Source: Selaginella moellendorffii
Lineage: Eukaryota; Plantae; Lycopodiophyta
Direction: 5' to 3'
Assembly (NCBI RefSeq): GCF_000143415.4
Contig: NW_003314281.1
Location: 1,961,882-2,025,881, forward strand
DNA length: 64,000 bases
How positions within the stretch are numbered: the first letter of the stretch is position 1; each line of letters opens with the position of its first letter. Positions 1-64,000 of the stretch are shown here, piece by piece. The notes below the pieces were generated by a model. The model ran no database searches, had not been told where the DNA came from, and saw only the letters and a program-made list of their open reading frames with translations. The position numbers were made by a program, and so were the translations under genes.

Positions 1-966
1 GACGAGGATGAAATCTTGCGGCTTGCAAATGTAGGCCAGGCAAAGAACAAGGACAATATTATTGACACGCTCACAAGATCCCTTGTCATTCGTAACAAGT
101 ATGTTTCTATGTTCTTCTTGACACGACCAATCCTTCCAAGCCATCTATATCCAGGAGTTACAGAGACTTGGTGAACAAGTGCAGCTCTTTGGGAATGAAC
201 GAGACAGTTGCTATTCAAAAAGCTAACAAAGCATCTGAGCAACTCAGAATTCTGAAGGTATGCACAGCTTTGATCCATGGTTATTCTCTACTTATCGAAT
301 CCAGGCTCGCGTCCAAGAGCTAGAAAAAGCTCTAGAGGTTAAAGAAAACAAGGAGCTTCGAGACCTGAAGAGGAAGATCGAACAAAGTAATACGAACTTT
401 GTAGCTGAAAAACAGATGGCTTCCACAACCGCGGAACATGAGAACAAAGTCAGGCATGAAACCGCTACTGAGGATGGATGCTTTGTGCCTAAGCCTACAA
501 ATCTCTGCTCTGATAAAGCTCTACAAATCTCCATAAGGCGCGACGCTCCAATATGTAGCCCGATTCTTCCAGGTAAATCACTGAAACGTCTCACTTCCTC
601 ACCAGCAGCACCATGAATCGCAGGCGACTTGGCGAAAAACCAAGAGCACGTCTGTGCGCAAGACTCGTCGACCAGAAAGAGAGTGTACGCCGCAACGAGC
701 GGGACGAGCTCTCCTCGAGGATTGACACCGTCCAGTAGTGACAAGGGAAGCTTCATACTCCGCGGTGCAGATGGCCGTGGTGGAAGAGTGACGATCTTGA
801 AGCCTCCGGTAAGTCCGATCACTTTAGTCTCACAGTGTTTAAGTTCATATATGTTTCCAAATTCCAGGGAATCAAAGCAAGCGCGCATAAACAATCCAAG
901 CGTGCCAGGAATCACGGCAGCAACGAAGGATTGCACATAGAACACTTCTTCGGGCGCGCAGAATAG
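1..966 (+). CDS. 3' part of TRAIP-like RING-type E3 ligase (coiled coil and C-terminus), spliced; 5' end outside window
   Basis: Spliced translation DEDEILRLAN...SLVIRNKSYRDLVNKC...ARVQELE, GADGRGGRVTIL (TRAIP-type C-terminal motif) and final exon GLHIEHFFGRAE* (PIP-box-like, TAG 964-966). GT-AG introns include 573-623 and one starting at 809. Confidence 0.75.
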
Positions 967-1042
967 AGTATGTTTGCATTACATAGTATATATTTTGCGG
1001 TATATTGCATTTTGCAGCAATGTATGATACCATAGTTCTCCG

Positions 1043-1739
1043 TCAAGGAGCTTCCAGGAGCATCTTGCCAGTGTCAAACTCCAGAAGCGGCTGCTGCTCC
1101 AGCCAAGACTCATCGAACTCGATGTTGTTATCCGGGATCGAGAAGAGCTCCTCCAGAAACGCATCGTCCAGTGTAAACGTTTGCTCGTCACCTTCCAAGC
1201 TTCTGGATTGCGGCTGCTTGCCATCGATATCACTTCCCACAAACTCTCCTTGCACAGCTTGAATTGCATCCTCGAAATCACCATCTGCAGAGCTCAGCGA
1301 AGGCGAGGATACCAGAGGTGGTGGCGAATCCTTGTTCAAGGTTAACTCCTCTGGCTCTTGAGACTTGGGACGATCCTCCGCCAACTTATGGGTAGTGTCA
1401 CCTTGTAACGATTGGATGAAGGGCTTCATCTGGGGTGGCAGAGTTTCGAAATTGAGGCCGGCGATAGTGTCGAGCGCGTATTTCTTGCCCGTGTCCGGAG
1501 AGATAGCCGATACCGTGAGTATTGTACGTGTGAGCACATGTAGTTCCCATATTTTCTTTGTGATGCCGAAAATTCTCTTGCGGAAGCAACTTTTTCTTGT
1601 TTCCGGGTCCTGGATGTATTTGAGTGGGATTTTCTTCTTTCCGGCTGTTTTTTTCTACAACATAAATCAAAGAAGGAAAATTGAAGAACTATACATGGAA
1701 CAATCATACAAATACAAATACCTTGATTGATGGCGACAT
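1043..1739 (-). CDS. Type I-like MADS-box transcription factor (exon 1 1739-1722, intron 1721-1655, exon 2 1654-1043)
   Basis: The frame upstream of the track ORF reads AGKKKIPLKYIQDPETRKSCFRKRIFGITKKIWELHVLTRTILTVSAISPDTGKKY, a divergent MADS box. ATG exon MSPSIK joins in phase 0 through a 67-nt GT-AG intron. Acidic C-terminus, no K-box visible. Confidence 0.8.
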
Positions 1740-2016
1740 CCTATTGGGGGGACAATCCCTTAAATTGTCCCCCCATGGGGGGGACAACAACTTAAATATT
1801 ATATCTTACCCTTAAATCAGAAATAATATTTTATTAAGTGTACGATCTGCTAATTCCAGATGATCATACAAGTGTATCCCCAAAATAATCACGAAAGCAT
1901 CTTCACATGATATCTCTAAGAAATGTACTCGTGTGGAATTTCATCCTCAAAGCGTATCCGGTGGTGCGCAGTCTCTTAGAAGAAAGCTCACAACTATTTG
2001 GGAATATCTGTCATAT

Positions 2017-3711
2017 CTAAGTCAAAAGCTTTTGATAAATGAAATGGTTCCATGTGTCCACAGCCCCTGGTAAGCACCAGTGCAAGCAGTCATTTCTCCG
2101 TGGCTTACCTGGTTCCTGTGTCTTGAAGAAATTTGGATGCCCATCTGGCCTCATGAATGCGCTGTAAGTGACGTCCAAAACATCAAACCTACCAGCATTC
2201 GCCAGCCCCGCCACCTTTCCTCTCTCTACCTCCGCCACCTTTGCTCTCTCCACCTCCTCCCTCTGGATCCTGTTCATCCCGCTGCTCATGAAGGGCAGCC
2301 GTACGCTCCCGGGGGAGTATGGCACGGTACGGTTGCACACCCCGCCGGTGTACCACGCCCCGTGCTCGAAGTGATCGACCGTCACCGTCCTCGCGATGGT
2401 AACACCGCGGAACTCCCGCAGCAGGTAGCCCAGGACGCTGCGGTACGCTAACCGGTAGGCCTCTAGCTGGTCGACCTTAGTGACACCGTCGCCAGCAGCA
2501 TTGCATGGGTTGCAACCAAGAACTTTCGAGGAGTTGTAGTAGACGCTGGGGCGGTAGTACCAGTATCCCGTGGAGATCACCGCAACGTCGTACTGGAGGA
2601 CCTTGGAGGCCCAGATATCGTCCGGGGTGTCGAGGAAGACGCGGTAGGGATCGCTAGGAGATGTTCCAGGCGAGAACTTGACGAGGAACGGTGACCAGAT
2701 GTGCGTGAGCGTGAAGTTGTGGCGGTCGAATCCCCACCGCATCTCCTTGTCCGACTCCTCGAAGAAGATGATCTGGGGTCTCTCGAGCTTGTGGGGCTCT
2801 TCCACCTAGACGAGAAAGTTTCCAAAAGTTTCTAAGAGCTATTTGCTTGGAACTTGGGGGCTTACTTGGGCGAGCGCGCAGAGGAGAGATTGCATATGGT
2901 TTCTGGCCATGGAGTCGCCGATGAAGATCATCTTTTTGTTTGTCATGCGGCGAAGGAAGTCGCGGGGATCCAGAGGTGGCAGCTCGCAATCGTCGGGCTT
3001 CCACCTCCAGTTGAGGTACGTGAGGTCGGGCCTTCCATTTTTCACGCAGTTTTGGTTCGGCTGGATGAACTTGCACGTCTCGTTGGTGTAGAGCGGAGGT
3101 GTTGAATCGGGCACCCAGTTACCCTTTGAAAGATCACACTTTTCTCCTGAAAATAAAAAAGAAAGATAAAAGGAGAAAAAAAGGCAAAAAGTTCGAAAAA
3201 AGCTACCTGAGCTTGATGGTGGATTGCTGGATCTCTCCTCTAGAAACAAATCGAATATAAGCTACGGATCGACCAATCCAATTTGAGAATTTACCTGGGG
3301 TGTCCGTGGCTTGGTCATTTTTTTCTGAAATCATCCAGTTATAAAACGGGAAGTGATTGATTCCACAACTTTACCTGATCCTGGAACATAGATCCAATCA
3401 GGAAACCGGATAAAAGAAGAAGAAGTAAAAATACCTGAAGGAGATGGAGCTGGAGCATCACCGGTTGTCTCCTTTGCATTGCTGGGTGTGTCTAGAGAAC
3501 CAAATTCTCAGATCCAAAGAGAAAGACTTGCAAAACCACTAAAAATGAGGGTAACTTTAGCCAAACCTGACAATGAATCCCGGATCCTGCTGTTGATGGC
3601 GGCGAGCTCCGCCTCAAAATCCTGGCCTGGAAGGAAAGACAAGTAAACGAACCACAGATTGAGCAGCGTGAAGACGACCACTATGATCGATGTAACAGCG
3701 GCGTTCGCCAT
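2017..3711 (-). CDS. Trichome birefringence-like (TBL/PC-esterase) polysaccharide O-acetyltransferase, multi-exon
   Basis: N-terminal TM helix, CDLSKGNW, FIGDSMARN (GDS motif), RPDGHP, DCLHWCLPG (DxxH motif). Confidence 0.95.
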
Positions 3712-4365
3712 AGCTTCATGGTGTTTCTAGAAATCCAGACAGAAAAACCAGGCAGGAAACAAGGGATCGCCAATCGAATGGATGGACGGATTCAAAGCCT
3801 CCAGCCGGGAAGTAGCTCTCCAATCGGCATCATCGCAACTATTCCTTGTGCTTGTCACTACGTGCTTACGAGAGAGAGAGCAAGAGAAAAAGCATCTTTC
3901 CAAAAAGAAATAAACATACCTTCCAGTCACGACGACACGCTGTGTGATACTTGGTGGGGCGTTTAAGTCCGCGGGATTGTCAATCTCAAAGTGGTACCTC
4001 CACCATCCTGTGCTGTCACAAAGAACAAGGGAACTAATAATCAACCGAGACCCACTGGAACTTTTGGTGGAGCAATCCTTGTCGTGGAGCATTCCTGTTT
4101 GAAGACACGATCAAAGAAACCAATTCAAAACAAACATTGGTTGCAAGAAAAAAATGGTGAAAGTTTGCTCGATCGGTAACACTGGAGGTAAAAGAAAAGT
4201 TTTCTGGATCGACCGTGAAAACGTTTCGATCTTATGCTTACTACCGGACTGTTAGCTTCGGAGCCGGAGAACAGCTCGAGCTCGAGCTGGAAGAATCGTA
4301 CCGAAAAACCAAAAGAAAAAAAGAAAACCAAAGAATAGATCGATCGAGTTTCGAGATCGATCACT

Positions 4366-5958
4366 TCATCCTCCTCGAACCTTGTGAAACTGCCTCAACT
4401 TGGAGTCCCCCATCTCGCTCTTCCTCCTCGTCTCGATCAGCAAGTGGAAGAGAAGCTGGTTCCACGTATCGATCGGGCCGGGCAAGCACCAGTGCAAGCA
4501 ATCGTTCTGCGGCCTCTCGCCCGGCGGCTGGACGCGAAAGGTGTTTGGATGCCCGTCGGGCCTCAAGAACGAGCTCCAAGTCACATTCAACACCGCCATC
4601 TTCTTCTTCCCACTTTGATCCTCCCGCAACACTCGCTCAAACTCCTCCACCTGGATGTGATTCATCTCGTTGCTCATCCACGGCAGCTCCAAGCCGGCTG
4701 CCTGATCGAACGGGATCGTCCGGTTGCACAGCCCCCCCGTGTTCCAGGAGCCGTGCTCGAAGTGATCCACCGTGATCGTCCGGAGAACCGTGACCCCCCG
4801 GAAGTTGGCGGCCATGAACTCGAGCATGTTGCGGTGCGCGAGCCTGTAGGCCGGGAGGACCTCGAAGATGGTCAAGTTGAGGTGCGACCGAGGATTGCAT
4901 CCCAGGATGGTGTTGTTGGAGTAGTAGACGCTGGGGCGGAAGAACCAGTAGCCGGACGAGAGGATCGCGACGTCGTACTCGTGGAGCTGCGTCTCCCACA
5001 CGCTCTCCGGGACGTCGAGATGGATGTGGTAGATCTCGTCCACGAACTCGTGCTGCGCGAGGAACGGCGACCAGAGGTGGCCCAGCGTGAAGTTGTGCGA
5101 TCGAAACCCCCATTTCATGATCTTGTCATCGGTGTCAAAGAAGATCTTCTCGGGCTCCTCCACCTGTTGTTCATCGTCAACCTTTAGAGCTCCACCGGAA
5201 AAGTTCTAAGAGATTGTTAGAGATTTACCTGGGCGAGAGCGCACAGCAAGGATTGCATGTGGTTGCGAGCGATGGAATCGCCGATAAACACCATCTTCTT
5301 GCCGCGCATGGAGTCGAGGAACTTGGCTGGATCCAAGCTCTCGAGCTCGCAGCCGTCGGGTTTCCACCGCCAATCCAAGTACCCTCGATCGGGCCTCCCA
5401 TTCATCATACAGTTCTGCGAGGGCTGGATGAACGCGCACGTCTCGTTCGTGTACAGTGGCGTCCGGCTCGAATCGGGGATCCATTTTCCCACAGAGATGT
5501 CACACTCTTCGAAAGAAAGAAAGAGAATCGATCAGATGGGTCCAGGATCCTGGGACCGATTCCCAAAACCGAGTACCTGGGCTCGCGATTTCCTCTATTG
5601 GGTCACTGGAACTGCCATTCCCTCCCGGTAATTCGCACCCCTCGCATTGCTGATCGACCGATGGGGACGAAGAACCAATACCTGGAGCTGGCGAATTGTC
5701 GATTTCTCGTGGTGGGTCGCTCGTGTTCACGGTGGCGGGGGCGCTCCGGGCAGCGGCAGCGGCAGCGGCAGGAGAGAGGTCGATTTCGTGCCTGGCACCA
5801 ATGTCAGGCGCAGTGGTAAACGCGCCATCTTCGCTTCCTGGCCAACGAACAAAGGACGAGAAGGAGAAGAACCAGCAATTAGCGAAGAGGGCGATGGCGG
5901 CCACCGTTGCAAACGCCAGTGCCGTTCGCCCACCGCCCATCGCCGCCTCCTTTCTCAT
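4366..5958 (-). CDS. Second TBL O-acetyltransferase, tandem paralog (3 exons)
   Basis: TM helix, FIGDSIARN, RPDGHP, DCLHWCLPG. ATG 5958 (MRKEAAM...), intron 5576-5507. Confidence 0.95.
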
Positions 5959-6613
5959 GGCCTTGGAGGATCGCTTGCCGCATCTCTCTGGGTGGTCACT
6001 GCCGAGCCATGCCAAACAAAACGCTGACCATTTCAACCCCTCTTTTCTTCCAGGGTACATAAAGCTGGTCATGTTCTTGCCGCTGGGATACAAAAGCATA
6101 AATGCAAAAGCAAAGCAACGCGCAGGAGAGAGATCTTTCTCTCCTTTCGAGGCAAAAGAGCTCTCTCTCTCTCTCTCGATCGGCGCTTCCTCCACACGGC
6201 GACATTCCCTTTTGTTTTGCGATGATCGCGCCCGGTTCGTTACGTCGGGTGGAATGGAATAGGCGCGCCTGCCATGCTTCGTCTTGACGAACAATCAACT
6301 CCCAGCGATTCCCCTGTTTTTAGGGCACCCTGGAATTTAGGTCAAAATCACGAATTTAAATTTCGAGATTCGCGCTATAGTTAACGTGCACGGCCACGCA
6401 AGCTTTCTTTCCGCGCCACGTGCTTGGGCCAGGGTATGGGCCACTGGCCAAAACCCGCGTGGCGGTACGGCTATTGGATAAACCCAAGCCCGCATCGTCA
6501 CCGTTTCAACCGACGGCTGCGATGGCGCCACATTGCGATATATTAGCGCGTTTTGGCTCATGCATTGAAAGGGTCCGCTTCTTCTTTCGCTGCTCTCTTT
6601 GGGTTCTCCGGCT

Positions 6614-7389
6614 ATGGGACTTCTCGACAAGCTGTGGGACGATGTAGTCGCGGGGCCAAAGCCATCCGAGGGCCTTGGCAAGCTGAGGAGGAAGAGCAAT
6701 CCAGGTGATCGATCGATCTTTCCCTGCTTTTCGCTTTCTTCGGGCGGATTTTGCTGGATTTCTTTGCTCTTGCTTGTGTTTTAGCTGATCTTGTGATGGA
6801 TCGGTCGATATTCCAGCGGGTGAGAACGGCGATCGGCGATTCCAGCAGCGGAGCAAGAGCATCGCTGTTCCTAGGCGGCCGCCGGCCTTGAATGTCGAGT
6901 GCGAGGCCTCGTCGCCCTCTTCGTCGTCGCTGCCGTCGACGCCGCTGGGATCGAGCCCTCTAAATTCCCCATCGCCCGTGCCATCTCCGGGTATGATCTT
7001 CTCTATCGTTAATCTCTAGCAGTGTCTTGAAATTCTCTCTTTGCTATCGTCTTTAGATTTCCCCCTTTGTCAGTGTCTTCTACATTCGATTTGTTCTTTA
7101 GTTTTGCGTTTTGTTAGTTCTAGATTTTGCTATCTTCACAAATTGGCTCTCTAGGCCTAGTTCTAGATTTTGCTATCGTTTCTTCGCTAACGCTTGGATC
7201 TTTCTCACCTTTCCAGCCTCGAGAATGCGGCACAGTCTGTTTCGTCAATGCAACAATAGTTTCACGACCCAATCCGATCTGTAAGTTCCTTTCCGCTGCC
7301 GAATTTTCCTACCAAAGTTTTGGTGACATCTTCTCACGGAGGGAATCGACTTTTTTGGCAGGATGGTCATTAGTGCTCTGGACAAGTGA
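6614..7389 (+). CDS. Dormancy/auxin-repressed protein (DRM1/ARP family), spliced
   Basis: MGLLDKLWDDVVAGPKPSEGLGKLR signature, Ser/Pro-rich middle, last exon MVISALDK* (TGA 7387-7389). Confidence 0.85.
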
Positions 7390-8038
7390 TCGATCGTTAC
7401 GATCTACACTTGGAAGATCTGTAAGATCCCTGGTGCGTAACGCGGCCTGGTCCTGCGCGGTGGCTCTCATCCAAAGCCATCGATGGCGATGAAGATGATG
7501 ATGAAAAATAGTGTAAAGTTTTGTATCAAAGTACCTTGTGTGGTCTTGGGACTCGAATCCCGCCCTTCTAAGAAAAAGAAGTGATTGTGTGGTCTCGTTC
7601 TTATCGCGAAGCTTTGTAGTACTCGGTCTCCGCGTTTGTGGTTTCATTCTTATCTGTAACTTATCTACGCGTTTGGGGAACTCCTGCAAAGAACTTTGTA
7701 GCAAAGGAGGTGGCGAAAGAGAACTTTCGTACCATTCAGTCGCAAGACAATCGTGATTCTTGAAGAAAGCCATTGATCCACGCAAAATCCTGGGAAGCGA
7801 ATAAAGAATAACACATACAAAAAATAAAGTGTGGTCAAATGTACCTCGTTCACGCAATCTCGCTCGAGCGTTTCCAGGCTCCACCATATCCATTTTGTTG
7901 TCCCTTCTAGAGCTTTCCACGAGCTTCCTCTGAGCAAGCGGGACTTTCCCGTGATTCGGCCGGACAACGAAGAAGAAACCCGAGAGCTTTTGGGTGGTGT
8001 GTCGCATCGGATCAAGCTCTCCTGGGAAAAACTGACTT

Positions 8039-9741
8039 TCAGTGAAGCTGCTTGATCAAAGGCCTTTCCGGAAGTCGAGAGAGTATCGCTATTGTCTCCT
8101 CGTCGGCTTCCACCCCGTCAGCTTCCAATCTCTCCATGAATCCAGCCACAGGCTCCCGCGCCACCTCGTACGCCCTGAGCAGCGCGTTGAACAGCCTCAC
8201 GTCCGTCTTCCACTTCTCCAGCCTCCAGTTCCGGAAGAGAGTTTCGCAAGCCACAACTTCGCCTCGCTCTGCCAACGCCAGCATCACCATCCGGCACGTC
8301 CCAACCCACGGCTTTATGTCCTTTCTCGGCTCGGTCGACATGAACTTCCGTTCCTGCGGGGAGAGCTCGAACGGGACCCGGAACACCTGCCTTTCCAGCT
8401 GAAACAAATCCAGGGCCCTTTGGATGTTGTCGTTCTTGAGATGAATCGCAATCAGGTGGTGATACGTCGCTGGATCCGGCTTAAATCCCATCTGATGGAT
8501 CTTTCTCAGTAACGACTCGGCCCGCAGCACAAAGTTTCCAGCCTGACAAACTTGCAGCATCACGTTGCACACAGTTATGTGCATCTTTCTCTGGGCCGCG
8601 AGAGCGAGAAATCCCGACTCTGCCAGTTCAAACAGCCCAACCTTTGCGGAGCTCCTGATCATGCAGATGTAGTCCTCGGCAGTGGGATCCATCCTGCTCG
8701 TAATGTCCCAGATCCTCTTCACCCCTTCCACGTCGCCGATAAACCCGTAGATCACGATGATCACATTGTAAGTCCTTCGGAGCCTGTTAAACTTCCCGGT
8801 TTCCATGCCGTCCTCCACCACCATCAGCATCTCCTTGGCCTTGTCCACCATCCCGGCCCTCCCGTAGGAACTAGCAAGCATGCAGTACGTGTGCTCGTCC
8901 AGGAAGTTCTTGGACTCCATCATCTCGACGAGGCTCTCCATCTCGGCCACACCCCCGGCTCTGAAAGTCATCGGCAGCAAAATGTTGAAGGAGCACATAT
9001 TGAGAGACTGGCCAGCCTCCTCGGCGTCTCGGATGAGCTCGGCCACCTTCCAGAAAACTTGGTGCTTCTGGTAAAGAGTGAGCATCATGTTGATCGGTGA
9101 GATAGAACGCAATCCCCACCTCTTGAGCGTCGTGTAGATCGATTCCGCGTCGGCAGCCATGCTGTGCCTCACGTACATGGAAAGAAGAACCGTGTAGGCC
9201 TCTCGGGATTTCCAGTCGGCCGGGAGATTGTCAAACATTTCCCTTGCTCGTGTCACACTCACTCTGGAAACCAAGTCGATGTGGTTGAGAGCTTCCTTGT
9301 GGTCGTATGGGATCACTCTCTTCTTGTAAGCTATCCAATCCGATATCTGGAAGAGAAAGGAAGAACTTTAGATCACAGGGATCTCTGGAAGAAATTGCGA
9401 CTCACCCGGAGAGCGTGATGGAATCGCTTGCGCCTGCGCAGCTTGTGGCGGACGATAATCAGTCCATACCTGGTGATCTCGTTGCCCTCCGCCATCCATT
9501 CCTCGACGATCGGCACCACCATGTGATCCTGGCACCACTTGAGCCTCGAAATCCTCCTGGCGAGCTCCGCGTGCGCGACTGTCTCCGGCGTCACGCCGCA
9601 GGGATTCTTCCTCGTGAGGTAATCCACCAGCGGCGGCCCATCGAAATGGCCGCTATCCCATCCCAGCGCCGTGGACATCGCTCGCCGCCCTAGGAGCTGG
9701 AGCTGGAGCCGGCATTCTCGTAACGCATTCCAGGCAGCCAT
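8039..9741 (-). CDS. P-class PPR protein, probably mitochondrial (intron 9405-9347)
   Basis: Arg-rich presequence, then PPR-like units (YTVLLSMY, YNVIIVIY, PDPATYHHLI, FNALLRAY). Confidence 0.9.
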
Positions 9742-9999
9742 GGCTAGGGCAATACATTGGGAATATCCTTGACAGAGATCTGGGCCGTTGATTTTGAGCT
9801 GGCCAAAATGGCGGGACTGTTTTTAGGGTTTATTGTGACGTGGTGAAGGGGCGTTTCCTCGGCGGTGGCTGTTCTTCGGGGAGATTGGATGAATTGGCGA
9901 AGGGGCGAGTGACGAGCTTGTGTGAGTTTCGTCATTCCTCTGCGTTTTTCGGCGAATCGAAATCGGCGCTGAGGCTTCTTTTTCATGAGCGGATGAAGC

Positions 10000-12108
10000 A
10001 TGGGGCGATCAACGAGCTCCAAGGCCAGCAAAGACAATGACGGCGGCGAGAAGATTAGCATCACGGAGCAAGTCCGGCTCTACGGCATCTACATGTATGT
10101 GGATTTTGTTTTTGTTTTTCGCTTTCGTGTGGAGGGGATAATTTTTTCGAAGAAATCAATGAAGTGAAGAGCAGAAGGTTGCATTGGAAGATGCGAGAAA
10201 ACTTATCGAGAAGCTCCAAAGGGACTTTAACCAGCTTCGAGTGGAACGAGATATCATCCAACAAGAAGCTGTAAGTTCTCCTTTTCTTCCAAGGTTTTTG
10301 GATTTCTCATTGTTCTGCTCTTCGTTCTAGTTTGCGTCCACGGAGTTTTACGAGCATGATATAAAGCAGAAGAAAGAACTAATCCAGGAGTTGGAAACTA
10401 AGCTAGAAAATGTAAGCGTTCTAAAGCTGTTTCATGATCGGTATCTTCTCGTTTCTTTTGCAGAAAGAGAACGAGAATGTATCCATAAAGAAGCAATGGC
10501 AAGACGAGCTCGCGGCTACTCTTACTGCTGCCAAGATGGAGAAGGCCGAGCTCATCAATCACATTGGCAAGATCGAAAAAGAGCTCTACACCTTGCAGCA
10601 CTTTTCGGAGAAAAAGGTAGATTATGGCTTTCATTTTGGAAAATCTGACTTTGCAAGTTTTGGATTTTAGGCACAACTTGAAGCCAAGCTTGCTGCCGCA
10701 GATGCCGAGAATGTCCAGCTCGTAGAGAAGCACGGCAACGAGTTAGCGGAGCTCGAAAGAAAATACATAGAGCAAGTAAGTATCGGCTACCACCGTCGTC
10801 ATAAACTCCTTGCCTTTTTCAGGGAATCAACATGAAAAAAGACTTTGAGAAGAGCCTGGATGAAATCCACAGGAAGCTAAACTCCGAGATCGAGGACCGC
10901 GTCGGGCAACGAGTGAGAGACATCCTTGCCGAGGTACGTGATTTGTTTTTCCAGAGGAAGTACAAAGAGTTTTGTGTATGAAGGTGGCAGAATGAACGAC
11001 TTGGCAACGAAATCCGGATGCACGTCGAGATAACCGGCAATCTCCAGAGGGAAATTGATATCATCCAGGCGGATGCCGCTGGAGTGACACGAGACATCGA
11101 TTTGCTGCGCGAGGCCGACGGGCTTCATATGCGAAGGAGCAGCACACAGGCCCGAGTTATCGCCGAAAGCAACTTAAGAGTACGCCGTTATCACTAAGAT
11201 CCTCTCCTTCGTTCTTACAGCTTTTATTCCAGCTAGTGAGGCTCGAGCAAAGCATAGGCAATGTCGTTCGTCAGTATGGATCCGAGAGACGCGCCTTGGA
11301 GGACGAGCATCTCAAAAGCATCGCGGACTTCCAGCTTGAGAAACAGGCAAGAGAAACCTCTCATCGTTCTCGCGTTTCTCACAAAAGTTTTTGCTTGATC
11401 TCGCAGACAATGCGGCGGATCCTCCAGACGAAAGCCAAGGAGCTCCGGCGCGTGAGGCAGCTCGCCCAGCAAGTCCTCCGCGAGCGCGGCGAGGTGGAGT
11501 CGTTCCTCATCGAGTCGCTCCACACGGTGGTGGAGGAGATCAAAAAGTCCAAGAAGCAGCAAACGCCGCCAATCCTCACCAAAGCCATGCTGCGCGCGTG
11601 CAGCGAGCAGAAGAAGCCCGACGCCTCCTCCAAGCCGGCCACGTCCTCGTCGCCGCCATCGCCAAGCTCGCAAAAGTCGTCCTCGGCCCGGTCAGCGCAG
11701 TCGGCAAAGTCAGCGCAGTCAACGCAGTCGGCCAAGTCAGCGCACTCGGTTGACTTCGCGGCGCCGCCGGCGGCGGGGGCCTCCGCCGCCTCCAAGCCCA
11801 ACCGCGCGGTCAACAAGCTGGTCAAGTCGAAGTCGCAGCTGGAGGGGGAGACGCAGCTGGACGTGATGGGGCAGATGGAGGAGGTGCCGGTGCGGCTGGA
11901 GGCGGCGGTGGACGTGTCGCAGCTCAGCTGGGGCGACAAGGAGAAGGTCCTGCGCTACCTGTTTGCCAAGATCAACAGCGCGCACCAGATCCCCGGCAGC
12001 GTCGTCATGAGCCAGGCGCGCTACCCCGAGCTCTTCGACGACGACGACGACGCCGAGGAGCAGCACCTGTTTGGATCCGTCAGCGACGCGGGCAGGGTCC
12101 TCGTTTGA
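10000..12108 (+). CDS. Basal body-orientation factor 1-like (BBOF1/CCDC176) coiled-coil ciliary protein, multi-exon
   Basis: Coiled-coil exons, ELRRVRQLAQQVLRERGEVESFLIESL and VDVSQLSWGDKEKVLRYLFAKIN match the BBOF1 C-terminal motif as I recall it. Start MGRSTSSK at 10000 is inferred. Confidence 0.75.
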
Positions 12109-12647
12109 AACAATGCGGAGCTTGGAAATTAGGGTTGTGTCCGTATCTCAGTTTCGTACAATGAGGGTTAGGGTTCTCCTGTTTTTAGGGTTAGGGCACA
12201 GAAAGCTTGTATAAGGCTTCCTAGGAAACCCTAAAATGCCGTTAAACCCCTCTTTTTTCCCTTCCAATCCATATAAAAATTCTTAAAAGTAAATATATTT
12301 AAACAACACCTATTCATACGACATTTTCGTACACGAGATTCATGTGATCGGAAAAGATGGCATTGACGTTCTTCTATCCAGGAGCGAGAGAAAGGAAAGG
12401 CACTTTCGTGCTGGCTCGTCTCTCCGCTATCAATCCATGTTTATTTCTCCCGCTCCAAACAATTTTGGTGCCAGCAGCAGCCAGGAGGAATTTAATGGCG
12501 CTCGCATCGGATCGATACTTTCGTCTCCACCAGCAACAGTCTTTCAATGTCCCTGCTGCTCTGGTCCCTGCAAGTGCAAGCCATACCATATTCATCCAAA
12601 GAGATCTCGTCGCTCTTTTCCTTGTCTCTGATCGCGATTTTTTGAAG

Positions 12648-12686
12648 GCTGCTGCTGCTGCTGCTGCTGCTGCCGCTGCTGCTGCC
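12648..12686. repeat. (GCT)n trinucleotide microsatellite
   Basis: gctgctgctgctgctgctgctgctgccgctgctgctgcc. Confidence 0.9.
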
Positions 12687-12995
12687 ACATTTCGTGATGA
12701 TCGAGCAGCAGCCTCCACGACTGCTGTTGATCTGGCTGGCCCGATTCAGTAGCTACAATCTGGTGGGAGAGTTTTAACTCGCGACCAGCACATCTTTCTT
12801 AGTACAAACCTCTTCACAAAACCATTCACAATATACCACTCCTCTGTACACGCAGCGCTAAAATGCTGCTGCGTTTCTTGGCTTTTCCTTCGTCAGGGCT
12901 CCTGGAAAGATCGAGACTTTGATCGATGAGAGCCAAAAAGCGAAACGATGTCACACCTTGCGAGTTGCGTAGCGTCCAGTTGGCAAGCTTTCCAC

Positions 12996-14729
12996 TCAGT
13001 TCTTCACGGGATGATAAACAAGCTTGGACGATTCCAAAGGCGACTTTCGTCGGGGCTGGACGGCACACCTTACGGCCTTGAACACGAACATTTGCTACAA
13101 AACCAAGCCATTAGCCACAGTTGCAAAACCAAAGACGTTTGTTACCAGGAGCCTCGAGCTTCTCCGTATGCGCGTCACCATCCACCTCCTCTGCCCGGAC
13201 GAGCTAGCGCTTCGCATCAATCGAAACCGAGATGGAGCGAGCCTGGGCGACGCACAGCCGCAGTACAATGCTCCTCCAGCCGCCGCTGACTCCTCAAAAC
13301 CCAAAGCCCGATCTTGATCGATCTCACCGGGACCGGGGTCGAGCTTGAGCACCTTGTCCGATTCAACATCGCCCTCCTCGTCCGCGCGCTGGAGCAACAC
13401 AATTTGCCCGCTGCTTGGCACCGAGGCCGACTCATCCTTGGCGCTCTCCGAACCTTCAATGCTGTGGAAGTACGCAGCGAGCGTCGGAGCCCACATCTCC
13501 ACATCCTGGCTACCACGGAACTTCTTGCGCTTGGATCGCAGCCAATCGGGATGGAGAATTCTCTCGATCGATCGGGTAATAGAGACCTTAACGCTGCTAC
13601 CGCCACCCTTGGAACAATCCTCTATCACCGCTGCTGGATTCGCCACATTGGTAGTAGTCCCCGACTCGGCGTCCGAGACCACCGCCGAGTCGGAGATGGT
13701 GTCCGAGGATGAAGCGCTGCACGACGCACTGCTCTGGTCGGGGCCGCACAGTATGCTCGTCGGAGAGCTTGGGTCGACCGTCTTACCGTCGGCGGTACCG
13801 TGCTGCACGGCTGGAGAGCTCGAGTCACCGTCCGCGGCAAGCGGGACCGCTGCTAATAGCAATCCTTGCCTGTGATTGACGGACTGCGCACGGCGCTGGG
13901 AGAAGTTCGAGGAGATCGCGGATTTGTGGAGAGTGGCGCTGCGGCTGAGACGAGGAGGGAGCTGGAGGGTTGGATCCGGCTTCTCCAACGAGGGCTTGGG
14001 CTTGCCTGGCGCTTCCTCCCACTTGAATGGCACCGAAGCCGAGCACTTGAAAGACGATTCCCCCTGTTCCTCCCGAGCTGCCGCTCGATTGGCGAGGAGA
14101 AATTTCGGACCCGGAGAACCGACGAGATCGTAGCGGCGGGAATCGAAGCTCTGGGAGCGCTGATCGTCGATGTTGAGATTGCTGTGGTGGCGGCTGGAGG
14201 GATTTCCAGCTGCTGCCAGATTCTTGAGCTGCGAGATGGAGCAATCAGAGGCGACGAGAGGGAGGTAGCTGTCGTCGCGGCTGCACAGGAGCTTCATCCT
14301 AGAGGAGAGAGCGTGAAGATTATCGTCGAGCGACAGAGCTCGCATTTTCCTCGTCACGACGAATCCCAGCTTCTTGCAAGCATCGCCGGCGGCATTCACA
14401 TTCTTCTCGCCGCACAGCCGCGGCAATGCGAGACCACTCCACGACGAAGATCGCCGCTTCTTGCCGATTTGTTCCTCCTCCCCCTCTTTCACAGCAGCGT
14501 GGCAGCAATCCTGGGAAAAAGAAGCGAGATTCTCAGCGGAGGAGGCATCAGTGGACACGAGAAGCGCCGAAATCTCTGAATCCTCGCAAATCGTCCCCCG
14601 ATCGTCGAAAACCTGGCAGCACGCAACACCGCTCATCGAATCCTGCGCTTCTTGATCGCAACGCTCGCATTCCCGATCACGAAACGGCTGCGTCACTCGC
14701 CTCCGCCTACTCCGTACCGTCGAGGCCAT
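12996..14729 (-). CDS. DUF688-family protein; probable 51-nt intron 13145-13095 and short last exon to 12996
   Basis: SASVPFKWEEAPGKPK...LQLPP motif. The track-ORF stop TAG coincides with an AG acceptor preceded by GT...ctaat; the spliced end reads QMFVFK...HPVKN*. Confidence 0.75.
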
Positions 14730-15653
14730 CGATAAGCCAAAAACAAAGGAACAAAAGAGCCCTATTCCGCCATAGCCACCACGATCACGTAAAAGGTTAA
14801 AATTTTGAAAATTTTGAAAACTTTTACGAATTACGGCGCGGGTGTAATGCCGGTCAAACAGACAGTTTACCGCCCAGCGAATGGGGTGGCGCCAGATGGC
14901 GAGATTTGTCTTCTAACTTAACTAGTAACGGCGAAATTTGCCGCCGTCACAAACAGTCTTTAATGCGCGCAGACGGAATCTGAGCGTGAGGAACAGAATA
15001 TGCGTGGCAGTGTGACCGTTAGGGCTTTAATACTTCACCGACGTGGGAAGTGATTCATTAACAATGGAATGGAAGAATTCTATCCATCATCAGAAAACTA
15101 TAGAAGTTCTAGTAAGAAATTTCATGGAAACCTGTGATTTGCCAACTCAATCGAATCATCGAATCAAAGGAGAAAAGTCTCACCAAAAATCGCGACTTTG
15201 GTGAGTTTGTTTGTACACAATGAAGAGAGAACCGAAAGTTCGAACTCCACATCGAAATTCCTGAAAGGCATATACACCAGTTCCAGCCCGTTCTTAAAGG
15301 CAACTCCTTTGTACCTTTCCAAGCCGGTGTTAGCGCATAGCTACGAGTAGCTTTGCAACGATTTCAAAAGCATGAAATTGATGGTCCGCAAAGCAAAAGC
15401 CAGCGATTGCGAGTAGAACACCTGGAAAGATTGTGATCCATAGTTAGTTGATCAACTTCGGCGAGAACTGGAAGAAATTGATCACTTCCAAAAAACTAAG
15501 AAAAACTTTCCATTCACCTGCTCTGGAAAATTATCCTCAATGCCGTAGCCTCTCAAAGTTCCCTCGATCTCCATGGGGTCCAGTTACTTCTACAAAACCA
15601 TCGCTCGCATTAGAATCAAGCTCTCGAAAAGCTTACCGCCATCGTCCTCGGTT

Positions 15654-18032
15654 TTACTTCTCGATCAAGCTCTGGCCGGGAGGCTTCTTCAATCCCATTT
15701 CCTTCATGCTCAGCTGGACCTCCAGCGCCTCCTGCGGCAATCCAGCCGCCGTAAAGATACTCGATAGCAGCGAGTACAGCGAAGTGTTCTCTGGATCTAG
15801 CTCTTTCACCCTCCTCGCGGCTCGCTTCGCAGTATCAGCATCCGAGTGTGTCTTACACGATCCAAGCACCGTCAGCCAGGCGACCGAGTCCGGCTGATAC
15901 GGCATGGATTCCACCAGCGCTTCCGCATCTCGCAGCCTCCCGCTTCGTCCCAGAAGATCCACCATGCAGAGGAAGTGCTCGCGGATAGGAACCACTTCGT
16001 GCTCGCTCTGCATCTCCAGGAAGCACTCCACGCCTCTGGCGAGCAAACCGGCGTGGCTGCAGCCGACCAAGATGCTCGTGAAGGTGATCTCGTTGGGCCT
16101 GATGCCGTGGAGCACCATCTCCAGGTACAAGTCGAGCACTTGATCAGCATGGCCCTGTTGAGCGTAGACGGACGTCATTGCTGTCCACGAGAGAACGTCC
16201 CTCTGTCCCATGTCCTCGAACATACTTCTCGCCGTCTCGAGCCTCCCGCACCTCCCATACATGTTAACCAGCGCCGTCTGGACCATCAAGCTCGACTGGA
16301 AGCTCTGGTTCTTGAGCACCCGGCTGTGGATCTCCCGGCCTAGCTGGAGAGAGCCGGAGATAGCACAGGCACTCAGGCTGCTGGCGATCGTCACCTCGTC
16401 CGGAAGTACCCCCTGGCTCGTCATAGTCTGGTATAAGTCGAGTGCTTCCCTTCCTAGTCCGTGCTGAGCATAGGCTCCGATCATCGCGTTCCAGGACACC
16501 AAGTCCTTGCGACCCGATGCCTCAAAAGCCGACTTTGCGAGCTCCAAGCTCCCACACTTGGCATACATCGTCACCAGCGCGTTCTGGACGGCCACATTCG
16601 AGGCCAGCTCGCTGTTTTCGACGTGTCCGTGGATTTTCATCCCTGCTTCCAGATCACCCGACGAGGAGCACGCCGCTAGAACGTTTGAGAAAGTATACTC
16701 GTTCGGCCGGGTCCCCTCGGCCACCATTTGGTCGTAGAGCTCCAACGCTTCTCGGGTATACCCGGCTTGGGCATAAGCGGATATCATCGCCGTCCAGCAG
16801 TAGACGTTTCTCTTCTGCCGGACCCTGTTAAACACCGCCCTCGCAGCGTCCAGCTCTCCACACTTTGCGTACATGGTGAGAAGCGCGGTGTGGACGACGA
16901 GCGACTGGAATCCACACTCGGAGACCCGCAAGTGGATTGCCTTCCCTTCCTTGAGAGCTCCCAAGCTCGCGCATGCCCCGAGAGCAGTCACGTAAGTGAC
17001 ACCGTCGGCATGGACGCCCTCGTGATCCATTCTTCCGTAGAGATCCAGTGCTTCTCTGTAATGACCTGTCTGGACGTAAGCCGTCATGAGCGAAGTCCAG
17101 CAAACGACGTGCTTGTTCTGGATCTTCTCGAAAGCTTGCCTCGCGGAGCTCACGTCTCCACACCTCGCGTACATGTTGATCAGAGCGCTTCCCACAAAGT
17201 CCGACTCCATGTTGCTGCTCACGATCCTTGCATGGATCGCTTTCCCGTCGGCCAGTTTCGTGCAAGCCAGAAGAGCGCTGGTGAAAGTTATCGAGTCGGG
17301 CTGGATGCCATCGGCGTCCATCTGCTGGTAGAGATCCAGTGCCTCGTCGCAAAACCCATTGTTGGCGTAGGAAGAAATCATCGAAGTCCATGAGACAGCG
17401 TCCCTGTTCTTGATCCCATCAAAAACCTTCCGGGCCTCTTCCACGCTGCCACACTTCCCATACATGTTTACCAGCGCGTTCTGGAGAGAGAGATTGTCTC
17501 TGATGATATGTGGTGCCTCGATGATCCTGGCATGGATCTCTCGAGCCTCACGGAGACTCCCCACCGCCGAGCAAGAGCCCAGAACGATGAAGTACGTGAT
17601 CTTGTCCGGCTCCGGCCCTTCCTCGCACATCCTGTGATACAGCTCCAGTGCGCGGTTCCACAGCCCGTTCTTCCCGTAAGCGCTGAGCATCTGGTTGTAG
17701 CAAGCCACCGCCTTGATGCTTGCGAAATTCTGGAACGCGGCCCTGGCGAGGTGGATTTCTCCACAATTTCCATACATCTGGATGAGGAGATTGCCCAGGA
17801 ACTGGTTCCGGCCATGGCCGGTGCGAAGGAGATGGCGATGGACGAGCTTACCTTCTGCTAGGGAACCCAGGCGCCCGCATTGCTGGAGGAGCTCGTCGTA
17901 GAGCTCGACGTAGCCGTGGCGCCGCTGATCGAGCTGCTCTAGGGCGTCGCTCACGGAGATCCTCGCCACCGGCGCCTTCTTCTTGAGATTGAAGACGAGC
18001 TTCCTCGAGACGAAGCTCGCCTTCCTCAGCAT
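15654..18032 (-). CDS. PLS-class PPR protein with E domain, no DYW (PCMP-E; organellar RNA-editing specificity factor type), intronless
   Basis: Repeated NALVNMYGKCG / DVVSWT motifs, HFLCMVDLLGRSG, ends GLKKPPGQSLIEK. Confidence 0.95.
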   Translation of the reverse strand: MLRKASFVSRKLVFNLKKKAPVARISVSDALEQLDQRRHGYVELYDELLQQCGRLGSLAEGKLVHRHLLRTGHGRNQFLGNLLIQMYGNCGEIHLARAAFQNFASIKAVACYNQMLSAYGKNGLWNRALELYHRMCEEGPEPDKITYFIVLGSCSAVGSLREAREIHARIIEAPHIIRDNLSLQNALVNMYGKCGSVEEARKVFDGIKNRDAVSWTSMISSYANNGFCDEALDLYQQMDADGIQPDSITFTSALLACTKLADGKAIHARIVSSNMESDFVGSALINMYARCGDVSSARQAFEKIQNKHVVCWTSLMTAYVQTGHYREALDLYGRMDHEGVHADGVTYVTALGACASLGALKEGKAIHLRVSECGFQSLVVHTALLTMYAKCGELDAARAVFNRVRQKRNVYCWTAMISAYAQAGYTREALELYDQMVAEGTRPNEYTFSNVLAACSSSGDLEAGMKIHGHVENSELASNVAVQNALVTMYAKCGSLELAKSAFEASGRKDLVSWNAMIGAYAQHGLGREALDLYQTMTSQGVLPDEVTIASSLSACAISGSLQLGREIHSRVLKNQSFQSSLMVQTALVNMYGRCGRLETARSMFEDMGQRDVLSWTAMTSVYAQQGHADQVLDLYLEMVLHGIRPNEITFTSILVGCSHAGLLARGVECFLEMQSEHEVVPIREHFLCMVDLLGRSGRLRDAEALVESMPYQPDSVAWLTVLGSCKTHSDADTAKRAARRVKELDPENTSLYSLLSSIFTAAGLPQEALEVQLSMKEMGLKKPPGQSLIEK

Positions 18033-18219
18033 TCCACAGCATTTTGCGATGCCCTAGAAAGAAGTGCTGATTCAGCCCTAGGAAGTGACGCGGCAAAATC
18101 AAATTCACCGCCAGCTTGGCGCAATTGTGGCCGCTGGTTTGGAGCTCTCCCCGCCGTTGGATATATAGGGCATCGGCATGAAATACTTTTTGTGTGTCGC
18201 ATCGAGGAACAGAGCAGCG

Positions 18220-19732
<1,513 letters not shown>

Positions 19733-19899
19733 TAGGATGTTTTTGTCTCATACAATTTTGAAATAATCCTATAGCACCTAACTTATTGATACCTTTGATT
19801 TTATAACAAATGAGGCTACTCCATATGGAGCTTTACGACAAACTCCAAGCAAATCTAGATGTGGACAAGTGCTAGAACTTCCTGCTAATATACCTAATG

Positions 19900-22300
19900 G
19901 GACTCTTTTCTTATGCATGATATTTTTCTATAAAAGAAGCCTGATCTATAGATAGTTACAATTAACTTTTTTTTAAGAAATAAATCTCTTTTATAATGAG
20001 AGGAATGTGCATTTCATATGTACTATAAAAATTTTAATAGTTAACTATTTTTCAAAAAAAATCTCTTTGTTACATTTGTTACAATTTTAGCAAATTATAC
20101 TCTGGACATAAGACTTTAACTCCAAGAAAATTGTCATATTTTGTTTTAATAAAAAAATTTAAAGTAAAAAATATATATTACAAGTTGTATTTATTATTTT
20201 AACTTAGAATAAATAGATTCAATTCTTTTTTCAAAGTTATTTTTGAACATTTAAAGAATTAAAGTATTAAATTCTAGAAGTGATAATTTATATGGTAAAT
20301 ATTTTAGTGGGAAAAATAAATTTTGTTAAAAAAGATGGCTTTGGTTAGTCTCAACCTGGAATTTACTTAGTTAAACTAGTTATAAAAATATTAAATCAAT
20401 AGTTATATAAATAAGAAATAAAAATTATCATTCTATATTATATGTATTTAAATTATTAATTTTTGGATTATATTATGTATATTTATAAGGATGAAAAACT
20501 TACAGTTAAGAAAACGTATTATGGAAAGTTTAAGTATGTGGAGCCGACTACCTAACATATTTTTTTAAATTAATAAGAATTATAAAACTATCTATAAATA
20601 CTAGCTAACCAAGTAGCATACATCTATTTTATTTTGTCATTAATAAATTTGTATTATAAAATTAGAAAGAAAAATCTTAAATATTTTATATTTATAATTT
20701 ATATATACAATTTTATTGATATTATATAATTAAATTTTTATAATAAATATAATGTTGGTATTAATATGTACTATATTAATGTTTAAATAATAAAAACTTT
20801 TGAATGATAAAAATATTATTATTATTATTATTATATTAAATGAATAATATAACTTAATCTATTAGATTGTGTAAACTCCTGAGTTTAGACTTCCTAGGAA
20901 AACATATAAATCCTTGACATGTGGATACATGCTTCACATCTTTAACAGTAATTTGTAAATAGGGAAAACCCTTTTATTTCATTACTGCATGGAATAACTT
21001 AAAATTGTAAAAAGAAATAAATAAATAAATTTAAAATTTAAAATTAAAAATAATTCTAATCAATTAATAATTACATTATAAATGAAATATAAAAATTTAA
21101 AAATAGATTTTATTTACTTATATCACTACTTATTATTCTTAATCCAGTTTTTTGAAATGTTTATTATCTTAATTTGGGTATTATAAATTTATTAATATGA
21201 CTTTTTTTATACAAAATTGATTTATTTACTTTAGATAATCAAAATCTGGTAATATTTCAAACAACTCCATATATTCAAAATATCCTTAAAAAGTATTTAA
21301 TAACTTTCTAAGTTTTCCATATACCCACATCTACAATAATGTAATAAGCAACATGAGGTAACAATAGAAATAAAGGTATAGGAAAAACATTGATTGTCCC
21401 TGGGTTGATGCTAGAATTAATGCTCGGTGCAATGCCAAAACTAATGCTAATGGTGCCAAAGTTGGATAAAATTTTAGAAATAGTGCTAAATGAAACTTTG
21501 GAAGTATTGCTAGAGTTGATGTCTAGGGCCAAAGATGGTGGTATTGAAGGTGGAGACTTTGGTGTTAAAGATGGTGCTAGACACTGTGTTGAAGGTGGTG
21601 CTAAATGTTGTCATTTTGTATAATAACTATATTGAAAATTTATCTTAAAAGAGATATATGATGTAAAAAATTAAGTAAAATCTTTGAAAATCTATTACTT
21701 ATAAATTCATTTAAAAAATACAATATAAAATAGTGGATTGGTTTTAATAATAATTCACCACAAAATAATGAAAAAACTTTCCTTTTCAAAATTAATAATG
21801 TATTTATACTGGGAAAACTTTTCTAGTGAACAAGAGTTTTCATGAGTATGTTGACATTTCAGAAATGTTGATAGCATTTTAATAATTGAAACCATTTGAT
21901 AATTGCATTGCCTATGTTACTTAGTGTGTGATATTAAGGCATTCATTTATGCATTGATATGCTGTATGTGAAGTTCAGCATTTCGACATAGGTGGCCATC
22001 AAAATGGCCTAGTATGGGCTGTTTGAGACAACTAGCTTTTCTATTGTTCTCCACCATGTTGAAATGGATATGCTATAGCCACTGCTTTGTCAAAACCTTG
22101 TGAGGCTAAATGTAGTTTTGCATTTGTTAAAGGCTTACTCCAACAGAAGTTAATGTTAGGCATGTGATGAATTTAGCTATATATATCAGCAATATTAACT
22201 GCATCCATCTCCTAGATGGAGGCCTCCACACCAAACATAATGGTAATCACAGGCTGAATTCCATCAGAGGGACTAGAGTGGGTTCATTTAGTTAGTATGT
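19900..22300. other. AT-rich, CpG-depleted intergenic island (probable decayed repeat/TE DNA)
   Basis: Abrupt shift to very high AT, almost no CG dinucleotides, no credible ORF; no TE termini recognised. Confidence 0.5.
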
Positions 22301-22719
22301 ATTCTTAATCAACAACTCCAAATTGAAGCTTTACTAAGTTGATGACAATAGCATGACAAAAGACGCCGATGCTCTCGTCTTCGAACCAAGAAGGCTTGTA
22401 GCAAAATGAAAGTAATTCGTGATTCAAAACATATCAAGGTGCAGCTTATTCGTTTGTACACAATTCTGCAAAGTAAGCAAACAAAGGGAGAGCATTAGGA
22501 AACTTCACTTCACAAGTAAAAGGCCATACCAAGAGTTCCTTCAAGCCTTCACAGGTTTGGATACCTTTTGATATGAAACTACAGCCAATAAATCTACACT
22601 GTGCTGAGTAATAGCTATTCTCCCCACCCCACCTTTGCAGCAATTTCAAAAGCATGAAATTGAAGTTGCTAGAGCTCTCCCATCCAGTCCCACTTTGGCT
22701 TCGCTGCCCAAAAGCTCTT

Positions 22720-23877
22720 TTACTGCTCCCTCCAAATTCTGCCTGTCACCCTCAGCTTTAGCTCCTTCCTGTCACCCCCGGAGAAAAACAATGCCATGTT
22801 TCTCTGGATTATCAATCCGTCATGGCTGTCCCTCACTTTCTTGTGGCAGTCCCGAATGCTTCTCGGGACACCCTGCCACATCAATTTCCTGCCATTGGCG
22901 CCTACCTCGAGGCTGTAGCTGAAGTTCTTGGCATCGTTGTCGTCCCCCATGAATCTCAGAAAAGCCATGTAAACTGGCATTGTCCCGAGCTGGAACGCCT
23001 CAAAGTGTAGGCAGAAGTGCTGTCCATAACAGTTGAAAACCTGCAAACCAAACAGCAGTCGTCGGGTTACTCGATCAAACTTCTGAAACTTAAGCTTGCA
23101 TAGCTTCAAAAGCTAGCAGCACAAGAACATCAAACGAAGAAACGATTGGACCAAGAGGAAACCAACGTTACCGTGAGCATCCAGGTAGCATTCTCGACTT
23201 CCTGTGGATTGGACTTGACGTAGCGATGGTTGAAGGTGCAACCATTGTGCATGTCCACCTTGTGATCGTCGCGCAAGTGAGCAACCAGCGTTGGAATGTT
23301 GCCACTCACGGAGCACTCGGATCCCGCGTAGGGGCAGCCGTAAGGCCGGAAGCAACACTGCGCTTCGTGCTTGAGCTTGCTGTAGTATGGAAAGATGTCG
23401 GGGCATCCAAGTCCCTGGTACCTACAAGGAAGTTCCAGCGATTCGGCAACCTTCTCCAGAGCCAAGCAGCGAATGTTTCCCAGCTCGTATCGGCAAGTTG
23501 GGCAGCGATTGTGGACGCGGACTTTACAAGTAGAGCACAGAGTGTGGCCATTTGGACACTGCACAGTGAAGAGAGAGACTAAGAACCAAGCAAAAAGGAA
23601 GTAAAACGAAGAATTTTCCAACTCTCACCTGGTGGATGGGAGGATACATCGAGTTCGTGCAAACCGGGCATTCAAGGAGCTCGTGGACGCTGCTAGTAGA
23701 TTTGGAGCACGACTTGGATGATCCGCAAGAGGCCGAGGGAGGCGCGGAGGATGCTCCTACCGACGACGCCGCTGACCCCGCCGCTGCTACTGCTACCACA
23801 TCGGCATCGGCCGTGGTTTCTGTGCTATCGAGCGATGGCGACTCCGGGACATCGAGGTAGATCGTCCCGGGCGACAT
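22720..23877 (-). CDS. SINAT: SINA/SIAH-family E3 ubiquitin ligase (SINAT), 3 exons
   Basis: VHELLECPVCTNSMYPPIHQCPNGHTLCSTCK RING, zinc fingers, ends KLRVTGRIWREQ*. Confidence 0.97.
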
Positions 23878-24109
23878 TCGTGCCGGGCGATGGACGCTCT
23901 CCTCCCTAACCCTACCTGATGGAATGAGGGCCTGGGAATCGAACCTGGCCAACACTCGAATTTACGCGCCGAAAGCACTTTAACGCCCTTAACTACAACG
24001 CTTTTTAAATTCCAAGAACCCTAAAAACAGAGAAATGGAGCCCTAGAAGCAGAGCTCTCTCTTTCATTCATTCATCTCCAGATAGAGTACAAGCGTGGGG
24101 GAAAAATTT

Positions 24110-25117
24110 CTATCGAATTCTCAGGCCCTGCAAGCATCGCATTCGATCGTTTTCATTAATTGAGAGGAACAGCGAGAGATCTCCGTACCTTTTTGATCGA
24201 GCCAACCAAATCCTTCGCGTTGTCGCCAGCGTCATCGGCTTTGCTCCTCGCATCGCCGACGAGACCCTTGAGTTTCTCGTTTGGATCCTTGGATTGCCCC
24301 TGAACTGTGTCGACATCGCTCTTTACCTTGCCTTTGGCCTGCCCGAAGAATCCCTGGATGCCCTTCTTCGCATCCTCGGCCTTGTCCTGGAAACAAAGAA
24401 GAATGGAATCAGCAAAGTAGAAGATCTCAAACAGATTTCTTTCACTTCACCTGAGCTTGGCCCAGAGATTCATCCAATCTCTGCTTGGTCTCGGAAGCCT
24501 TCGCGGCGACCTTCGCGCGACCCTTTCCTACGAGCTCTGATCCACTGTCCTGGATCTCTGGAATAGCGCCACTCCCACCTCTGCGCAATCGATCGATCAG
24601 ATCAATCAGTCAATCAATCTATACAAGAATTCTCACTTTTGGGCGATTTTTCCATCGTCTTCCGACTTGACACCGCCCCGGGATGGGCCAAATCGCGGCG
24701 GCGAGTCGTCGTTGGTGAGCTTGTCGGCGTCCTTGAGCAATTTATCTGCCTGCTCGCCAACGTTGAAGACCGGGACCAGGCTTGGATCTTGCTGCTGCGC
24801 CATCGCAATGCCGCTGCCACTGCTCGTGGAGATCGCCAGCGCCATCAGGCCAGTCGCTGCCAATCGCCCCAATCCACTCAACCGCGATGTGCTCGTCTCG
24901 GGCGCATCATCCTGGCCAGAACAAGAGAGTGAGTATTGCGATTCGGGGAAATTCGTGGGTGAATTTCTGGTACCTGGCGAGAACAGCAGCATTGCACGGA
25001 TGATCTGCTACTGCTTCTCACAGCAATTCTCTGCGAATTGGGCGATGGGCGCAGCGAAGAACACGACGAGAGCATCGACGAATCCAGGCACACATTTTGG
25101 ACTCCTACAGCCGCCAT
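24110..25117 (-). CDS. LEA-like hydrophilic protein with bipartite plastid/thylakoid-lumen-type targeting, multi-exon
   Basis: Ser/Arg-rich transit peptide, hydrophobic stretch ending AMA, then K/D/A-rich repeats (DKAEDAKKGIQGFFGQAKGKVKSD...DARSKADDAGDNAKD); last exon GLRIR*. Confidence 0.6.
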
Positions 25118-25523
25118 TTCTTCGATGGATCGAGAAGAACCTCTTCCACAATTTTTTCTCTTCTCTACGCAAGAGATGTAAGAGCTCGATCTAAGTTACT
25201 GCAATGTTACCCCGCTACAGTATATATACCGCGAAAATCGTAGACAAGAAAAAATGATAAAAGCTGTCCACGCTTCCACTCGTCGCGCGAGAAAGAAAGA
25301 TGGCGTGGCCACTCTACAAGTGTCCCTCCACGTGTCAATCATGCACTAACATAAGCCAAATCCATTCTCTCATCGTCACAAGCATCATAGTTTTACAACC
25401 AAACGTTTTTCTTGTGGCTAATAGGATCTTTGCGAATATGCTCGAAATAAGAATATGCTTAAACCCTAGACCCTCCATAAACCCTAGACCCTAGGGCGAG
25501 CGGCGAGGAGGAGGCGATCGACA

Positions 25524-26726
25524 ATGCAGCAGGCGCGCGCTCTCCGGCTCTCTGCGAGGCTCTTCGATGCGGCGGCGATGGCGGCGGCGGTGTCGCGCAC
25601 GCGAGGTCGGTGGATTCATGCTAGCAGCAGCCTGGAAATGCCGCTGCCGTCGCGGCCGGATGTGAGCAAGAACATCTCGCGGATGAACATGCCACCGGAG
25701 GGGCAGCAGCAGAAGAGCGAGCAGAAGTCCAAGATCGACGAGTGGCTCAATCCACCGCCGCCGCCCACGGAGCTCCTCCAGAGGATGAAGTTCAAGCTCT
25801 CGGATGCTTGCTCCATGACGATCTACTATGGTGATATCTCCAAGTGGAATGTGGATGGATTGAACGACGCCATTGTAAGTTTTTGCTCCTCTCCAATCGT
25901 TTTCTTTCTATTCTACGCTTGTTCTAATGTGGTGAATTGCTGACAATGTAGGTTGCCCCGGCAAATAAGAGACTCAATGCAGGGGCTGCGGTTGATGGAG
26001 GTAAAAGTTTCATCTTTTGTTCCTTTCTTGTTTTGTTCTTTTCTATATCTCTGTTTGGCGTTGTTTTCTAAAGTCATCCACAAAGCTGCCGGGCCGAGAC
26101 TTTTATCGGCTTGCCAGAAGCTCCCGGACGTTGCTCCGCTTGGAATCAAGTGCAATGTTGGGGAAGCTGTGAGCACAAGGTATTTAATTCTTCGAGGGCC
26201 TGGAAAGAGCTGTTTTGTTTTTAACTTCTGTTTCGCAGAGCTTATAATCTCTTGGTATCGCGTGTTATCCATACAGTCGGGCCTGTATTCGAAGGCAAAG
26301 AGTCGGATCCCGTCCTTGAACAGACCTACAAGTAAATTATCCGAAGGTTTTGTCAAGCTCTGTCTCTAAACTTTGCGTTTTCTAGGAGTGCTCTCGCTCT
26401 GGGCTTAAAGGAGAACATCAAGTTCATATGTTTTCCAGCTCTATCCTGTCGCATCTACGGGTAACTTGCTTACGTTCTCAGGATCACTCGAAGCTTTGGG
26501 TGCTTTTCACAGATACCCCTACTCTGAAGGTGCTGAAGTCGCGATCAAAACAGTGAAAGAAAACTTCCAGGGCTACGCCCAGGTGAACTTGCTCACGGAG
26601 TTTGTTCTCATGAAAGAAATCTCTTTGCTTCTTTTGCAGGTCGATTTTGCGATTCGGAACATCGAAGGCTACGAATGTTGGATCGACGAGGCGTTCAAGC
26701 ATTTCACGGAGATCAAGCAAAAGTGA
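25524..26726 (+). CDS. Macro-domain (Appr-1-p processing) protein with organellar presequence, multi-exon
   Basis: IYYGDISKWNVDGLNDAIVAPANKRLNAGAAVDGVIHKAAGP, VIHTVGP, FPALSCRIYGYP. Confidence 0.9.
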
Positions 26727-26871
26727 TCAAGCGAAAGATGGAATCATGTACAAAGCTCTTCGACTACTGATTTAAAATGGTATCTGTCATTCAGTAGAAA
26801 GCTGTGGAAGAGAGCTATGGTATTCCAGCTTGGAACTCCCGCCACGCAAATTCCGGGACGTAAGATCACGA

Positions 26872-26891
26872 CACGTGGCATTTTTCACGTG
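26872..26891. promoter_or_regulatory. Paired G-boxes (CACGTG x2) upstream of SPA
   Basis: CACGTG at 26872-26877 and 26886-26891, ~350 bp upstream of the SPA ATG. Confidence 0.5.
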
Positions 26892-27235
26892 GGCATAGTC
26901 CGTACGAGCGAGCTGGACCTTAGCTTTGTTGTTACTCCAATATCTGGCGATTGGGGACAAGCCAGAGCCACTCTTTCCTCATCACTTAGATTATCCTTTA
27001 ATGCTATGGGTTTAAAAAAATCTCGTGAGCCCTAGAAATCTCTCTCTCTCTTTTGCGCGCAATGGCGATGGCGCTCGATCGGGTTGCGAATTCCTGCTGT
27101 TCGCGGCGATTCAATCGTGGAGGAGCGAGCGGGATTGCGATAGTATTGCTCCAGGTTTGCTGATTTCTTGCGCGCCGCAATGCCGTCGTGAGATGCCGCC
27201 GATGTCGCGGCGCGCAAATGTGGAGGGATTTCTAG

Positions 27236-30170
27236 ATGAAACGAAAGAGCACGGAGCTGGGGGACGCAGGGATCGATTTGGAGAGGCGGCGGGATAGCAG
27301 CGACAATGCAACCACGGCGGCGTCGGTGTTTGCCCAGGGTCCAAGAAGTGGCTCTCAATCGCGTGTGGCGGCATCCAGCTCTAGCGTGGAGAACAGATTG
27401 CCGCCAGCGTCTATGGAGCTGGTTCTAGCGACCGATGCCGGCGATGGTGATACCAACATGAACGATACCGGGGCCGAGGAGGAGGAGGAGGAGGACGATG
27501 GTGGCAATGACCACGTCGGGGACGTGACGCTTCGCCAGTGGCTGAGACCCGGGAGGACTGTCGATCGAGTGGCGTGTCTACACATCTTCAAACAGGTGCT
27601 GGAGTTTGTAGAGCTCGCGCAGAAGCAAGGTGTGATTCTCCGGACTATCAGGCCATCCTGCTTCATGATCTCGCCTCTCCATCGCATCACCTTTATCGAG
27701 TCCGCCAGCAGCTCGGACAGATCTTCCGAGCACTCGACCGGGAGGGCCGCGGACTTTCCCGAGCAGGATATGGGAATGGAGGCCCAGAGAAATGTGGATG
27801 CCGCTGCTATCACCGACTTGCAAAGAGCTCTTGCGCAGCCCGATGACCAGTGGACGTCTTCGTTCGATCCCAGCGAGCCCAGTAGCCACGAGATTGACGA
27901 GAACTTTCCTCTCCGACAAGTGCTGGCCAAGGAGCAAACCTGGTACACGAGTCCCGAGGAGCTTGCCGGTGGCGCTAGCTCGTTTGCATCGGATGTGTAC
28001 AGCCTCGGCGTGCTTTTTTTCGAGGTATGAGTTTGTTTTTCTCTTGTTTGTATTGTTGAAAAAGCTTGCCGACTTTGTTGCAGCTGTTCTGCGTCTTCTC
28101 CTCAAACATGGAATGGTCGAGAGCGATGTCTGATCTTCGCCACCGGATACTTCCTCCACGACTGCTTTCCGAGTCGCCGAAAGAGGCAGCGCTCTGTCTC
28201 TGGCTTCTTCATCCGGAGCCACAGTCCCGGCCGAAAGCCAGGTCAGTCAGTGACATATGTGTATCGATGATTGAACCTGGGCATTATTTTCTTTCTAGGG
28301 AGATCTTCCAGTGCGAGCTATTCAGTGAGGCAGGAGAGGCTCTTGCCGAGCGTGAGGCGGCCGTGGACATTGAAGAGAAGGAAGCAGACTCGGCCTTGTT
28401 GCTAGAATTCCTTCTTCGTGTGCAACAGGAGAAGGAAGAGGCGGCCCAGAAGTTGTGTCGAGACGTGCAAGGCCTCAGCACAGACATCGACGAGGTTGAG
28501 AAGCGTAGGGGGGTACTAAAACACAAGGGACTGATGGTAAGCCATGCAGAGAGGGACAGGATGTGGAGCCTTGGGGGGCCGAGGGATGAAAGTTTTGGTA
28601 GCTCTAGCAGGCACAGGCTAGATCTTTCGTTGCGGATGGAACCAACTAGAGTAGGAGGAGATGAAGCAGGGCCGTCCGAGGGGAATGACATAGTTTCACC
28701 GGTGGTTGAGAGTAGGAGGCATAGCGAAGTTTTGTCCAGGAGTGCCCGACTGATGAGGAACTTTAGTCAGCTAGAGCAGGCTTATTTTTCAATGAGGTGG
28801 AAAGTCGATCCTGCGGGAGTGGATATGGACGTGGACGGGCCTTCTTCTGGTGGTAAACAGATCGTAGAAGCTTCTCCGGTGGCTGGAAGTGCGAATGATC
28901 GTCTCGGGGGCTTCTTTGACAGCCTTTGCAAGTATGCCAGATACAGTCGGTTCGAAGTGAAGGCTACCTTGAGGCATGGAGACTTGCTCAACACAGCCAA
29001 CATGGTGTGCTCTCTCAGCTTCGATCGGGACGAGGAATTCTTTGCAACAGCTGGAGTGTGCAAGAAGATCAAGGTGTTCGAGTGCGATACGGTTCTCAAC
29101 GAGCATGTTGACATTCATTACCCGGTGGTGGAGATGGCTAGCAGATCCAAGCTTAGCAATATCTGCTGGAATAGCTACATCAAGAGTCACCTTGCTTCAA
29201 GTGATTACGATGGTGTAATACAGGTACTCTTTGCGATTCATCTTCTGTGCAAACATGACACCTTCATTTTATGCAGCTTTGGGACGCTAGTACCAGTCAG
29301 ACACTCGTAGAGTACAAAGAACACGAGAAACGGGCGTGGTCTGTGGATTTTTCGCATGCAGACCCGACGAAGCTCGCAAGTGGTAGCGATGATGGAACTG
29401 TAAAACTGTGGAGCATAAACCAGGTAGGAACAGCCGTATTTCTTTCTTATCATTTAAACTCAAATCCTTGTGTGTGTAATCCAGGAAGCAAGCACTGGAA
29501 CGATTAAGACCAAAGCCAACGTTTGCTGCGTCCAGTTTCCTTCCGACTCAGCGCACTTACTTACCTTCGGCTCGGCTGACTACAAGATCTATTGTTACGA
29601 CTTGAGGAATACAAAGGGTCCCCTGTGCATCCTGTCGAGCCACAACAAGGCCGTGAGCTACGTAAGGTTCGTTGATTCCTCGACGATCGTCTCAGCCTCG
29701 ACGGATAGCACACTCAAGCTGTGGGACCTCAGCAAAGTGATGAGAAATGGAAACTCTAGCAACGCGTGCAGCTTGACTTACACGGGGCATACAAACGAGA
29801 AGGTAGCGACTCTCTTTCGATATCTTCGTGTCTCTTACGTCGTGAACCGACTTGCTTGAGCAGAATTTCGTTGGACTGTCTGTATCCGATGGCTACATCG
29901 CGTGTGGCTCAGAGACAAATGCTGTAAGTCGATCGTAGCTTTTCTTTCGAAGACCTCTCATTCCATCCATTTTCGCAGGTGTTTTGCTATCACAAGTCAC
30001 TCCCGATGCCACTGGCGACTCACAAGTTTGGCTCCTCGGACCCGGTCTCCGGCCAGGAAAACGAAGACGATGGAGGCCAGTTTGTCTCGAGCGTGTGCTG
30101 GAGAGGGAAATCGCAGACTCTCCTCGCTGCAAACTCCATGGGAAACATCAAAGTGCTCGAGCTGGTTTAA
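27236..30170 (+). CDS. SPA: SUPPRESSOR OF PHYA-105 (SPA) family protein: kinase-like, coiled coil, WD40
   Basis: [56 protein letters not shown], ends NIKVLELV*. Confidence 0.95.
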
Positions 30171-30204
30171 GCAGAGGAGTTGCAATTTTTGAGGAACGAA
30201 GAAC

Positions 30205-30538
30205 AAAATATCTTCCTCCAAAGCTGTAAAGAGAAAAAGTGAGCTGTATCATTGTAAATGGTGGACGCAATTCCACGAAAGGTTTTTTCTTAAGATCGTC
30301 TTTACCCGTCCCAGCGTGCGCCACGTCGCCCTAGTTGTAGGCCACACACGTGGCTAAAATATCAAGCTGGATATCCGAGACCATATCTCCGCACAATGCG
30401 CTGGCCGTTGGATCCGCGGAAATCAATCCCGACGCTCTGATTGGCCTCGGAAATCCATTACTTTATTTTGAATGCTTGCCACGTCGGATGGAAATATCTC
30501 CCAGGGCCCGCCACGTGTGCCGTGAAAGAAAGATATTT
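30205..30538. promoter_or_regulatory. Clock-type promoter of PRR: evening elements plus G-boxes
   Basis: AAAATATCT 30205-30213, AAATATCT 30492-30499, AGATATTT 30531-30538, CACGTG 30347-30352 and 30512-30517, extra CCACGTC copies. Confidence 0.65.
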
Positions 30539-30689
30539 CGATCGTTGGCTACTTGACGACGGGGTTTTCTGTGGTTTGTGGAGTGTCTCATTCTAGGTTT
30601 TTGCCCTGGATCGAGGTTTGAAGCGCGATTTTTGCGAGGAATTCGGCTGTGCGCGGCCCGATTTCGAGGTCAGATCGCCCAATGGCGCG

Positions 30690-33280
30690 ATGACAATGAG
30701 GCAGGCAGGGATTCTTGATGCGCCGAATGGCGCGGGCGCTGGAATTGGCGGGGAGAGTGGGAAATTGTCACAGCGCGGCGAAGGGTGGGAAAATCTTCCT
30801 CCATACAGGCAGCTCAAAGTCCTCCTCGTTGAAGATGATGATTCCACGAGGCATGTCGTGGCTGCTTTGCTACGCAATTGTGGCTATCAGGGTATGCGTT
30901 TGGAGAGCTTTGATTTTGTCTTTCCTTTTTCTACTGAAGAACAGGACTGATACATTTCGTCGTCTTCTTCTTCTTCTTCTTACAGTTGTGCCTGCTGCAA
31001 ATGGTTTGCAAGCGTGGTCTTTACTCGACGATCGCAACCGGGAGATCGATCTGGTTCTTACGGACGTGGTGATGCCGGGCTTGTCAGGACTTGGACTGCT
31101 CTCGAAGATAATGCATCACAAGAACCACCAGAAAGTTCCTGTTGTCAGTACGTAGTTTGTTTTGGGTTGATCGATCGAGACGGGGTTTAACGTTGCTTGT
31201 GTGAATGCAGTGATGTCGTCTCACGATTCTACGAATGTGGTTTTCAAGTGCCTGACGAAAGGAGCTGCGGACTTTTTGGTGAAGCCCGTGCGCAAGAACG
31301 AGCTGAAGAACCTGTGGCAGCATGCTTGGAGGAAAGCTCGAAGTGTACGTGTTATGCTCCTTGTTTTGATCGGGAGAGAACAAAAGAGTAACTTTTCTTA
31401 TATCAATTGATGCAGTCGAGTGGAAGTGAAAGCGAAACAGGGAGATTAAACAAATGTGGAGGCTCCTGCGGCGAATTAAGCAGTGATTCTGGAAGTGAGG
31501 AAATCCGCATTTCTGATCAAAGTGACACGGAGGTAAAGACTAATTTCCATGTTATCTGTGTTTTGATTTCTCTCCATTCTCAGAGTTCGTGCACGAAAAA
31601 GGTGGCGGAGCTGGAGAGCCCACGAAAGTCCAGGCCGCGAGCTTTCACAAAACCAAAGCCGTGTCCGCCATCCAGGCGGGCACGCCGGACGAAAGGTACA
31701 CGCTCAAGCTCGTCTGATGCTTTTGTTTCGACTTAAAAAGCTTTGCGGATAATTTCTGAAACATGTCTAGTGACACCTGCAGATTCTGACACGGTCGATG
31801 ATGTTGGTGCCCGTCTCAAACCCGCGGATTCACCAGCAGACACGGATCGAGCAATGGAGGCTGTGGACTTGATTGGAAACATTGCCGAGCCGAGCACGGC
31901 CAAGGCCGCCGAGGAATTCGAGTCCGAGATGGGGGCAAGCAACAGCCCGGAAGTCATCCTAGAACGAGATGTGAGCTCCTCAGACCCGGCGCCAACGTCG
32001 GGAAATCTGGAGCTCGCTCTCAAAAGTCCTACCCCGGACCACGCTTACGAGCCGAGCTATGTCTTAAACCAGTCAGGACCTTCTGCCTTCTCAAGGTCAT
32101 TTTTTCTCTTCTCCTAGCTTCAGATGCTAACACTTACGCATCAAATGTAGGTACAACACGAAACAAAAACAAGCTATTGATCATCACCACCAACAGCAAC
32201 AGCAGCAGCAGCAGCAGCAGCAGCAACATCAACAACAGCAACACCAGTTTTCTTCCACAGCAAGTGTCCAACTTCCAGGCCAGATTTTTACTAACGGAGG
32301 AACACAAACTGGAAGGTCGAACGATCAGGCAGCGGCTGCCGCAGCAGCAGCAACGGCAGCAGCAACAGCAGCGTTCTTTGCTAGGCCCGAGCAGCAGCAT
32401 CATATAGTCACTCCGGTGCAATACGCGACAGTACTTTCTTACGACCAGAGCTTACCAGCGAGAGGAGGAGCTACCTATTACTACACACAGCCGGCTTTGC
32501 CGCCATGGCAGCACGCTTTCTCACCACCACAACAGCAGCCTCGCCTCGACAATCCAGACTTCGTGGAGCAGCAGCAGCGTCAGCAGCAGCACTTCGTGGA
32601 GCAACAACAACGTCAGCAGCAGCAGCAGCACGAAGAACAAAAGCACCGGAGCTTCCAAGCGCTTACAAACATCATGGCTCACCACCACCACTACCACATC
32701 GAGCACCACCACCACGATAAAGCCAGCGGTAGCAACGAGCTTGAGACCCCGGGCTGTGGCTCCACGAACGTCGCTGGAGATGGTAGCGGTGGTGTTGGAG
32801 GTGGTGAGCTCCACTCAAGTTTGCACGCCTCCAACAATAATGGTGGCAGTGGGAATGGGAATGGTTGGAGCAGCTATGGAAACAATGGCAGCGTGAGTGG
32901 AAGCAACCATGGCAGCAACAACGTTTACAACGACAGCACCGCCAAGATGAGTAACTTTGGCAGCTGCTGCAATGGTGGCGATAGCAATCCGGGCTCCAAC
33001 AATTGTGGCGCTCCGGCCGAGAACGCCGCCAACAACAGCAAAGTCAGGCGAGAGGCCGCTCTGAACAAGTTTAGACAGAAACGAAAGGAGAGGTGCTTCG
33101 AGAAGAAGGTACTCGCCATTCTTTGTTTCATTTTCTTTGGCACGTCTCACACTCGTTTCTTTCTTCCAGGTTCGGTATCAAAGTAGGAAGAGGCTTGCGG
33201 AGCAGCGCCCTCGAGTGAGGGGCCAATTTGTGAGCCAAGCGGTGTTCGATTCGTCCATCAACAATTTACCATGTCAATAG
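30690..33280 (+). CDS. PRR: Pseudo-response regulator (PRR7/PRR3-like): receiver domain plus CCT domain, multi-exon
   Basis: [90 protein letters not shown]; poly-Gln tracts. Confidence 0.95.
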
Positions 33281-33461
33281 TGTACAGACAATGAGTTTTT
33301 TCTTGGCCTTTTTTTTGTTTCTCTAGTGTATCAAAAGATGCAATTTGACCTTCGTGTTCTTCTCGCCTGTCGCGATTCCATGCTTAAGTCTCTGGAAATG
33401 CCAGTGCTTGCAAAAGTAGGAAGAAAAAAAAAACTAGAAGTTTATTCACTTCGATGAGACT

Positions 33462-34625
33462 CTAGTCCGACTTGCCACCGTGATCATCACTGTCGTCAAT
33501 CGGAGCGTATGAATCGTGGAGAACCAGATCTTTCATGTTCTTGAGGTGCTCGTTTCCATCGCCAATCTCGTCCTCCTCTCGCACCTCCCGTCCCACCGCA
33601 CTCCCTTCCAACGCCGGATCCACAAACTCCTTGATGGTCTCGCTCACAACTCCGCCGCCCTCCGGATCATCCTTCTCGCTCTGCCAGTGCTCCTCCGCCA
33701 GCTTCCTCTCGCCATCCTTGTTCACGTCCTCGGCATCCACCGCCTTGTGCTTCTCGGGATCCAGCTCCAAACTCTCCGCGCCTCTCTCCGCCTCCGATCG
33801 CAGCTTCTCCACTCCACTCGATCCCTGCTGAGCTTGCTGCTCGATCTTCCTCTGCAACTCTCCTACGTTCTTCTGGACGTCTCCCGCGGCTCGCGACGCC
33901 GATTCCTGGACGCCACCGAGCCTGTTCTTGAGTTCCTCGAGGCTCTTCTTAGCGGCCTCCACGACTTTGTTCCCTCTCTGCCCGGCCTCCTCGGCCGCCT
34001 CCACCAGGACGCTCACTCGCTTCTCCACTTCCCCTCGAGCAGCCTCCAGCCCCTGCCTTGCCTTCTGTCCACTCTCCAAGCTCGCCTTCACGGCCCCCTC
34101 CACGTTCTTGTGTAGCTCTTGTCCCAGCCCGGCAACTGGACTCTCCGACCCGGACCCGAGGTGCTCGGCCTCCACCTCGGACGCTCGCTCGGCCGTTTTT
34201 TCCAAGTTCTCGGTCACTTCTTCCACTGCCTCGCCGGTCTTGGATGCTATAGCTCCGGCTTCGTGCTCGGCCTCTTCATGCACTCTCTCGGGGCTCTCCA
34301 CCGCCGATTCCGATGCTACATGCATGACGCTCTCGCGAACATCCTCCTTTTTGACATCCTCGTGTTTTACTTGCTCGTGGTCGGGGACTTCGATCACCAG
34401 CTTCGAGGGCTCGGACTGGCCCGGCGTCTCTGCCTGGATCGTCAACCGGATGGAAGATTTCTTGCTGCCTTCATCACCCTCTAGAGCTGCTCTCGTCGTG
34501 AAACAAGAAAGAGTACCTCTTCTACACGCTCCGCTCGGAAAACAAACCTTTTGGATCGACGGAGAGCGCAAACGATTCCCGTTGATGAACGAAACACTCG
34601 CATTCATCGCGACTACGGCCTCCAT
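33462..34625 (-). CDS. Acidic helical LEA-like protein with plastid transit peptide, intronless
   Basis: First ATG at 34625 (MEAVVAMNAS), transit-like segment to FTTRAA, then E/A/K-rich amphipathic repeats. Confidence 0.6.
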   Translation of the reverse strand: MEAVVAMNASVSFINGNRLRSPSIQKVCFPSGACRRGTLSCFTTRAALEGDEGSKKSSIRLTIQAETPGQSEPSKLVIEVPDHEQVKHEDVKKEDVRESVMHVASESAVESPERVHEEAEHEAGAIASKTGEAVEEVTENLEKTAERASEVEAEHLGSGSESPVAGLGQELHKNVEGAVKASLESGQKARQGLEAARGEVEKRVSVLVEAAEEAGQRGNKVVEAAKKSLEELKNRLGGVQESASRAAGDVQKNVGELQRKIEQQAQQGSSGVEKLRSEAERGAESLELDPEKHKAVDAEDVNKDGERKLAEEHWQSEKDDPEGGGVVSETIKEFVDPALEGSAVGREVREEDEIGDGNEHLKNMKDLVLHDSYAPIDDSDDHGGKSD

Positions 34626-34930
34626 AGCTTTTTCCACACTTGGGAGCAGCGTCCGTGCTCTGTTTTTTAGGGCTCCAGGCGCACAGTTGGCGGTTCCGGT
34701 GCTTGCCACGCTGCAAGAACAGGTGTCAGCCACCAAGCCTACGAGATAAAAAAATCACCAAGTTGAAAACTTGACAAGTACCTGTCAAACTACACGTCTT
34801 CTATCAAAAGCTCGATAATTTATATTCAAAGATCTGCAAGACACAGAGAATTCGAAGAGCATGAGTACGGTGGCGATCGAGAGGTGTGTACGTAACAACA
34901 GGACTCACAACAATTGGACACTTGGAATCT

Positions 34931-35903
34931 TCAACAGGCGCAGCTGCCAGCGTTCTCGGGAGGAGGAGGCTCGTTGCCCGGTCTCAGGATGTTCTTCTTC
35001 ACTGACTTGGCCTCAGCTACCAAGCTGGGTGTTTCCAGAATCTGCGCAAAAACAAGGAGAGAAGAAGACCATTTAGTTGGTAGCAGCCTTGAATTTTTCA
35101 GAGCCTTCCCACCTTCCTGACAAGCTCTTCGAAACACTGTTGGACGTTGATGCGAGTCTTTGCGCTGCTCTCCAGGAACAAGCAGCCATACTTCCGGGCG
35201 AACGCGATGCCCTCGTGTTGTGAGACCGCGCGCTCGGAATCCTGGAGTTCAAAGGAAAGGAGTTAGACAAATTCATCGGAAACAATAAGACAGACCCTGT
35301 CGACTTTGTTTCCAACCAGCAGCTTCACACAATCTTGGTTAGTCGAGTAGAGCTCGACCTCTTTGAGCCAAACATCTTGAAGGTTCGTGAACGTATCTCT
35401 CCTAGTAACATCATAAACTGCGAAAGAGAAGAAAAACAAATGAGCTACAAGCAAAGAGAAAGTAAAGCTCGAGATACACGTACCAAGAATGACGCCTTGT
35501 GCTCCTCGATAGTATGAACTCGTGAGTGTTCTAAATCTTTCCTGCCCAGCTACGCGAGATCAAGAAAAAAAAAAAACTCTCAAAACTCATACAAGAGACA
35601 GCTGTGCTAAAGTTACCGGTGTCCCAGATCGTGAGCTTGAGCCTCTTCCCTTCCAATGTCATGAGCTTGAGCTTAAAATCCACACCTGTGTGAAGAAGAA
35701 GATGAAAATCCTCTCTTACTCTTACTTTTGGAGGCATTGGGGATCCACTCACCGATTGTGGGGGAGAGATCGTCGAATGTGTCGGCAGTGAATCGCAGCA
35801 GCAAGCTGCTCTTGCCGACACCGGAATCTCCGATGAGCAGTATCTTGAAGAGGTGATCAAACTCATTGCCGCTCACCGACGAAGACGAGGAGGAGAGCGC
35901 CAT
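34931..35903 (-). CDS. RABC: RabC (Rab18-like) small GTPase, multi-exon
   Basis: [36 protein letters not shown]-terminal CAC prenylation motif. Confidence 0.95.
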
Positions 35904-36036
35904 TGGCAAGAGGATGTAGCGCACGGCCTTCACTTACAAATCGATCCCACAGCTCCTCCCCCTTCTCCACCTAGGGCAAACGAAAAAATAAAATCCTTTC
36001 CACGCGTCACTCTCTGTTTTTTAGGGTTCCTCAAAG

Positions 36037-37484
36037 ATGCAGTGCTTGTGCCCGCGAGCGTCCGGCGGAGTGGTGGCCGCGATTAGGGCAGAAGCCGGGG
36101 CGAAGGTATCGATCAAATCGCGGGGCAGCGCCCAGCTTCAGCGCTGGGCGAGGGCGCGGCGTGCCAGGACGCTCATCAATCAGAAGAGCAATTCGAATGC
36201 GGCGGGTGTGCTGGACAGGGAAGGCGCCAAGAGCGACGAGAGCGATCGGGATGACGATCGGGGTGAGGAGGAAGACGATGACAGGGCTGGGGGGAAATCC
36301 GTGTTTATGGTGTCGGATGGCACGGGATGGACTGTGGATCACTCGGTTCACGCCGCCTTGGGGCAATTCGAGCATTGCTTGACTGATAGGGGATGCGCTG
36401 TGAATACTCATCTCTTCTCCGAGGTAAGCTCTACGCTATCCTTTCTTTGCTTTCTTTTTTTCCTCTCTTCAAAGCTACATTATCTTGAGTTTTCTTGCCT
36501 CTTTCTTTCTTTTCTTATCTCTAGCAACTAGAGAATGCGAGTGAGGAAAAAGAGTCTTTTTTGTTTTGTCTTTTCATGTTTTTTATGGCTGAATGTTTCG
36601 TCCATGAGAAGTTGCGAGCCAAACTCATAGAGAAAACGTTCTTCCGTCATGGAGAAACTCACGACAGTGTTTTAGATGGTTCCTTTAGGTGAATGACATC
36701 GATCGATTGATGGGAGTGATCCGCCAAGCTGGCGCAGAAGGAGCCATCCTGGTCTACACACTTGCGGATCCAGCCATGGCCGAGGCAGCGAAAAGGGCTT
36801 GCCAGATGCTCGCAGTTCCTCATCTAGATATCCTGGGACCGATCACAGACGCTCTCGGCTCACACCTCAACGTCATCCCTCTGGGACTTCCCCGAGGAGC
36901 TCCCGGACGCAAGAGCACACTCTCCAAGCAGTACTTCAAGAGGATCGAAGCCGTGGACTTCACCATCAAGCAGGACGATGGAGCTCTCCCACAAAACTTA
37001 CACAAGGCCGACCTGGTCCTGGTGGGAGTTTCCAGGACGAGCAAGACACCTCTGTCGACGTACTTGGCTCAGATGGGATACAAAGTCGCGAACGTCCCTT
37101 TGGTGCTTGGGATCGAAGCACCAAAGGAGCTCTTCCAGATCGACCAAGACAAGATCTATGGCCTCACCATCGACCCGACGTTCTTGAGATCTATTCGTGC
37201 TGCTCGCTACCGCCACCTGGGGCTTGGGAAAGAAACCAAGAGCTCGTATTTCGACATGGAGCACATAAGAACGGAGCTCCAGTACAGTGGCGAGCTGTTT
37301 AAGAAGAATCCAACATGGCCAGTGATTGGTATGTTTGTTTCAGACTTTGTTGATCTTCTCATTATGAGGGTTTTTTTCAGAGGTGACGGGGAAGGCCATA
37401 GAAGAAACAGCCGCAGTGATATTGAGGATTTATCACGAGCGCAAGAATAAGTACGTTATACCAAGGATCTCCAAACGGTATTGA
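36037..37484 (+). CDS. Pyruvate,phosphate dikinase regulatory protein (PDRP/RP1, DUF299), plastid, 3 exons
   Basis: [29 protein letters not shown]-loop, KVANVP, KAIEETA, ends ISKRY*. Confidence 0.93.
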
Positions 37485-37884
37485 TCAATATTGTATAGTT
37501 TTCGCTAACACAAGCTATGAGTCTTGGTTATTTTTATCTTTTGGACACGAGAAGTTTCTGCTTATCCAGTGGCCTAGAACAAGCAATGCCATCTTCCTCG
37601 ACGTATTCCTGTCGATCGTGGATGATCAGCTTCCAGATCTGGTCGGCAGCGCCCGGTCGCCACGCCACCGGCCAAACTCCTTGATGGCTTGAGTGATGTT
37701 GCGAAGATTGAATTAAGGTATTTGTGTCCAGAAAAATCGAAATCACCATCGCTTCTTCGCAAGCTTTTCTTCAAAAGACTTGCTGAGCGTTCCACTTTTT
37801 TTTTGTTGCATTGCAGTTAAATAATGTTATGTAAGTTATTTTATTTATACGGATTTTCATTTTACAACAACAAAGTCAATCGCA

Positions 37885-38032
37885 ATTCTCACAGTTTTAA
37901 AAGAACAAAAAGAATCAACTCTCAAGAATCCAGAATCAACTATAGTGGTTATGTGTTTATCTGATTCTCACAGTATTGAAAGAACAGAAAGAATCAACTC
38001 TCGAGAATCCATAATCAACTATAATGGTCATG
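37885..38032. repeat. Imperfect tandem duplication, 79-bp period, 2 copies
   Basis: attctcacag...aagaatcaactctc.agaatcca.aatcaactata.tggt.atg starting at 37885 and 37964. Confidence 0.85.
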
Positions 38033-38649
38033 ACAACTTGAAGATGTTCTTTGCATGCTCTCAAAAGAAAAGGTGCAACTAAGGCGCAAAGGCGTTGTTG
38101 AAGTATGTCAAGCATGCAACTAGATCATCTGAAACATACCAACACGAGGTTCGTAATGCAGTTTTCTTATCAGAACAGGAGCCCATGGCAGTTGAGCAGG
38201 ACCGAGAGGAGCAACGCCTCAATCTTATGTTGAACAGCTGCACCAACAAATCCAGCCTTAGACACAGGCTGCGTTATAAGAGTGGCTCCCTACAAGTCTC
38301 CAAGTCGATAACATAATCCAAAACTTCAACAATCTAGCCAGATGCTTAGATTCTGAAACAGTCCCTTCCAGGACTGTTCCAGCATCTACAGTCCAGATGC
38401 TTACGTTGATCGCTAGCACGGTTTCGTCATATAGTGTGCTTACGATCACTTGCAATTTTACTTGCCAATATATCGCTCCAATTATGTAAGCTTCACAGAT
38501 TCACAGTATGGATCTCGTGGGATTTCTCTATATAATGCAAGCACTTCCAGAAATCGAAAGTGATGGCAACCGAGTCCTATTTACAAACGACACTAGAGAG
38601 TTGTGCTCCGGCTTTTGATATTGTGCCTACCGAGATGGGATGACGAGCT

Positions 38650-40310
38650 CAGTGCGTTTGAACAGCAGATGGCTTCTTTCTGCAAGCAAACCTCTTCTTC
38701 ACTTGGCCGAGAGGCCGAGATCCGATGCGCAGATGTGTCGTTGTGCAATTCCTCAATGGAGTTTTACTTAACGACACTTCAGCCTTTGAGAATCTTATTG
38801 CAAGTGCTGCAATGTTATATGATGTTTGAAGGATCAAGCAAAATTGTTCAAGAGCTTATGCAGTCTCCAGATCGTGGCACCCTAGTTTCTATCCTTTTCT
38901 GCTCATATTCGACACGCTCAGCCCTCGGGTTTAGTTTGCGTCGTTTGTTTCCTTCTTCTTTCTCCTCTTCTTCTTCATCTACTTCATCATCGCTCCTGTC
39001 GCTGCAACTCACCTCTTCATCTCCATTGCCCAAAAAGTAGCAAATTTTATCATTGATCACCTTCTTTAACCCGTATCTAGCAACATCGTCCCATGTCTTG
39101 GCACTCTCAATCAAGCTGCTATCGTCTTTTTCATCGTTAAAATTACCACTTCTCGCATACTTTACTACAACTTTCACCATTTCCTCATTGCCCAGCCAAA
39201 TTGCAACTTCAGCCAGTTTCTTGTTGTGACTACTATATTTCAGTGCTCGTGGCAAAAGTTCCGAGAAGAGCTGCGTCACCTTTTCATCCTCGTTCAAGCC
39301 AAACAGCCCGGCTGCTTTTTTCATTTTAACCAAGAGCCCCCAATCCCAATCTTCCAGTTTCCTCACCGCTTCATGGAACTTAGCCAAGAGCAGCACAAGC
39401 GCATCGGCACTGTTAATCTCACTGCCATAGATTTCTTCAGGTCAACATCGTTGATGAATCTCTTCCTTCCCAAAGCCATTGCAGTGACATCCTTGAGATT
39501 CGACTTCACAACACCCTTCCCAGAAAACTTCTCCTTCCTTCGTGCTGGAGCTTAGCCAGCTTTTCCTTCCTTTCGCTGGGCGAAGTTGACTTAATAATAT
39601 TTTCCATAGGGCCCATATCTTTTGTCGGGGTCGGGCTTCTCTGCTTGTCTCTCCCACAAGGCTTCTTCAATTGTCAATGTCTTCTCCCAAAACTCTTCCA
39701 TGTGAGGAAAGCTGCTCTCTCCCCACTTTTTAGCTACTTGGACCAAGCTGCTAGCGGGAAAGGAACCAAGTGTACGGAGACCATAGCCTGTGCTGCTGTT
39801 GCCATGCGTCATCCCCCACTTCTTCATGACCAAGCAGTGACAGTCGTGCTTGACGCAAAAATCTAGCAGAATTTCAAAATGCGTCTTGTACCCCACTTTA
39901 CTTGTCAAGTATCGCTCCAAATCCCCATTCGTCCGGCCAGGCTCGCATTTGTGCTGCTCCTCGAGCCACTTCACTACACTTTCACTGCTCTGTGTGTAGC
40001 ATAGCGCCTCCATTCTGCAATCCTTGGGCCACACCACCAGAGCAGCGGTGTGGTAGAAAGAGCTGACACCGCCGCCATTGTTGCCAGTGTATGGCACAGT
40101 GTCCTCCTCGTCTGATGAGTCGTCAAAAGAGCCATCCTCGTTGCTGTTGTCCCTCACAATCTGACCTTTATAGACAGTCGATCCACATAGTACTCGGTCT
40201 CGACTTCGATGCCGAAATTGTTCTCGTAGGTTTGCTTCACAAGCATGCAGACATGGACGTGCATACTTTTGGCGGGGAACGGTCGACCACAGTGACCTGG
40301 TTGTCCATTC
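38650..40310 (-). pseudogene. Frameshifted, 5'-truncated remnant resembling the C-terminal part of microbial-type 2OG-Fe(II) oxygenase-associated proteins
   Basis: Motif DTVPYTGNNGGGVSSFYHTAALVVWP and later RSGDC..*TILLDP...CTTTHLRIGSRP. The reading frame is broken near 40160, 39600, 39400 and 38848. Confidence 0.5.
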
Positions 40311-40776
40311 AGTTATAAACCTACAGTTAGTTCAAATTTATGGAGCATTTCCTTTTTTATGGATTTTTGGGCTCAAACCATCAAACAATTTAGTCTTAAA
40401 TCTCAGACATTTTGTGGAGAGGCATATTTTGCCATAAAATGGATTAATACAAAGCTAGTGCTAGAGGGATTCAGTTCCAATTCCAAGGCCTTTTCGTGCT
40501 TGGACCTCACAAATTTTAAAATCTTTTAAGCAATTATTAATTCATATTTTACCAGTATTTACTGTGTCAAACATTAAGATGCCAACTATAAGACACACTG
40601 AAATTTATGGATCGATGTAGATTTGTTAGCATCATCTGCGCGATCATCTTCGCCTGCTTCAGGCACGATTGGAGAGACAGGGCTGGCAGTACGCAATCTA
40701 TACGATCGCTCCAAAAATCTCTAGCTCGGCGCGGGCAGGCGTTCGTCACAATCCTCGTCCGAACTTTAAAGACAAG

Positions 40777-42881
40777 TCATAGAAACTGCTTGAAAAACTC
40801 GGAGTACTTTTCGAGGTAGTCCGGTCGAGTGGGAACTATATGCCCCGAGTCATGACGAACTACCGTTCGAGAGCCAGGCCTGAACTTCCCGGCCAATCTC
40901 TCGCTTTCCGTGCAAGAGATTTGCCGGTCATAGCCAGTTTTCCCACTGAAAATGTGCAGCGAAGGGCAGTCGATCAATCCTCCCAACACCTGTTGCTCTA
41001 GCACCGGCGAAACGAACCCCGAGCACAGGACGACGAACTTGATGTCGATCAGTCCAGCATCCTTGAGTGAAGAAAGTATGGCAGCCACGGCCGCTCCCTG
41101 CGAGAACCCGAGAACGCCATCGAATGGCCCGCGATCAGCAAATACTTGTTCGAGGTACTCCCAGCTCTCGCTCCAACCCGACGTTTGCTTTTGGTACTGC
41201 ATGGGATCGAAAGACTTCTGTACTGGAGTCCACGTTTGTGTGCTAGCCTTCGGACCATCCGGATCGGTTAACCACGCAAATTTCTTGTGCGGCTGGGCTG
41301 TAGGTTCTTGCCTCGTTTCGTCCTCGAGAAGTTGATAGAGCAGCGGAAGCTCGTGAGGAGCATCTATGAAGACGAACTCGGCTGTACGTCTGAGTTTCTT
41401 CGACAGCGATGCGAGCCTGCCCTTCAAGTTTGATGCGTTTTGACGAAAGCCGTGCAGGCACAATATCCTTAACTTCGAGCCTGTTCACGGTGGGTCATAT
41501 GTCTGCTATCAAAATTTGATAAGCACTCACATTTATCACGTCCTGATTCTACTGGTTCACTAGAATGCTGATTAGCAGCGCACAGCTCGCAGAGATAAGG
41601 CACTGACGCCTGAAAGCACAATGCAAGGTAAAGAGAAGACAAAGATCATATACGAATTACCTTGCAACTTTCGCATAGAAGTACCAGCATACGACACATG
41701 GAGCAACGGAGCCGTGGAGTATAGTCATCGTAGGGAGATTTGCAACTATAGCAGCAGCCAACAGTTTTATCTTGTAGCGATGGAACTGATATCCTGCCAG
41801 CCAAAGCTTAAGCTTCCGAGTAAGAGTGATGCATGCACTACCTATGATCGAAAACAAAGTTCTTCCCATGGAAGTATCCTCCTTCAGGAAATGCCTCCAG
41901 ATACCGCTGAATGCCACCAGAAAGCTGCGTAGCACGAGGCTAGAATCCACCGTACAAACAGGAGAAAACCAAACAACCTGGTAGACGTTCTCGAATTCCT
42001 CTCCTTTGCTACGAATGTAAGCAGAAGCCATCTCGCACCGGACACCTCCAGTGCAATACCTGCAACAAACGCAAAAGCATATAACACAATGAATGAAAGA
42101 AACGACTTAGAAAGAAATACATCAGTACTGATTTGTTGCGCAATTGTTCCGCGTGCTCGTCTATCCAAGCAGGCAAGTCACTGTACTGGCGTATCTTGGG
42201 GTCGAGGAAAGCAATTCCCGGAGGCGGGCAAAACTTGCCTATTCGGGTCTCGTAAATGTTCCTTGCATCGAGAACTACAGCGTTGCTTTGTTTCAAGCTT
42301 CCTGCACGAATGAAAATCTTGTAAGTTGGAAAGAAAGCCAAGGCAGCCACCAAAACCTGCTTGGTCGAGCATTCCATGGAACTGCTCTGGCGATAGATGC
42401 TTCCCAGCATTTGCAAGCGATGGAGAAGGAAATACACCAAGCGTCACGATTTCCTACAAAGCCGAAAAAACGAAAAAAGCTTTGCTCGAGCAAGAACTTG
42501 CGAGAAAAGAATTACCTCAACCAGACGAACGGACAAGGAATCAAAGCCACAGCTCGCAGCGGCATCGCGATCCATAGGCCGGGAGCACGCAGCGAGCTTG
42601 AAATCGCATCCCTGGAACAGCTCCTGGCCCGCGACAGCATCGATGTGCTCCCTCAGCGATTCCATGCTGCCTCCGACCTAGCAAGAATCCGTGAGAACAC
42701 AGAGAAATTCCGGAGAATGCCACTCACATACCGTGACATTGACGCCCCCGGGCGCAATCCGTATCCTCCCCAGCAGCGCCAGCGAAGAACACGATCGCTC
42801 GAACCAGTTCCTGGTCGCCTCGGGATCCGGCAGCGTGACGAACTTGTAGTAGAGAAGAACTCCCTGCTCTGGGAGCGCCAT
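40777..42881 (-). CDS. STR6: Rhodanese-like domain protein 6 (TrhO/UPF0176 rhodanese fused to FSH1 serine hydrolase), multi-exon
   Basis: GVLLYYKF, GRIRIAPGGVNVT, LDARNIYETRIGKF, MYCTGGVRCE, then LCLHGFRQN, GFSQG, HDSGH. Confidence 0.93.
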
Positions 42882-43539
42882 AGCTCCACAAAAGCCCTAG
42901 TTTTCATGGCTACTTGTTAGTGGAAAATTCAAAGAGTATAGAAGAGTGGCATTTGCTCATAGATAAACGCACAGGCATTCTCGTAGCTCTATCACCCACT
43001 GGGGTTCTCTCTTCACTGGGACAGTCCCAGTGAAGGACCCAGGATGAGGGATTTTGATCGAGCGAGTAGTGGATGTTTTTACATCGAGTCGTAGTTTCTT
43101 GCGGCATTTGCCTCAGCTGGCATTTCTCTGTTTTTGTCGATGCTAGAAAGTTTCTTCCTCGGAAAGCCAAAAACATCTCGTAAGAAATCTCATCATCTGG
43201 GCTCAAATTCAATGTGGAAGTAAGCTAGCGAACGTTATATGAACTTATAGGAGCGCAAATAAGAATGCTGGCGACATCCAACATTTGCCTTTAATGGGCA
43301 TAAGTTCAGACTTTTCTTTTTTCTGCTGTGCCCGGATGACATCGCCCATTTTACTCTCAATCACATTCGCTCCCACGCCCTCATCCAGGATTCAGGATCA
43401 AGCCATAAGCAAAGAAAAGTATTCCCGGCAGCGATCGCGCCATGTTTCCAGCAATGGGTTGTCCCTGCTAAAACCCTAACCCTTGGCTGTATTTTAAAGG
43501 CCTGGAGGCACTCTCATGACGTGCTGATCCATGCACTTT

Positions 43540-45647
43540 TTAAATTATTCCTTTGGACATTGCATATGCTATAATATATGCAGTGAGCCTCTCATAACTC
43601 CATCTAAATATTTTCGCCACTTTAAACCACAACTCCTTGTGTTCCCGATCATAATATGTACCACCAACTGCAATCGCCTTGACCATAGCATCGCCTATTT
43701 CACCAGCGCTGGCTCCCAGGGCCCCCTGTACTTTGGGAGAGTTTATCAACTTCTCAAGAGTTAGACATCTCTTCTTAGTCGCATCTGATGCAATAAAAAT
43801 GCCTCTTGTGCTCCAGATTGTATCAAGGTTTGGGTGACTATTTAGAGCCACCGTGCCTACACAAACAGCTTTAGTAAATACTTCCACCAAGCAAAGACAG
43901 ATAATTCATGTCACTCACATTCTTGTGACGCTTTGCGATCAATGTCCAGAGCCAAGTGATCCTCAAATATCAGCTGCGCAAAACAACACACAAGAAAAAA
44001 GGAAACAAATCAGAAACACATGTCAACGAAAAGAGTGTGCGTACGTGAACAATGTAGACGACCATGGCACCGAACGGCACAATACTCATTTGTTTATGGC
44101 CGTCGTCAAAGTAATGCTCCGGAACTCTGTGCTGGAAGTTGAAGACTACAATCAGCCCTCTCCATGCCAGCTCCCTTATTTCTCCCAGCTCGGATTGCGA
44201 GCAAGGGACCCCATCCGGCTCCCACTGCGCGTTCCTGCACAGCTGCACGAAATGGCCGCTAAAATCCTTGCCGAAAACGGCAGCGGCGGCACGGTAGAGC
44301 TGGCGCTCGTCGCTGCTTCCCGCTGTCACCGACTGTGCGTGCTCCACGATCGACTTGCCCGTCGAGCACAGCGTCTGGAGCTCGGCATGGTCCCGCTGCC
44401 CCTTCCTCGTCAGTGTCCAAGTGTAGATCAAACGGCCAATTTGCAAGCTTGCATCCTTAAAGTCCATAAAGTATGAGACCTCGCGAGGCCTGTACTGGTA
44501 AACGAGCGAGCTCCTTCGAACCCAGCACTCCAGAGGTACAACAAGGCTTTGGTCCCACTCGAATGTGTGAGTCACTGCTGCCACCACCTCCTGCCAAACA
44601 AACAAACAAAAAAAGAAAAGAGAAAAAAGAAAAAAGAAACAAATAAGAAGCCTGTCTCTGTTTCGCAAATCGAGCTAAGGATTTTACCTCCAACACCTGG
44701 CGGACGCCGGGGGTGAGGTCGATCGATTGCCACTCTATCATCGGGAGTTCCTTGAACCAAACGTTATAGACGTTGTCGATGTTCTCCCTGGTTGGCAGAA
44801 AGAATTTCTGAAACCTGTATGCGTGCACGGTGTCTAGGAAGCAGAGCAAGAGTTTGCCCAGGTGCCCCCCGCCGCCAGCTTTGGCTTGAGCTACGAAAGC
44901 GTCGAGCCATTCGCGCGGCTGCTTGTTTGCTTGGACCTGGAGGTGCAGCCACGCGAAGAAGAGCACGCAGAGCTGCTCGCTCACATCAAACAGGAGAAGG
45001 GCATCCACAAGACATGTTCGCGCCGAGAAAGTAGAGGGAACTCTAGACATGAGCGACACAAGATCTGCACAGACGGCTGGTTAGAAATGAAAAAAGGAAA
45101 AGATGCAAGCCATACATGTAATTCCTTCCGCCGAATACATCGCTTCAGTGGCTGGCGTCGGAATATCTCTCTCCATGAGCTGCAACCAAGAAATAAGGCT
45201 CTTTTACCGCTTTGCCACAAGAAATCTCGATAAACTCACCACTTCAAGCTTGTGTGTAACGTAGTAGCAAGGGAGCACGAAAGACAGTACTGTCGGGCCA
45301 CCGTAACGTTGCTGGTTGGGGAGATCTCGCTGGCGCGTGAAATAGTCGGCAGCGATGAAGAGGTGCAAGAAAACCTCCGGGACGGGAACCCGGAGGACGT
45401 GGGCGATTGCCACAGTCCAGATCTTCCACTTGAGCTCCGACACACTCGACTCATCCATATCGTAGAACCACGACGCCTCTGCTAAATACTCCAGCTCCAG
45501 CCCAAAGCGCTGGAATGCCCCTGCAACCACTCTCAGCAATCTGGTACCTATGCTGCTTTGGAACCAATCGGCCACGAGCACACCCACGCGCGGATCCCAT
45601 CCCACCACTGGAGTCATGTCCTCTGCCTGAGTCCATCCCCAATCCAT
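43540..45647 (-). CDS. Uncharacterised, probably lineage-specific multi-exon gene
   Basis: Chain of same-strand coding-like ORFs (45647-45204, 45059-44457, 44668-43970, 43890-43540) separated by pyrimidine-rich intron-like gaps; no family recognised. Confidence 0.45.
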
Positions 45648-48600
45648 GAGCCCTAGAGAGCTTCAAAGGTCTACTTATAGTATTTCTCTTCGAATATTAA
45701 AGGAATATTACACCCGAGGAACTCTAAAGGTCTCGGACATATTCTTTGATTCCCCTTCCGGGGGATTTGTCGTTGCTGTGAGAAATTCTTCTTATCAATG
45801 TTTTTGTGCCTGTGGATCTCAACAAGACGCCGGACATGTAACATGACGAGTGTGGTACATTCTCTTGGGAATCTACTCGCTCTTGTTTTATGAGATTCGC
45901 CTCGGAATTATCTGCTCTTCTCATGCCATGCCGCAGTCCAGCTCTATCACTTGGCGAGGATCCACAATCACCACCAGTTAAGTTTCTCGCTGGTTCCAAC
46001 CAGCCACAAGACAATAACCAACGTAAATCATTATCTATTTTGAAGGCTGATTCGTTGGCAATCTTTAACTCTTTGCCCTCCTCGTTTAATTTACAGAAGT
46101 TAGTACAACCAAACTCTTCAGCCAAAATTTTCATGATCACTGATCTACGAATGAAGAGAACTTATGCTCATCTCTCTGATTGGGCTCTCTCCTTTGGTTC
46201 CTTCTCTAGTGAGGCGGCTTTCGGTTTTGTCCTTGAAAGGTACCGAAGTCCTCCTGTGACTATCCATTTCCAAGCACAATAATTCCCAGAGGTAGGTAGT
46301 GGATTTTCGTGCATGCTGCGCATGTGTTGGGCATGGTGACATGCTCAAGGCCCAGATTTCTCGATGGCATGACCATTTGGGGCAGGGAATTAAATCTTTT
46401 CTCGTTTGCTAACCAGGAGGCAATAACTGGGGTCAGTGGAGAGTTATATGTATGCGGCACACATATGGATATGGGCTGCTCCCTAGTTTCGTATATGTAT
46501 GGAGCGGCCCTGAAAGCCATGGTGCATATGTTTTAATGGGCGCCTGAGTGGCCTCATGTCAAAGTCGGTCATTGTGGGCACAGAATGAACCTTGTGCTTG
46601 TGTTGGGATCATTGTGCACACAAACATTCATGGAACTACCGAATTGCCCCAGGCCATCTCTCACATCATCTTGTGATGCCTTCAAGGGGCAACTGCTACA
46701 AGGGGAAAGATGCCCTCTCGGGGCAATACTCCAGGGATTAATTAATTAGTTCATTCAAGGAAACCATGCATCAGGTAGCTAAGGTCCAGTCCAAGTCCGG
46801 CCAGGGCGGGCAAAGGCTGCGTGCGTGTGTTTTCACCATGCATAGGCTTCACTCAGCCGCTGAGGGCTTTGGCTTGCCTTAATTAGTTTTTTTTATACTT
46901 TCAGATTTGCAGTATATTTGTAGTATATTCCAACTTGCGTCAATAAAAAAATAATTTGTCAAACAATGGCAATGAAAAATCTTGCACAAACCATATTTTT
47001 TATGTCAAACATGTAAAAAACTGAATATAGATCATGAATCATGAACAATAGCATGGATCACTGACATGGCATAACTTTATCAAGACAAAGATATGATGTG
47101 ACAAAGTTTAATTAATTAATTGGAAAGTATAGGACCAAATCTTAATTTCAAGGTAAATAAAAACATTTTGACACACAATCTGAATATGATGAGTGATAGC
47201 ATTTGGCCACACGCTATTCCTATTCCTATCGAAGGTGAGAATTATAATATAAAATATAAGTGGTTGTTTTAAGAAATGTCATTTCAAGGTGAACAAGCAC
47301 AATTTATTAATGATTGTACTTGGATATTTTGGGATATTCTGATCTTGTATTTAGAGTTTATAAATGTTTTATAATTTATAAATTTCCTAGTATATTCTAG
47401 TTTATTTTAATGATTGAAGAGTAATTGTTTTTATAAATTATAAACATATTAATAATTATAAAATTTTAATTCATAAATTGTATTGATAAAGAATATTAAG
47501 CAAACCACAGCAAATTATTTATTATTAATAATATTGATAAATCCAAAATATAAGAGGGTTACAATTGCCTCAATGTGCTACAATATCAAGGGAGTGCACA
47601 AAATAAGCATGAGAAAGAAAGAACAGAACAATAGAGATTTTATACCTTAAAATTGGATCGCAAATCCTCTACAATCAATGGTGCTTGATTCTTGGTTGGG
47701 CATAAGCAAGAGATATTGGATAAGCTAACAATCTTAACTCTTCGTGTAGTGGCCATTGCTATGGCATGAATCCCTGGCTCTGCCCACAACCAGCTGTAGC
47801 TGTGCCTGCAGAAGTGGCCATGACACTAGCTATGGCTGACTGACTTTGATCTTTTCTTTTTCTTTTTCTTTGTCTTTTTCACTGATTAGCTTTTTCTCAC
47901 CAGTTCTTCCAATGAGCTGATTGAGATTGGTCTTTCTTTCGTTCTTTTGTTTCTAGCAGGCCTTTCTACTACAAGGCTCTTACATTTAGATTCAAAGTTA
48001 TCTGTTTCTCTTAAAATGAAATGCAGCATTTGCCAGGTGGCAATTCATGGACTCGACGTCCAAGCCTGGGAGGATGGGAAATGGGTGCCATTGGAGGTGC
48101 GTCTTAAGGAGGAGATGGAGAGGGAGTGCGTCGCCCAAAAGGCGAAGGAGGCAATGCCCTCCTTGGAGGTGAGGGAGGCCAAACACCAAAAACTTAAGGA
48201 GCTGTTTCTCAAGATGGTGGTAAAGGCCGAGCGTTTCGAAAACCAAGCAATTGGGCGAGGTCGATAAGGGTGGCAAACAAGCCATAGAGGAGGGCCACAA
48301 CCAGGAGGGCGTACAACTCCTCCCCAGGCTTGATGTTCGTCCACTGCTTTAAGGATTATTCTTAGGAAGGCCGGGTATGACTTGCCGGGTTTGTGTCAAG
48401 GAGCGATGAATTGTGAATGTAAAACAAGTTTGCTTTGTTCTGGCTCAGTGTAAGCCTATTGGTATCTTTGATCGATTCGAGGATTCCTTATAATACTCAT
48501 CCTTTTCAATCTCCCCTTCATTTAATATAAATTCTCCTTTCATGGTGAATATAGAAAACTTGGAATAAAACTAAAAATTCCAGCATGCCAAGAATAAAGG

Positions 48601-50564
48601 TTTTGCAAATTTTATATGGAGAAGTCATTTGAGGAACAGTTGAAGAGCTCAGATATGAACATCTTGTACCTGAATGTGCACAATCTAAGAAACTCTAGCA
48701 TACAAACACGCCTGTGAAAAACGTTTTGGAGCGCCTACTCTCCCGAATGATGAGATCCATCTAAAGAAGTACGTTGCAAATCTGTATAAAATCGTAAGGA
48801 AGATAAGCTTTTATACAGACGCAACATACTTCTTGAAGTCAGCTGAAAGCCTGCAGCATCCGAGATAAGCTTGAAGTTGGCTGACTGGTATCTAAGCTCC
48901 AGCGCTTAGATACTTGAAAGCAGAGGGATCTCCAACGTACAACATATCTTCATATGGTCGAATCCCGTCTTGAGCAACAGAGAAAAAATCGTTTATCATA
49001 CGCTTCCTCCCAAGAACCAAAATGACCAAAGCCAGGATAAGGATATTGGAAAAAATATCATCATCTATCTATCAATTAAGCCTTAGATTTACCCCAGGTG
49101 ATGCTCTATCGGCATGTGCCTGTGTGTAGGCAAAGGGATCCCTGAGAGGGGCTGGGGGGGCACAGCGATCTAGAGGGATTCTTGCAAGAAATTTGATAGA
49201 TCGGAGCTTGCATTACCTGTGCTGCCGATGGAAATAAGCCTGGGCTGGGATTATCACCTGGAGTTTAATATCAGAATCGATCGATCAAAGCCTTGGATTT
49301 ACCTTGAGCGCTGCTCTACGATGGAACCGCGCCTGAGATCATTGCCTAGAATTTCAGAAAAATATCACGAATCTGTCCATCAAGCCTTGGATTGCGCTGC
49401 TCGGTTGGGGCACCACGGCTGTGAATGCTTTGCGCTAGCCCTGAAAATTTGAATGAAGCGGGAAGAATACTTAATGAGCTGGACAGCAACGTGGCGGTGA
49501 CGTGGTCATCTACGAACGATATGGAGCGAGAAAAAGCCTTGCGTTACACAGTACCTCGGAGAAGCGCCTTGATAACTTTCCCTTGAGTAACACTATCTAG
49601 TCGTGATCAGAGAAGAGCTTTCTCAAGAAATAGTACCTCTGCTTGAGATTCCAGTCAATCTCGCAGCGAATGGCAGTCGATCAATCCTCCTCCTGTTGCT
49701 ACTCCTCTAGCACAGGCGAAACGATCGCTATACCGGCGTATCTTGGGGTCTTACAGCATTTGCTTCAGCCTGGCATTCCTATGTTTTTGCCGACGGAAAG
49801 CCGAAACATCTAGAAATAAATCTCAGAATTTAAGTTGGGAATAAGCTAGCGAGACGTTATACGAATTTACAGAAGCGCAAATAAGAATGCTGGCCTGTAT
49901 AGCTCGCCTTGCAGCATTTGCCTGTAATGGGCATAAGTTTGGAGGCTTTATGTTTGTTTTCCTTGTCAAGGCACATTTTCTTTCGATGGGCATTTGTGTT
50001 TCTTTGATGGCTGCACTGCTCTTCTATTTGTTGCTACATTTGGTGTCGCAGGTTCTAATGACTGTAACTGGTTTTCTCACTGACTTTGATTTTATTTCTT
50101 TTATTTTTTTCTTGACTTCTAGAAGAAATGTTTTCTTTTTATCAAGCCGCTGAGTGTTTTGCCACGAATGCATGATGCCTGACTGACTTTGGTCTTTCTT
50201 TCGTTCTTTTGTTCCGAGCAGGCCTTTCTTCGACAAGGCTCTTGACCGATGAAGCAGAGGAGCTGCAGTTGATTCCAGGACGTCATAATTTCAGTGTAAG
50301 AACTCTTTTCTTGCGGCTCGATCTTAGCTCTGAATTATGATGCAGCATTTTTATTCGCTCATCATCAAAAGCCGTGATCAGGACGTTTGGTGGTATTTGC
50401 AGAATGGTTTCGCGGACGAATTGTTACTTCCTGAGGCACCGAAGAAGAAAGAAGGAAGATAATCTAAATAGGTGTTTGCAATCATGTTAAAAACTAGAAT
50501 CCTTCCTGCAAAGTGGAATTTGAGGGAGGACTTTGCTCTTCTCTGGCATGTAGACAGTCTCGCA

Positions 50565-50747
50565 TTGGGCTGTACTATGTTCAAAGTCTCTGTCCAAAAT
50601 ATATCATATTGACAAGAGTCTATGTTCGCGAGAAGTGTGAGAAATCATCCTCTCCTTGGGCTGTACTATGTTCAAAGTCTCTGTCCAAACCATATCATAT
50701 TGACAAGAGTCTATGTTCGCGAGAAGTGTGAGAAATCATCCTCTCCT
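50565..50747. repeat. Near-perfect 91-bp tandem duplication spanning the GMI1-like stop codon
   Basis: ttgggctgtactatgttcaaagtctctgtccaaa...gagaaatcatcctctcct at 50565 and 50656; the copies differ only at aaaat/aaacc. Confidence 0.95.
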
Positions 50748-53700
50748 CAAAGATTTCTTCCAGGTAGATATGCAATGTTCCTTTGCTGCCAGCGTCTGGA
50801 GCTTGCTCTTGCAAAGCTTGCATTTGTTTGCAGAAATCATCACTGTCGACATCCGATGGAATACGTTTTTGCCACTTCTCGATCATCATCTCAAGCTCCT
50901 GCCTCTTGTTTTCCAGCTCTTGGAGCTCCTTCTCGTTGTTCAAGGCTGCTGCTTGTAACTCCTCCACCTTGGCCTGACACTGAATAAATTCTTTGTTCCT
51001 CGTGAAAGCTGAGGCTGCTGCTGGAACCAATGAGCATTGCTCGCGTTCTTCGCAAGGCACACTTGCAAATCTTGGAACTTCGAATGTTCTAAAATAGAGG
51101 AAAAACTTTAAACTTGTGAGAAACGAAAACTTTGATCTTACCTCCGTGATCCAATAAGAACTTGGCCTTTGTCACACCTTCCCCCGTCGAGAGATACTGC
51201 TTGGCACGACATGCTCATCTCGTTCCACGCATTTAGCATGTTTTCCTCCGTGTTGTAGACTTGTAGCTTCCGGAAAACATGGTAGAACAAGCTCTGGCGC
51301 AGCTCCAAGTGCTCGCGTCTCAAGTAGAGAAAGTTGACTCCATAGCCCAAGAAACCAGCCGGGATTTCGCCATTGGATAGAACAGGCGGTGGAATGTTAA
51401 GGAGCTTCTGAGGATGTTGAGCATCTACCGCGGCATTCCCATCCTTACGCTTGTATTGCCTGGTGAAGAACAAGATCACAGCTAAGTTTTGCTCGATGCG
51501 TGATATCAACTTACTTGATCGCGTCGATACAAAATACTGGAAAGTTCTCTGGAATCCAGAGCTTGTTGCTGCGAACAAACGCTAAAAAGGCCGTGGAGTT
51601 GTCCACGTTTGCATCAGAGCTTCTCAACCATCGTATGCCTTTGTAAGTCTTGCACACGACTTGCAGGAGGGATCTGGCTCCAAGAAACGTGGATAAACTT
51701 CTGAAACGAGCACAAACACACACACAAAACGTAAGAAAAACAGAACACATGAAGGACAAAAAATAAGCTAGGAAGGATTACCTGTTGATTTCATCCTTCT
51801 CAACCCGAGCAAGAAGAACAATCGGCCCCAAAATGTCATCCAAAGGAAAGCCTATCGGTTTCATCTCTTGAGCCGTGTACAGCGCCAATGCCGGAGAATT
51901 CTCCTTGTGAACCAAAGTCTTGAGCTCGCTTAAGATGTCGCCCTCCGTCCTTTGAGTTTCATTTCTTTCACGGAGCAAAACCTCATCATCGCTAGCAGCT
52001 CGTCGACGCTCATAAACACTCAACAAGCTTGCCTGAGCCTGCTTCAGCAAATCTGAAGAAAATAGCGTTCACTTAAGGCGGACAAGCAAAAGAACTCTTC
52101 TACCTGTATTACGACCGAATGACTCTTGGGCCGCATACAGCTTATTTGGAAGATTTTTGAGAGCTTTATGGCATTCTTTCAGGCCACAGCCAATACTTTT
52201 GATCATCTGAGAAAGATAACGTAAGGGGCAAATACACAACTATAAAAAATGATGTCACGTACCGTTTCGGATTGTTCTACAATGTACTGGTACAAGTGCT
52301 TCTCCACTTGTTCGCGAGAATAGTTGCCTCGAAGAACAGCCAAACGAGAAGTAGCACTCTTGACGTCGTTAAACTCGGCTCCAATAGCACATACCTCGAA
52401 CGTAAACAACTCTGGCATGATTTCGAGATCACTGAAAGTAGCCTGCCCATCTATTGCGGTCACGCAACAGATCGCAGGCTTGGAAGCGCGCTGCAGCGTG
52501 AGAGTGCCACGAAGTGGGATCTCTCGACAACCGAAGCACCTGTTGTCATGAATATCCACGACGTCCACCACCACCACGTCGGTATTTTCCTGCTCCATGT
52601 TAAACTTGAGCCTATACGGCCTTCCATGTACCACGTTAAGCTGCCACTTGATCGGGGTCACTTCGTCGCTGCCTTCGAGCACAAACTTGAGGACGTAAGG
52701 TCCTGCTCTCGCCGGTACCACCACGCCTTGGAAAACATAGACAGATGCTTCGTCGTCTCTCTCTCCAGACTTTGTCGAGCAGTTCTTCCCGAGCGGATCC
52801 CAGATCGAGACGGTGAGCTGCTGCAAGGCCTGTAGGGGGCGACCGTCTTCACATTCCACCAGAACCCGCATTTCCGGCACGACTTGCTGCTCGTCATCCC
52901 TGTCCGACAGTGTGAGCTCACGAGGAGTCTCGCCGAGGAGCCGTAGCAACGTTGGATTGTTTCCAGGAGTGACTTCCAACAGGACCGAGACTTGCTTCGA
53001 AGATGCTCTGATCACCAAGTTGTAGACGCCCAGCGGCATGTCAACCCAGAAGCTTTGAAATGCAGCAAAACCATCCGTCGCGTATGCCACTTTCTCAAGT
53101 CTTTCACAAGTGTCTGGAACCAAGATCTCTAGAGAAACTTCTTCGGCTTTGTAGCCGCTGTTACAAACGTTGTCCTTGTGATCCACCAGACAAACTTGTA
53201 GCTCCGGAAAAAAGCTACGCCTACAAACCGAGAACCGGCGGCCCGCATCAGCTGTCATGAGAGCTTTGAGCAGCTCGTTACGCTTTCCACAGAATGGGAC
53301 CAATCTGTGAACGTCTCCACAGCCAAGATACACTCTCCAGCTCAAAGCTTGCATAGCGTTCTTCAACGTGACGACGTAGAAGCCTTCTTTTCCGTCGAGA
53401 ACAACCCTGAGGCTGTACTTCATGTCTTCTGTACTTGAAATTCTTCTGCTGAGCAGCACATTCTCATCGGTGAGGTAGTCTTCCTCGGGAAACACCTCCA
53501 CTTCCATCTGCAAAAGTGAAAAATAAGTATTTTTGCATGGATAAGTTCTTCTTGGGTGAGAAAACAAGGAGCCAACAAAACAACCTGTTCGACGATTTCA
53601 TTGCTCAGAAATCCAGGAAGGTTGAGCTCGTCGCGTGCTTCAAACTTGAGAGCTATTTCTTCCCCGCAGCCTCCGGCAATTACTTGTGCTTCACAAACAA

Positions 53701-56700
53701 GTTTACAAGCAGCCGCCAGTTCAACTTGAATCTGGAAAGATCCAAAGGTGTTCATAATTATGAATGAAACGTGCTTGGCGTAGTACCTCGAAAGCTAAGC
53801 TCATAAGTTGATAGTCCGAGTGCCATGCTCGTCCTTCCCACAATCCAGGAGTCTTTGGCACAGTGAGTCCCCTTAGCTGACACTGTCCCTTGTTGACGAC
53901 ATAGCAAATGTCTTTGTCCCAGCTCATTGAGATTGTGCCTCCTATTGCTGTGTCGACGTTACCAGCTTCGTCCACAACATGAACGTTGAGTCCGGTAACT
54001 TCCCGTCCAATGTAAGATCTTTTTGGTTGCTGAAAGCAAATACAGTTTCGCTTCTCGAATGAAAAATGGATAGGCATATTGTGCTCACCTCAAATGCAAA
54101 TTTCAAGGTTCGACTAGCGCCCTTGAAAACTATTTCGAACATTACGATGTCGTCCTCCGAAGAAAGAACGATGGAACCTGAAAACCCACAATGAAGCAGC
54201 ATTTTAGCTTTGCATCAAAACAAGCACCTGTCAAGTTGTATTCCTTTGCGACTCTGAGTTCGCTCAAGCGAACAATGCCGGCTCCATCAGTTTCGACTTC
54301 TTGCTGTGAGAGGTGTACGCCAGATAGCTGGAGACGCATCCGAGTTCCCTGCCTAACGGAGTTTCCCCATTCATCGAATCCCTGCAGCATTACAATCTAC
54401 ATTAATATGGTGCAATGAGAAGAACAGTGCCTACCTTGAACACCATGCACGGGAAGTAACTGTCGGGATCCAGTGGTTGCTTGACGCAAAACATCGATCC
54501 AGAAGGAGCGAGCTCGAGAGAGCTATTCACAAGCTCCAGTCGTGCAAGCTTGCCAGGATAAACTGCGGAAGAAAAACAGAGCGTCATTGAGGAAGAAACA
54601 ACCGAAGCTATCAAGATAACAGCTGATAACCTTGACATCTCCAGTGTCCAAGCTTCTGGTTTCCAACGTAGAAGCATAGACGAGCGTCGTGAGCCGGCAG
54701 TATGCAGCCCCGAACTATGAAGTTCTGTGGAGCAGACATTATAAGCAAACCCGAAAAGAGGTTTGAGACTTACTCCGACATTCATTTTGTCCTTCTTTTG
54801 GGAAAAGCTCACGCTCTCACGTCCAAGCGAAACTGTACTAAGCCTCGTGCTCTCCAATGTCTCGAGAACCATGCACAAATTCGGACAAGGCTGTGAGAAT
54901 GGCACCAGATTGTCGTAGGTGTCAAATCCCTGAACAGTAAAGTTCTGCGTTACTAGCTCCTCCAAGCTGTAGAATTTAGAACATAGATAGTAGTTAATAG
55001 CAATAAAAGATAAGCTTACGTACGTAATCCCGGTGCATGCCTTGGTATCAACATGCCATCTGGAAACGAACTCCAAGGATTTGATATTCACCTCCCAAAC
55101 TGCTGGCTTAAGGTCCGGATGCCCATCAATCGAGAACTCCACCTTGTACTTCCCAGCCTTGCAAAGATCTGGAAAGATTGTGCCCGCAGCGAAGGCATAG
55201 ATTCCCTTGATACCGTTTCTGGCTTCAACCTCCGCGTAGTAGCACCCTTGCATCTTCGTCTCGTCACGATCTTTCGACGAGAAATGCACTTCCGCCTTCA
55301 TCCGGTGGGGGTCTGCAACAATCGCCGCTTGCTTGCAACTCGCTCCAGTGCCTTGCTGTGGACGCACCACGACCAGAAACGAGTCGATTTGGAGCACGTA
55401 TCCCGCTTCGAACGTGAGGTTACTCCGATGCAGATGTTTCCCCCCAAACACTCGCCTGTCGTCGTTGTTGAGAAGCTCTACGAATGCCGGCAGCTTTCCC
55501 TTCAGCCGATTCTCCTGTGTATGCCACTCACTTGGAGTCATGCGGTGGCACTTCTCCGAATTCAGAACGCTGCAAGGAAACCACCTGCACCTGTTGAGCT
55601 TGAAGCTGCAAATCTGTGCCGTCTCAATCTTGCTCTCTTCTTCCGTAGTCAGTAGCTCCACGGGCCTGCAAACCATCTTCACTTCCCCGTATTGTTCGTC
55701 GATTCCATCGCAGAAGAACCACTCGATGACACCGTAGAAATTTTGCTTGCCTTTGTATAGCTCTTTCTGTAGCTTCACCATATCGCCCGCTCTCCAGTCC
55801 CCACGCGGATCTTTGAGGCACTTGTGAAAACAGAGAACTGAAACAATGTAAAAGTTAGTTTGTCATACGCATGAACGAGATCAACGCAAAAAGCTTACCT
55901 TCTTTTTCGACCTTTAGAAGCCTTTTCAATTCACTTTGGCCAATGACGTATGTGGGATCGTCTCCAAATTCGACCTCCCGGTCAAATTCTTCATGCATTC
56001 TCTTCGTCCAGTTTGCAAATTCGGCAATGACCTGAGGAGGCTCCAACACCTTGCTTTGAAAGTATATCGTTGTTTTCACGTCTGGAACATTCACAAACAT
56101 TTCAAGAGTGGATACAAACCATATCAAAAGCTCTTACCTGCTGGGACTGTATCCTCTTCCATGCTGCCAAGTTGCTTTAACGCAGTCGTAAAAGGATGAT
56201 CCTCCACAAGTTTCGTCTTGCTTGGGGTTGGATGGAACCCTGCATCCACATCTGGAAATTCGATGTTAAGAAACCACTGCGAGGATAGAATGTGTATCTC
56301 TTGCCTGCAAACACTTTCACCCTCTTTATCCAGCGTAGCACACTCTTTTTAGAAGCTGCATCCATAAACGGCATGCTATTCTGTAGAGATCAATGTCAGA
56401 AATATGGTAACTGGTATACTAATCTGGTTTACCCATCTTGCATTCGGCAGAAGTCGTCCCAACCATCTCAGTCCCACCCTGGGAAATGTGTCGAAGTTTT
56501 CCTTGAAGTCTTTTCTGCAACTCTTTAGATCTTCAATGACGTCACTCAGCTTTTCCCTTCCCTGAAACAAAGCTCCATTAGAGTCTGAATTTTTCTGATT
56601 AAAAATGGAGTATACCTTGATGCTTGGAAAGTACTGGCATGTCAAACGTGCATGGGCTTCCTCCGAAGACGCTGAGAACAAGAGTGAGAAACGAGCGATA

Positions 56701-58490
56701 GAACTAGTTCGGGCTCTTACCAGAAACAAGGCGCAGATCTAGAATAAACGGTTCTCCAGGGGAAGAGTGCTGGTTGCAGCTTGTAATCTCGCCGCCAAGC
56801 TCCTCCAGCAAATTCTCTCCGTTCACCTACAATTAAAACATTCGGAATTTCTGAAGTCAATTATAATCACAGCACCTCAAACTCAACAGGAGTCATAGTT
56901 CCACTCGAGCTCCCAACACCATCGTACTGTAATAAAAAAAGGTGACAGACAATGCACTTTAGTCTCAGTCATATTAGATTTACCTGGATATACAGAGAAT
57001 ATATGTCTTTGAGCATTTGCTTCACTTGCTTCAAGACCCAGTACTGCCGTTGTCCTTCGATACACGCAGAAGATTTCAGGTCAGATATCTTCACCTGCAA
57101 CGCAAAACCAAGTCGAGTTTAAACAGTAGTGCGAATCAATCACACACACTTACACAAGTAAAACTTCCGTGAGGTGACTTCTTAGCCTCCTCCTCAGTCA
57201 TCAGATGAAAGCCTCCGCGGGTTCTCCAAATCCGACTGCCTCCTCCTGTTTCCATTGCAGCTTTGCTGAATTTGAGGCTGACCACTCGCTTCGACTTCCT
57301 CGTCTTCGAGCGAACTTCCACAGACCTGAAGATCCGAAGCCAACAACCAGTTTCCAATAAAGAAGAAATGGACGACTTACAAGCCAAGGAAGAGAGCAGC
57401 AGCGACCCCTCCAGCACCGTACTTCCCAAGATAAGGCTACAACCCAAAGTATGATCGAGAGGACCAACGAATATCACACAGATACCTTGAGAAATGGAGG
57501 ATCGCCGCCAATTCCCTGTCGATGAACATTCCGGTGATTGGAAGCTCCCACGGTTCCCCTACTCGCATTCGTGTCAGCCATAGCAAGAAGTAATCAAACT
57601 ACGTACCATTTCTCGATTGAATCTTGAGCCGTGGCATCCATTCCCATTCCCGTATCAAAGATTGTAATGGTATCTTGATCAATCTCCACGCTGAGGCAAA
57701 ACCTAGCTCTCGTGAGTATACAAGAACAGAACGAAAGAGAGTTAAAGAACCTACCTGACGAGTCGCCTGAAACCTGGTTGATTCTCCCACACTGCTTGCA
57801 GTGCGTTGTCCTGTGAAAAAAAGAAAGAGAGAAAATCTTCCAACATGGAGAAAAGCCGTTTCATCCATACCACATGATCGGCTAGAGCTGTCTCTAGCGT
57901 GTATCCGTCCGGGAGCCTCTCTAGCATTTCAACTTCTGGTGTCACGTTCCACTGCAAAAGAAAAAACGAAACCGATGGAACAAAAGCAAGAAGCGCAACA
58001 AACAAGATTGCTTACCCAATACCGGTGAACCGTGCGCTTGTTCCCATCCTAGAGACACAAAAAACGCTGAGAGAAGGAACCCGAAAGGGAGTGGAAATGA
58101 AGAGCCACATACCTGGACAAGGATCTTCCTCCGCGCGCCCTCGGAGAAAAGCTGCTCGATATCATCGATTCTTTCGCCACTCTCATCCTCGATCCACATT
58201 TCCTTGCTCCAATCGAGCTTCCGCACCCCATCGGGACCATCTGCAGGCCGCTCCGCAAGATCGTCGAGCAAGGCATCCACATTTTCGTAGGAAGATCTCT
58301 TGATCTCCACGCCGCTCACAACCTCGCCATTTGGTAGCAGGAAATCTGCCGAAACTATATCCAGCGATACCTGATCCTTGAACTTGAGCTTCTTGCGAGC
58401 AGTGGAGTCGGGATTGAGCGACGGCCTGCGAAAGCCTCGCCTCTTGCGCGGGATCATCGCTGGCGCTTCCATTCTATCGCTGCTCTCCAT
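50695..58490 (-). CDS. GMI1: GMI1/SMCHD1-like protein: N-terminal GHKL ATPase, long middle, C-terminal SMC hinge, many exons
   Basis: LPDGYTLETALADHV-DNALQAVW (GHKL), RSKTRKSKRVVSL, WLGRLLPNARW, and hinge ILGPIVLLARVE...VVCKT...GFLGYGVN...LRQSLFY...AVSLDGG. Confidence 0.85.
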
Positions 58491-58939
58491 CAATCAATCC
58501 TGTCGATCCATCGATCATCGCCCTAGAGCATTACGATCGCCTGACATCAAGAAATATCCTCTTCGGCTGAAAGTTATTAGGCTAGTCCCCAATCATTAAT
58601 GGAACAAATCTTCGGAAATCTCCTCGGTCAAAACAAGAGCGCAGCTTATAATACTACTTGAATCCAAGATTGGACTTGAGAAGATTATTTAGACCTCATC
58701 ACACAGTGTGGCAGCGCCAGATCATCGCTACTTAGTGTTGCAAGTAATTGATAAAGTCTTAAGCTCAAACCACGTGTTTGCATGAATATGGATGTGAGCA
58801 AAAAAAGAATTTTTCTTACCCACTGCCGATCACTTGCCTATGTTCGTTTGCCATGTTCGTTTGCGTGTGATGCACAAACTCTTTCACACTTAGACTATAT
58901 AAGAAACTTGAAATAGAGAATGTATCATACATAATTCCA

Positions 58940-59539
58940 ATGGCAAGCTCTAATGTGCTCCTAGCTGCTCTTGTTGCTTTAAGTCTTTGTTTTGCAGCAA
59001 TCCCAGTCGCAGCAGCCACTTCCTTCAACGTTGTCAATCGCTGCGGGGGCTCGCTTAACATCATCGTCCGCGAGAACGCCGGAGGCCCCTCGATTGGAAC
59101 CTCCGGATTCACTCTCTCCCCCGGCGCATCTCGCCGACTAAGTCCTCCGAATCGCTGGGCGGGAAACATCGGCACTGGAACTCCTGGCCTCCTGGCCGAG
59201 TTCTCGATCAACAGCAACAGCAACCTTGATTTCTACGACATCAGCGCCGTGGATGGCTTCTTCATCGGCACTGGGATGAGCATCACTGGATCTGGCAGGG
59301 GTCTGACTTGCCGAGCGGATGCTGGAACTTGTCCTCCCCAGAACAGGAATGGGAATACTTGCGCCAGTCCCAACAGGAACGATCCAAACTCGCAGTACGC
59401 GCGGAACGTCCGTGCCTCATGCCCGGATGCTTATAGCTGGTCTGGTGACGACACCAAGACTTTTGCTACTGGAACCGGAGGAACTTTCAGCATTACGTTC
59501 TGCCCGTCATCAATCAATCTCTTTGCAGCAAATAAATGA
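58940..59539 (+). CDS. Short secreted thaumatin-like (PR-5) protein, intronless
   Basis: Signal peptide, SFNVVNRC, LAEFSI, DFYDISAVDGF, CPDAYS, ITFCP. Confidence 0.9.
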   Translation: MASSNVLLAALVALSLCFAAIPVAAATSFNVVNRCGGSLNIIVRENAGGPSIGTSGFTLSPGASRRLSPPNRWAGNIGTGTPGLLAEFSINSNSNLDFYDISAVDGFFIGTGMSITGSGRGLTCRADAGTCPPQNRNGNTCASPNRNDPNSQYARNVRASCPDAYSWSGDDTKTFATGTGGTFSITFCPSSINLFAANK

Positions 59540-60176
59540 ATTCCGGTCTTCTACTTGAGTTGTCTATAGTTATTATATCCACGGCCACCTCCACAGCGCG
59601 TCCATGTCGCACGGGGCAAGAATGTACCGCGCGTCATCCACGCGTCCCGCGCGGCCAAGTCCACGAGAATGCGGGGTTTGTTTAATTACATGGTATGATA
59701 TTTTATTGTAGGAACCCTGTTACTGAGATGATGGCTATGAGGGTAGAGGTAAACCGGTGTAGAATCGATGCCGAAGGGTCCACTCAACAAGGACTTTTAG
59801 TATGCAAAAATCTGCTCTTTTAAGTACCCTTTGTTCTGGTCACAAGCTCAGAAAAACAGCTTAAACTAGTCATTTAGGACATCAGTCTCCCAAAAAGAAC
59901 GTGTCGTGTTTAAACCTTGCCAATACTAATTTAAAATAGAATAAAGTAAACAATATTCTTAGCTCTAAGTTTTTACGAAGTCCAAACACAAAATAAATTC
60001 GGGAAGGAAATGCCGGGTCGCTCACACCATTGAAGATGGTAGTGTTGGACGCGCTCGGTTTTCCCATTATCATCCTCGATAAGAGTCACTTCAAGTCGGA
60101 TATCTGAGATACGGTCCACAAGCTTGATTCTGTGCGATCATCATAAAACCTGCACAGGAAAATAAAATACAGCGTC

Positions 60177-60281
60177 GGCACACTCCCTTCGCAGGAATTA
60201 TCCTGATCAGGTCGTGAGGGTCTCATCTCAGCCTACCCTTTCAGAAGAAAGACTCTTTTCAGGGCAAGCACCCCTGGTGCC
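60177..60281 (-). ncRNA. TPP riboswitch aptamer in the THI1 3' region
   Basis: Minus strand GGCACCAGGGGTGCTTGCCCT...AGGGTAGGCTGAGATGAGACCCTCACGACCTGATCAGGATAATTCCTGCGAAGGGAGTGTGCC: GGGGUGC, CUGAGA, CCCU, ACCUGAU, UAAU loop and GCG.AGGGA motifs, closing P1 GGCAC/GUGCC. Confidence 0.95.
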
Positions 60282-60456
60282 AGATTTCATCAGTTTCAAG
60301 AGCTTAAGCTTGCAAACCAAATTACCAAACAAGTAGTAGCAAACAGAAAAATACTTACTGAAAAAACAGAAAGTAGCAGCCTTATCCCATGGAGAACCAC
60401 ACGCTCGGAAGATGATTCACTCCACTCGTAAAACCAGAGATTTTTCGAGCGAGTGA

Positions 60457-61780
<1,324 letters not shown>

Positions 61781-61894
61781 CTACGATTGATCCTGGTCTC
61801 TACAAAGATTTGTCAATGTTAAACTTCGAGCGAGCATAAGTTGGAGCTCCTATCTCGAGACAAATCGCAAAATCACAGACAAAGATCGGGAATT

Positions 61895-62949
61895 TTAGTA
61901 GATTGTGCTGGCGAGAGACTTGACCTCTTTGGAGACGTCCGTGTAATCCTCCATGAAGCCTTGCTTTTCTTCGTCCTCCAGCTTGCCTTTGACAGGATTT
62001 AACAGCACCAGCATGCAGCAAGCCGGACGCTTCTGAGCGGCGGCGCCTCCCAAATCCTGAAAAGATAGAAAAGGAATGAGTACAAAGGTAAAAAAGGATG
62101 AGAAACAAAAAAGATATGATCGTGCCTCTTTTGAAGGAACGTAGATGTAAGGAATGTCCGACTCTTCGCAGAGTATTGGCAAGTGTGTGATTACATCGAT
62201 TGGTGAGATATCTCCTGCGATTACACAGAGCCTGCAAAGTAGAAAGATAGATCTGGCACTGTACGATTGCAAACTGGAAGCTCTTACCCCTTCTGTCCCC
62301 GGCGAACAGCTTTTACGACCTCCTTTACTCCCCTCCTGAGTTGCTTGTTCTGAGCCGCTGCAAAAACAAAGACCGCAAATCTTGTCACATAAGAGAGTAA
62401 TACTTGTAAGAAAAGATAACCTCAGACAGCGAATAGCAGCAGCAAGGCGAGAAAAATCCCACCTTTCAGCCGGTAATTCCAGAAAAATTAAGTCATCATA
62501 GGCCTAAGGACCAAGAGCAGGAAAAAAACTTAAGAACGAAACACAGGGCCTCAGCCAGCCTAAAGTCGCAGCACCAAGGCGAAGCAAAACTTCGTCTTTC
62601 AGCCGGTAATTCCAGAAAAACGAAACATCATCGGCCAAAAGAACAAAAAAAAAAGAGAGAGAAAAAAAGTGGAGAAATAAAGCAGAAAAGCCTCAGCAGC
62701 CAAATCGCAGCATCAAGGCGAAGAGATCCTCGCCTTTAAGCCGGTAATTCCAGAATCAAAACGATCCAAACATCATCGGCTATTGCACGCATTCATTCTT
62801 CCTTCTAGATCCATACCTCTCCGGACGAGCTTGAGCGTCTTCTTACAAAGGCGCTTGCCCGCTAGTGGCCTAGCGATGATCGACACATGCTGCCGCTTCT
62901 TGCGATCCTTTTCCTTGTCCTTCTTGTTGCCCTCGCCGTCACTCACCAT
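61895..62949 (-). CDS. NHP2: H/ACA ribonucleoprotein subunit 2 (NHP2, L7Ae family), 4 exons
   Basis: [57 protein letters not shown]. Confidence 0.95.
62418..62504 (-). ncRNA. Intronic box C/D snoRNA, copy A (snR77/snoR77/SNORD65-like)
   Basis: C box ATGATGA (62499-62493), guide TCTGGAATTACCG, D' CTGA (62469-62466), D CTGA (62425-62422), terminal stem. Confidence 0.88.
62547..62636 (-). ncRNA. Intronic box C/D snoRNA, copy B (snR77/snoR77/SNORD65-like)
   Basis: C-like ATGATGT, same guide, D' CTGA (62602-62599), D CTGA (62554-62551), GGCC/GGCC terminal stem. Confidence 0.88.
62689..62781 (-). ncRNA. Intronic box C/D snoRNA, copy C (snR77/snoR77/SNORD65-like)
   Basis: C-like ATGATGT, same guide, variant D' CTTA, D CTGA (62696-62693), AGCC/GGCT terminal stem. 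Confidence 0.83.
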
Positions 62950-62957
62950 TGCCACAT

Positions 62958-63003
62958 AAAACCCTAGCCCCTAAACCCTAACCCCTAAATCATGAACCCT
63001 AAA
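62958..63003. promoter_or_regulatory. Telo-box cluster upstream of NHP2
   Basis: aaaccctag, aaaccctaa and aaccctaaa within ~50 bp of the ATG; telo-boxes are typical of plant ribosome-biogenesis promoters. Confidence 0.65.
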
Positions 63004-64000
63004 CATTCTGGTCATCGCAAAGAACGACAAAGCTATCAAACCGTCAACTTTTCTTATAGTTTTTTGTTCAGTGGTGTTGGAACGTTAGGTCTCAGTGGTT
63101 GAAGCGTCCAAAGTATCTCTCTCCTTTTTTTTCTTTCTTTTGACGCATGGTCTTAAATGTCCTGTGCGTGCTTTTGATAACGACCAAGTTTGAAATGTAT
63201 GACACTCTTCCATGTTCCTTGTCCTGCAAAGTTTCACGTAGCTCCACACCGAAACACGAAATCTCCAACTTAACCTTTTGCGGCCAAGATCAAGAGCACT
63301 GAACGAAAACAAGTTCTCCCAGCCCAATGCGTGAATCAAAAGCCAACAGCCAGCGAAAAATGCGTGAGTTTTGGCCCCATGATTTTATTTCAGTCACATC
63401 CTTCTCATGAGACTGGCCTCCTGTTTGATCGATGCCAACAAAAGCTTGTGCTAGTGGATTCAACACGGAACATTCCACGGATCCTTCATGACAAAGTCAA
63501 CGTTTGGATCACGCTTCTAATCGCGTGTAACCCTCCAAAAGGCCCCCATGCTCCAGCGTTGAAGAAATCGGGATCGATCGTTCGTAGCTTTATTCGATTC
63601 AATCACGGAAGTTGAATCCAAACACATGTTGCTAAGAGCCACTGGCCAGCATCTGATCCTACGCAAAATAGAAAATCACTATCCAATTTCTTCTAGACTT
63701 CCAAATGTAGGGGAAGAAAGGTTGCAGGCGCAAAGATATGTTGACCCGGAAAATACTGAATGGTAAAATCTAGGATCATATTTTAGGGTTTATGCGAAAC
63801 TTCTAAAGTTCCGACGCGAGCTCCCTATGCCCCTAGAAAGCCACAGGACTTGTCGCGATGCCCTTGTCCCAAGATAAACACCAAGCGAGCACGTTTGAAT
63901 TTCCCGCCATTTTAAACTAAGGAGTTGAATAATCGGGGGTCTTCGTTTGCCCCAGAGCTTCGTAGTGTTATTTATTCTCGCATTGTCTCGCCGTTCGTCG

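Follow-up and report, generated by a model that had tools for sequence, protein, structure and literature searches.

The 3' UTR of the THI1 (thiazole synthase) gene of the lycophyte Selaginella moellendorffii probably carries a functional eukaryote-type TPP riboswitch that works via alternative splicing, as the riboswitch of THIC does. The window, i.e. the whole stretch of DNA that was analyzed, comprises 64,000 nucleotides, and the coordinates given below refer to it unless another sequence is named. The host gene is a two-exon THI1 of S. moellendorffii, with the following coding features:

60677..61582 (-): THI1 exon 1, with the ATG at 61582 and 302 codons (translation, Pfam, protein match)
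60622..60676 (-): THI1 coding intron of 55 nt with GT..AG ends, absent from the RNA contigs of all four runs
60457..60621 (-): coding part of THI1 exon 2, with 54 codons and the TGA stop at 60459-60457 (translation)

Exons 1 and 2 were searched separately, and the database protein SELMODRAFT_163429 stood in for the steps that needed a whole protein. Exon 1 matches the Pfam family Thi4 (PF01946, E 9.4e-111), and its translation contains SSCGHDG, which is the active-site cysteine motif of cysteine-dependent thiazole synthases. In the database search, the exon 1 translation was 100% identical to SELMODRAFT_163429 of S. moellendorffii (356 residues), and 54/54 residues encoded by exon 2 were identical to residues 303-356 of the same protein.

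The whole window was scanned against Rfam at gathering thresholds, and a single match to the TPP family (RF00059) was obtained, at 60285..60166 on the (-) strand. This match covers the full model (1-105) and reaches 59.5 bits, against a gathering score of 54.3 (cmscan, E 3.9e-9). It lies on the sense strand, 172-291 nt 3' of the THI1 stop codon, in good agreement with the initial annotation, which had recognized a complete TPP aptamer approximately 175-280 nt past the stop. The 3' UTR is organized as follows:

60359..60456 (-): proximal 3' UTR, the 98 nt that separate the stop codon from the alternative donor (sequence; RNA contigs run through it)
60274..60358 (-): alternative 3'-UTR intron of 85 nt (spliced joint in runs X1, X5 and X9; retained in X1, X5, X7 and X9)
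60166..60285 (-): TPP riboswitch aptamer, RF00059 (cmscan, 59.5 bits; consensus fold)
60148..60170 (-): pyrimidine tract followed by UGUGCAG|GU, with the AG at 60151-60150 (sequence, cross-species comparison)
59907..60147 (-): distal 3' UTR of the long transcripts (RNA contig ends at 59907 in X7 and 59927 in X1)

P1 is intact in the cmscan alignment, and so are the ACCUGAUCAGGAUAAUUCCUGCGAAGGGA arm and the CUGAGA segment that belongs to the pyrimidine-sensor arm; the ACCUGAUCNGGNUAAUNCCNGCG pyrophosphate-sensor arm is present as well; together with the consensus fold, this alignment contains the helices P1-P5. The 5' strand of P1 is GGCAC at 60281-60277 and its 3' strand is GUGUGCC at 60183-60177. 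The aptamer lacks P3a and is thus of the eukaryote type, and its long P3 contains an insertion of 26 nt. The modest Rfam score is due to this insertion and not to changes in the core. A bacterial-style terminator platform was looked for and none was found, as expected for a eukaryote. The z-score of the whole fold of the region is only -1.74, and it was given no weight as evidence. Judged by its sequence and alignment, the segment 60285..60166 is a genuine eukaryote-type TPP riboswitch aptamer, and binding of TPP is predicted.

The expression of this region was analyzed with RNA contigs from four public runs (X1, X5, X7 and X9), each belonging to a separate S. moellendorffii study, which were aligned to positions 59300-61800. 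All four runs yielded contigs from which the 55-nt coding intron is spliced out (the joint in the contigs being 60620->60676, cut +1), and they therefore represent RNA. Run X7 provided a single contig, 59907-61436, which lacks the coding intron and in which the 3' UTR is complete and its aptamer intact. Mature THI1 mRNA therefore includes the aptamer, and THI1 transcripts do not always end upstream of 60281. The ends of the RNA contigs at 59907-59927 correspond to a 3' UTR of approximately 550 nt.

The alternative intron begins with the donor CA|GTAAGT, whose G is at 60358, and ends at the acceptor CACCAG|GGGTG, whose AG at 60275-60274 lies inside the aptamer; a branch-like CUGAU is found within the intron at 60293-60289. 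Each of the runs X1, X5 and X9 yielded two short contigs, one representing the retained form (60244-60387) and the other containing a 60359|60273 joint. This joint, present in 3/4 runs, skips 85 nt with GT..AG ends, and the internal acceptor is therefore used; splicing to it cuts away the P1 5' strand (60281-60277), so that the aptamer is destroyed. The contigs thus show that the 85-nt intron, which ends inside the sensor, is alternatively retained or removed. Both the GTAAGT donor and the acceptor within the aptamer had been proposed in the initial annotation, and they are joined in RNA as it suggested; of the outcomes that it had envisaged, retention is represented among the contigs of every run, and splicing into the aptamer among those of X1, X5 and X9.

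The conservation of the region was assessed by comparison with L001 (GL377828.1), the second scaffold of the published S. moellendorffii assembly, which is known to hold both haplotypes. This scaffold encodes SELMODRAFT_163429, has the same neighbouring genes, and contains an aptamer of its own (58.8 bits). From the stop codon to the end of the aptamer, the window and L001 differ at 2 of 291 nt (0.7%). The differences between the two sequences are distributed as follows:

coding exons: 0.6-0.9%
stop codon to donor: 1/98 nt
85-nt intron: 0/85 nt
rest of the aptamer: 1/108 nt (at 60168, outside the core)
distal 3' UTR: 10/193 nt (5.2%)
beyond the transcript: 6.5%

By this measure, the 3' UTR is as constrained as the coding sequence from its proximal part through the alternative intron to the aptamer.

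The analysis was extended to other plants, the genomic loci of the relatives being taken from the list of THI1 homologues. In Sphagnum balticum (74.2 bits) and in Riccia fluitans (69.9 bits), THI1 is followed by a TPP aptamer at a distance of 120-250 nt, and two moss-like THI1 loci from metagenomes also have one (68.1 and 72.5 bits). A scan of metagenome contigs with the plant-type core pattern revealed eleven further plant-type aptamers, 11/11 of them downstream of THI1. No aptamer was present within 2.5 kb of one Ceratodon THI1 copy, nor in the transcript contigs L011 and L016-L019. A U1 snRNA gene (124 bits; L003:5297-5455, + strand) is located about 1.3 kb downstream of the aptamer-less Ceratodon purpureus THI1 copy.

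The consensus fold of five THI1 aptamers, that of Selaginella and four of bryophytes, recovers P1-P5. In the alignment of these five aptamers the core columns are invariant and the sequence is nearly so, and two compensatory pairs can be observed in P3; the bryophyte cores are nearly base-for-base identical to that of Selaginella, whose P3 is longer. The layout of the splicing signals also recurs across the THI1 loci. A GTAAGT donor is found in the 3' UTR, 12-22 nt past the stop in mosses as against 98 nt in Selaginella, and a branch-like CUAAU, CUAAC or CUGAU (CURAY) precedes CACCAG|GGGUGC by approximately 16-22 nt. Moreover, in a Sphagnum-like THI1 mRNA from a metatranscriptome (L009), a donor 13 nt past the stop is spliced to the AG before GCUGAGA, which is likewise inside the aptamer and differs from the Selaginella acceptor. 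The half-aptamer that remains in L009 (L009:1283-1360) has changes in P5 and P1 when compared to L008:3589-4178.

It could be argued that the Selaginella aptamer is a decaying relic without present function, since its Rfam score is only 5 bits over the threshold, the Ceratodon copy mentioned above has no aptamer within 2.5 kb, and THI1 riboswitches have been lost in seed plants according to a genome survey (PMC11521341). We consider this very improbable: the low score comes from the P3 insertion and not from changes in the core, all core motifs are identical to those of the bryophyte copies, and the constraint between the haplotypes equals that of the coding sequence.

The closest well-studied system is the 3'-UTR riboswitch of Arabidopsis THIC (Wachter 2007 and Bocobza 2007, as presented in PMC5853225, PMC3597705 and PMC10226581). 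It shares with Selaginella THI1 a eukaryote-type 3'-UTR aptamer, an acceptor inside this aptamer and the coexistence of retained and spliced forms. In THIC, TPP unmasks a 5' splice site, and the resulting splicing removes a processing site and leads to long, unstable transcripts (PMC3597705, PMC10226581); the THIC-III transcript lacks 7 nt of the aptamer (PMC5853225). Selaginella differs from THIC in that the host gene is THI1, of the thiazole branch, in that the intron is only 85 nt long, and in that the donor has no evident complementarity to P4-P5. The TPP aptamers of fungal NMT1 and THI4 and of green-algal THI4 and THIC, which are in or beside an intron, control the choice of splice sites, as in the reading proposed here for Selaginella THI1; unlike in Selaginella, the introns are in the 5' UTR or the coding region, and upstream ORFs or premature stops are involved (PMC3597705, PMC10226581).

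For Selaginella THI1, both the dependence on TPP and the direction of the switch are inferred by analogy with THIC. High TPP would fold the aptamer and favour splicing of the 85-nt intron. Splicing into the aptamer, with its loss of the P1 5' strand and of the sensor, would yield an mRNA with a junction far past the stop and a long 3' UTR, possibly without a processing site formerly contained in the intron. Such an mRNA would be expected to be less stable, so that less of the single-turnover THI1 enzyme would be made, which would amount to negative feedback. An exon junction 98 nt past the stop codon makes the spliced form a candidate for nonsense-mediated decay. In mosses the donor is only 12-22 nt past the stop, and junction-triggered decay therefore cannot be the shared mechanism. 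No AAUAAA-type hexamer was found in the sequence of the 85-nt intron; the contigs cannot show RNA ends or poly(A) sites.

Whether P4-P5 could mask the 5' splice site was examined in four species with predicted duplexes. As a partner of P4-P5, the donor window ranked between 21 and 84 among 148-232 windows and was never the best one (38th of 148 in Selaginella, 21st-84th in the mosses), and the strongest pairing of the Selaginella donor region with the aptamer was only marginally better than that of shuffled sequences, 31 of 500 of which reached it. By eye, 10/12 positions of CAGUAAGUAUUU can pair with GGAUAAUUCCUG. Given the ranks and the shuffle result, THIC-style masking of the 5' splice site is not supported by the sequence alone, and we neither adopted nor excluded the P4-P5 masking of the donor. 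In the moss 3' UTR of L008, the best partner of P4-P5 is UUUGCAG|GUAUAUG (L008:3706-3729, -23.2 kcal/mol), located between the donor and the aptamer; this motif is not conserved in S. balticum.

The weakness of the predicted pairing between the donor region and P4-P5 would fit a different reading, in which TPP binds to the aptamer yet has no influence on the alternative splicing of the 85-nt intron, and regulation, if any, takes place elsewhere, e.g. in the choice of the 3'-end processing site. In X1, X5 and X9 the contigs lose about half of their depth on crossing the donor, which could be a sign of earlier 3' ends, contig depth being an unreliable measure. We regard TPP-independent splicing as improbable, because the acceptor sits inside the aptamer at exactly the place of the THIC acceptor (PMC5853225), the haplotypes do not differ in the intron, and the arrangement of donor, branch-like motif and acceptor is conserved across bryophytes. 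The preferred reading is that of a riboswitch controlling the splicing of the 85-nt intron.

The initial annotation had also placed an acceptor at 60150 (TTCCTGTGCAG) and proposed, as a third outcome, splicing from 60358 to 60150 with removal of the whole aptamer. The acceptor-like site TTCCTGTGCAG|GT is indeed present, with its AG at 60151-60150, 27 nt past P1 in Selaginella. At 19-27 nt beyond P1, Selaginella, a liverwort and four moss lineages all have a pyrimidine tract followed by UGCAG|GU, and the flanking sequence is not conserved. In the contigs of the four runs, no joint from 60359 to 60149 was found; the position of the motif was confirmed, and the proposed third splicing outcome was not supported. 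A hidden splice at 60150 had been suspected because X5 and X9 contigs break near 60146 and 60169, and the haplotype SNPs led to its rejection: the breaks lie where the SNPs at 60116, 60158 and 60168 predict them with 31-letter words, so that no hidden splice is implied. The match between the breaks and the haplotype SNPs also indicates that both haplotypes are expressed.

The pyrimidine tract and UGCAG|GU fit the plant 3' splice-site consensus, and the alignment shows GCAGGU to be the complement of ACCUGC(G), which is invariant and belongs to the P5 3' strand. A three-way switch can be envisaged on this basis, with retention, splicing into the aptamer, and a TPP-controlled second acceptor at 60151-60150 whose use would remove the whole sensor; without TPP, GCAGGU could be masked by the ACCUGC of the P5 3' strand. 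The persistence of the motif amid unconserved surroundings in Selaginella, four moss lineages and a liverwort, its complementarity to an invariant part of the aptamer and its fit to the acceptor consensus speak for such a switch. It nevertheless seems unlikely to us, since the joint from 60359 to 60149 is absent from four runs whose contig breaks are explained by haplotype SNPs, and since the motif is retained uninterrupted in the Selaginella X7 contig as well as in the moss transcript L009 (where it lies downstream of the splice). Moreover, the complementarity of the CAG|GU consensus to ACCUG may be coincidental. The conserved motif could represent an acceptor whose use is rare or whose products are quickly degraded, a strand in competition with P5, or both. 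A non-seed-plant THI1 platform distinct from that of THIC, where the conserved pyrimidine tract and UGCAG|GU would be either a competing strand or a second acceptor gated by TPP, is accordingly a doubtful proposition; if it were true, a three-outcome switch would have persisted since mosses, liverworts and lycophytes diverged. The two-way switch, with retention of the 85-nt intron or splicing into the aptamer, is the reading that we prefer.

The Selaginella THI1 riboswitch is real, and its kind has already been described in non-seed plants. The THI1 3' UTR of "ancient plant taxa" is stated to carry a TPP riboswitch (PMC3665906), and the 3'-UTR riboswitch of non-seed-plant THI1 goes back to Bocobza 2007, at least as this work is cited in PMC10226581, PMC3665906 and PMC11521341. 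In the genome survey, the THI1 riboswitches of embryophytes are located in the 3' UTR and those of chlorophytes in the 5' UTR (PMC11521341). Selaginella shares with these non-seed land plants, as far as the sources describe them, the gene, the 3'-UTR position and the lineage class (lycophyte), and nothing essential differs. The remark of the initial annotation that a THI1-linked copy is known from older plant lineages fits well with a lycophyte host, which belongs to one such lineage. The splice junction and the constraint between the haplotypes are confirmatory detail.

The position of the riboswitch in THI1 is of functional interest, since THI1 is a suicide enzyme that is used only once, and feedback control of its synthesis saves a real cost. 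Non-seed plants have both branches of thiamine synthesis under riboswitch control, and seed plants have kept only the riboswitch of THIC. The locus represents a clean lycophyte example at both the genomic and the transcript level, with a splice-into-aptamer design common to THI1 and THIC. It enriches the published picture without changing it, and the conserved acceptor-like motif past the aptamer is the point of remaining interest.

Additional observations were made in the surroundings of THI1. Immediately upstream of THI1, and in the same orientation, there is a gene of the NHP2/L7Ae family (61895-62816, -). A 46-nt piece of the distal THI1 3' UTR (60016-60061, -), of which no repeat was found within the window, recurs with two mismatches in another transcript contig of about 1.2-1.4 kb (X1, X7), and matching loose ends are present in X9. 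A thaumatin-like gene (approximately 58990-59740, +) converges on the 3' end of THI1 and has its counterpart at L001:4494-5093 (-). Over 59300-59736, an X9 contig has an 8-nt insertion and five SNPs relative to the window, and its source appears to be a diverged allele or copy.

Follow-up and report, generated by a model that had tools for sequence, protein, structure and literature searches.

Three tandem snoR77Y-like box C/D snoRNA units predicted in the first intron of NHP2 in Selaginella moellendorffii

The first intron of the Selaginella moellendorffii gene encoding NHP2, a core protein of H/ACA snoRNPs, very probably contains one box C/D snoRNA in three tandem copies, paralogues that are old and have diverged; this snoRNA corresponds to snoR77Y of plants, snR77 of yeast and SNORD65 of humans. 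The intron lies in a 64-kb stretch of contig NW_003314281.1 that was analyzed as a whole (the window), and all coordinates below refer to it unless another scaffold is named. The three units are on the sense strand inside a spliced RNA polymerase II intron, and each combines a complete box C/D architecture with a conserved guide. Three predicted snoRNA units in sense orientation within one spliced intron of a protein-coding gene is the arrangement by which plant intronic snoRNA clusters are recognized.

The host gene occupies 61895..62949 on the minus strand. According to the exon model and its translation, four exons (62949-62817, 62357-62288, 62231-62126, and 62056-61895, the last including the stop codon) encode a protein of 156 amino acids. 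This protein has an L7Ae domain (Pfam, 3.3e-26), and its top matches among solved structures are NHP2 chains annotated as H/ACA subunits (PDB, 8.2e-40), with archaeal L7Ae and SNU13 ranking behind them. It is also 100% identical to S. moellendorffii SELMODRAFT_163432, which UniRef names H/ACA ribonucleoprotein. The structure match (8e-40) and this identity bear out the original prediction, made from the sequence, that the host is NHP2. Intron 1 (62358..62816, minus strand, GT-AG) was likewise correctly described as enlarged, with 459 nt vs. 56 and 69 nt for introns 2 and 3 of the same gene. Its removal from NHP2 mRNA had been claimed as well, and is directly visible in RNA-seq data: in two raw-read runs from S. 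moellendorffii, 124 and 140 reads skip exactly 62358-62816, with junction ends that read CT..AC on the plus strand and hence GT..AG for NHP2. All three junctions of the gene are covered by RNA-seq reads. Intron 3 (62057-62125, minus strand) appears in these data as a GC-AG intron (GCACGA...TTTCAG), with 86 and 83 junction reads in the two runs; the junction call has 3 nt of slack, within which the GC..AG placement keeps the reading frame.

Within intron 1, a 35-nt 5′ segment is followed by the three units, which are separated by two U-rich spacers (52 and 42 nt), and the 3′ end of unit 3 is followed by a 60-nt tail that reaches to the 3′ splice site. Units were delimited from box landmarks by a script and stem pairs were tabulated in the same way; a MAFFT alignment of the three units misaligns the unit 1 D box, and stems were therefore not taken from the alignment. 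Unit 1 (62689..62781, minus strand, 93 nt) has the C box AUGAUGU at 62776-70, the guide at 62754-41, the D′ box CUUA at 62740-37, a hairpin at 62736-15, the C′ box UGAUGC at 62715-10, the D box CUGA at 62696-93 and a terminal stem of AGCC with GGCU. Unit 2 (62547..62636, minus strand, 90 nt) has the C box AUGAUGU at 62631-25, the guide at 62616-03, the D′ box CUGA at 62602-599, a hairpin at 62598-76, the C′ box UGGUGC at 62576-71, the D box CUGA at 62554-51 and a terminal stem of GGCC with GGCC. Unit 3 (62418..62504, minus strand, 87 nt) has the C box AUGAUGA at 62499-93, the guide at 62483-70, the D′ box CUGA at 62469-66, a hairpin at 62465-44, the C′ box UGCUGC at 62444-39, the D box CUGA at 62425-22 and a terminal stem of GGCC with GGUU. 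The distance from C box to guide is 15, 8, and 9 nt in units 1, 2, and 3, respectively, while the variable distance from C′ to D is 13, 16, and 13 nt.

The three units thus share a C box near the 5′ end (consensus RUGAUGA) and a CUGA D box near the 3′ end, and the critical GAUG and CUGA residues of these boxes are kept in each of them. D′ and C′ boxes are found in all three as well, partly degenerate, and are joined by a 9-bp hairpin that begins directly after D′. With three units, covariation can be illustrative only, and it takes the following form: position 4 of the 4-bp terminal stem is A-U, G-C, and G.U in units 1 to 3, position 9 of the hairpin is G-C, G-C, and A-U, and hairpin positions 5, 7, and 8 alternate between Watson-Crick and G.U pairs, with one A.C mismatch in unit 2. 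The predicted set of three units of about 90 nt, each with C box, guide, D′ box, D box and terminal stem, was therefore found at 87-93 nt, with the qualification that the C boxes of units 1 and 2 depart from consensus, at the last position only, and that the D′ box of unit 1 is CUUA.

The guide itself is the most constant part of the units. The 14-mer TCTGGAATTACCGG occurs in three exact copies on the minus strand, one per unit, and no further exact copy was found outside intron 1 in the 64-kb window. In shuffled sequence, 0.32 matches with up to two mismatches would be expected by chance, and four were reached in 0 of 100 shuffles. Across the three units, 17 consecutive columns comprising the guide and its flanks or D′ are invariant, while the remainder is 54-62% pairwise identical; in a permutation of the three-way alignment, an invariant run of this length had p = 2.3e-4. 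An invariant guide block amid divergence elsewhere suggests that the units are old duplicates and that each copy has been under selection on its guide.

It could be argued that the units are a tandem intronic repeat with no snoRNA function, matching 18S rRNA by chance or because they derive from an antisense rDNA fragment. In its favor, no snoRNA match in Rfam reaches the gathering score, and the mature RNAs are a prediction from the sequence. However, a neutral repeat would not be expected to hold 17 columns invariant amid divergence (p = 2e-4), nor to space C, D′, C′, and D boxes as a snoRNA does and combine them with a covarying hairpin and stem, nor to match one specific snoRNA family three times, and we regard this explanation as extremely improbable. 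Somewhat less improbable, though still unlikely, is that only one or two of the units yield a working snoRNA and that the rest, although snoRNA-like in appearance, are duplicates in decay. The CUUA D′ box of unit 1, the C′ boxes UGGUGC and UGCUGC of units 2 and 3, the A.C mismatch in the unit 2 hairpin and the unequal Rfam scores of the units are all in keeping with such decay, and individual copies could be impaired, given that D′ of unit 1 is off consensus and C′ is weak in units 2 and 3. Degenerate C′ and D′ boxes are, however, common in working eukaryotic snoRNAs. Moreover, the 14-nt guide and its flanking bases are unchanged in all three units despite 38-46% divergence elsewhere, the C-box GAUG, D-box CUGA and terminal stem are kept throughout, and no unit carries a haplotype difference.

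This last point comes from a second S. moellendorffii scaffold (GL377828.1, here L001), which is evidently the other haplotype: it has the same gene, with the same three Rfam matches and the same three guide copies, and an intron 1 of 461 nt. The two haplotypes differ in the intron at 62661, 62652, and 62508 and by insertions at 62653 and 62528. The 270 nt that make up the units are free of differences, all five being in spacers or immediately beside unit 3 (binomial p = 0.012, with the caveat that three of the five are in one U-rich tract and are perhaps not independent). Both haplotypes of NHP2 are expressed, since the alternative letters seen in RNA at exon-1 positions 62872 (90 of 148 reads) and 62920 (60 of 89 reads), where both alleles are present, match L001.

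Assignment of the units to a family relies on matches below the usual Rfam cut-off. When the window was scanned at gathering score, no snoRNA family was reached and only a TPP riboswitch was reported. This riboswitch aptamer (60166-60285, minus strand, 59.5 bits, above its gathering score) lies downstream of NHP2, adjoins a Thi4-family gene, and is found on the allelic scaffold L001 at 5666-5785. Matches to snoR77Y (RF01178, clan CL00057) appear only under an E-value threshold, the gathering score of the family being 52 bits. Under that threshold snoR77Y is the best Rfam family for all three units, with 27.4 bits for unit 1 (E 0.0082, full-length alignment), 31.3 bits for unit 2 (E 8.4e-4) and 34.4 bits for unit 3 (E 1.4e-4), so that the range of 27.4-34.4 bits leaves every unit below the gathering score; in a whole-window scan at E <= 0.05, unit 3 was the only snoRNA match left. 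These low scores can be attributed to a diverged 3′ half and to the extra hairpin, which adds insertions. The Infernal/Rfam scan that had been proposed as a check thus agreed on the identity of the best match for each unit and fell short on the score. In the Rfam alignments, UGGAAUUACCG and the CUGA that follows it are placed onto the guide and D′ box of snoR77Y itself.

The register of the guide points to the same family. Counted back from D′, the guide begins G1 G2 C3 C4 A5, and its positions 2-13 complement CGGUAAUUCCAG over 12 contiguous base pairs, which places A5 opposite the first U of GGUAAUU. The element would accordingly be an antisense sequence of at least 10 nt next to D′, with its predicted target opposite the fifth nucleotide, as is usual for box C/D guides. 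We take CGGUAAUUCCAG to be part of helix 18 (the 530 loop) of 18S rRNA, universal in eukaryotes, and the target assignment relies on that conservation. Judged from base pairing, the guide and its register fit the helix-18 U that is guided by snoR77Y, snR77, and SNORD65; the earlier claim that the guide is complementary to conserved 18S sequence and that the +5 rule selects the snR77-type U appears to hold, in the register of snoR77Y. In Arabidopsis, AtsnoR77Y guides 18S Um580, while yeast snR77 guides Um578 and human HBII-135 (SNORD65) guides Um627 (PMC3511168; PMC2794176). RiboMethSeq places the Arabidopsis site at Um582 and assigns it the guides At2gCDbox53.1 and At2gCDbox53.2 (PMC8583080). 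The plant counterpart had originally been named snoR77, which needs correcting to snoR77Y, as AtsnoR77 guides 25S Am826 (PMC8583080). A literature search found no paper that names snR77 together with SNORD65.

A shorter element was also noticed directly before the D box, where units 1 (62697-62705) and 2 (62555-62565) carry GGCUG and unit 3 (62426-62433) carries GCUG, all on the minus strand. The Rfam consensus sequences of snoR77Y and Afu_300 show UGGCU at the corresponding place. GGCUG complements CAGCC in 18S rRNA, one nucleotide 5′ of the guide duplex; by complementarity it could provide an accessory pairing, or it could be only part of an alternative stem.

The available RNA data describe the host transcript and, to a lesser extent, its precursor. 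Read depth over intron 1 is approximately 1-5 vs. 130-180 on NHP2 exons; the libraries are of the poly(A) type, in which 1-5x coverage cannot separate mature snoRNA from pre-mRNA, and the profile lacks the depth to resolve units from spacers. In practically every read the first mate maps to the plus strand, which for the usual stranded library corresponds to minus-strand RNA, sense to NHP2. In an older run, an intron-containing contig (62330-62799) has a depth of 24.7, vs. 1650-3700 for spliced contigs, which indicates that some unspliced NHP2 precursor is present; contig depths put intron-containing NHP2 RNA at approximately 1-7%. Run X16 contains a 214-nt contig, 62634-62421, with a depth of 5.3 vs. 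77 for NHP2 mRNA. It spans units 2 and 3, with ends close to their outer boxes, and includes no other part of the intron. This single low-depth contig may be a dicistronic processing intermediate, or may merely reflect patchy coverage.

Transcription of the cluster would start from the NHP2 promoter. A motif scan identified two telo boxes (AAACCCTA on the plus strand), one at 62959-66 and one at 62973-80. The pair lies 10-31 nt ahead of the ATG (62949), and the whole window has eight telo boxes including these two. RNA 5′ ends accumulate around them, at 62962 and 62948, and the sole nearby site II motif is at 63321, approximately 370 nt upstream. The telo-box promoter was hence foreseen accurately. 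Just upstream, at 63009-63078, three deletions of 18, 8, and 9 nt distinguish the haplotypes, despite which both telo boxes are retained.

From these elements the following pathway can be proposed. RNA polymerase II would transcribe the units within NHP2 pre-mRNA from the promoter with the two telo boxes, and C/D core proteins (fibrillarin, NOP56, NOP58, and SNU13 in box C/D snoRNPs) would bind each unit at its C/D and C′/D′ motifs. By analogy with other plant clusters, for which release independent of splicing has been reported, the units would probably be freed by cuts in the U-rich spacers (52 and 42 nt), after which exonucleases would trim the ends. Exonucleases alone cannot separate three snoRNPs held in one lariat, and cleavage between units would thus be needed. 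Excision by RNase III-type endonucleases plus exonuclease trimming is the stated rule for plant polycistronic snoRNAs (PMC5122169). With 60 nt between its 3′ end and the 3′ splice site, unit 3 could also mature from the debranched lariat in a splicing-dependent manner. In the assembled snoRNP, the 14-nt element before D′ would pair with CGGUAAUUCCAG in 18S helix 18, and fibrillarin would 2′-O-methylate the first U of GGUAAUUCC/GGUAAUU, equivalent to yeast Um578, Arabidopsis Um580/582, and human Um627.

Comparison with other land plants indicates that the intron is shared and the cluster is not. Intron 1 is found at the same position (after residue ~44-45) in Marchantia, Ceratopteris, Spirodela, and Vitis, with sizes of roughly 180, 95, 270, and 930 nt that are approximate, being taken from tblastn exon bounds mapped in these four. 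None of the NHP2 loci of these four plants and of Carex, with 2-4 kb of flank included, gave a snoRNA-family match (E <= 0.5; E <= 1 for Carex), and the 11-mer core of the guide is missing from all of them over the same extent. A related cluster in the NHP2 intron of ferns or bryophytes, for which the original prediction had suggested looking, is consequently absent from the Ceratopteris and Marchantia loci. In Logan contigs for P0010, the coding region is a single unbroken 465-nt ORF in each contig, with no intron at the position of intron 1 and no guide motif. Ceratopteris richardii has a second, intronless NHP2 (L004, 3001-3462) next to a PPR gene, in addition to the intron-containing copy (L005), and this intronless copy looks like a retrogene. 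With the cluster missing from five other plants, four of which keep the intron position, the link between guide and host is not common to these plants. A shared intron position without the cluster fits the reported instability of snoRNA-host associations, for which broad expression is the main host requirement (PMC3511168). The placement in NHP2 looks like what ordinary movement of a snoRNA into a ribosome-biogenesis gene with broad expression would produce, and not like an ancient coupling.

A functional cross-regulation has some appeal for a locus of this kind: assembly of C/D snoRNPs on the intron might modulate NHP2 splicing, or the promoter might have been selected to balance C/D and H/ACA snoRNPs. 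Guide and H/ACA protein are indeed co-transcribed from one telo-box promoter, and the ~1-7% of intron-containing RNA in contig depths could be read in the same way. Such a relationship nevertheless seems very unlikely to us, considering that the cluster is missing at NHP2 in the five other land plants, including the four with the same intron position, that the Arabidopsis genes for the guide, At2gCDbox53.1/.2, are on chromosome 2 (PMC8583080), and that ties between snoRNAs and hosts are generally unstable, with broad expression as the chief demand on a host (PMC3511168). A more extended version, to which we also give little credence, would have Selaginella obtain its helix-18 Um guide solely from the NHP2 intron, with snoRNP assembly feeding back on NHP2 splicing and with the RNA over units 2 and 3 as an ordered intermediate; if it were true, one transcript would set both C/D-guided methylation and the supply of H/ACA snoRNPs. 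Simple relocation of the snoRNA remains our preferred explanation for the position of the cluster.

Set beside known guides, the Selaginella units resemble AtsnoR77Y (RF01178), yeast snR77 (RF01181), and human SNORD65/HBII-135 (RF00571) in having a D′ guide directed, by prediction, to 18S helix 18 and the first U of GGUAAUU, and they share with snoR77Y the core UGGAAUUACCG in the same register before D′. They differ from members of the snoR77Y family in scoring below the gathering threshold, in their diverged 3′ half and in the 9-bp D′-C′ hairpin that adds insertions. As in Arabidopsis, where the guide has two isoforms (PMC8583080), the guide is multi-copy; while the Arabidopsis copies bear the names of loci on chromosome 2, Selaginella has three copies in the intron of a protein gene. 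In animals, genes for snoRNP proteins such as NOP56, NOP58, and DKC1 also host intronic snoRNAs, so that guides and proteins share one promoter, and each intron holds a single snoRNA, which splicing and exonucleases set free. The Selaginella arrangement differs from these animal hosts in having three units in a single NHP2 intron, with a need for cleavage between them.

Clusters of this general type have been reported in several plants and algae. In rice, 25 intronic snoRNA clusters were counted, and for 22 of these the promoter of the host gene has telo boxes (Liang et al., 2002, as cited in PMC3022908). Arabidopsis intronic clusters include those in introns of fibrillarin genes (PMC3022908), and intronic clusters are also described for Chlamydomonas (Chen et al., 2008, as cited in PMC5122169). 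Clusters that consist of homologous copies are a further subject of PMC3022908, as is co-expression with genes for ribosome biogenesis. The NHP2 cluster is like those of rice, Arabidopsis, and Chlamydomonas in placing several sense-strand snoRNA genes in one intron of a ribosome-biogenesis gene, and like the plant clusters described in having a telo-box host promoter and in that homologous copies can occur in one cluster. In contrast to them, it belongs to a lycophyte, it consists of three paralogues of a single guide, and the host is NHP2, which is not named as a host in the cited cluster literature. The layout is accordingly ordinary for plants, in which intronic polycistronic clusters in telo-box ribosome-biogenesis genes have already been described (PMC3022908; PMC5122169). 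Particular to the Selaginella locus are an H/ACA protein gene that carries predicted C/D guides, the lycophyte lineage and the three-fold redundancy of the guide.

Current understanding of how plants express their snoRNAs is unchanged by the NHP2 cluster, and its contribution lies elsewhere. A literature search found no published description of Selaginella snoRNAs, and the three units add to a lycophyte reference genome a snoRNA annotation that would be missed by pipelines relying on the Rfam gathering score. The conserved intron position, with no copy in four other plants, provides one more dated example of snoRNA relocation. Finally, the units give what would be the lycophyte guide sequence for the decoding-center Um that is equivalent to yeast Um578.
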